Shown: positions 1-38,879 of the stretch, one piece after another
Layout of the letters: each line of letters opens with the position of its first letter
Position numbering within the stretch: the first letter of the stretch is position 1
Assembly: GCA_016840855.1 (NCBI GenBank)
Contig: JAEORO010000076.1
Coordinates: forward strand, 1-38,879
Direction: 5' to 3'
DNA from: Candidatus Thorarchaeota archaeon
GTDB lineage: Archaea; Asgardarchaeota; Thorarchaeia; Thorarchaeales; Thorarchaeaceae
DNA: 38,879 nt
Notes under the pieces: model-generated
Database searches by the model: none
What the model saw: only the letters and a program-made list of their open reading frames with translations
What the model was told of the DNA's origin: nothing
Made by a program: the position numbers and the translations under genes

Positions 1-10
1 ACTCCTTGTA

Positions 11-268
11 CTATTTTGGTGGAGGAGAAACGATTACGACATTGTCGCCTCTCACTATCACTGTCTTGACCACTTCGATTGTCTGCTCACCTGTTTCAGG
101 ATTTATTGAGATTTCCTCAGCATCCTCAAGGATGAGGTTCAGGTGTTGGTCATAACCCCGCAGTTTACCCTTGATCTTCTTCTTGCCTTTCAATTCCACA
201 AGCACTTGTCCTCCAATCGAGGTTTGAAGTAGTTCCATAGGTTTAGCTGCGTTCATTGCATTCACCAT
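11..268 (-). CDS. Sm-like (Lsm/SmAP1) RNA-binding protein
   Basis: Sm1 motif GKLRGYDQHLNLILEDAEE and Sm2 motif VIVRGDNVVIVSP. A GGAG SD for a downstream gene (usually rpl37e) lies in bases 1-10 on the - strand. Confidence 0.95.
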   Translation of the reverse strand: MVNAMNAAKPMELLQTSIGGQVLVELKGKKKIKGKLRGYDQHLNLILEDAEEISINPETGEQTIEVVKTVIVRGDNVVIVSPPPK

Positions 269-278
269 CGCAGAAGTA

Positions 279-336
279 ACATCATATGGCCGACGGGCAT
301 AGGATGTCAGCGCTATCCTTTGGACATGGCTTAAAA
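279..336 (-). promoter_or_regulatory. TATA-like box (TTTTAA, 331-336) followed by a leader hairpin (307-279) for the Sm gene
   Basis: ACATC/GATGT and TATG/CATA stems. The hairpin begins ~24 nt downstream of the TATA-like box. Confidence 0.45.
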
Positions 337-415
337 ATATGACGATGTTGACTGCATGTTTTAGGAAACTTCCCCGACGTAGGCTTCAAAAGGCGTCTAT
401 CATTATCATTAAGTA

Positions 416-922
416 ATGCCAAAAATTGAACGTATAAAGAAGCGACATCTTCTTAAAAAACGAGAACAACGAGATGAGATTGCTAAAATCGAGAACGAGA
501 TAGGCTCCTCGATTATGAGTCTTGATTCTAAATCACAACTTGAGGGAGGGATACTAGATGATGGGTCACGTATCCTTCTCCTGAATGGGGATATTATCTT
601 CTTCCAACATGAAGGACGCATGTTTCCTACTCTACGTGCTCTTCTAAACAACCTAGTAGACTTACCTAGAGTTTCTGTTGACATGGGTGCTGTGAAGTTT
701 GTAGTGAACGGAGCTGATATTATGCGTCCGGGTATAACGGAAGTGGATAATCGGATCAAGGAAAACAGTATAGTCGTTGTAGTTGATGAGAACCATGGGA
801 AACCTCTAGCAGTGGGTATATCACTTAAGACTGCAGACGAATTGAGAGCGGCATCCAGTGGAAAAGTAATCAAGTCTGTACATCATATTAACGATGACCT
901 CTGGGTCTTTGGAAGAAGTTAA
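416..922 (+). CDS. PUA-domain RNA-binding protein (DUF1947+PUA, MCT-1/Tma20-like)
   Basis: KRHLLKK N-terminus, FPTLRAL, and PUA motif VSVDMGAVKFVVNGADIMRPGI...GKVIKSVHHINDDLW. Confidence 0.92.
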   Translation: MPKIERIKKRHLLKKREQRDEIAKIENEIGSSIMSLDSKSQLEGGILDDGSRILLLNGDIIFFQHEGRMFPTLRALLNNLVDLPRVSVDMGAVKFVVNGADIMRPGITEVDNRIKENSIVVVVDENHGKPLAVGISLKTADELRAASSGKVIKSVHHINDDLWVFGRS

Positions 923-3573
923 TCCTCATCTCCAAGTTTTGCACGAATGTGTGATAGGGCTGCTTTGTAAACTTCTTTTGCTAGATTTGGTTCTAATCCG
1001 CAATTCTTTGCGAAGCGGTCTCTAGCATATCCCTCCTTACTAGCGCCAAGATCTTTCTTTACGACATCGGAAATCGATGTGTAACCTTTCTCATAGAGTA
1101 TCCTTGCTGTACTCCTCGAGAGTCTACTAGATGGTGAATCATCGCCAGGAAGCAGTCTTAGCTCAAGTAGATCCGAGCTAGCCAAGTCTTTTCCCACACC
1201 ATACTGAAGTTGACGCGAAAGTACACTCATCCGAGCCGCTAGATTAGATTTCTTCAAAGCCCTGAGATATTCACCCAAACTCTCGGCAACTTGACTACAT
1301 ACACCAAGCAAGGAGTCTAGATCCCCCTCATCTAGGCTGATTCCTCTTGCTAGTTCGGCAGCCATCTTCACAATGGTTGCCACATCTTGTTCATCCAGCC
1401 AGCTTTGCAAAACTGCTCTTTTCACATTATGTCTTTCAGGTACTCTTCGGATGTACCATTCTTCTGGTGGTTCTAGGTTCATGATTTTGAGTTCTGTTTT
1501 GGAGGGCATGAAAGTCCTTGGTCTGATTGATTGTGGTAGATGAGCTTCTAGTATCAAATCTATCAATGTTGGTTCATCAGAATTCTCATCAATTTTTGAT
1601 AATCTACTTTTGATTCGCAGATAGTCGCTAATGTCAAGGTCTGCATGAGCTGCGCTCTGTGCATCTTTTGACAACTTGAAACCATTTTCTGTTTCTTCGA
1701 AAATACCTTGCTTTGTTAACCATCTAAAAAGAGTCCTGAAGAACTTCTTCATGCCCGATCTATACTTATTGTCAATGAATCCCCTAAATGTGCCATTCAC
1801 AAACTCAAGAAAATCCGTTTCTAATTGAGCCTGAGTGAATACTTTGCCGTCAAAAGTGAGTCTTGTGAGTATGCAAATAGCCAAACTTGGATAGATTATC
1901 CCAGGACGCAATGGCTCAAGAGGTCTATGAAGCAGTTTCTCCTCCATTGCTTGCGAGTTGGGCATGTTTCTATTCGGGCCCTCAAAGACAAGGTACACTC
2001 TTCCCCCATACTGAGCTAAGTGATTCTCTCCAATTCTCCCTGCAACCTGTAGATATCGTGCTCTTGTCTCAAGATAGTAGAGGTTCTGATTCATTAAGAT
2101 CAGTACACAATCAAATGGAAAGCTAATACCTGCAGTGATTCCAGTCGTAGATACGACTGTTCTAATTGTCCTATTTCTTATTTCTCGTTCTAGGCGCTCA
2201 CGGATACCAGCATCCAAACCAGAATGATGGAATGCTGTGCCAAACTTCATTGTGTCCGCAAGTCTATTACTCAAAGGAAGAACTTCTCCTAGTCCAATGA
2301 CTCTTTCTACCACATCCGGAGCTACGGTTCGAGGATGACTTCTTGCAAGTCTTCTAGCTATCCCTTGAGCACGAAATCTGGAACCCACTACTATCAGTAT
2401 TGATTTATCCTGATAGTTACCAAGATGCTCTATTACAACATCAAGCACATCCTCTAGTGATGATCTTGCACGCTGAGTTCCATCACTACTCACTATCTCG
2501 AATTCATCATCAACCTTGTTCACAATGAACTCATCCGGTACGAGCCGCACATTTGGTCTAAAAACCGTAGCACCGAGCCATGAAGCAACTTCTTCAGTTT
2601 CTCCAAAACGAGATGAAAGAGTAACAAGCTGGGTTTGCTCTTTCAAAAGTGTAATGGCACAGTCTAGCTTTGTACTTCTATCAGTTCCCAACGTTTGCGG
2701 TTCTACAGCAGTAACTGAATCGAGCTCGGTAAGCTCGTCAATAATAGCGAGTCCTAACTTCTCAGTCCATTTCTTTTTTTGAAGGAGTGCTGCAGAGAAT
2801 GTTTCATACATCGCGATTATCAGATTGCCCTTCTCCAAATCGGCGTCAGTTGCTCTAATTGATCCATCATGTCTGACAACGGAATACCCAAGTTCTTGTA
2901 ACAGGGTACCATATTCCTCAATGATTTGTCTGCTCAGGGATGTATAGGGGCTCAGATAGAGACATCTGACTCCTCTCTGTAGCCTCAATAGGACGATTAT
3001 CATTGCTAGAAATGTCTTGCCCGACCCAGGTGGCATCTGAATTATTAGATTACCGTCCACATCGCCAATCTCCCTAACAAACTTCTCCTGTGCTGGAAGA
3101 AGACTTACGAAATTCTTGTGCTTTAGGAGTATCTTTGCTGCTCTCTGTACATCTGTCCCAGTTCCAATAGGTCCACTCAATCTTGCAATAGCTGCTAATG
3201 CCAGCCTGCCCTCATGTGTTATCATGAACCCTCTCTGTTTTCTACCCCTATCACCTGTTGATATCACATACCCCGAACGTATGAGTTTGTTCATAGTTTC
3301 ATAGATTGTCCCGCCTGACATCAGACTCTGTCGAAGGGTCTCATAGTCGGCTTGGGTCTGAGTGCGCTCTCCCCTTGATTTTGCTGATGGCTTGTCTATT
3401 CCATCGAGTGTTAGCATACCGTCAACAATATTGTCCCACCCAAGTGTTGGAACAATCTCTCCTGTCTTTGGACTCAATACCTGAAGTATCTCCATCGCGT
3501 AACGATTACTAAGAGATTTTAACTGCTCTCTTACATTAGATGCCTCATCGTCCTCCTTAATCCTCGCAGGCAT
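919..3573 (-). CDS. Divergent Ski2/Hel308-like SF2 helicase with N-terminal PadR/ArsR-like winged helix
   Basis: Walker A MPPGSGKT, motif II DELT, AFHHSGL, motif V TTGITAGISFP, motif VI QVAGRIG, C-terminal HhH-like RSTARILYEKGY. ATG at 3573 has a GGTGA SD (the ORF track starts at GTG 3600). Confidence 0.85.
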   Translation of the reverse strand: MPARIKEDDEASNVREQLKSLSNRYAMEILQVLSPKTGEIVPTLGWDNIVDGMLTLDGIDKPSAKSRGERTQTQADYETLRQSLMSGGTIYETMNKLIRSGYVISTGDRGRKQRGFMITHEGRLALAAIARLSGPIGTGTDVQRAAKILLKHKNFVSLLPAQEKFVREIGDVDGNLIIQMPPGSGKTFLAMIIVLLRLQRGVRCLYLSPYTSLSRQIIEEYGTLLQELGYSVVRHDGSIRATDADLEKGNLIIAMYETFSAALLQKKKWTEKLGLAIIDELTELDSVTAVEPQTLGTDRSTKLDCAITLLKEQTQLVTLSSRFGETEEVASWLGATVFRPNVRLVPDEFIVNKVDDEFEIVSSDGTQRARSSLEDVLDVVIEHLGNYQDKSILIVVGSRFRAQGIARRLARSHPRTVAPDVVERVIGLGEVLPLSNRLADTMKFGTAFHHSGLDAGIRERLEREIRNRTIRTVVSTTGITAGISFPFDCVLILMNQNLYYLETRARYLQVAGRIGENHLAQYGGRVYLVFEGPNRNMPNSQAMEEKLLHRPLEPLRPGIIYPSLAICILTRLTFDGKVFTQAQLETDFLEFVNGTFRGFIDNKYRSGMKKFFRTLFRWLTKQGIFEETENGFKLSKDAQSAAHADLDISDYLRIKSRLSKIDENSDEPTLIDLILEAHLPQSIRPRTFMPSKTELKIMNLEPPEEWYIRRVPERHNVKRAVLQSWLDEQDVATIVKMAAELARGISLDEGDLDSLLGVCSQVAESLGEYLRALKKSNLAARMSVLSRQLQYGVGKDLASSDLLELRLLPGDDSPSSRLSRSTARILYEKGYTSISDVVKKDLGASKEGYARDRFAKNCGLEPNLAKEVYKAALSHIRAKLGDED

Positions 3574-3682
3574 TGCTATCACCAAATTCTTGCTTGGCAC
3601 TGTGATAAAGGTTGGCTACAGGTTATAATACTCGGTCTTTTCTTCATACTGTTAGCCATTATCATGAGCTGAGGCGTTTAAA

Positions 3683-4081
3683 GTGAGGTCACTATTCAGA
3701 CGTAATCGAACCACTGACTCATCCGAGGAAACTACTAGTCAAAGAACATTTCCAAGTCTTGGGCTTTTCGCTGCAGTTTCCGAATCAAAACAATCAGACC
3801 CACAACATGACATCAAGCGACTTGCTGAACTTGAACAGATTTTCATTAGAACCAAGAAACTTGAGTCGTTAACCGATGTGCCTGATATTGTGAACGAAAT
3901 TAAAGACGGAAACATCGTACTCTTGGACATATCAAGGCTTAATGATGGAAATGACCAGACTCATCTTGAACTTCGTCGTATTATTGAACGAATCCGTGGA
4001 GAAACAAGGGGCTACCAAGCTGAAATCGCACTTGTGAATGATGGTTGTATGATTGTGACACCGTCATTTGTGAGTTTCTAA
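3683..4081 (+). CDS. sepF: Archaeal SepF-family cell division protein (DUF552)
   Basis: Amphipathic N-terminus MRSLFRR; core IVNEIKDGNIVLLDISRL...ELRRIIERIRG...MIVTPSFV. Confidence 0.8.
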   Translation: MRSLFRRNRTTDSSEETTSQRTFPSLGLFAAVSESKQSDPQHDIKRLAELEQIFIRTKKLESLTDVPDIVNEIKDGNIVLLDISRLNDGNDQTHLELRRIIERIRGETRGYQAEIALVNDGCMIVTPSFVSF

Positions 4082-4084
4082 GGG

Positions 4085-6001
4085 TCACTTTAGCTTAATA
4101 GTTTCAGTGACCAATGGTGCTCTTGTTTCCACATTCAGCGCTTTGTGAATAGTTGAGGCCAATCCAACTGTCTTACTCGCTTCACCATGCGCCACAAGTA
4201 TTCGCTCTGGTACAGGACTCACTCTCTTGATAAAGTTCAAAATCTGTTTTCTGTCAGAGTGGCCTGAGAAACCTTCTACAGTGGCTACTTCTAAGTTAAC
4301 CGGAATCACTGTTGTTTGTCCTTCCCTATTTCTCATATTCACTTCTTTCCAGCCTTTCTGGATACGACGTCCAAGAGTTCCTTCTCCCTGATAGCTCACA
4401 AAGCACAGTAGATTCTTTTCATCAGGAGCAAGGAGTCTGAAGTAGTCAACGCTAGGTCCTCCAGCCAACATACCTGATGTCGCCATTATGATACATGGCT
4501 CAGCCTCTGAGATTTCTTCTCTCTGGTCTGGATTATCTACCTGTACGAAAATATCAGAAAGGAATGGATTGATTCCTTGATGGAAGATCATTTCGCGTAT
4601 TTTCTTACTCAGAGCCTCTGGATGTGTAGTATGAATTGCCGTAGCTTGCGCAATCATCCCTTCGATGTATACAGGCACCTTTGGAATTCTTTCCTTTGAT
4701 ACGAGGTCCTCAATCACAAGCATGATTTCCTGCGCACGACCAACCGCAAGTACTGGAATCAAAACTTTTCCGCCTCGTTCTAAAGCTCGCTTCAATATTG
4801 ACGCAAACTTCCGTTCAACTTCCTGACGAGGTGGCATCTTGTCTGTGGGATGACCATAAGTGCTCTCTACTATCAGTGTTTCCAGTCGCGGGAACGTAAA
4901 TGTTGCTGGTTCTAGCAATCTCGTTCTACCAAACTTGAAGTCCCCGGTGTAGGCCATGTTGTATTGTCCATCCCCAATGTGAAAGTGAACTATTGAAGAC
5001 CCAAGGATGTGTCCTGCGTTGTGAAGCGTGAGCCTGACGTCTGGAGCTATATCTGTCACTTCCCCATAGCTTAGAGGTACAGTGTGAAGGATTGCTTCCT
5101 TTACATCACGGTCTCTATATGGTCTAAGTTTACCTTCTCTCTCAGCAACGTCCAGATAGTCAAGCTGCAGAAGAGTCGCGAGATTCAGAGTAGGGTGTGT
5201 CATATAGACTGGGCCTCGATAACCATACTTGAAGAGAAATGGTACCATCCCGCAGTGGTCTAGGTGTGCGTGAGTTATCACCACAGCATCCAGATTATCA
5301 ACACTGAATTCAGGCATGTCAAGCCGTGGAAAAGCTTTGGTTGGTGTACCTACATTGACACCGCATTCAATCAAAATATTGCTCTCTGATGTCTGTAGGA
5401 ACATACACTGCCTACCAACTTCGCGGAATCCACCCATCGCAGTAAGTCTGATCCAGCCATTGTTAACCAGCATTTGTCTATGAATTCTCTTACCAATCTC
5501 TCGAAATGACTTGTTTCTTGTAGCTGCCTCAGATTGGATAATGTATCGTATTTGTTTGATGAGTTTGCTCTCAATAGGAGGGGTTCTCATCACATTTGGT
5601 CGCCAGAAGGTCTGTCTTGTAATCTCTCTGAGTGTTGTGCCACTCCGACCTATCACAAGCCCTGGCTTTTGAGCTTCAATTATCACTTCTCCTCTTGATA
5701 TATCAAAGTCAATAGAGGTGATTTCAGCTTCTTTCGGGACAAGCTCACGAACTGCCTTCTCAGTTTCTTCATGAGTTAGTCTGACTTCTGGTGCAGACCT
5801 AACTACTATGCGTTTCCTCATTTTCCGGGCCAAGGCTTTAATCTTATCACCGTCATCGAGTAGAATCTTTGGCGCTTTCGAATAGATGGCTACTTCTGGA
5901 CCTTCATATTCCACTGAGCTGATTGCGGCTGATCGAGGTAGTGCCTTCTTTACTACCTCTCTAATATCAACATATTCTACTTCTTCTTCATTGGTCTGCA
6001 T
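4085..6001 (-). CDS. fttA: Beta-CASP ribonuclease aCPSF1 / transcription termination factor FttA
   Basis: Two N-terminal KH domains (EYEGPE, KPGLVIGRSG), HAHLDH, AGHILGS, ESTYG, AVGRAQE, GFSGHSD; adjacent to psmB as is usual. Confidence 0.97.
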   Translation of the reverse strand: MQTNEEEVEYVDIREVVKKALPRSAAISSVEYEGPEVAIYSKAPKILLDDGDKIKALARKMRKRIVVRSAPEVRLTHEETEKAVRELVPKEAEITSIDFDISRGEVIIEAQKPGLVIGRSGTTLREITRQTFWRPNVMRTPPIESKLIKQIRYIIQSEAATRNKSFREIGKRIHRQMLVNNGWIRLTAMGGFREVGRQCMFLQTSESNILIECGVNVGTPTKAFPRLDMPEFSVDNLDAVVITHAHLDHCGMVPFLFKYGYRGPVYMTHPTLNLATLLQLDYLDVAEREGKLRPYRDRDVKEAILHTVPLSYGEVTDIAPDVRLTLHNAGHILGSSIVHFHIGDGQYNMAYTGDFKFGRTRLLEPATFTFPRLETLIVESTYGHPTDKMPPRQEVERKFASILKRALERGGKVLIPVLAVGRAQEIMLVIEDLVSKERIPKVPVYIEGMIAQATAIHTTHPEALSKKIREMIFHQGINPFLSDIFVQVDNPDQREEISEAEPCIIMATSGMLAGGPSVDYFRLLAPDEKNLLCFVSYQGEGTLGRRIQKGWKEVNMRNREGQTTVIPVNLEVATVEGFSGHSDRKQILNFIKRVSPVPERILVAHGEASKTVGLASTIHKALNVETRAPLVTETIKLK

Positions 6002-6047
6002 GGATAGTCATCACAATCCTTGGCGTATCAATTCCCCATTATGGTTC

Positions 6048-6111
6048 GGTCTGACTGTTTACCCTTGTACAGGGCAGACCTAGGTGAGATTATCTCACTA
6101 GATGGTAAACA
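6048..6111 (-). ncRNA. Putative structured cis-RNA (pseudoknot-like) in the psmB-fttA spacer
   Basis: Four complementary pairs within 64 nt: TGTTTACC/GGTAAACA, GTGAGA/TCTCAC, GGTCTG/CAGACC, CCCT/AGGG. Confidence 0.45.
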
Positions 6112-6121
6112 AATATTGCCA

Positions 6122-6760
6122 CTACTGCCCTTTCCAGATCTTCATGATAGTCTCTTTATCGACTTCTTGGTATCCGTCCTTGTCAATGACACTGACAAGA
6201 ATGTTGTTTCCGGTCGCTGCATCTCTTTCAATTGCTGCTGCAATGGAGCTTACAGCCAGTTCGATTGCCTTCTTCTTTGGAAGGTCTTCCTTGTAGCCAG
6301 CTTCTAAAACACCAAGTGCTACAGGTGAGCCTGAGCCATTTGCTACGTATTTGTCTGGAATCACACTTCCAACAAAGTCAGTATAGAAGACTTGAGGACC
6401 TTCATCATCAAATCCTCCTACAAGAGACCCTAACATATAGAGTCCTCGACCTTGGAACATAATATTGCTTAGAAGACGTGTCAATGCTTTGACCCGAATG
6501 GGTCTTCCTCTCTGGATTTCAAAGAGTTTGGCTTCAGCTCTCAGAAGGTCCATTATTGCCTGAGCATCAGCCACTGATCCCGCGATGGTTGCACCAATGC
6601 GGTCTGTGATTTTGTAGATTTTCTTAGCTGTCTTGTTTGCGATCAGATAGCCCATAGTGGCTCTCTGGTCGCTTGCTAGAACAACACAATCCTTGGCTAT
6701 TAGACCAATAGTAGTTGTTCCCGTCTTCAATTCAGCTGGGGTTTGAGTATTATGTTCCAT
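6122..6760 (-). CDS. psmB: Proteasome beta subunit
   Basis: KTG/TTTIG autoprocessing site, ASDQRATMG, GSGSPVALGVLE, RDAATG. Start placed at ATG 6760 (GGAG SD); the ORF-track ATG at 6829 overlaps a TATA-like CCTTAAAA. Confidence 0.96.
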   Translation of the reverse strand: MEHNTQTPAELKTGTTTIGLIAKDCVVLASDQRATMGYLIANKTAKKIYKITDRIGATIAGSVADAQAIMDLLRAEAKLFEIQRGRPIRVKALTRLLSNIMFQGRGLYMLGSLVGGFDDEGPQVFYTDFVGSVIPDKYVANGSGSPVALGVLEAGYKEDLPKKKAIELAVSSIAAAIERDAATGNNILVSVIDKDGYQEVDKETIMKIWKGQ

Positions 6761-6876
6761 GTCAATAAACTCCATGTAGGAGATGAATTCTAGAGAACTA
6801 GTGACAAACTCACGTCTTGTTTTTGCCATTTTAAGGTTTTCTCAGTGGCCATTAATTCCTATATCGCATCAAAGTA

Positions 6877-7695
6877 TTAGGTCGTGTTCTGTTCAACTGG
6901 TTTTGGCCGATCAAAGGTCACTACAAGTTTCACTTCCTTTGCGTCATCAAAAACTTTCAGAGCATCAGAAGCAATTCCAATCTCAGCATATTGAATATCT
7001 TGAATATACCTCGTTTCTTTTGGCATCTCAATAGTGACCGATTTCTTTGCTATTGAGAATTTGAAGTCTTCAACAGGAAGTCCAGGTATGCGTCTTTTGA
7101 CGACAGCTCGAAGTTTTTCATCTGGATCCGTAATAATGCTTCGAAGAGTCACGTCAAAAACAAGAGTTCTGCCTGCAAGTGGACTATTGAAGTCAACTCG
7201 AACTTGCCTTCCAAGCACTGCGGTAATTACTCCTCGTTCATTACCAAAGGTTATCTGTTCTCCCTTTACGGGGCGAGTTTTGTGCTTTGCAAGCTTTGTC
7301 TTGGCAATCATTTTGACCTTCTTTGGGTCTCTTTGACCAGCCCCCTTCTCTGGTGGAACTTCAACAGTTTTTGAATCACCAACCTTCATTCCGATTAATT
7401 CCTCTTCTAAGGCCTTAAGTAACCAGTTCCAACCTATAGCTACAAGCATAGGATCATATCTGTCGTTCTCCCTGAAAATTCCAGATTCTTTGGCAACTTC
7501 AGCCATTGTTGTATCAAAAACAACACCATCGTCCTTTGTTGTTGCGCTATAATCAACATAGACTAGGCTTTTTTCACCCACAACACTCTCTACTTTAGTT
7601 GTCTTCTTTTCAGTTGGTGTCTTCTTGGTTGGTTTTTTGCCCTCAGCTTTTTTAGTAGCCGCCTTTTTTGGCTTAGTCGATTTCTTCTCTGACAT
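6877..7695 (-). CDS. Long-type archaeal FKBP peptidyl-prolyl isomerase (SlyD-like) with Lys-rich N-terminal tail
   Basis: VYVDY, VFDTT, LEEELIGMKVG, PPEKGAG, VDFNSPLAGRTLVF; ATG at 7695 preferred over TTG at 7731. Confidence 0.92.
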   Translation of the reverse strand: MSEKKSTKPKKAATKKAEGKKPTKKTPTEKKTTKVESVVGEKSLVYVDYSATTKDDGVVFDTTMAEVAKESGIFRENDRYDPMLVAIGWNWLLKALEEELIGMKVGDSKTVEVPPEKGAGQRDPKKVKMIAKTKLAKHKTRPVKGEQITFGNERGVITAVLGRQVRVDFNSPLAGRTLVFDVTLRSIITDPDEKLRAVVKRRIPGLPVEDFKFSIAKKSVTIEMPKETRYIQDIQYAEIGIASDALKVFDDAKEVKLVVTFDRPKPVEQNTT

Positions 7696-7749
7696 GTCTT
7701 GTTCCCTCTCGAGACTCCAAGAACGTTTCAAACCGCTTCGTTCTGGATT

Positions 7750-8370
7750 TCATAAAACAGTTTCCTTGTGGTCCTCTTTGAGAGTTCCTTTTAATACTTG
7801 TATCTTTTCAAAGAACAACGGTGCCTCTGAAACTGTTTCAACTATTAATCCACATTTAATCATTAACTTTTGAATCGAATCTCTGTCAGCAAGAGTTGAT
7901 AAGACAACTAGTATTCTCCCTCCCAATACTAGATGATTCACTGCTTGCGTAATAAATCGTTGAGTGAGTTCGGCACCTGTTTTGCCACCAACGAGCGCAT
8001 GATCCAAATCAGTATGCTCACCATCATCCGGCAAATATGGTGGATTGAAAACAATCAGTGAGAACTTGGCTGAGTTATTTAAAGCATCGAGTAAGTCTGA
8101 TTCAATCACATGACAGTTATTATTCAGATTATTTCTCGTTAGGTTCTCCATAGTATTACGAACCGCATCAAGAGAGCAGTCGATGCTCACTACTGTTTGT
8201 GCTTTTTTTGCAGCAGCTAAAGAAACCAGTCCTGCTCCACTTCCCACCTCTAGAAATATCTCCTCTGGTGTTATTTCCAAAGAATCCAACAAGAGATAGG
8301 TGTCCTCAGAAGGCGAATAGACCCCTGGAAAGACAATGACATCGTATTTGTCTTCATCCACAGTTCTCAC
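7750..8370 (-). CDS. hemK: HemK2/Mtq2-family release-factor glutamine methyltransferase
   Basis: VYSPSEDTYLL, LEVGSGAG, FNPPY. Confidence 0.92.
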   Translation of the reverse strand: MRTVDEDKYDVIVFPGVYSPSEDTYLLLDSLEITPEEIFLEVGSGAGLVSLAAAKKAQTVVSIDCSLDAVRNTMENLTRNNLNNNCHVIESDLLDALNNSAKFSLIVFNPPYLPDDGEHTDLDHALVGGKTGAELTQRFITQAVNHLVLGGRILVVLSTLADRDSIQKLMIKCGLIVETVSEAPLFFEKIQVLKGTLKEDHKETVL

Positions 8371-9224
8371 ACTCTTGGATCTTCGATGGAGCCATTTTCA
8401 ATCATCATCAAAAGAACATCTGCTAGAGAAATTAATTTCTCCAAGTCAATGGTACGAAGACGCTCATCACCTGACAAGACTCCAACTAAATGACTCAAAA
8501 CCTCATCAATCCGACTCTTTTCTATTCCAAGATTCCGAAACCATATGCGTAGTGCTCTTTGCAAATTCTTGTTCGGGTATGGATAAATCCCTCCAATCAT
8601 CCATTGAAATACGGAAGTATCTTTTGCAAAGGACCCCTTACTCCGTGGTTTCATCATAATAACACTTGAATCTACAGCAGGTTCTGGATAGAACGATTTT
8701 GCAGGGACTTCTAAGAGTTTTTGAACCTCAACATAGTACCTGACATTTATGGTGAGTCGAGAATATTCTGTTGTTCCTGGATCTGCGAGGAGTCGATTAG
8801 CGAATTCCTTCTGATACATCAATGTTGCTTCTTCAAAATCTAATTCCCTTAGTATTCGAAATGTCATCTCTGAAGAGATACTGTAAGGGAGGTTAGCAAC
8901 TACCTTTTTCACTCGTGGGAGTTCAACTATAAGCGCATCTCCTTCGATAACTGTCACATTTCTATAATCTCTAGCCATATCATGAAGAGCTCTCACTAGG
9001 TTCGAGTCAAGTTCTATTACGTAGACATGCTTTGCCCTTTCAGCAATCAATTTTGTTAAGATCCCAAACCCTCCACCTATCTCCAAGACTTGGTCCTGAT
9101 CAGTCAAATTGGCTAGATTGATGATATCCTGAGCTACTCTAGAACTTTTCAAGAAACTCTGCCCATGTTTCTTTCTTGGTTTCACATTGTATCTTTTGAG
9201 GAGCCTACGAATATCGTCTGACAG
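8367..9224 (-). CDS. rsmA: 16S rRNA (adenine-N6,N6)-dimethyltransferase KsgA/Dim1
   Basis: GQSFL, LEIGGGFG, VANLPYSISS, FYPEPAVDS. The frame stays open to CTG 9224, adding LSDDIRRLLKRYN behind a GGTGAG SD (ORF track starts at 9185). Confidence 0.93.
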   Translation of the reverse strand: MSDDIRRLLKRYNVKPRKKHGQSFLKSSRVAQDIINLANLTDQDQVLEIGGGFGILTKLIAERAKHVYVIELDSNLVRALHDMARDYRNVTVIEGDALIVELPRVKKVVANLPYSISSEMTFRILRELDFEEATLMYQKEFANRLLADPGTTEYSRLTINVRYYVEVQKLLEVPAKSFYPEPAVDSSVIMMKPRSKGSFAKDTSVFQWMIGGIYPYPNKNLQRALRIWFRNLGIEKSRIDEVLSHLVGVLSGDERLRTIDLEKLISLADVLLMMIENGSIEDPRV

Positions 9225-9249
9225 TCAACTCACCCGCGAAATTTTTTGG

Positions 9250-9864
9250 TCAACGCTTTGGTGAACGGTCTCTACTCTCTCGTTCATCTTCATCGCGTTT
9301 TGGTGGTCGTACGAATAACCACCTTTTGACATCTTCCTTGAGTTCGTCAATTATTCGAGCGGTGATGACCTTCTTTGGGTTTTGAAGTTTCGTACGTGCT
9401 GCAATGTCGTCGAAGCTCTTGAATGGTTTCAGTTTACGTTCTTCAATGATTGCCCACATGAGGGTTTGACCAATCCCCGGAAGGAGTTGAAGTGAGTGCA
9501 TTCTTGTTGTAATAGGACTTGCTTCATTGAAGAATTGAACAAACCTGCGTTCATGTTTCGTTACAATGATCTCAATCACAAGAGCAAGCTCTGCAACACT
9601 CTCAGGCACAAGATCTTCATAGAATATCCTTCTTTTAACGTGGTCAATCTTACTTGTTGAGTTACGTTGAATAGAAACCCGCTCCTGAGGGTGTACCTTT
9701 ATTCCCTTCTGAGGAATCATCTCCAATAGCGTAAAATGAGACTCTCCTATCCCCTGAACTATTGTATCTCCCCGGGGGCGTGAATCCCTAAGGAACTCCT
9801 TTGGAGGGATAACTGACAGGACATATGCATGCGTCTCAAACATCCTGTTTTCTTGTCCTTCCAT
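9250..9864 (-). CDS. DUF655 putative RNA-binding protein (HhH)
   Basis: QGIGESHFTLLE, FVQFFNEASPITTRMHSLQLLPGIG; conserved position between rpoF and rsmA. Confidence 0.92.
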   Translation of the reverse strand: MEGQENRMFETHAYVLSVIPPKEFLRDSRPRGDTIVQGIGESHFTLLEMIPQKGIKVHPQERVSIQRNSTSKIDHVKRRIFYEDLVPESVAELALVIEIIVTKHERRFVQFFNEASPITTRMHSLQLLPGIGQTLMWAIIEERKLKPFKSFDDIAARTKLQNPKKVITARIIDELKEDVKRWLFVRPPKRDEDERESRDRSPKR

Positions 9865-9986
9865 ATTTTCACGCTCCTCTCGCTTTCAGGGCTCATTGGA
9901 TTAGTCTTGGTTCTGATTGGATAAAAACAATTCGGACTCAGAAAGGCCATGCGCCTTTATACATGAAACTTGCAGATTTAGACCAA

Positions 9987-10322
9987 CTATGACCTGTTCT
10001 TCTCAACAAGGTCTACGATCTCAAGCATCTGTTCATCTGTGAGACTCGAAGACTTGGTATCCAAAATACTCCGGAGCTCTTCCACTGTGGTTGGGGCAAT
10101 ATTCACAATCTGCACAGCTTGTGCCCGATTGAGTTCATAGCTCTTGATCAATCTTTCCAAAAGCTTGGTTGCCACTGCAGGAGCCATCCTTGAAAAAGTA
10201 CTGGCATGTTCAAGTGTGATAGACTGTTGAAATGACAGCTCTCCTTCCTTTGCCCTTTGGGCAAGAAGTTTCTTGACTTGCGGGAGGGTAACTTCCTCCT
10301 CACTAATAATCTCCTTTGGCAT
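9987..10322 (-). CDS. rpoF: RNA polymerase subunit Rpo4 (F)
   Basis: ELSFQQSITLEHASTF, AVQIVNIAPTTVEELRSI; follows rpl21e; ATG at 10322. Confidence 0.9.
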   Translation of the reverse strand: MPKEIISEEEVTLPQVKKLLAQRAKEGELSFQQSITLEHASTFSRMAPAVATKLLERLIKSYELNRAQAVQIVNIAPTTVEELRSILDTKSSSLTDEQMLEIVDLVEKNRS

Positions 10323-10330
10323 TTTCCAAT

Positions 10331-10627
10331 TCAACCTCTGCTAGGTTGGAGATGCTCGCGTCTGACTATGAGTGTCCTTGTGGCTTTGCCAATCCCCACA
10401 TCGACAACGACTGCTCGCCCTCTCAAGCCTGTGACTACACCAGTTCTTCCGTGATACCTTTTATGTGGCATTCCTTTATGGAAACCGGAATCAATCACTA
10501 CATCTACACGCTGACCAACCTCATAGTCGACTAATACCTTGCTAGGTGAGCTAAGCCCTTTTTGCCGTATTCTTTTGCTCATCAAGCCACGGGTCCGTGA
10601 TCTGTAGCCATGACTATTCTTTACCAT
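10331..10627 (-). CDS. rpl21e: 50S ribosomal protein L21e
   Basis: SHGYRSRTR, KGMPHKRYHGRTG, REHL. Confidence 0.97.
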   Translation of the reverse strand: MVKNSHGYRSRTRGLMSKRIRQKGLSSPSKVLVDYEVGQRVDVVIDSGFHKGMPHKRYHGRTGVVTGLRGRAVVVDVGIGKATRTLIVRREHLQPSRG

Positions 10628-10654
10628 AAGGCATCACTTGTCTTGTTTTTGTAT

Positions 10655-10729
10655 CTCGGACTGCATTGATTTAGTCAGATTTGCACCCGAGTTCCAGCAT
10701 GACCTCTTGGGTCGCCACTTAAGGATTTC
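10655..10729 (-). promoter_or_regulatory. BRE/TATA-like GAAATCCTTAAGT (10729-10717) and leader hairpin (10691-10655) of the rpl21e operon
   Basis: CTCGG/CCGAG and TGCA/TGCA stems beginning ~26 nt after the TATA-like box. Confidence 0.5.
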
Positions 10730-10773
10730 GCAACAGCTATAGTAGATTTGTTTTTTGTATGTGTTGTTTATTC

Positions 10774-12132
10774 TTAACCACTATAGACCGCTGTCACATC
10801 AAGCTTCTTGCAGACACATGCAATTCCGAGTTTACTGGCAATTGACGGGTCTGTCCGACCGTCATCTCCAGAGATTAGCTCTTTCACATACGTGCCTCCT
10901 TGTACTTTGAAGAAAGCCTCGATGTTATGATCTTTCAGCTTCTTTAAGCGGACTTCATGAATCAACTTCTTTCTTACTAAATCACTCCTGCGGTGGGAAA
11001 CACGGGTTGGAGTACGCTGCTCAATCTCACTTCCAGATAATTCCATTTCCACTCTTCTAAGTTCTGATTTTTCTACGGGACTTTCGGTCTTTATAATCGC
11101 CAAATATTCCTTGATGTTCGTAGACGCGTCCTCTTTCAGTTTCTGAGACTGTTCTCTATTAGTTATCTTTAGATCTTTGACCTTGATGCGTTTCCTAGAT
11201 TCCTTATTTATGGTCCTCATCAATGATTTCAAATCAGGAGCTCTGATTCTTGGTTCTGAAACCTCTACAACAAAGGGTCTACCTTCTCCCAACATAAGAA
11301 CATCGATGTCTTCTCTTCCAGCAGCATGAAACTTGAACTTAGATCCTTTCAATAATCTCTGTGCTACATTTCCTATGTACTCCGCGATAGAGTCAGGATA
11401 GAGTCTTCCTGTTCCATCACATTGTTTACACCCCTTACCTCTACACGCCTTACAATCCCATCTACTCTGCGGAATACCTCGGACCAGTTTTTGATATCTG
11501 CCGAAAATGAAAACTGGATTTATCTGCAATCGAACTTTGTCATCTACCATGTCGTAAATGAATACTAAATGTGGTCGCTCGAACTCTACTTCCTTATTTA
11601 GAATTTCATGAAGATATTTTCCAAGTTCCCGACTGAAGTCAGATTTGAGTGCCTCAGCATGAAGAAGTGAATACTTGGCTCTCAGCTCATCCTGTTTCTC
11701 ATCCAGCTGAGGATTTGGTATAGTCCCGACAAGAAAACTATCAAATTCAATACCCTTGACTAAAGCAGCAGCTCTTCGCGATATCTCACTAATGCTATCG
11801 AAGACGGACCTTCTTCCATCATAACAGAGATGACACTCGCCACCCTTGTCATATTCAATCATATTCTTCTCTGCAATAGCTTGTGCAGGTGCAAAGAGAC
11901 CATGACCTGCTAATAGAACAAGAACTTTTTGACCATATTCCTGATTTCCTGATTTTAACTCATCATCAGCCATCATTGAAAGAGTGAGTTTTAGCGAGTG
12001 TCCTCTTTCGCTATTTGTTGTGCCAGTACTCAACCATGCAAACTGTCGACCTAGACACCTATCACAGATTGTGTATTGCTCCAGCATGTTGAGTGCAATA
12101 TCCAATACTCTGTTTTGGATAGGCGTTGACAT
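10774..12132 (-). CDS. pus10: tRNA pseudouridine(54/55) synthase Pus10
   Basis: CDRCLGRQF, GRYQKLVRGIPQSRW, HAAGREDIDVLMLGEGRPF, GGTYVKELISGDDGRT. Confidence 0.96.
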   Translation of the reverse strand: MSTPIQNRVLDIALNMLEQYTICDRCLGRQFAWLSTGTTNSERGHSLKLTLSMMADDELKSGNQEYGQKVLVLLAGHGLFAPAQAIAEKNMIEYDKGGECHLCYDGRRSVFDSISEISRRAAALVKGIEFDSFLVGTIPNPQLDEKQDELRAKYSLLHAEALKSDFSRELGKYLHEILNKEVEFERPHLVFIYDMVDDKVRLQINPVFIFGRYQKLVRGIPQSRWDCKACRGKGCKQCDGTGRLYPDSIAEYIGNVAQRLLKGSKFKFHAAGREDIDVLMLGEGRPFVVEVSEPRIRAPDLKSLMRTINKESRKRIKVKDLKITNREQSQKLKEDASTNIKEYLAIIKTESPVEKSELRRVEMELSGSEIEQRTPTRVSHRRSDLVRKKLIHEVRLKKLKDHNIEAFFKVQGGTYVKELISGDDGRTDPSIASKLGIACVCKKLDVTAVYSG

Positions 12133-12176
12133 ATGTCCTGACCTCCTCCTGTCTTTGATTGCCTCGGTTCATAAAG

Positions 12177-13370
12177 CTAGAGGAATGGGTTGATGTATCT
12201 TACAGCCTTTAAACCAAGCAGAAAAGTTCGTGGATTTGAAACGAGTTTTCGAATTACTTTTGCCTGAAGATCCATATCTCCTTCCCTTCGTACAATATCG
12301 AGAAGTCCCATCTTTTGAGCATCCTGAACGACAGAATCAAGTCCTTTGTTTGTTAGTGATGCGATTGCCTTCTGAGCAAAATACATGGTTTGTAGTTCTC
12401 GATAGTACATTGCCCTGAATTGTTTATCATATCTTGAGAGTTGTCCTCGTGATACATCCTCCTTTTGAAGCGCTTCTATGATTGACTCTCCTGCTAATGT
12501 GGCAGTCAACCCTCCGATAATCACTCCGCCCCCTGTTGTTGCTTTTACCATTCCTGCTGTATCTCCAACAATTACTATACCCTCAACTGATAATCTGGAC
12601 AAGGGTTTTCCAACCAATACAACTCCTCCCAATCGTCGAACAATTTTTGCGTTTCTTAACCGCTCACTAATAATTGGGTGATGACGCAGAGCAGAATCAA
12701 GTCTTGCCTTTGTCTTATTCATTGATGCCAAACCAACCCTTGCTCTTCTTTCACCAATTGGAATAATCCAAGAGAAGAATCCTGGCGCGAGCTGGCGACC
12801 ATAAAACATCTCCACCAGGTCGGTGTCAATTTTGACATCCTTGAGTTCATACTGATAAGCTGGGAGCTTGCTATATTTCGACACAATAGAAAATCCTGCA
12901 CTTTTCGCTAAAACCGATCGAGCGCCTTCTGCAATTATGACTACTCTGGCCTCATAGTCTTGGATAGATGTTATGACAGACTTCATTCCTAATTTAGAGC
13001 GAGTGATTTCCTTCACTTTGCTGCTAGTAATTATCTTGACACCTTTCTCTGAAGCTCTATCTGCAAGCCAAGAATCGAATCTTCGCCGATCGATGACGTA
13101 AGCCTCACGGCGCCCTCTTTCAATGAAAATAGAATGACCTGATGGAGAATTAATACGTGCACCAGAAACAGTGTTCTGAACGACATCATCTGGAGGTTTA
13201 AGATGTAGTGCACCTAGTCCTGATGAGCTCAATAAACCTGCGCAATGATCAGGCTCTCCCACCTTCTCGTGTTCTTCTGATACCAGTACATTGTATCCAG
13301 CTTCGGCTATCTTTGTGGCTGCTAGGAGGCCCGCAGGTCCTGCACCAACAATGATAGCGTCATATCTCAT
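12177..13370 (-). CDS. Geranylgeranyl reductase family FAD oxidoreductase
   Basis: GAGPAG, HCAGL, IDRRRFD, PGFFSWIIP, VGDTAGMVKATTGGG. Confidence 0.88.
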   Translation of the reverse strand: MRYDAIIVGAGPAGLLAATKIAEAGYNVLVSEEHEKVGEPDHCAGLLSSSGLGALHLKPPDDVVQNTVSGARINSPSGHSIFIERGRREAYVIDRRRFDSWLADRASEKGVKIITSSKVKEITRSKLGMKSVITSIQDYEARVVIIAEGARSVLAKSAGFSIVSKYSKLPAYQYELKDVKIDTDLVEMFYGRQLAPGFFSWIIPIGERRARVGLASMNKTKARLDSALRHHPIISERLRNAKIVRRLGGVVLVGKPLSRLSVEGIVIVGDTAGMVKATTGGGVIIGGLTATLAGESIIEALQKEDVSRGQLSRYDKQFRAMYYRELQTMYFAQKAIASLTNKGLDSVVQDAQKMGLLDIVRREGDMDLQAKVIRKLVSNPRTFLLGLKAVRYINPFL

Positions 13371-13452
13371 GGATTGTCCCTAATTAGAGGAGCTTTGGGC
13401 ACGTTTTTAACTCTCCCATTGGATGAACCACTTAGTCTAAGTCATCTGGGAG

Positions 13453-13830
13453 ATGCATCCTTTGGCAGAAAGATCTTTCAAGTACAAACAAGTGATTGCT
13501 GTACGCACGGATCTTGGTATGAGCAGAGGTAAAATTGCAGTTCAAGTCGCTCATGGTTCAGTGTCCTCTGCAGAACAGGTACGTGTCCACCAACAAGATG
13601 TCTGGAAGGCATGGCTAAGAGAAGGACAGAAGAAGGTTGCAGTCAAAGTTGACTCTGTGGAAGAGCTTCTAGAACTAAGACGCCAAGCAATAAGTCATAG
13701 TCTAAATCATGCTCTAATCCGAGATGCTGGAATGACGGAACTTCCCCCGGGCACAATCACTGTTCTTGGTATAGGTCCTGCTAAAGCAGAGCTTATTGAT
13801 GAGGTGACTGGTGGACTTAAGCTGCTATAG
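13453..13830 (+). CDS. pth2: Peptidyl-tRNA hydrolase Pth2
   Basis: RTDLGMSRGKIAVQVAH, GQKKV, DAGMTELPPGT, LKLL. Confidence 0.96.
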   Translation: MHPLAERSFKYKQVIAVRTDLGMSRGKIAVQVAHGSVSSAEQVRVHQQDVWKAWLREGQKKVAVKVDSVEELLELRRQAISHSLNHALIRDAGMTELPPGTITVLGIGPAKAELIDEVTGGLKLL

Positions 13831-13840
13831 AGTGAGTATT

Positions 13841-15181
13841 ATGATTGATGCCCATCCTCTTGAAAAAACATTGGGGATGGAACGCTATTCAACTGATTTT
13901 CCGGGATTAGGAGGAAAACTGAAGACACAGTTCGAGGATTTTATCGTAGAAGAGATTTCTCCTGATCGAACAACTCTCAATATACAAAAATGGTCTGAAT
14001 TGAAAGACGTGCCGTCTAAACCCAAAGCGAAGTCTGATAGATTCGCTACATTCACGCTTCAGAAAATGGGTCTATCAACTATGGATGTTACGAACATCTT
14101 GGCGGCTTCTCTCCAACTTTCTAGAAATCATGTAACATATGCAGGGCTTAAGGACAAGCGTGCAATCACTGTTCAATCTATGAGTATTCCTGCCAAAGCT
14201 GTAGAGCATATCATCTCCTTGGAACTCAGTCGAATTAACATTCGAGATTTTCGTTTCACAAGACGACCAGTACAAATTGGTGACCTGTGGGGCAACAGGT
14301 TTACAATTCTCCTCAGAGATATTATTTCAGATTGTGATACTGCTCTTTTAGTATCGAATCAACTTCGGGAAAAGCCCTTATTGAATTACTTCGGAGTGCA
14401 AAGGTTTGGTCTTCCACGTCCCAACACGCATCTCGTTGGAAAGGCGTTAATCAAACGAGATTTTGAAACTGCAGTTCGCATCATGCTTTTGACGACTAGT
14501 GAATATGAATCCGAAGAACTGACTGGCATCCGATTAGAATTGTCGGAAGACCTTGTTCCCACTGAGAAGATGATTGAATCCCTTCCAGATGACATGGGCT
14601 ATGAGAAGACTTTGATGAAGGAGCTCATGAAGAATCCTGATGATTTTCATCGAGCTGTTTCAAAGATGCCTCCTAGGGTGTTAACTCTACAAGTGCATGC
14701 ATTCCAATCTTACCTTTTCAACCGTCTTCTAAGTGAACATGCTAGATCTGGAATGTCTATATCTACTCCTGAGGTTGGAGATTTTCTTATCAAACTTGAT
14801 GAAACACATTCAGGTCGTGACTCGTGGCTTTATGTTACAGAAGCAACAATTGATGAAAGACAACGTCAGGTGGAATCAAGAGAATATGGACTTGCGTTGC
14901 CAATTCCTGGGTATTCAACTAGAGTACCATCTTCAATACAATCTGATCAACTCAAACAAATATTGAAAGATGAGAACATCCAGTTTTCAGACTTTAGAAA
15001 TGCTGGGATGAAATCGTTAGACTCACCCGGGGGGCTACACCTTGCGTCTATAAGATTGCCAGATTTAGAAACCTCCTGTTCCAATGAGGGACTATTAGTG
15101 CAATTCTCCCTGAGGAAAGGTTCCTACGCAACAGTGGTGATGCGGGAGATAATGAAGAATCATCCAATCAATCGAGTCTAA
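13841..15181 (+). CDS. truD: tRNA pseudouridine(13) synthase TruD
   Basis: EDFIVEE, AGLKDKRAIT, GNRFTI, NYFGVQRFG, AFQSYLFN, KGSYATVVMRE; ATG at 13841. Confidence 0.96.
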   Translation: MIDAHPLEKTLGMERYSTDFPGLGGKLKTQFEDFIVEEISPDRTTLNIQKWSELKDVPSKPKAKSDRFATFTLQKMGLSTMDVTNILAASLQLSRNHVTYAGLKDKRAITVQSMSIPAKAVEHIISLELSRINIRDFRFTRRPVQIGDLWGNRFTILLRDIISDCDTALLVSNQLREKPLLNYFGVQRFGLPRPNTHLVGKALIKRDFETAVRIMLLTTSEYESEELTGIRLELSEDLVPTEKMIESLPDDMGYEKTLMKELMKNPDDFHRAVSKMPPRVLTLQVHAFQSYLFNRLLSEHARSGMSISTPEVGDFLIKLDETHSGRDSWLYVTEATIDERQRQVESREYGLALPIPGYSTRVPSSIQSDQLKQILKDENIQFSDFRNAGMKSLDSPGGLHLASIRLPDLETSCSNEGLLVQFSLRKGSYATVVMREIMKNHPINRV

Positions 15182-15182
15182 A

Positions 15183-15776
15183 TCATCGCGCTTTAGACCT
15201 TCGATGACTCATTTCCTCCATCCGTTGGTCGAACTCATCAGGAACTTCATCGTCTTTCTCTTGCTTAAATCTGTCCTTCTGAAATTCAAACAGAACAGAC
15301 TCATTCATGATGGCTGAAACTATAGATCTGAGATCATCCATTGAATATTTGATTCTATCCCGGTCTTCTTGACGAAGCATCACAATGTTCTCTTTTGATC
15401 CATCTGGGAGATATAAGCTATTTACTCCTACTTCGATTGCTGGAGCAATATATTCACGAATTACACGCCTTAGTTTGGCTGGTCCTTCAAAGATCATGAC
15501 TTCTCCAAATCTATCTGCGAGTTCATTGATGAGGGTTTGTTCACCAAGAAGAAGATCTTTACCATTTTTCTTCACAACGAGAATTAAGCGTCCTTCTATT
15601 CGAGTCGCTCGTTGAAGAGTGAGATTCTCTAAACTGGGGTGTTCTTTCTCTCGTTCCAACAGCCATTTACTAAACTCAATATCAAAAGCTGTGATTTCTC
15701 CGCGGTCAAGCTTTGCCTGACAACTTGTACACAACATATCCGATTCAAGATCGAAGTTACATACAGGTAGTCGCAT
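15183..15776 (-). CDS. Archaeal NusA-like/KH protein with N-terminal zinc-binding motif
   Basis: MRLPVCxxD...LCTSCQAKLDRGEI, GVNSLYLPDG; this family is typically adjacent to alba. Confidence 0.7.
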   Translation of the reverse strand: MRLPVCNFDLESDMLCTSCQAKLDRGEITAFDIEFSKWLLEREKEHPSLENLTLQRATRIEGRLILVVKKNGKDLLLGEQTLINELADRFGEVMIFEGPAKLRRVIREYIAPAIEVGVNSLYLPDGSKENIVMLRQEDRDRIKYSMDDLRSIVSAIMNESVLFEFQKDRFKQEKDDEVPDEFDQRMEEMSHRRSKAR

Positions 15777-15847
15777 CTGTTAATCCTCGCCAATCTCGAA
15801 GGCTCAGTAAAGACTGGGCTTCAGGCGAGAATCATAAGCTCATATAA

Positions 15848-16186
15848 CTACCTTGTCAACGTGATGTCGATAGTCGATACGTTGAGGTCGCTACCTTTGT
15901 CCGTCTGGACAGTGGTAGTACCGATTTCTATGCTCTTCACCGTGAGGTCGGATATAAACCTGTGACGAGTAATTTCAGCGACATCCACAGCTCGACTTAT
16001 CAGCCGACCTCTCGCTTTAATGACAACTTCTTCTGCGCCTTTGTTAAACAAGGTCACACAAGCTAGAACATATGACATTACATTCTTGTTGCCAACTAGG
16101 ATGCATTCCATGCTGTCGTTATCCTGCAGCTTTTCCGCACCAGCTTTTTTGCTGCTGGACTTCTTGCCAGTGTTTTCCTCCGTCAC
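15848..16186 (-). CDS. albA: DNA/RNA-binding protein Alba
   Basis: [37 protein letters not shown]. Confidence 0.96.
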
Positions 16187-16373
16187 CCGAAGTCTCTCCG
16201 CCTACTACTGTGGCCATTCGTAGGACAGAATAGGTCCTTAACTGATATAGATTTCGTTTTTAGCTTAAATCGAATTAATTAGCAATTTGCATGATTTATT
16301 AAAAGGAAAAAAAGCACGATGCCAAACCTTTTTCTTTACTTTCTGTTGGCTCGACTGAAGGATGTAACCATAT

Positions 16374-17639
16374 ATGTCGCAACTCACATTTCTTGGCTCT
16401 TGTCGCGAGATTGGTCGCTCAGGTTTCTTCGTTGAGGAAGGCAACGAAAGCGTACTAGTCGACTATGGCGTCAAGTTCACAGAACCTCCTTCGTTTCCAG
16501 ACCTTGTTCCTACAGATGATTTGCAAGCAGTTGCTTTGACCCATGCACATTTGGATCATTCCGGAGGGATTCCTCGAGTACTTGCACAGAGCGAAGCATC
16601 ATTATTCTGCACACCTGCAACTCGTGACTTGAGCACTTTACTTCTCCGTGACATGAACAATATTTCAAGAGGTCCCTTGCCATATTCACGCAAAGATATT
16701 GCTTTAGTTAAACGGCAATGCCAAGCAACAGCCTATGAGGAAACTGTTCCCTTAGGACACCACTTCGAGATGACTCTATTCAATGCTGGACATATCCCCG
16801 GAAGCTCTATGGTTTCTATCAGATTAAATGGGAAAAGGATTCTATTCACAGGCGACTTTAATGCAACAGAGTCCCAACTTAACCCTGGGGCAAGAAAGAA
16901 TCTCCCGAAACATGATATTGTTGTGACTGAGAGCACTTATGCCCGGAGAACTAATCCGAATCGTGAAGAGATTGAACTAGCTCTCATGGATTCAGTGGTT
17001 GAAACACTGGAGCGAGGCGGGACTGTTTTAATCCCAGCATTTGCTGTGGGTCGAAGTCAGGAGATAATGTGTATTCTAGAGCGACACGGTCTACCTTACA
17101 AATATCCCATCTACCTAGATGGACTGGCTCGAGCTGTGAACGATGTTCTTGTGAAACACCCCGAATATCTTCAAAGTCCACAAGCATTCCAACGTGCAGT
17201 TGGACGTACTCATATCATTAATGACAACCGCGACCGCGCAAATGCAGTCAAAAAGGGCGGAGTAATTATTTCTCCAGCTGGTATGCTTAAAGGCGGTGCA
17301 TCGCACCTCTACTTTAAGATGGTTCATGATAATCCCAAGAACTCAATTATTCTTGTGAGTTTTCAGATTCCTGGTACACCTGGAGAAGAACTACTAGCAA
17401 GGCGGAAGGTCCTTGTTAATGGACGTGTGTTCGAAGTGAGAGCTGATGTACGTCAACATCATCTGTCATCGCATTCAGACTCAAGAGGTATGTTAGACAT
17501 GCTTTTGAAAATACCCGGCGAGCCTAAATTTTACATTGTCCATGGAGAATCAGAGTCTTGCGACGCGCTTGCTGAAAGATTGGAAAAAAGAAAGCTCGTG
17601 GCGCATGTTCCAGAAATAAATGAATCTGTCGAGATTTAA
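16374..17639 (+). CDS. Beta-CASP MBL-fold ribonuclease (aCPSF2-like)
   Basis: EIGRS, THAHLDHSG, AGHIPGS, ESTY, PAFAVGRSQE, SSHSD, VHGE; no KH domains. Confidence 0.93.
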   Translation: MSQLTFLGSCREIGRSGFFVEEGNESVLVDYGVKFTEPPSFPDLVPTDDLQAVALTHAHLDHSGGIPRVLAQSEASLFCTPATRDLSTLLLRDMNNISRGPLPYSRKDIALVKRQCQATAYEETVPLGHHFEMTLFNAGHIPGSSMVSIRLNGKRILFTGDFNATESQLNPGARKNLPKHDIVVTESTYARRTNPNREEIELALMDSVVETLERGGTVLIPAFAVGRSQEIMCILERHGLPYKYPIYLDGLARAVNDVLVKHPEYLQSPQAFQRAVGRTHIINDNRDRANAVKKGGVIISPAGMLKGGASHLYFKMVHDNPKNSIILVSFQIPGTPGEELLARRKVLVNGRVFEVRADVRQHHLSSHSDSRGMLDMLLKIPGEPKFYIVHGESESCDALAERLEKRKLVAHVPEINESVEI

Positions 17640-17851
17640 TCCTCACCAGCACCAGATCGTGCCTCGACCACTTGACACTTGACTTGTTGGAGAATCTCTT
17701 CTGCTTTTTGAGGCTCAACAATGAGTGTATAGAGGTATCCCCGAGTTCTGAGTTTGAGCTTGACTTGATCTTTACCTCTCTTGACACGACATTCCGTAGC
17801 GTCTTCGCTCATCTCAAGGAACTTATCGACATCATAGATTTGTTTTGGCAT
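17636..17851 (-). CDS. rpl38e: 50S ribosomal protein L38e
   Basis: MPKQIYDVDKFL, VKLKLRTRGYLYTL, KAEEI match the eL38 pattern. Confidence 0.9.
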   Translation of the reverse strand: MPKQIYDVDKFLEMSEDATECRVKRGKDQVKLKLRTRGYLYTLIVEPQKAEEILQQVKCQVVEARSGAGED

Positions 17852-17880
17852 TGTTAAGCACCATACTATTATTCTAATCT

Positions 17881-17959
17881 GGTGAAGCGGAATTGATTTG
17901 AAGAGAGATCAAGTCGGTCCGTCCACCTGTTGTTCGCACGGCTAATGTTTGTGTTATAA
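17881..17959 (-). promoter_or_regulatory. TATA-like TTATAA (17954-17959) and long leader hairpin (17927-17881) of rpl38e
   Basis: GGTGGA-CGGA...TTGA / TCAA...TCCG-TTCACC inverted repeat. Confidence 0.5.
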
Positions 17960-17984
17960 CTCTAACGCTATGATAGGTGAGCAC

Positions 17985-18116
17985 TGGTGGGCCGGGAGAG
18001 ATTCGAACTCTCGATTTCCGCCGGTTTCCGCCAGGATTCAATCAGAAGAAATCTTCTGAACTCAAGTGAATTCTTGCTTGTGAAGGCGGCATCATAACCA
18101 ACTAGATCACCGGCCC
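17985..18116 (-). tRNA. tRNA-Val(CAC) with a 55-nt intron at 37/38 and encoded CCA
   Basis: Acceptor GGGCCGG/CCGGCCC-ACCA, anticodon stem CCGCC/GGCGG, loop TT-CAC-A|C, T-arm GAGAG-TTCGAAT-CTCTC. Exons 18116-18079 and 18023-17985, intron 18078-18024. TATA-like CTTAAATA at 18152-18145. Confidence 0.93.
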
Positions 18117-18267
18117 ATTCTGAAACCGCTTTGGATTTCAATTGTATTTAAGAGTGCTGGAGTTATAACATCATTCCAAATCCTATCTAGTCAATAAGAT
18201 GTCAAAAAAGAAGGTTCAAAGGATAAAGAAAAAAAAATTGAAACTTCTTGAATTAGGGTGAAAAATC

Positions 18268-18717
18268 ATGGTTCTTGGAAAGATTTGTGCGTTCATTGTA
18301 ACCAAAGCAGAGAATTATCGGAAAATGAAGAAAGAAGATGGATTTTCAAGTGTTAGCATTGGAAAAGACTGTGTAATAAGAGGGAATGTCGAAATTGGAG
18401 CTGGGACAAACATCAATTTTGCGTATATAATAGCAGGTCCAAATTCCAAAGTCAAAATTGGTCAAAATTGTCAAATCTCCTACAATGTCCACATTAGAGC
18501 GCACTCAAAAAAGGTCAATGATCTTCACTCCTATACGGATGAGGATATTGTTATTGGCGATAATGTGTGGATTGGTGTCAATGTCTTCATTAAACCGGGT
18601 ATCACTATTGGTGATAATGCTGTAATCGGAGCAAACACTGTTGTAACAAAAGATATTCCAGAGAGAACCTTAGCTATTGGTGGTGAAATGAGATTAATTC
18701 CTATCACTAATGAATGA
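18268..18717 (+). CDS. Hexapeptide-repeat (left-handed beta-helix) acyltransferase, maltose/sugar O-acetyltransferase-like
   Basis: IVIGDNVWIGVNVFIKPGITIGDNAVIGANTVVTKDIP. Confidence 0.88.
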   Translation: MVLGKICAFIVTKAENYRKMKKEDGFSSVSIGKDCVIRGNVEIGAGTNINFAYIIAGPNSKVKIGQNCQISYNVHIRAHSKKVNDLHSYTDEDIVIGDNVWIGVNVFIKPGITIGDNAVIGANTVVTKDIPERTLAIGGEMRLIPITNE

Positions 18718-18721
18718 AGAA

Positions 18722-18880
18722 TTACTTCTTCTGGCGTCTCTTTGGTCTGAGGTCTTTGTTCTTGCATTTTCGGCACTTCTTTGCCTTTAATGGATTAGTT
18801 GCTCCACAATAACGGCAAATTGATTTGTACAGTTGATAGTGCTGTGCTAGCCTACGTTTCTCGATGTCCGCTACTGGCAT
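18722..18880 (-). CDS. rpl40e: 50S ribosomal protein L40e (52 aa, not in the ORF track)
   Basis: Manual translation [52 protein letters not shown] shows the C4 zinc ribbon and LRPK; GAGG SD upstream. Confidence 0.95.
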
Positions 18881-18903
18881 CTTTCAGACCTCTATTTACT
18901 GAT

Positions 18904-18963
18904 GGCAACTAGAGTAGTTTCTAATTGGCCTGCTCGGCTTTCGAGCTGTGTTGTGTTTTAAAA
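18904..18963 (-). promoter_or_regulatory. TATA-like TTTTAAAA (18956-18963) and leader hairpin (18930-18904) of rpl40e
   Basis: Sense strand GGC-C-AATTAGA-aactac-TCTAGTT-GCC. Confidence 0.45.
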
Positions 18964-19001
18964 GCTTGTGCTCTTTCCACAAAAAGACTTCATGTAATTA
19001 T

Positions 19002-19871
19002 TCACAAAGCCTCATTCAGAAGCCTTGCTACATCACTAGGCTTCTCTGCAACTGCAATACCTGCATCATTTAATGCCTTTATTTTTACGGTTGCAGTCCC
19101 TGAACTTCCACTGATAATTGCACCAGCATGTCCCATTCGTTTCCCAGGAGGTGCAGTTCTGCCCGCGATGAATCCAACTACAGGTAGATCATATTCTTTC
19201 TTGATATATACGGCCGCACGTTCTTCTGCATCACCACCAATTTCACCAACGATGACCAGTGCTTTGGTATCCTTATCGTTCCTGAACATTCTAACAGCTT
19301 CTATTGTAGTGAGCCCCACGCAGGGGTCGCCTCCTAGCCCAATGGCAGTAGATATTCCAATTCCTGCATTTGTCATACCTGCTGCAATCTCATAGGTCAG
19401 TGTACCACTGCGAGACATGAGTCCGACATCACCATCGGCGAAGACATGTCCTGGCATGATTCCAACCTTCTGTTTTGCCTTGGGAGTGATGATTCCAGGA
19501 GTGTTAGGACCAATAATCGTGATTCCCTTCTGTTTCGCTGCATGAATTACACGAATTTCATCCTTTACAGGTACATGCTCGGTTATAATAACAACAGGAT
19601 TTAGGTCCGCGGCAATTGCCTCAAGAGCGGCATCGCCCGCAAAAGGTGCAGGAACAAAGATTATTGAAGCATTAGCATTTTCAGCATTTTTCGCTTCAAG
19701 GACACTATCATAGACAGGTACGCCATTGATTTCCTCTCCGGACTTACCAGGTGACGTTCCAGCAACTATCTTTGTGCCATACTTCAGCATGGATATAGTG
19801 TGATATTTTCCCTGTGTACCGGTTATTCCCTGAACTACAACTCGTGTATCATTGTTAACAAGCACTGCCAA
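19002..19871 (-). CDS. sucD: Succinyl-CoA synthetase alpha subunit
   Basis: QGITGTQG, IGPNTPG, SRSGTLTYE, GEIGG, RMGHAGA; TTG start with GGAGG SD. Confidence 0.97.
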   Translation of the reverse strand: MAVLVNNDTRVVVQGITGTQGKYHTISMLKYGTKIVAGTSPGKSGEEINGVPVYDSVLEAKNAENANASIIFVPAPFAGDAALEAIAADLNPVVIITEHVPVKDEIRVIHAAKQKGITIIGPNTPGIITPKAKQKVGIMPGHVFADGDVGLMSRSGTLTYEIAAGMTNAGIGISTAIGLGGDPCVGLTTIEAVRMFRNDKDTKALVIVGEIGGDAEERAAVYIKKEYDLPVVGFIAGRTAPPGKRMGHAGAIISGSSGTATVKIKALNDAGIAVAEKPSDVARLLNEAL

Positions 19872-21017
19872 CTAAACAGCCTCCTTCACAAGTTCAACTA
19901 CCTTTGAAGCCGCCTCTTCCATTGTCTTAAGGAATGGTATTCCAGCTTCCTTGAGAATCTCTTGTCCTTCTTCTTCATTTGTTCCTACCATTCTGATAAC
20001 CATGGGTGTTGTGATATCACCATCATTTCTTGCAGCTACTATTCCTTTGGCAACCTCATCACATCTTGTTATTCCGCCCATGATATTGACCAGTATTGCC
20101 TTCACCTTCGGATACATCAGCGCAATTTCAATCCCCTTCTCTACCCTCTCAGCATCTGCGCCGCCCCCAAGATCTAGAAAGGTACTTGCTTTTCCTCCAT
20201 AGAGAGAAACAGCATCAAGCGTAGCCATTGTAAGGCCCGCACCATTGCAAATGCATGCGATATTTCCCTCAAGTTCCACATAAGCCATATCATTCTCTGT
20301 AGCTAGTCGCTCACGTTCATTTTGTTCAATAGGTTCGCGCTTGAGCTTCTCAATAATCCCCTTGTGTCTGAAGAGTGAGTTGTCATCAATATTCAGTCTT
20401 GCATCTGCAGCAAAGAATCTTCCATCTTTGGTAAGAATCAATGGGTTAATCTCAGTCAACTCAACATCATAGGTTTCAACAATATTCCATAACTTCAGAA
20501 AGAAACTTCCAAGCTGACTGATTTGTTTCCCTCTAAAACCCATGTCTATTGCCATCTGACGAGCTTCAAAAGGCTGGAAACCAAGATTCGGGTCAACATG
20601 CCTCTTGATGATCTTCTCAGGACTCTCTTCAGCTAGCTCTTCGATTGACATGCCCCCTGAAGCACTACCAATAACAACATATTTTCGCTCATTCCTGTCT
20701 ATGGTTATACCAGCATAGATTTCCTGTTCAATGTCTAGTTTCTCTTCAACCAAGACTGCCTCAACTGGAAGATTGTTAATACGCATCTTTAGAATTTCTT
20801 CAGCGCATTTCTCTGCATCCTGTGGTGAGTCTGCAAATTTCACCCCACCAGCTTTTCCTCGTTTCCCTGCGAGAACCATTGCCTTCACAGCCACTGGTTT
20901 TCCAACCTCCGCTGCGCGTTCCTTTGCCTCTTTTGGTGTTCTAGCGACGCCACCCGGTGGGGTGGGCATATTGAAAGCTCGAAAGATATCTTTCGCCTCA
21001 TGTTCAAACAACTTCAT
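19872..21017 (-). CDS. sucC: Succinyl-CoA synthetase beta subunit
   Basis: MKLFEHEAK, RGKAGGV, EINPL, NGAGLTMATLD, FLDLGGGA, GGITRCD. Confidence 0.97.
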   Translation of the reverse strand: MKLFEHEAKDIFRAFNMPTPPGGVARTPKEAKERAAEVGKPVAVKAMVLAGKRGKAGGVKFADSPQDAEKCAEEILKMRINNLPVEAVLVEEKLDIEQEIYAGITIDRNERKYVVIGSASGGMSIEELAEESPEKIIKRHVDPNLGFQPFEARQMAIDMGFRGKQISQLGSFFLKLWNIVETYDVELTEINPLILTKDGRFFAADARLNIDDNSLFRHKGIIEKLKREPIEQNERERLATENDMAYVELEGNIACICNGAGLTMATLDAVSLYGGKASTFLDLGGGADAERVEKGIEIALMYPKVKAILVNIMGGITRCDEVAKGIVAARNDGDITTPMVIRMVGTNEEEGQEILKEAGIPFLKTMEEAASKVVELVKEAV

Positions 21018-21087
21018 TGGTATACCACCACATAGGGCATGTGCTGCCCAAGACTTGAGCCGCCACGACTCTGCTTACGTAAAAATG

Positions 21088-23289
21088 TTACTTCATTGAT
21101 TGCAGAATTAAAAGCAGGCTCTTTTCTAGTTTCTCGCTCTCGTTCCTGGCTCTGTGTTTTGGGTCTAAAAGTTTCAGCAAAATTGAATTTACATATTCAA
21201 GTTCTTCTAAGCAATTTTCAACAATGCCCGGCATATCATCCTCACATACAATTTCCTCAATATTCTTAGAAGGCAGTTTCTTCAAAACACGGTCTACAAC
21301 TTCTTTTGGAATAGGTGTTCGCGCCATGACAACATTTCTCAGAATCGTCATCAAATCATTCTTCTCATCAACAATTGCTCTCATTACTCTCTTTGCATCT
21401 TTTACTGGTACTCCCAGAAAAGCAACATCTCTCCCTAGTTCTGTACAGCGCGTACCTTCTTTGTCACGAACAATGAGTCTATCAGCTTCTAATTCATCAT
21501 AGACCTCAAGTCCACGGAGTGCTTGCATTATCACTCCTCCAGCATAAGGTTTCGTATCTTCCTTCTGAAGTGCATACTTTGCGAATTTTATCAGATGCTT
21601 ACAGAGTCGGTGTTTCCTAATACCTTGATATTTCCATGATTCACAAGAACATGAAACACCATCTTTTGCCCTCAATGTAGTATAATGCCAAATCTCTCTG
21701 CTTCCGCTATGAACAAGACCTTCTATTTTGTCTGGTCTGACTGACACAAATTTTACACTTGTATCAGGTATCTCTTTTGCTCTTGAAATTGTTGATCTAG
21801 TAGAGCGAAGTGTAAGTAACTTCTCTACTGAATGCTCGTCTTGACTCTCAGTCTGACGAATATCAGTTACAAGGTTACTGCTCCCCCAAAATGTGCGCTC
21901 AATTACAGAGAATGGGTCCTCGTTTTTCTTTGTCCCTCCACAGAGCTGCCGAAGGACTAAGTCTTGAACATTCTCAGTTTCATCCATTAGGCTATCAATT
22001 TCCCCAAGTCGTGGTTTTAGGCTGCCCTCTCGATCTTTTTCGAAATATTTCGCTATTACTCTTAGTCTCTCAGACTCATTATCTACAACAACAATACCAA
22101 AGGCTTCATTATCTATTCCTCTTCGACCCGCTGCTTCAAGAACGTCTGTTAGTTGCCATTCAGATAACATAGTAACCGATTCTTCTTGAGAAACCTCTTT
22201 ACCAAATTCTTGCATAAACACCCCCATCAAGAAGACAACAGTTGCTCGTAACCCACTAGCAATAGCAAAGCGTGTTGGCATTATTATTACAGGCACGAGG
22301 TTCTCCTCCCAAGCTTGTGAAAGAGTTCGTCTCTGAACCCTTCCTATTCCCTCGTGGATGAACGCTACGCCTTTTGCGACTGATTTACTCAGATTTAGAG
22401 TGGTCTTACACTGTGGATACTTTTCGGTAACATCACGTGCAAGAAGTCGAAGGTCATCTCTATGTTCAGGGGATAGTCTCAAATCGATGGCTGTAGCCAT
22501 GCTGCCCGTTTCAAATCCACCAAGTTGGAGCGCTAACTCCTCGCAAGTGGTTATGTTTGCGCAAAGAATCATTACTTGCCCTTGCCGATATGTCACGAAC
22601 TCAGTCAAGTCTGACAGCGAATCTTCTGAGTCTTCAAAGGTTTTTACGCTGAAAATCAGCTTCACATCAGTTTTTGGATCCTTCACTATGTCAGCACTAA
22701 GCCATTTAGCAAGCTCATTCATGTCCTCTAGATGTGGACAGATGGCGACATACTGGATGTGCGCTTGGTTCAACAATGTCACTAGAACTGTTTCCAACCG
22801 CGGCCCAATGAGTGGTTGTCCAATAAGATCAAGCCGATCAATCAACACGTAGGTAACGCCATCAATGATATTGGGGTTGATGCGTGATGCTATGTCAAGC
22901 GAAGTATATGTTGCTACAACAACTCGACCAAGACCCTCACCTTCAGCAATTGCGGTTCGTCTTCTAATGATTTCCGACGCTTCAATTCCCAAACGGCGGC
23001 ACTTCTGACTCAATGAACGAAATCGTTTCTCTGCTTGATGTGGGTTTGGACAAAGAACCAGTGCCCGAGCCCGATGATCTGAAGCTACTCTGTTGAGGAG
23101 ACCAATCTCAGCAATCAAGTATGCCTCATCATAATCATATGTCACAAGGAGCTGGCTTTTTCCTCTGATAATTCCTTGTTGAACTGAAATGGACTGGAAT
23201 CTAGTGAGTGTGGCAAGTCCTTGCCGTCTAAGCAACTCCAACAAACGAGGGGCTACCTGTTGGAGTTCCAATTCCCGGAGAGTGCTCAA
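21088..23289 (-). CDS. Predicted inactive Hel308/Ski2-like helicase with inserted SWIM zinc finger
   Basis: Helicase scaffold (LTRFQ, VVVATY, GPRLE, GVAFIHEG, AAGRRG, TELGRDV). Walker A is replaced by TYDYDEAY and DExH by DRLD. SWIM motif CSC-x13-CKH at 21651-21595. Confidence 0.78.
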   Translation of the reverse strand: MSTLRELELQQVAPRLLELLRRQGLATLTRFQSISVQQGIIRGKSQLLVTYDYDEAYLIAEIGLLNRVASDHRARALVLCPNPHQAEKRFRSLSQKCRRLGIEASEIIRRRTAIAEGEGLGRVVVATYTSLDIASRINPNIIDGVTYVLIDRLDLIGQPLIGPRLETVLVTLLNQAHIQYVAICPHLEDMNELAKWLSADIVKDPKTDVKLIFSVKTFEDSEDSLSDLTEFVTYRQGQVMILCANITTCEELALQLGGFETGSMATAIDLRLSPEHRDDLRLLARDVTEKYPQCKTTLNLSKSVAKGVAFIHEGIGRVQRRTLSQAWEENLVPVIIMPTRFAIASGLRATVVFLMGVFMQEFGKEVSQEESVTMLSEWQLTDVLEAAGRRGIDNEAFGIVVVDNESERLRVIAKYFEKDREGSLKPRLGEIDSLMDETENVQDLVLRQLCGGTKKNEDPFSVIERTFWGSSNLVTDIRQTESQDEHSVEKLLTLRSTRSTISRAKEIPDTSVKFVSVRPDKIEGLVHSGSREIWHYTTLRAKDGVSCSCESWKYQGIRKHRLCKHLIKFAKYALQKEDTKPYAGGVIMQALRGLEVYDELEADRLIVRDKEGTRCTELGRDVAFLGVPVKDAKRVMRAIVDEKNDLMTILRNVVMARTPIPKEVVDRVLKKLPSKNIEEIVCEDDMPGIVENCLEELEYVNSILLKLLDPKHRARNESEKLEKSLLLILQSMK

Positions 23290-23556
23290 CTAGTCCCGCT
23301 CCATCAAATGCGCATATGGTGCTATGAGGTTATAGTATATTATCCTATTAGTTTTGTGTGTGCCTTGCCAAAATACCGTAAAGCTTTTCCAAAAATGCAC
23401 AACTTTCTCAGTTTATTTATGCCCTTTAGAATGTGTGTTACCCGTCCTCTCATACCAATCTTATACAGACACATACAAAGTCTCAAAAGGAATCGTCAAA
23501 CCTTTACAAATAGCAAGTATGAGGTTGAGAAATCAGCCATTACAATTGAGGCTTGA

Positions 23557-24303
23557 ATGTTCATGGCTTTCGTAGCTACCACTGATTCATCTTTCAAAAT
23601 CATATTGAAAAAAGACTTCAAGATCAAACCCGGGTCGACTTTCATTTGTGGATTTCATGGTCTCGGTGAGGTAGGCTTTCTGAGTACCGCTCATCTAACT
23701 CGGACCTTAGAGGCAGAACGTGTGGGATTTATCAAAAGTGATATGCTTCCTCTCTTCGTTTCAATGGAGAATGAACGTCTTGTTCTACCATTCGAGCTGT
23801 ATTCTTACGACAAGAAGAAGATGATTTTTCTAGTCCCACGGTTTCAACCACATCAGTCAGAACAATGGGGGTTCATTGACAAGCTCGCAAACTGGGTGGC
23901 TGAAAATAACTTCAAAGAAACCCTACTCCTTGGAGGACTAGACGCTTCCTTCAAGGAAGATGACGCAGAAATGCGATGTGTTCCAACATCTGCTTACAAA
24001 GACATGCTTGAAAAATGGCAGGTCCCTATTCTGGAAGAAGGCTTGTTTGTGGCTGGTCCACTCGCACTATTCCTTGCAGAGCTTGAAATGCATGGTGCTC
24101 CTGCAATTGGTCTACTCACATACGCAACAAGAGGTCGTCCTGATCCGCGGTCTGCAGCAACGATGCTTGAAAAAATCAATGAGATTTACGGGGTTGGAGC
24201 TAATGTCGAGCAGCTTCTAGAGGAATCTAGAGAGATTGAGAGACTTGAGAAAATGAGAAAATCCATTGAAGACTCAGACAGAACCAGTGACATGTTTGTC
24301 TAG
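23557..24303 (+). CDS. PAC2-family proteasome assembly chaperone
   Basis: GFHGLGEVG, LLGGLD, AGPLALFL, PDPRSAA. Confidence 0.9.
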   Translation: MFMAFVATTDSSFKIILKKDFKIKPGSTFICGFHGLGEVGFLSTAHLTRTLEAERVGFIKSDMLPLFVSMENERLVLPFELYSYDKKKMIFLVPRFQPHQSEQWGFIDKLANWVAENNFKETLLLGGLDASFKEDDAEMRCVPTSAYKDMLEKWQVPILEEGLFVAGPLALFLAELEMHGAPAIGLLTYATRGRPDPRSAATMLEKINEIYGVGANVEQLLEESREIERLEKMRKSIEDSDRTSDMFV

Positions 24304-24842
24304 CCCAAACGTCTTATGAACCAACCAATATCAACCAGATTCTTGGCAACAAGCTTCTCTGGTCCAAGTCGGGTCAGCTTTGATGCGTCTACCGATAATG
24401 AGGCAATCCCCAAACACTCCTTATCCTCGTTGAGAACAAGCACTCTTTGTCCTCTCATCAAAGAGAGGTTTAGCTCGAGTACAGACTCCTTGATTATACT
24501 TCTCCCATATGTAAACGCTTCAGCACCTTGTTTGGACACGATGATGAAATTAGAAGTTCCTTCAGCCACCTCAGCTAGAATTTGAAGGCTAAGTCTAAAT
24601 CTTCCCTTTTCTAATGACCCTAGCTCTTTCCCCATGAATTGGATGTCAAGACTGTCTGCTGTTTCCATCAGTTTTGAAACCCACTCAGTTGGTATTGCAT
24701 AGAGTGTCTGACTGCTCTCCTTAGATACGATTACTGGCGCACGGTTTCCAAGAACCCTCTTTGTCACTCCTACACCGAACTCGGTGTCTATTTGCTCAAT
24801 GAGTGATTCCCAGGCAATAGGGTCAACAAGATCAATCTTCAT
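24300..24842 (-). CDS. nip7: Nip7-like PUA-domain ribosome biogenesis protein
   Basis: GAEAFTYGRSI, VLVLNEDKECLG, KNLVDIGWFIRR; coupled to the Nop2-like gene. Confidence 0.75.
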   Translation of the reverse strand: MKIDLVDPIAWESLIEQIDTEFGVGVTKRVLGNRAPVIVSKESSQTLYAIPTEWVSKLMETADSLDIQFMGKELGSLEKGRFRLSLQILAEVAEGTSNFIIVSKQGAEAFTYGRSIIKESVLELNLSLMRGQRVLVLNEDKECLGIASLSVDASKLTRLGPEKLVAKNLVDIGWFIRRLG

Positions 24843-25821
24843 TATTGCTCCCCTCCTTTTTCTTCATCTTACAAATGAAGAACCCCTCAGTACCATGGAG
24901 GTGCGGCAGAAACCGCCTTGCAAGTTTCAATGATTTGTTTAGTTTTATTCCATAGGGTTCTGAATATCCAGGTGAGCCAAACTCAGTAGATATGTTGACT
25001 ATCTCCATCTCTGGGTGACGTTTCAATACATCATCTACCACAAATTCATTCTCTTCTGGAGCTATGGAACAGGTGGAATATACCATTATGCCGCCCTCCA
25101 CAAGAATGTTGACGGCGGCTTCTAGCATTTCGTCTTCTCTTGTCGCGCAGAATCTTATGTCCGCCATTGATTTACTGGTCTTCCTAGTTGGGTCTAAAGG
25201 AATTAGTCCTTCTCCAGAGCAAGGTGCGTCAAGCAATATTTTGTCCGGCGTAAAGGGTAAATCATCTACTTTTTTGGCGTCGCTACGAAGTACGAGAGTG
25301 TTCGTTGCACCGCATCTGATTATATTGCTGTTAAGACTAATCATACGTTGTCTGTCTTGCTCGATTGCGATGACCATTCCCGTATTTTGCATCATCTGAG
25401 CAATATGGGTTGTCTTTCCGCCAGGTGCAGCTGCAAGATCAAAAACTGTTTCTCCTAGCTGGGGGTCCAATACATCAACAGCCGTCATTGAAGGAACGCC
25501 TTGAACATAATAGAATCCAAGCATGTGTTCGAGTAGAGCCCCAGGGGAAAAGCCCTTGAAGTCCGCGTAGAGACCCTCAATCAGCCATGGTATCTCTTCA
25601 AGTATCACTCCTTTTGTTTGCAATCGTTTCATAATCGTCTCTGGTGAGGTCTTTAGAGTGTTGATCCGAATTGCTGTTCTAATTGGCTGTTCGCAAGCCT
25701 CGATGAACCTTAGTGTTTCTTCCTCACCCCAGAGAGAGAGATAGCGTTCAAGCATATATTGGAGATACCCGTATTCTTTGGCAAGTTCTTTTGCTCTTTG
25801 ACGTAGCTCCTTTTTCGCCAT
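24832..25821 (-). CDS. RsmB/Nop2/NOL1-family RNA m5C methyltransferase
   Basis: IRINTLK, DLAAAPGGKT, ILLDAPCSGEG, YSTCSIAPEENE, PHLHGTEGFF. Confidence 0.95.
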   Translation of the reverse strand: MAKKELRQRAKELAKEYGYLQYMLERYLSLWGEEETLRFIEACEQPIRTAIRINTLKTSPETIMKRLQTKGVILEEIPWLIEGLYADFKGFSPGALLEHMLGFYYVQGVPSMTAVDVLDPQLGETVFDLAAAPGGKTTHIAQMMQNTGMVIAIEQDRQRMISLNSNIIRCGATNTLVLRSDAKKVDDLPFTPDKILLDAPCSGEGLIPLDPTRKTSKSMADIRFCATREDEMLEAAVNILVEGGIMVYSTCSIAPEENEFVVDDVLKRHPEMEIVNISTEFGSPGYSEPYGIKLNKSLKLARRFLPHLHGTEGFFICKMKKKEGSNNED

Positions 25822-25849
25822 TCTCCAATCTCCAAATAATCAGTTCTTC

Positions 25850-26302
25850 TTACTCACCAATATCTTCGTTCCAGAGGATTGGATTGTCCTGAATAAATCT
25901 CTCCATCATTTCGATGCACTCGGCGTCATTAATGACTGTGACATCTACGCCTCTATCACGTACATATTGTTCAGGTCCCTGAAATGTTGTATTCTCACCA
26001 ACAATAACCCGAGGTATTCCGTACAGTAACACAGCTCCACTGCACATATCGCAAGGCGACAGAGTCGAGAATAGAACTGCCTTTTGGTATTCCTTTGCAG
26101 TCAGTCTTCCTGCATTTTCAAGACAGTCCATTTCTGCATGAAGAACTGCGCTACCTTTCTGAATTCTCTGATTGTGTCCTCTGCCAACAATCTTGTCATC
26201 GATGACTAGAATAGAACCAATAGGTATTCCACCTTCTGAGAAACCTTTCTTAGCCTCTTCAATTGCTAAAGCCATGTACTTTTTCATTTTCTTGTTATCC
26301 AT
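25850..26302 (-). CDS. Zinc-dependent nucleoside/cytosine deaminase (FCY1-like)
   Basis: EGGIPIG, HAEMDCLENAGR, PCDMC, VGEN, WNEDIGE. Confidence 0.92.
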   Translation of the reverse strand: MDNKKMKKYMALAIEEAKKGFSEGGIPIGSILVIDDKIVGRGHNQRIQKGSAVLHAEMDCLENAGRLTAKEYQKAVLFSTLSPCDMCSGAVLLYGIPRVIVGENTTFQGPEQYVRDRGVDVTVINDAECIEMMERFIQDNPILWNEDIGE

Positions 26303-26311
26303 ATAATCACA

Positions 26312-27565
26312 TCAATCATAATTCTCTAAAGCTATCTTGAGCGCTGATGTTTCTGGAGGAATCAGTTGAGCTTCAGGTGTAAGCCGATCGGGGGTTGCAA
26401 GATCCTTGAACCCTGAGCCTGTAATGGGGACGATAACTCTATCGGAACTATCAATTGTTCCCTGTTCAACTAGAGCTTTTAGACCTGCTAATGCCGCTAC
26501 TCCACTTGGCTCCGCGAATATTCCCTCTAGTTTACCCAGAAGGACTAGTGCCTTCTCAATTTCATCATCAGGAACTGCAACAACTTCCCCCTTTGCAAGT
26601 CTAAGATATTTCAGAGCTGCATCTCCATCCCATGGAAACGGATCTGCGAGACCTCCAGCAATAGTAAAATTAGAATCCCAAGGTGTGATGTTTAGTGGGT
26701 CTTGGCCTTCTTTGAACGCTCGCACAATAGGTGCACATCCCTCAGGTTGTACTACAACTGGTTTCGGGACATTATCAATCAAGCCCAAACCCTTGAATTC
26801 AAAGAATCCTTTCATTGTTCCCGCCATGAGACCGCCACTTCCTGTTGGGAAGAGGACCCAATCTGGTGGATCCCAGTGTGTCTGTTCAGCAATCTCGTAT
26901 CCTAACGACTTGGTACCTTCAAATTGGAAACAATTGAATGGTCCAAAGGATGGTGATGGTGTCCAACCAAATTCCGAACAAGCCGCATGTAGCAACGTTG
27001 TTGTAGGATCAACTCCTTCGCGAACCTTCTTTACCCTGAAGACTTTGGCTCCCAGAGTTCTCAGATGAATGAGTTTTCCTTTTGGAGCATCTTCAGGAAC
27101 AAAAACAACCGCCTGAAGTCCCGCCCGTGCTGCAAAGGTGGACATGGATGCTGCAGCGTTTCCTGATGAGGCTGCTGACACAGTTTCTGCACCATCTTCG
27201 AGTGCTCTACTGACTCCGACACAGATTGGCCTGTCTTTGAAGGACCCGGATGGGTTCACAGTTTCAATCTTTAATAAGAGATTTTTCAGTTTCCATTCAT
27301 CTGCAAATTTCTTACTCTGGACAAGGGGTGTTCCACCTTCTCCCAGTGTTACTATGTTCTTTCTGTGTCTGAGAGGCATCAATTCAAAATATTTCCAAAG
27401 TCCTGGAACTTGTTTCTGGTAACTTTCCCTGGTGATTGTTTCTTTGAGTTTCTCAAGATCGAACTCAAAATCAATTCTTCCTCCGCATCCATCATTTGGA
27501 GGGACAGAGGACTCATCGTACTCCTTTCCGCATTTTGCACATTTGATGGTCTTGATACTAGTCAC
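26312..27565 (-). CDS. thrC: Threonine synthase (PLP-dependent, fold type II)
   Basis: LGEGGTPL, NPSGSFKDR, ASSGNAAAS, PTGSGG, EGIFAEPS, ITGSGFKD. Confidence 0.88.
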   Translation of the reverse strand: MTSIKTIKCAKCGKEYDESSVPPNDGCGGRIDFEFDLEKLKETITRESYQKQVPGLWKYFELMPLRHRKNIVTLGEGGTPLVQSKKFADEWKLKNLLLKIETVNPSGSFKDRPICVGVSRALEDGAETVSAASSGNAAASMSTFAARAGLQAVVFVPEDAPKGKLIHLRTLGAKVFRVKKVREGVDPTTTLLHAACSEFGWTPSPSFGPFNCFQFEGTKSLGYEIAEQTHWDPPDWVLFPTGSGGLMAGTMKGFFEFKGLGLIDNVPKPVVVQPEGCAPIVRAFKEGQDPLNITPWDSNFTIAGGLADPFPWDGDAALKYLRLAKGEVVAVPDDEIEKALVLLGKLEGIFAEPSGVAALAGLKALVEQGTIDSSDRVIVPITGSGFKDLATPDRLTPEAQLIPPETSALKIALENYD

Positions 27566-27681
27566 TGTGACACCTACCCCTCAGGTTTGATACACTGCAG
27601 TTATTTGGCTTATGGATGGAAACACCTATCAACCTGACACACTCGGTATGACTCAGATTTTATTCAGAGATGAAGATTTGA

Positions 27682-28260
27682 ATGTTAGAGTCATTTGAAG
27701 TGGAGGTCAAGGTTGCAATAGAAGACATTGAATTGATGACTCGAAAACTTGTCGATTCTGGGGCAAAAGAACTGAATCGTGAGGTCCAGATTGACATCTA
27801 CTTTGACCATCCGTGTCGAACTTTCGTAAAGACCGATGAAGCTGTAAGAGTGCGGACAATAAGTCCGCTCGATAAGCATGGACTAGCCACCTCACAAGCA
27901 CCAAATGAACTCACATACAAGGGTCCGAAATTAGACAAAGAAACAAAGACCAGGGTTGAATATACAGTCGGAACTGATGATTCAGACCAACTAATTTCCA
28001 TATTAGAAAGCTTAGGGTTCAAACCCATTGCCAAAATCGCGAAAAAGAGGACTTTCTTTGATCTTCGAAACATCACAATCAGTGTCGATGATGTGGAAGA
28101 TGTTGGATTGTTTCTCGAATTGGAGTTTATTGCGCACCAGAAAGATGAGATGGAATCGGCCAAGAAAAACATCTTCGAATTACTTGGTGAACTAGGAATT
28201 GATGCGAAGCAGTCCATTTGTGATTCCTATCTAGAGATGTATCTGGCAGGAAGACTGTAG
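27682..28260 (+). CDS. cyaB: Class IV adenylate cyclase / CYTH protein
   Basis: EVEVK, QIDIYF, LTYKGPK, GLFLELE, SYLEM. Confidence 0.92.
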   Translation: MLESFEVEVKVAIEDIELMTRKLVDSGAKELNREVQIDIYFDHPCRTFVKTDEAVRVRTISPLDKHGLATSQAPNELTYKGPKLDKETKTRVEYTVGTDDSDQLISILESLGFKPIAKIAKKRTFFDLRNITISVDDVEDVGLFLELEFIAHQKDEMESAKKNIFELLGELGIDAKQSICDSYLEMYLAGRL

Positions 28261-28262
28261 CT

Positions 28263-28850
28263 TCACTCTAGCTCGATCTCTTCTCTCAACTGACTCACGA
28301 ACAATTCCAATGTTCTATGACGCTCCTCAGCCACAACCCTCGCTCCATCAGTGTACATCAGGTCCTTCAGTCGAAGTAGTTTCTCATCCGCATGACTCAG
28401 GAATCCTTCTATCCCCACGCCAGTGCTTGTAGCCTGAGCAATAGCACGAAATACACCAATTGCCCCTATGGCATCAAGTTTGTCGACATCACTGAGTATT
28501 TTTCCTTCCAAGGAATCGGGTTCAATTCCTTCACTGAACCTATGAGTTCTGATTGCATCTACAACTTCTTTAATCTCAGACTCGATAAAACCTGCACGAT
28601 ACAGAATCTCTTGACTCATATCCCCTGACAATACTGAGTGGGAAACACCGGTGATAGCTTCCTCTTGTCTTCCAATATCGTGAAGGAGTGCTGCAGCTCC
28701 TAAAATTTTCAGGTTTGCTCCCATCCCCTTTCCAATTCTAATGGATAGTGCGAATACTCTTCTAGTATGGTCCAGTGTGTGTGCTCCCTCTCCATTTAAC
28801 ACCAGTTTTTCTTTCACAAACTGTTCAATCAAGTCATGAGTTGATTCCAA
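28263..28850 (-). CDS. HD-domain phosphohydrolase
   Basis: AHTLDHTRRV, ALLHDIGR, THRFS, DVDKLDAIGAIG. Confidence 0.92.
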   Translation of the reverse strand: MESTHDLIEQFVKEKLVLNGEGAHTLDHTRRVFALSIRIGKGMGANLKILGAAALLHDIGRQEEAITGVSHSVLSGDMSQEILYRAGFIESEIKEVVDAIRTHRFSEGIEPDSLEGKILSDVDKLDAIGAIGVFRAIAQATSTGVGIEGFLSHADEKLLRLKDLMYTDGARVVAEERHRTLELFVSQLREEIELE

Positions 28851-29070
28851 TGCATAGACCTCTTTTCATTGTGTGAATTTGATTGCTTTTGAACAGTCCT
28901 GCGTGAGGGTTTAGTAGTGTTAATTATCTCAAGTTACTTTCGGAAAACGAAATTTATTGAAATTGGGCAATGTTTTAATTGTTGAATTTGAATATATCAG
29001 AGCAATTCGCGTTCGCCCAATTTATACGACGCGCTATATTTCCTAAACTGCGAGTTAGGGGACTCATCAA

Positions 29071-29670
29071 TTGAAAGCCTTCAAACTATCCTATCGTAAA
29101 AGAATGGGACTTTCTACCTTTATCAGCGCAATTTTCATAGTGGCTAGTTTCGTATGGACCTTGTCCACCCTTCTACCTGATTTATTCGCTCCCAGGCTAT
29201 TTTCAGCACACTTTGAATATAACCAAATAGGACAATGGCCACCTGAAAACGCCTCTCTTCTCATCTGGCCCACTAATGGACAACCTTACTCAAAAATTGG
29301 AACGCCCTTCAATCTAAGTGCTGTAATCATAATAGATGGTTTTCCAGTTACAGCTCTTGAAAACATAGTCTTCTATGACGAAACCGATTCCATATTCATC
29401 GGTATGGCGTCAATCGGACAACCACCAGATTTACCCATAGCCAATATTACATATACATTTCCTCAAAATGCAACCATAGACTATCACATTATTTCAGCAA
29501 CCTGGACAACTTCAATGGGATCAGTCACAAATCGGACTTCAATTTCCTGTGTGGATATTGTTGTTCCATTTTCTTTTCCGACTCACTCCATTTATGCTGA
29601 AGGACTCATCCTTGGTGAAATAAAAGCCCTCAGCGTGGTTCAGAGTACCAGCAATCGCCACAGAAATTAG
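29071..29670 (+). CDS. Membrane-anchored single Ig-like-domain protein; internally deleted paralog of the downstream giant protein
   Basis: Aligns to the N-terminal TM region and first Ig-like unit of the 2063-aa ORF (ISAIFIVAS, HFEY, FYDETDS, IDYHIISATWTTS). Confidence 0.7.
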   Translation: MKAFKLSYRKRMGLSTFISAIFIVASFVWTLSTLLPDLFAPRLFSAHFEYNQIGQWPPENASLLIWPTNGQPYSKIGTPFNLSAVIIIDGFPVTALENIVFYDETDSIFIGMASIGQPPDLPIANITYTFPQNATIDYHIISATWTTSMGSVTNRTSISCVDIVVPFSFPTHSIYAEGLILGEIKALSVVQSTSNRHRN

Positions 29671-29845
29671 GCTTAAGACCTTTCACAGATGACAACAACA
29701 TTTCAAGATGGTTTCGATAAACTGGATTGAGTCCAGCTGAGCAACCCTTTAATTGCTAGGAAAGGACGTTTGAGAGTAACTTGTCACCACCGTGAGTTAC
29801 AAGACACGCCAAATATTCCAGATAGTAAACGAGAGGACTAGTCTA

Positions 29846-32800
29846 TTGAGCGCCGCAACAAAATCTGCCCGCAGAAGAATGGGGATTACTACACTTATCA
29901 GCGCAATCTTCATAGTGGCTAGTCTCGTCTGGGCAACATACAACTTTGTAATAGTCCAGTCTGGTGCCGTAAGGCAATTTGAACCTCATTTCGAATACGA
30001 TACCATACCATACTGGCCCTATGATAACGATTTTGTGGGTGGCAGAACTAACTGGTTTGAAAACATCAATTATACAAATGTCCCTCTCGATATGGACCTC
30101 CCTGAAGACCTACTTGGCAACTTGGATGACATCATATTCACAGTAGTCCCAGCAGACCCGCCACAATTATGGCGTATTGGAGCATATGATGACTATGATG
30201 GTGCTAACTGGGGGAAAACCATCTTTGGTACGGATATTTTGGATTCAGATACACAACTGATAACATATGGTGAAGCCACAAACCCGGTATATACTGTTAT
30301 TTTCAATGCTACCGCAGGAGCTACTGTTGGAGCTATGGAGATTCCCTCACTCTTTCCAGATATTCGAGTGATTGAGGACTCATTCATAACCTGGAGTATT
30401 GATGGAAATGGGAATCCATACCCAGACCCCAGTCTTTTACTAGACTACGATTTAGAAACTGATGCCTATGGTACCCTCCTCTTCACACCATTCATACAAG
30501 CACCCACAGGTGAGGAGGTCATTGTGACCTTTGATCTCACATTTGATACCCAAGACCTTGACAATGTACGGACAAACGCACTCTTGACTGTGCCAGGTGG
30601 ATATGGTAACTACTTGACTTATCCCTCATTGAGTCAGCGTGTAATCGATAATATCACACAATTCCAATCAGTTGGTAATGATGCATATGAAAAAGCAATG
30701 GCTGTCCAACTGTATTTCCAGAGCACTTTCGAGGTTCGTGTTGACGCTGCAGCATTAACAGATAGACCTGATGGTCAGGAAATCACTGATTGGTTTCTTG
30801 AGCGTGGTGGTGGGCTTCCCATGGACTTTGCAACTGCATATTGTGTCTTCATGAGGTATCTTGGAATCCCTGCTCGCTTAGCCATGGGGTATGCTGTTGG
30901 TGACCCAGATCCAACATTCAGTTATCGAGAAGTGAAGGTCAGACACATGACTTTTTGGTCCGAGGTCTTCATCCCAATGTCCGGGTCTCCCACAGGTGGT
31001 GAATGGATTCAGGTCATTCCTGCGATGTTGCCTGAAGATATGGGTGGAGCTGAAGACCCCACTAACACACCAACACCAAATGTCCAGCTTCTTGTCTGGC
31101 CAACCAGTGGCCAACCATGGGCACAGATTGGAGTCCCATTCAGTTTGAGTGCAGCCATCACAATTGATGGAGTTCCTGTCACAACTCCTGAAGTCATCAC
31201 TTTCTATGATGAAACTGACTCTGTTTTCATTGGCGCAGCAGCAATCCAACCCAGTCCACCAATAGCTACCATCACACACACTTTTCCTGCTGGTGCATCA
31301 ATTGACTATCACATCATTTCAGCCACATGGACTACTTCAACATACTCTATCACAAACCGAACCTCTATTTATTGTGTGGGAGATCCTAATCCATTCTCAT
31401 ATCCAACTCCTTCAACTGAATCTGGAGGATTCATCCTCAGTGAAACAAGAGAGCTCAATGTAAGTCAAGGGATAGACACCCACTTTGCATTCTGGGAGGA
31501 CACAATCCACGTCTATGGAACGATTAAGGTGGGTGGAGTCCCAGTCAACAGCTCAAAACACGACAACACGAATATTGGTATCTATTGGGATAACTCATTC
31601 ATGGGAAATGCTACTTTTGATGAGTATGGCTATTACGAGTTAGATATCTATGTGGACCCGTTGGACCTCTTACGAATGACTGTTGGAGCTCATGAAGTCT
31701 GGGCGTGGTATCTTGGGGACTGGGACCAATACGGTGTTCCTCGCCTCCTTCCAGCCCGATCGAGCAACAATTCAACCGTCACCGTCTGGGGTCGTGTAGG
31801 ATTCGATTTGTATGTATACCCCACTGATGTTTCCCCAGGTGGAACCGTCTATTATGATGGCGTTGCGTATCTTCTAAATGGTACCTTATTACCGACGAGC
31901 GAACAGGTTGGAGTTTTTTTTGGGTCGCAAGCAAATGCAACACCTAGTCTGAACTCTACTGGTGGCTTCACATGGAGCTATCCCATTCCTAGTGCTCAGC
32001 CTGAAGGTACATATTTCGCCTATGCAAACTGGACTTCTCCTTGGACACTGATTGCAGGTAATTGGAGTGTCTTTATCCCAGTCAATGTTGGGTCAAGTGG
32101 TACACAACTCTCAATTAATCTGCTTCCCGACCCTCTCTATATCGGATGGAATTATACAATATCTGGATACTTGACTCATGTGTCAAACAGTACTGGCATT
32201 GGCGGTCAGCTGGTCGACATCTATTGGAACAATGGATCAACCTTTCTCCTTGGCAGTGTGTTCACAGCTTCAGATGGATACTACGAATTGAATTATACGG
32301 TCCTCCTTTCGGATGAAGGCCCAGTTGAATACTGGTCAAACTTCACATCAAAAACGCCTACTCTTACAAGTTCAGAATCAACACACCTCTTTACTACTGC
32401 AAAGAAACTTGACATCTCACTAGACCCTATCTCCGTCACACCAGATCCTGTGTTCCTTCTTCAGCCAGTTGATATTCAGGGACTTCTACAGCTCCCCGAG
32501 TTCGCCATTCCTTTGCCGAATGAGTGGGTAGAATTCTGGTTGCAGAATAGCACTGGTGTGTTCAACATTGGAAGTGACATGACAAACTCCTCTGGAGGGT
32601 ATTTCTATCAATACACTATTCCCATTGGACAAGCGACTGAAGTCGTGAACATCTGGGCAAACTACACTTCACCCTACTACAATGTATATGATGGCGAGTC
32701 TGTCCATGAGCCGTTGGACATACAAGCAACCAGCACCCTAATCTCGATTCAAGAAGACTTCACATTCTACCACTTGAATGACACCATTCTCCTCTATGGT

Positions 32801-35800
32801 ACGCTCTTATTCTCAAATGGTACTCCCATCCAGTTTGAAACAGTCTATATCTACTGGGTCAATGCATCTGGAACATTTCCTTTCGCAAAGACAACTAACG
32901 CATCCGGTTACTATCAAATGTTCTATAATTGCACTCCAACACAGGATGAGCCAGGTCTGATAGATGTCTATGTGAACTGGACGTCTTGGATTCCTATCTA
33001 TGCTGATGCTTCTAGTTCAATCGCTCCACTGATACAGCTTCAAAGATACTATCTTGAGATAGCCCTCAACGTGCCTTCTCAACTCTATGTTGACGAAACA
33101 GCTTTTGACATTGAAGGTGTACTAACATATCTTGGTGGTGCACCGCCACTGGCTGGGGAAACAGTGTACATTTCATGGTGGGACGGTGCTGGTTGGTACG
33201 AACTTGACAATCCGGTGACGAATTCAACTGGTGGTTTTCTTACATCACTTGGTTTTGTAGGGTATGATGAGGGAATTTACTACTTCCGTGTTCTATACAA
33301 CAGTTCAAACCCTCTGAACAATGATACAGTTGCATATTTTGATATCACACGAATTAAGTATGCGATTAATCTTGATGTGACCATCAATCCCAATCCAGTT
33401 ATGCAAAACGAAACTCTGATAGTTCATGTCTATGCATACTTCGCACACAATGGTACTGCTCTCTCAAACGCGACAGTTTCCATATTTTGGAACAATGGAA
33501 CTCTACCACTTCCCTTCCTGGGCAATGTCCTCACAAATGGGACTGGTCAGGGTGAACTTTACTACTCCGGAATGAGTTGGGACACTGTACGATCAGGTAT
33601 TGAGGTATATGGTGTATACGCAGGGACTGTATTCCGAGCATCAAGTGAGTCGGTGCATAACATCCTCACTCTGAACCAGTGGCAAACAATATTCACTACT
33701 GTTAACCTCCCACCTGGACCGTATAGACTTGGAGAAACTATTGTTGTTACGGGATACCTCGAGTATGCAATTTCTGGTATTCCCTATATCGATGTTACCG
33801 TCGAGCTGACTCTTCTAGGAATCACCCGAACAACAGATGTGACCTCATCAGATGGCTCGTTCACGCTGAGTTGGGATATTCCCGGAACCCTCCCACCAGG
33901 CAACTATAGCTTATTCGTCGAATTCAACTCGTTATATCCATGGATAACTGATGCTTCGTTTGCGTTACCGCAGATTGAAGTAATTGCTCCAGGTTACTTT
34001 TGGCCTGAGTTCACGGTGACGCCAACAACTATCTATCTGGACCAGGTTTTGAATATCACAGGGCGAGTGACTTGGGACAATGGGACACCATATGCAAACT
34101 CACCAGTAGATTTCTATTGGGGCGACTATTTCGGAGTCAATAATCCCTTTGTCATAGACTTCTTGACTGATGGTAATGGCAGATTCTCCTATCTCTTTCC
34201 GATTCCAGATGACCTTGGTCTTGTTGGAGTAAGAGAGGTTTGGGCATATATCGACCCTGCTGGGTATGCCACATTTGGAGTGTCTCCACGTATTCCTATT
34301 CTAATTGACCTCTATTCTGTTGCTATCACAGCTATTGTGGATTCGACAACTGTATACCTAGGAGGCAGTCTTACCTTCTCAGGAACCCTACAACTTACCG
34401 ACGGTACTCCTCTAGTAGGTTATGACATTGAGATTTGGTGGGGTGGCAGTCATCTGACCACAATCACCATCAGTGACACGATTGCTGGTGCGTTCAATTA
34501 TGTCTATCCGATATCTTACAGTAATGCACTAGGTGTCATCTCAGGATATGCTCTTTTCACACCTCCTTCGATAGCTTGGGGTACTACAGATACCATTGAG
34601 TTCTTCGAAGATGTGACTGTTATAGAACGCGTAGATGTCTTCATGGATACACAACCTGCTGACAATACTGTAAGCCGAGGTGATACATTAATCGTAACTG
34701 GTTATGTTCGCAACGACGGAGGCTTTTTAGCTGACGGTGTGAGAGTTGAAGTTCTAGTTGATGGTGGGGGAACTGGTTCTACGGACATTACCGCTGCTGA
34801 CGGTAGTTATTCCATTTCACTGCCGATTCGAGATAATCAAGCACGTGGTTCATACATTATCAGCGTTCGGGTCACTTCAACATTCCACGAACTCCGGAAT
34901 GGTCCTGTTAGTTGGACCATTCTGGTCTACATTGATTCACATATCTATGTCCAAACAAATCAGCTATCAGTAATGCATGGAGAATCTTTCTCTGTGATTG
35001 TCCAACTCACTGATGATGATGGAGTGCCTCTTGATTTTGAGTTGGTGTCACTCTACCTAGGTTCCACATATCTTATGGATGCGGTCCTTTCAGATGCAAG
35101 TGGTGACTCGTTTAATTTGGTGGTGCCACTGAGTTGGGCTGAGGGTGATGGATATTTCGTTGTTTCAGCAGAGTATGATGGCAGATTGTACATTAATCCC
35201 AGTAGCGATGAATCAACTGAATCCATTCATGTATTCAACAGTCCGGTCTTTTTAGCTACTCCAAGCAGGGTTGATCCCGGACAGTCTTTCAATATACTTG
35301 TAACAATTCAAGACTCAGAAGGAAACCCGGTGAGATCGCGTGAGGCGGGGTTGAACTATAACGGTACAAATGTGGGTCCCTATGTCACAGATACTGAAGG
35401 AAGATTCTCATACAGCGTACCCGCACAAGTTGAGGGATCTTTCATCAACTTTAGAGTCATTCTCATATCCCCCGAAGTGGGTAATATTCAATCTAATACG
35501 TTCACAATCAATATACAAACAATAGGTGGTAATCCATTGCAAGGAGCAGATTTACTCATAGCAAGTATTTTACTCGTTGGTGCAGTTGTAGCCGTTTTGG
35601 CATACCTGTACATAGTAAGAGGAATGTTCCGCAGTCCTATAATCTCGAGAGGAATTGATATCCCAACCAAGCTGCGAAATATCAAGAAACTCGCAGACTC
35701 TGGAAAGTATGGTGCCTCTATAACTCTGGCCTACCGTACCTTCGAGCAGATGTGTGGCACGAAGATGGGCTCCGAACGGACTCATTCCGAGACCGCTCGT

Positions 35801-35983
35801 GAGTATCTAGATCGTATCTTACAAACAATCCCCCTCGATGCAGTGACTGTTGAACGGTTCGTACAGACATATGAAGAGGCTCGCTTCTCTCATCACGAAA
35901 TGACTCGTGAGCGATATGAAGAAGCTGTTCGTATCTTTACGGACCTCTATCCTAGAATTGACTCAACTGCCCCCGTGGAGTAA
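29846..35983 (+). CDS. Giant surface protein: N-terminal TM, transglutaminase-like domain (catalytically degenerate), ~14 Ig-like repeats, C-terminal TM and DUF4129-like tail
   Basis: LWRIGAYDDYDG, DFATA..RYLGIPARLAMGY, WSEV, LLVGAVVAVLAYLY, SETAREY, YEEARFS. TTG 29846 (GAGG SD) aligns with the paralog start; the ORF track starts at 29792. Confidence 0.88.
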   Translation: MSAATKSARRRMGITTLISAIFIVASLVWATYNFVIVQSGAVRQFEPHFEYDTIPYWPYDNDFVGGRTNWFENINYTNVPLDMDLPEDLLGNLDDIIFTVVPADPPQLWRIGAYDDYDGANWGKTIFGTDILDSDTQLITYGEATNPVYTVIFNATAGATVGAMEIPSLFPDIRVIEDSFITWSIDGNGNPYPDPSLLLDYDLETDAYGTLLFTPFIQAPTGEEVIVTFDLTFDTQDLDNVRTNALLTVPGGYGNYLTYPSLSQRVIDNITQFQSVGNDAYEKAMAVQLYFQSTFEVRVDAAALTDRPDGQEITDWFLERGGGLPMDFATAYCVFMRYLGIPARLAMGYAVGDPDPTFSYREVKVRHMTFWSEVFIPMSGSPTGGEWIQVIPAMLPEDMGGAEDPTNTPTPNVQLLVWPTSGQPWAQIGVPFSLSAAITIDGVPVTTPEVITFYDETDSVFIGAAAIQPSPPIATITHTFPAGASIDYHIISATWTTSTYSITNRTSIYCVGDPNPFSYPTPSTESGGFILSETRELNVSQGIDTHFAFWEDTIHVYGTIKVGGVPVNSSKHDNTNIGIYWDNSFMGNATFDEYGYYELDIYVDPLDLLRMTVGAHEVWAWYLGDWDQYGVPRLLPARSSNNSTVTVWGRVGFDLYVYPTDVSPGGTVYYDGVAYLLNGTLLPTSEQVGVFFGSQANATPSLNSTGGFTWSYPIPSAQPEGTYFAYANWTSPWTLIAGNWSVFIPVNVGSSGTQLSINLLPDPLYIGWNYTISGYLTHVSNSTGIGGQLVDIYWNNGSTFLLGSVFTASDGYYELNYTVLLSDEGPVEYWSNFTSKTPTLTSSESTHLFTTAKKLDISLDPISVTPDPVFLLQPVDIQGLLQLPEFAIPLPNEWVEFWLQNSTGVFNIGSDMTNSSGGYFYQYTIPIGQATEVVNIWANYTSPYYNVYDGESVHEPLDIQATSTLISIQEDFTFYHLNDTILLYGTLLFSNGTPIQFETVYIYWVNASGTFPFAKTTNASGYYQMFYNCTPTQDEPGLIDVYVNWTSWIPIYADASSSIAPLIQLQRYYLEIALNVPSQLYVDETAFDIEGVLTYLGGAPPLAGETVYISWWDGAGWYELDNPVTNSTGGFLTSLGFVGYDEGIYYFRVLYNSSNPLNNDTVAYFDITRIKYAINLDVTINPNPVMQNETLIVHVYAYFAHNGTALSNATVSIFWNNGTLPLPFLGNVLTNGTGQGELYYSGMSWDTVRSGIEVYGVYAGTVFRASSESVHNILTLNQWQTIFTTVNLPPGPYRLGETIVVTGYLEYAISGIPYIDVTVELTLLGITRTTDVTSSDGSFTLSWDIPGTLPPGNYSLFVEFNSLYPWITDASFALPQIEVIAPGYFWPEFTVTPTTIYLDQVLNITGRVTWDNGTPYANSPVDFYWGDYFGVNNPFVIDFLTDGNGRFSYLFPIPDDLGLVGVREVWAYIDPAGYATFGVSPRIPILIDLYSVAITAIVDSTTVYLGGSLTFSGTLQLTDGTPLVGYDIEIWWGGSHLTTITISDTIAGAFNYVYPISYSNALGVISGYALFTPPSIAWGTTDTIEFFEDVTVIERVDVFMDTQPADNTVSRGDTLIVTGYVRNDGGFLADGVRVEVLVDGGGTGSTDITAADGSYSISLPIRDNQARGSYIISVRVTSTFHELRNGPVSWTILVYIDSHIYVQTNQLSVMHGESFSVIVQLTDDDGVPLDFELVSLYLGSTYLMDAVLSDASGDSFNLVVPLSWAEGDGYFVVSAEYDGRLYINPSSDESTESIHVFNSPVFLATPSRVDPGQSFNILVTIQDSEGNPVRSREAGLNYNGTNVGPYVTDTEGRFSYSVPAQVEGSFINFRVILISPEVGNIQSNTFTINIQTIGGNPLQGADLLIASILLVGAVVAVLAYLYIVRGMFRSPIISRGIDIPTKLRNIKKLADSGKYGASITLAYRTFEQMCGTKMGSERTHSETAREYLDRILQTIPLDAVTVERFVQTYEEARFSHHEMTRERYEEAVRIFTDLYPRIDSTAPVE
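31076..35520 (+). repeat. About 14 degenerate ~100-aa Ig-like protein repeats
   Basis: Recurring [IV]xGxL...[ND]GTP...VxIYW...T[ND]xxGx[FY] units; many N-x-S/T sequons; the repeats are not conserved at DNA level. Confidence 0.7.
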
Positions 35984-36001
35984 TATAATGGAGATAAGCG
36001 A

Positions 36002-37402
36002 ATGGGCTGGAAAGAAATCCTGCAAGTGACCTTATTCATCTTGGCATGGGTCCCAGTAGGTATTCTAGCCGGAAGCACATTGATTGGAACACAGTCCACC
36101 TACGACTGGGACTTCTCTATCTACAATGATAGATATTCCGGACTCAGCTTATTCGCAGATAATATTGAAACCAGCGGTTACGATGTGATGTCCATTCAAG
36201 CAAGCATGAGCGTTGTTTCAAGGTATAATGGGTCTGCTGTAATTGTCATTATGGGTCCCGTGCGCGACTTCACCATCGATGCTGCTCTAGTTATATTCAC
36301 ACATTTAATGGCTGGTGGAGGTGTCCTCATAGCAGATGACTTTGGATCCGCTAATGTATCTATGGCATTACTGAATTATCTATTGGACTCGTTCATTCCT
36401 GACAATACAACCCATGGTCTTTTGTCATTCGTTAATGGAGTCCTTCTAGATTTGGACTCTTATGATCCACAAAAAGAACCAAGATTACCAATCATTAGAG
36501 ACTTACGAGCAGGTCTTGATGGTGGAGCACTCACAGCTGGAGTGTCAGAGCTTCATCTTAATTGGGCATCTGCAATCAGTCCTTATTGTCTCCTTGGTCG
36601 TGCTGGTATTGCTTGGACAACACCTAGGTCTTGGTGTGAAACGAATATTACAGATCCTGAACCTGAACCTGACGAATATGAGTTGAGTGGAAGTCTCCCC
36701 GTAGTAGGTGCTATTGATCTCTCAGCGACAGGGACTTCAAATGGTGGGCGCTTGGTTGCAGTAAGTGACCCTAGTATATTCAACAATGATATGCTAGGTC
36801 GGTTCTCAGATAACGAACGATTTGGTGCCAATATAATTGACTGGCTCTCCGATGGTGACACCTCTCAACCCATCCTATTCTGTGAACAGCTTCTAGAGAT
36901 TCCTTGGTGGGAGAGCGAGTTCTTCTTTGGACTATACTTGGGCAGAGTCCTGTGGCTCTCTTCACTACCCCTGGGAATATCTGCTGTTTATCCTCTCTTT
37001 ACGACCATTGGAATAAAGAAATACCTTCCAGATATAAAGAAGCCAGAGGTCAAGAGTGTTTCAGACGTCTTCCTACGAAAAGGTCAAACATATTTCAGTG
37101 AACGAATGTCATACTATCGAACTGAGGGCAACTATACACGAGTAGTCAAGATGCTATATCGACGCTTACGTCGCGGAATTCGAAAGGCGCAGCAATGGAC
37201 TGAGTATGACTCTAAAAAAGTGTGGGAAACAATGCAATACAAAGATCCAAAGCTGAAAGAGAGTGAATTCTTCCGGACCATTGCGCGGATCGAGGAAATA
37301 TCAGAAGATCCGAATATCAAGATAAAGGAGAATGAGATGATGGAGCTCTTCTTCTTCATGCGTAACATCCAATCACACATGATAGACACAAGAAAGAGGT
37401 AG
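36002..37402 (+). CDS. DUF4350-like membrane protein of MoxR operons
   Basis: N-terminal TM, FSIYNDRYSGLS, GGGVLIADDFGSAN, GRLVAVSDPSIFNNDM, second TM. Confidence 0.8.
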   Translation: MGWKEILQVTLFILAWVPVGILAGSTLIGTQSTYDWDFSIYNDRYSGLSLFADNIETSGYDVMSIQASMSVVSRYNGSAVIVIMGPVRDFTIDAALVIFTHLMAGGGVLIADDFGSANVSMALLNYLLDSFIPDNTTHGLLSFVNGVLLDLDSYDPQKEPRLPIIRDLRAGLDGGALTAGVSELHLNWASAISPYCLLGRAGIAWTTPRSWCETNITDPEPEPDEYELSGSLPVVGAIDLSATGTSNGGRLVAVSDPSIFNNDMLGRFSDNERFGANIIDWLSDGDTSQPILFCEQLLEIPWWESEFFFGLYLGRVLWLSSLPLGISAVYPLFTTIGIKKYLPDIKKPEVKSVSDVFLRKGQTYFSERMSYYRTEGNYTRVVKMLYRRLRRGIRKAQQWTEYDSKKVWETMQYKDPKLKESEFFRTIARIEEISEDPNIKIKENEMMELFFFMRNIQSHMIDTRKR

Positions 37403-37409
37403 AACTAAA

Positions 37410-38399
37410 TTGACAACAGAAGAAACGAACGACACTGTGGTAATTGATACCTCAGCAACCATGACAATTGACGAGGTACATAAGACCACGAGTGATATTA
37501 TTCGAGAATGCAGTCGCATAATTGTTGGGAAAGAAGACATCCTGCGTGATGTCCTCATCGCTTTTCTCTCAAACGGTCATGTTGTTCTTGAAGGCGTACC
37601 TGGTATAGCCAAAACCTACATGGCTCGAACATTCGCAGAGATTCTGGGTTGTGCATTCAAGAGAATACAGCTGACTGTGGACACCCTTCCGGCTGACTTG
37701 CTGGGAAGCAATGTGTTCAACCAGCGAACAGGAGAATTCTGGTTCCGTAAAGGTCCAGTGTTCTCAAATCTTGTGCTGGCTGATGAGATTAATAGATGTC
37801 CTCCCAAATCACAGAGTGCACTCCTCGAGGTAATGGAAGAACGACAAGTATCAATAGAAGGCGTGACCCGCAAACTTCCACGACCATTTCTGATTATTGC
37901 CACTCAGAATCCGGTTGAACAAGAGGGCACATATCCTCTACCTGAAGCGCAACTTGACAGGTTCATGTTTCGCTTGATACTGGATTACCCTACTGACCAA
38001 GAAGAAGCTGAAGTCATTCGTAGGAAGCATCTTGGTGAAGCTACTGATTTGAATGTTCTTGTGGATCCCGCTGCAATGGTGAGAATGCAGAACACATGCA
38101 AGACAGTGTTCATCGAAGAAGATGTCATCAACTACATCCGTGATATCGTAGTCCGAACACGAAATGACCCTCAAATCCTTCTCGGAGGCTCCCCACGAGC
38201 ATCACTTGTGCTCATGAATGCATCAAAGAGTCGTGCTGCAATGCAAGGTCGAGACTATGTAATTCCAGAGGATGTTCGTCGTCTCTCAGTTCAAGCTTTG
38301 AATCACAGACTCATACTAAAGCCAGAGGCAGAGCTTGAGGGACTAACAGTGCAGCGAGTAGTGACCAAGATTCTTGGAGAAGTAGATTGTCCCAAATAG
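37410..38399 (+). CDS. moxR: MoxR-family AAA+ ATPase
   Basis: GVPGIAKT, LADEINR, ATQNPVEQEGTYPLPEAQLDRF, GGSPRA. Confidence 0.97.
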   Translation: MTTEETNDTVVIDTSATMTIDEVHKTTSDIIRECSRIIVGKEDILRDVLIAFLSNGHVVLEGVPGIAKTYMARTFAEILGCAFKRIQLTVDTLPADLLGSNVFNQRTGEFWFRKGPVFSNLVLADEINRCPPKSQSALLEVMEERQVSIEGVTRKLPRPFLIIATQNPVEQEGTYPLPEAQLDRFMFRLILDYPTDQEEAEVIRRKHLGEATDLNVLVDPAAMVRMQNTCKTVFIEEDVINYIRDIVVRTRNDPQILLGGSPRASLVLMNASKSRAAMQGRDYVIPEDVRRLSVQALNHRLILKPEAELEGLTVQRVVTKILGEVDCPK

Positions 38400-38442
38400 C
38401 CCATTGAACATCATGCCCTAAGCTAGATGGAGAAGATATGGA

Positions 38443-38879
38443 TTGATAACACAGAGAGGCTTCGTGGTAGTGTTTGCGGGAGTCCTTCTACTTACTAGTG
38501 GATTCTCCTTCATTAACTTCTACCTCGTCCTCCTAGGAGTCTATTGTGTGATTGGTTTAGTAGTCACGTTGCCTCTCTTTGCATTGACAGCTAATCTAGC
38601 TGGTATTGAAGTGGACCGCCAGATTGACAAAGTAAAGGTGTTCTCTGGAGATTTCCTACGAGTTCGCGTCACCATTCGAAATGTTTCTCGGCGTCATTTT
38701 GACTTTATTGAGGTTCATGACCAGTATCCTGAAACTTGGATTTTAGCTATTGGAGAGAATTTCATTGCGTCCCGGATTGAACCCGGTAGCAGCATGACGT
38801 TCTCCTACATCCTCCAAGCACGGATGCGCGGAAGATATTATCTTGGTCCAACTGAGGTCATCATGCGAGATAGACTTGG
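38443..38879 (+). CDS. DUF58-family protein, N-terminal part (runs off the window)
   Basis: Open frame from TTG 38443: MITQRGFVVVFAGVLLL...IEVDRQ...RVTIRN...EVHD...RGRYYLGPTEV; directly follows moxR. Confidence 0.8.
   Translation, partial: MITQRGFVVVFAGVLLLTSGFSFINFYLVLLGVYCVIGLVVTLPLFALTANLAGIEVDRQIDKVKVFSGDFLRVRVTIRNVSRRHFDFIEVHDQYPETWILAIGENFIASRIEPGSSMTFSYILQARMRGRYYLGPTEVIMRDRL

Follow-up and report, generated by a model that had tools for sequence, protein, structure and literature searches.

From archaea to humans, helicases of the Hel308/HELQ type play a central part in controlling recombination. Here we describe a 733-residue relative encoded by Thorarchaeaceae that is predicted to retain the four-domain helicase body, to have lost the ATPase site and to carry a SWIM zinc-finger module within the winged-helix (WH) domain. 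We propose that this stand-alone pseudo-helicase is a passive adaptor or regulator with the SWIM arm as its working end, likely in recombination or repair, a role that we consider on balance probable. The protein would belong to a wider SWIM-Hel308 family in which a motor has become a conserved non-enzyme in one lineage, providing a natural experiment in how a helicase body can serve without ATP. No relatives closer to eukaryotes than the Asgard archaea are known, and the family also supplies concrete proteins with which an archaeal precedent for the eukaryotic associations of helicases, RAD51 paralogues and SWIM proteins can be tested.

Overall architecture of the Thorarchaeaceae protein

The gene lies on the minus strand of the window, by which we mean the whole stretch of DNA that was analysed (38,879 nucleotides of a Candidatus Thorarchaeota contig); its features are collected in Table 1. 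The frame is intact, as originally claimed, with no internal stop in its 733 codons, and its TTG start occupies the alignment position of the M of orthologues.

The sequence matches Hjm/Hel308 at 1.3e-18 to 5e-10 (phmmer), and an AF2 model built from an alignment with the wider family reaches a pLDDT of 84.7 and a pTM of 0.82. The best structural match of this model is 2va8 (VIA Z 34.8, rmsd 2.9 Å, 562 aligned residues, model 2–731 to chain 1–660), and the Hel308 structures 2va8, 2zj2 and 2p6r as a group give Z of 30.8–34.8 over 554–574 aligned residues, with the RecA1–RecA2–WH–ratchet order of Hel308/Hjm present throughout. In the model, the fold is that of Hel308/SF2 over domains 1–4, which bears out the original prediction of a Hel308/SF2 scaffold with two RecA-like domains and the fold comparison with Hel308 that it had proposed. 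The expected lack of a C-terminal HhH domain was also borne out: model residues 8–728 align to residues 3–626 of 2p6r, that is, to domains 1–4 only, the end of the model aligns to residues 626–660 of chains that are 653–700 residues long (VIA), and there is no HHH Pfam match in the 733-residue protein. The Hel308/Hjm equivalog model NF040935 scores 93.4 bits against a cut-off of 1200 and covers residues 10–430 only.

Table 1 Features of the gene and its predicted product, with positions in the window
Feature	Positions	Strand	Basis
Whole gene P0001, SWIM-Hel308-like, predicted ATPase-dead, 733 aa	21088..23289	-	TTG start, TAA stop at 21088-21090
A/T-rich TATA-like stretch, ~45 nt upstream of start codon	23330..23346	-	By-eye reading only
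RecA-like domain 1, residues 1-205	22675..23289	-	phmmer to Hel308/Hjm; AF2 model and VIA alignment
Pseudo-P-loop T-Y-D-Y-D-E-A-Y at Walker A site, residues 50-57	23119..23142	-	phmmer/motif alignment
D-R-L-D at motif II DExH site, Arg at catalytic-Glu position, residues 151-154	22828..22839	-	Alignment
I-C-P at motif III SAT site, residues 183-185	22735..22743	-	Motif and orthologue alignments
RecA-like domain 2, motifs IV and V kept in part, residues 206-432	21994..22674	-	phmmer, motif alignment, AF2, charge count
E-A-A-G-R-R-G at motif VI GRAGRP site, AGR(R) part retained, residues 385-391	22117..22137	-	Alignments
WH domain, N-terminal half, closing with TFW helix, residues 433-470	21880..21993	-	AF2, anchor-column alignment
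WH insert, about residues 471-586	21532..21879	-	Anchor spacing; AF2 secondary structure
SWIM signature C547-x-C549-x13-C563-x-H565	21595..21651	-	Orthologue and family alignments
WH domain, C-terminal half, residues 587-628	21406..21531	-	AF2, anchor-column alignment
Ratchet domain with conserved helix P-G-I-V-E-N-C-L-E-E-L-E-Y, to protein end, residues 629-733	21091..21405	-	VIA ranges, orthologue conservation
T5 run right behind stop codon, within 70-nt gap before sucC	21081..21085	-	By-eye reading only

Replacement of the ATPase motifs

The strings singled out in the original prediction as degenerate helicase motifs (TYDYDEAY, DRLD, ICP and EAAGRRG) all four fall at Hel308/Hjm motif positions when aligned by phmmer: TYDYDEAY stands opposite the P-loop (...SGKT) of PDB entries 2zj2, 2va8 and 2p6r, and DRLD opposite the DE(I/L)H of Hel308/Hjm. 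From the SF2 set of Walker A, DExH, SAT and motif VI arginines, called on family alignments, only the AGRR of motif VI is left. The predicted loss of the ATPase is shared across species, with GK[ST] at the pseudo-P-loop in none of 51 orthologues and [DE]R[LI]D at motif II in all 52 orthologues that cover the site, and the replacement motifs are themselves nearly invariant. Because the same substitutions recur in 51–55 orthologues of different species, they lie far beyond chance. Judged by these alignments, the ATPase site has long been dead, and the best explanation is that canonical ATP binding or hydrolysis is no longer possible.

Loss of all catalytic motifs is what would be expected of a decaying or recently inactivated helicase gene without a function of its own, a reading with practically no probability left, as the selection and distribution data refute it. 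Across 54 loci from different species the frame stays open, and 82 of the 85 further Thorarchaeaceae genomes carry exactly one copy of the gene, with all 16 genera and 23 of the 24 high-quality genomes represented. The dN/dS analysis called for at the outset gives about 0.04–0.08 (0.043–0.076 by Nei–Gojobori over the five pairs in which dS was not saturated, as it was in the sixth, L004), compared with 0.013–0.033 for SucC and 0.069–0.139 for the PUA gene, indicating strong purifying selection. Such ratios, the single-copy distribution and the absence of GK[ST] from every orthologue together argue against recent decay.

Because the ATP site is lost and yet the gene is under strong selection, the protein is probably a motor-less binding adaptor. 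We suggest that the former nucleotide pocket has been rebuilt into a fixed, strictly conserved interface comprising the acidic pseudo-P-loop, the arginine at the catalytic-glutamate position and the arginines that remain of motif VI. Such an interface may hold both RecA domains together without nucleotide, conceivably through a salt-bridge ‘lock’ that is purely conjectural.

The SWIM module in the winged-helix domain

The stretch CSCESWKYQGIRKHRLCKH is present and constitutes a CxCx13CxH (SWIM) signature, formed by C547, C549, C563 and H565; these predicted zinc ligands are invariant in all 55 orthologues and in all 48 SWIM-Hel308 family members. Between the WH anchors W468 and L591 lie 123 residues, as against 14–16 in nine canonical Hel308 proteins, and the insert therefore measures about 108 residues, placing the SWIM finger between the two WH halves as had been predicted. 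In 13 SWIM-bearing rows the same spacing is 114–148 residues, and the protein has the family’s insert (~100–130 residues) at the shared WH position. The Pfam SWIM model PF04434 scores 16.7 bits in the 733-residue protein, below its gathering cut-off of 19.6, and reaches E ≤ 0.01 in 16 of 48 family members, the best at 2e-6.

In the AF2 model, the insert comprises a linker of low confidence, a pair of helices, a four-stranded sheet (512–547) and two further helices (550–575); with close orthologues only in the alignment, the insert was left unfolded (pLDDT < 50 over 513–562). Searched alone, the module (residues 485–600) returned a single chance-level row among PDB sequences (phmmer, E = 1) and no usable match in the ESM Atlas. 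It has the highest column identity of the protein (0.807 in the orthologue alignment), a dN/dS of 0.025–0.064 and a net charge of between +2 and +9 in every one of the 13 Thor rows. We suggest that the arm binds a partner protein or nucleic acid.

An Asgard family of SWIM-Hel308 proteins

The insert extends beyond this lineage. CxCxnCxH occurs in 46 of the 150 distant representatives listed, and GK[ST] is retained in 35 of the 37 SWIM representatives among them that are long enough; all named members of the family are Asgard. An example is Promethearchaeum syntrophicum WP_147663182.1, annotated only as a DEAD/DEAH box helicase, and no description of a SWIM-bearing Hel308 paralogue family was found in the literature searched. 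The 22 SWIM-bearing rows group together in a single clade, apart from five canonical Hel308 rows (SH-aLRT 100, mixture model), a split repeated in FastTree and in a further IQ-TREE run. On this evidence the SWIM insert is ancestral to a wider family of Hel308 paralogues, most of which have intact motifs. The original prediction had treated intact Walker motifs in homologues as a mark of recent decay. They are intact only in distant paralogues and in orthologues of other classes, and in none of the Thor orthologues.

The Thor clade joins subfamily A with a support of 92 (unstarred), on a very long stem of 1.4–2.74 changes per site. The motifs of subfamily A are relaxed, and those of Odin P0144 and Ran P0285 are dead. 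The best explanation, on present trees, is that the dead protein descends from subfamily A, with relaxation of the motifs in several classes and full loss in Thorarchaeaceae. Duplication of the active Thor paralogue within this lineage alone was disfavoured as the origin, if not firmly (ΔlnL 28.4, p-AU 0.037, for a group named after the tree had been seen). Subfamilies A and B lack domain 5, at about 720–740 residues, and HHH_5 is found in only 6 of 48 family members. A phylum-wide search with the family model gave matches in 200 of 201 genomes, which is no count of the SWIM family because the model also scores canonical Hel308.

In most Thor genomes the dead protein is accompanied by a canonical Hel308 and an active SWIM-Hel308; in the genome studied here, the canonical enzyme is a separate protein (595 bits to NF040935), and a third Hel308-like gene, also counted among the active relatives, lies within the window, 18 kb from the dead one. 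This company raises the alternative, which we regard as unlikely, of a trans-acting regulatory partner of an active Hel308-family helicase, as the C-terminal inactive cassette of Brr2 is for the N-terminal one. That cassette (chain residues ~1305–2057) aligns to the model at Z 27–29, and the dead motifs are more strictly conserved than a mere scaffold would need. Against such a partnership, no helicase is fused to the gene or shares an operon with it, and only 57 of 85 genomes yielded the active SWIM paralogue, compared with 82 of 85 for the dead protein. The active SWIM paralogue was not found in this 92%-complete genome, nor in three high-quality genomes that carry the dead protein, and the latter may thus not depend on it.

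The inactive cassette of Brr2 still binds nucleotide. It shares with the Thor protein a Ski2-like body that serves without unwinding, and differs in following an active cassette within one fused polypeptide and in having a Sec63 unit, whereas the Thor protein stands alone at 733 residues without Sec63 or FN3 Pfam matches, has no P-loop lysine and carries the SWIM insert. Relative to archaeal Hel308/Hjm (Ski2-like SF2; 2va8, 2zj2, 2p6r; NF040935), domains 1–4 keep their fold and order and motifs IV and V and part of VI can still be recognised, whereas Walker A and motifs II and III are replaced, domain 5 is missing, the SWIM insert has been gained and RecA2 is acidic. With the other Asgard SWIM-Hel308 paralogues it shares the WH insertion site, the CxCxnCxH signature and a single clade, as well as the missing domain 5 of subfamilies A and B; it differs from them in its lost ATPase motifs, its long stem and the lack of an operon with a RadB-like gene.

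Altered charge of the helicase body

RecA2 carries a net charge of −9 in this protein. Of the 13 Thor family rows, 12 are negative, with values from −5 to −16; of the 35 other rows, 31 are positive. In Hel308, RecA2 is the domain that grips single-stranded DNA; in the dead Thor copy it is net acidic. Beside the ratchet aromatic, the orthologue variants listed have an acidic or polar residue, compared with arginine in the active subfamily-B consensus.

These changes bear on the idea of a motor-less DNA annealase that pairs naked complementary strands without ATP. According to the accessible text of one review, Hel308 and HELQ are mainly annealing enzymes and an ATPase-null HELQ mutant still anneals naked DNA (PMC13623763). 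The same text assigns annealing to the HhH domain 5 and to a domain 4–5 fragment (PMC13623763), and with domain 5 absent, RecA2 acidic and an acidic or polar residue beside the ratchet aromatic, we consider annealing very unlikely for the Thor protein.

Genomic neighbourhood and possible pathway

The gene is flanked by PAC2 and sucCD and is divergent from PAC2, in a block (PAC2, sucCD and RNA-modification genes) that is kept in 49–51 of 55 loci. No repair genes occur in the gene’s own conserved neighbourhood across the 55 loci compared, and four loci of other subfamily-A members (three Hod, one Odin) likewise lie among metabolic genes. The block is rich in RNA genes, encoding TruD, a β-CASP RNase, a NusA-like protein, a UPF0113/PUA protein, an RsmB/F methyltransferase and a deaminase, which invites the view that the protein is an RNA-binding or RNP-assembly pseudo-helicase, its SWIM arm comparable to the arch/KOW insert of Mtr4/Ski2, or a structural factor like Utp25. 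Mtr4 and Brr2 are strong structural matches (VIA Z 26–29), the arch of Mtr4/Ski2 likewise interrupts the WH domain as far as the accessible text describes it (PMC10946056), and Utp25, a component of the SSU processome, has already been described, in the accessible text, as a pseudo-helicase with a helicase fold lacking ATPase motifs (PMC9539457). Utp25 differs in being a eukaryotic DEAD-box rather than Ski2/Hel308 protein, in having no SWIM insert and in its ribosome-assembly role. Adjacency to RNA genes carries little weight because the whole block is syntenic across the family, and these genes lie on the far side of PAC2, from which the gene diverges. As, in addition, the nearest relatives by sequence and fold are the DNA helicases Hel308, Hjm and PolQ, active family members sit beside RadB-like genes and RecA2 is acidic, we think an RNA role improbable.

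The SWIM proteins Shu2/SWS1 (ZSWIM7) pair with RAD51 paralogues. In Thor genomes the active SWIM-Hel308 shares a conserved operon of four genes with a RadB-like protein, which suggests a link between SWIM and RecA-fold proteins at the level of the family only; this likeness to Shu2/SWS1 and HELQ–BCDX2 consists in a SWIM signature within a family whose active members adjoin RadB-like genes, and does not imply common descent of the modules. The dead protein itself has no RecA-family gene as a neighbour. HELQ itself binds RAD51 paralogues, as given in the accessible text (PMC13623763). Returning to the adaptor that we favour, its likely pathway would be recombination or repair, since active relatives appear to act beside RadA/RadB-like proteins. 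A more far-reaching version, which we hold to be quite unlikely, is an Asgard recombination-mediator system in which the SWIM arm docks RadB-like paralogues, a forerunner of HELQ–BCDX2 and of Shu2/SWS1 with RAD51 paralogues. The dead copy would then be a motor-less, ‘self-liganded’ regulatory subunit whose pseudo-P-loop mimics nucleotide, and it would compete with active helicases or pass substrates to them.

PADLOC found no more than generic helicase (HamB-type) similarity and had no match for the two large unknown proteins of the operon. A complex prediction for the active Thor SWIM-Hel308 with the RadB-like protein of its operon gave no answer (score 0.00); it was run without controls and weighs neither way. 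Automated annotation names these genes ‘hypothetical protein’ or ‘superfamily II helicase’, and neither name conveys what the ATPase-dead SWIM-Hel308 genes encode.

A Hel308 scaffold with a split winged helix

The 733-codon gene occupies a single open frame, its plus-strand reading is broken by many stops, and the start residue falls at the same position as the methionine start of its orthologues. The encoded protein, hereafter the Thor dead protein, matches the NCBIfam Hel308 equivalog over residues 10–430 at 93 bits, far below the cut-off of 1200, and phmmer against PDB sequences finds Hjm/Hel308 over residues 11–428 (2zj2, 1.3e-18; 2va8, 2e-16; 2p6r, 5e-10). These alignments pair the P-loop with TYDYDEAY, DE(I/L)H with DRLD and GRAGRP with AAGRRG; with a sub-threshold Pfam SWIM match at residues 544–567 (16.7 bits against a cut-off of 19.6), they recover all of the motif strings quoted in the original prediction of a pseudo-helicase.

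In a first AF2 model, based only on close orthologues, the insert remained disordered. A second model, built from a 48-row alignment of the wider family, reached a pLDDT of 84.7 and a pTM of 0.82; in it, the insert comprises two helices, a four-stranded sheet (512–547) and two further helices (550–575). By VIA-align, this model superposes on Sulfolobus solfataricus Hel308 with a Z of 34.8 (rmsd 2.9 Å, 562 residues aligned), followed by Hjm (34.6), Archaeoglobus fulgidus Hel308 with DNA (30.8), the PolQ helicase domain (about 30) and the Brr2 cassettes and Mtr4 (27–29). Its end aligns to chain residues 626–660, so that the protein comprises domains 1–4, shared with Hel308, and lacks the C-terminal HhH domain 5 of that enzyme; correspondingly, no HHH Pfam match is found in the Thor dead protein, and six of the 48 family members have one. 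In an alignment with nine canonical Hel308 proteins, the stretch between the winged-helix anchors is 123 residues compared with 14–16, giving an insert of about 108 residues. The anchor columns thus bear out the proposal that a SWIM module splits the winged-helix domain.

Coordinates of the genes and loci discussed, in the window unless a locus is named
Feature	Locus	Position	Strand	Content
Thor dead gene		21088–23289	minus	Single open frame, 733 codons, TTG start
UPF0113/PUA and m5C methyltransferase pair		24300–25821	minus	11-nt overlap; methyltransferase of RsmB/F type
Large multidomain protein		29792–35983	plus	2063 aa; transglutaminase-like core, MG2/MG4, CarboxypepD_reg-like repeats, C-terminal DUF4129
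Third Hel308-like gene	P0272 gene	919–3600	minus	893 aa; P-loop, DELT and AGRIG intact
Four-gene operon	L097; also L093–L096, L098, L107	623–7542 (L097)		786-aa unknown, active SWIM-Hel308, 562-aa unknown, 221-aa RadB/KaiC-like
Subfamily A helicase, Odinarchaeial	L103	2011–5745		About 4 kb from a tubulin-family gene

Ancient loss of the ATPase motifs in a gene under selection

A word-indexed search with the Thor dead protein returned 201 relatives, the best 120 of which are 58–92% identical; among those with a name, most are Thorarchaeota, and the labels Odin-, Hermod- and Promethearchaeota occur on single rows. Among GTDB species genomes, an orthologue is encoded at 54 loci. Across these and the window (55 in total, with site coverage varying by motif), GK[ST] occurs at Walker A in none of the 51 orthologues covering the site, [DE]R[LI]D occupies motif II in 52 of 52 and the SWIM signature is intact in all 55. 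Mean column identity is highest in the SWIM module (0.807, compared with 0.61–0.73 in other parts).

Nei–Gojobori dN/dS for the whole gene is 0.043–0.076 in five unsaturated pairs among six relatives, the sixth pair (with locus L004) being saturated; the module alone gives 0.025–0.064, and the comparison genes 0.013–0.033 (SucC) and 0.069–0.139 (PUA gene). A six-frame search of the class finds the gene in single copy in 82 of the 85 other genomes of the family and in all 16 genera; among genomes of high quality, the figure is 23 of 24. The sister family is represented by one genome, which yielded no copy at E ≤ 1e-40. Recent decay of a working helicase gene, the alternative against which the original prediction was to be checked, is ruled out by the missing Walker lysine motif, the low dN/dS and this distribution: the loss of the ATPase is old. 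The Thor dead protein is an old branch of the SWIM-Hel308 family, ATPase-dead and maintained by selection.

A family of SWIM-bearing Hel308 paralogues in Asgard archaea

Among 1.84 billion cluster representatives, 602 matched at E ≤ 0.001. Ranked below the orthologues are proteins of about 710–990 residues with 20–26% identity that align across the insert. CxCx(6–28)CxH is present in 46 of the 150 matches listed and lies past residue 450 in 37 of these; GK[ST] is kept in 35 of the 37, and DExH and GRAGR in most. Of 20 clusters looked up, 12 have an organism name, and all 12 are Asgard, the named lineages being Hod, Odin, Ran, Jord, Hermod, Baldr, Loki (including Promethearchaeum syntrophicum) and Heimdall. 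None of the four zinc ligands varies among the 48 aligned members, 16 of which match PF04434 at E ≤ 0.01 (best 2e-6).

In a FastTree phylogeny of 116 rows, 68 canonical Hel308 proteins (support 98) stand apart from the SWIM-bearing rows. IQ-TREE (LG+G4, 54 rows) places the Thor clade, on a stem of 1.41, within a 12-row subfamily A (SH-aLRT 98) that also includes Hod P0131, Ran P0135 and P0285, and Odin P0134, P0143 and P0144, with a program warning that long branches meet. A mixture-model tree of 27 rows, from which the long-branched P0285 and P0144 were omitted and for which canonical Hel308 provided the root, unites all 22 SWIM rows (100) and again groups the Thor clade with subfamily A (92, not starred; stem 2.74 changes per site). 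Constraining it instead to group with the active Thor paralogue, a member of subfamily B in the trees, is 28.4 lnL worse (p-AU 0.037), a weak rejection given that the group was named post hoc from the tree.

Motifs are relaxed within subfamily A, with DETY, EECD, DDAQ and DEFQ at motif II and GRAGN, SRAGK and KAGR at motif VI. Besides the Thor clade, its fully dead members are P0144 (Odinarchaeia, 593 aa) and P0285 (Ranarchaeia, 824 aa); both have lost Walker A and motif VI, and P0144 motif II as well. The motor was accordingly lost more than once in the subfamily, or early with later divergence.

As far as searches of the openly accessible literature show, the SWIM-Hel308 family is undescribed, and its named members are all Asgard. 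Among the papers listed there for Hel308, SWIM and Asgard, none contains both Hel308 and SWIM; the only match to the two terms together is, from the part available, an unrelated Saccharolobus stress-response paper. Nothing relevant appeared among the matches listed for SWIM, Ski2-like, zinc finger and archaea, and Asgard pseudo-helicases returned only Utp25. A phylogenomic survey of archaeal Ski2-like helicases (PMC10946056), as far as its main text is accessible, has only Hel308, ASH-Ski2 and Brr2-like groups and does not contain the word SWIM. The present analysis adds two subfamilies, with repeated motif decay in subfamily A, the co-occurrence in one family of the dead copy and an active SWIM paralogue with its RadB-like operon, a charge reversal in RecA2 and a conserved PAC2/sucCD setting.

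Active helicases and a RadB-like operon

The assembly, 92% complete, also encodes a canonical Hel308 with intact motifs and no SWIM (595 bits). The product of a third Hel308-like gene, P0272, has an N-terminal extension of about 150 residues and lacks the SWIM signature; its match to the Hel308 model, over positions 11–679, reaches only 125 bits, and its branch in the tree is very long.

A second, full-length SWIM-Hel308 is encoded in other genomes of the family; one example, P0288 (730 aa), shows an intact P-loop together with DEIQ, SAT, GRAGRP and CxCx11CxH. The P-loop residues of this paralogue do not vary across a 20-row alignment, and a search recovered it from 57 of 85 genomes, and from 20 of the 23 that are of high quality. 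It belongs to an operon that is complete at five of six loci examined, the sixth being cut by a contig end. The 221-aa operon protein has RadB (TIGR02237) as its best family match at 7e-7, below the cut-off; the 786-aa and 562-aa proteins have no Pfam, NCBIfam or PADLOC match. These two genes and the active SWIM-Hel308 were not found in the present assembly, which may reflect an assembly gap.

Proposed mechanism and role

In the Thor dead protein, Asp, Glu and Ala stand in for the P-loop Gly, Lys and Thr, and Arg for the catalytic Glu; with these residues, the ATP site cannot work canonically. The replacement motifs are nearly invariant, and the old pocket is hence selected for something else. 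The net charge of RecA2 is negative (−5 to −16) for 12 of the 13 Thor rows and positive for 31 of the 35 rows from elsewhere in the family; the SWIM module is at +2 to +9 in every Thor row. An aromatic residue (Tyr for Trp) persists in the ratchet helix, eleven residues past a conserved Gly, and the neighbour of this aromatic is acidic or polar among the listed orthologue variants and Arg in subfamily B. We propose that the canonical single-stranded DNA track would be weakened, that salt bridges from the acidic pseudo-P-loop to retained arginines may hold both RecA domains, and that the SWIM arm would be the working surface.

What had been observed in the original prediction stood, as did the part of its interpretation concerning an ATPase-dead protein, now seen to be old and selected; its functional part, a non-catalytic adaptor in repair or recombination, we infer from ancestry. 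The protein descends from helicases encoded next to RadB-like genes, and by this analogy its most likely field is recombination or repair. The absence of domain 5 makes an annealase role less likely; the accessible part of a 2026 review (PMC13623763) assigns annealing to that domain.

Genomic setting

Gene order in the 55 loci is PAC2 (divergent), dead gene, sucC and sucD, with SucC and SucD at 51 loci and PAC2 at 49, and RNA-modification genes lie farther out, past PAC2. As the whole block is syntenic, the neighbourhood is a poor guide to function. Metabolic genes (PALP, ThiN, aconitase) also surround the subfamily A members at three Hod loci and one Odin locus. Visual inspection shows a TATA-like stretch about 45 nt ahead of the start codon of the dead gene and, within the 70 nt that separate its stop codon from sucC, a T5 run immediately after the stop.

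At L103, an aconitase-family gene directly follows the helicase, like sucCD in Thorarchaeota, and a KaiC-like protein is encoded nearby, the P-loop region of which reads as degenerate. Within the window, a large transglutaminase-like protein is encoded on the plus strand, and the overlapping UPF0113/PUA and RsmB/F-type genes form a pair that we take to resemble eukaryotic Nip7–Nop2.
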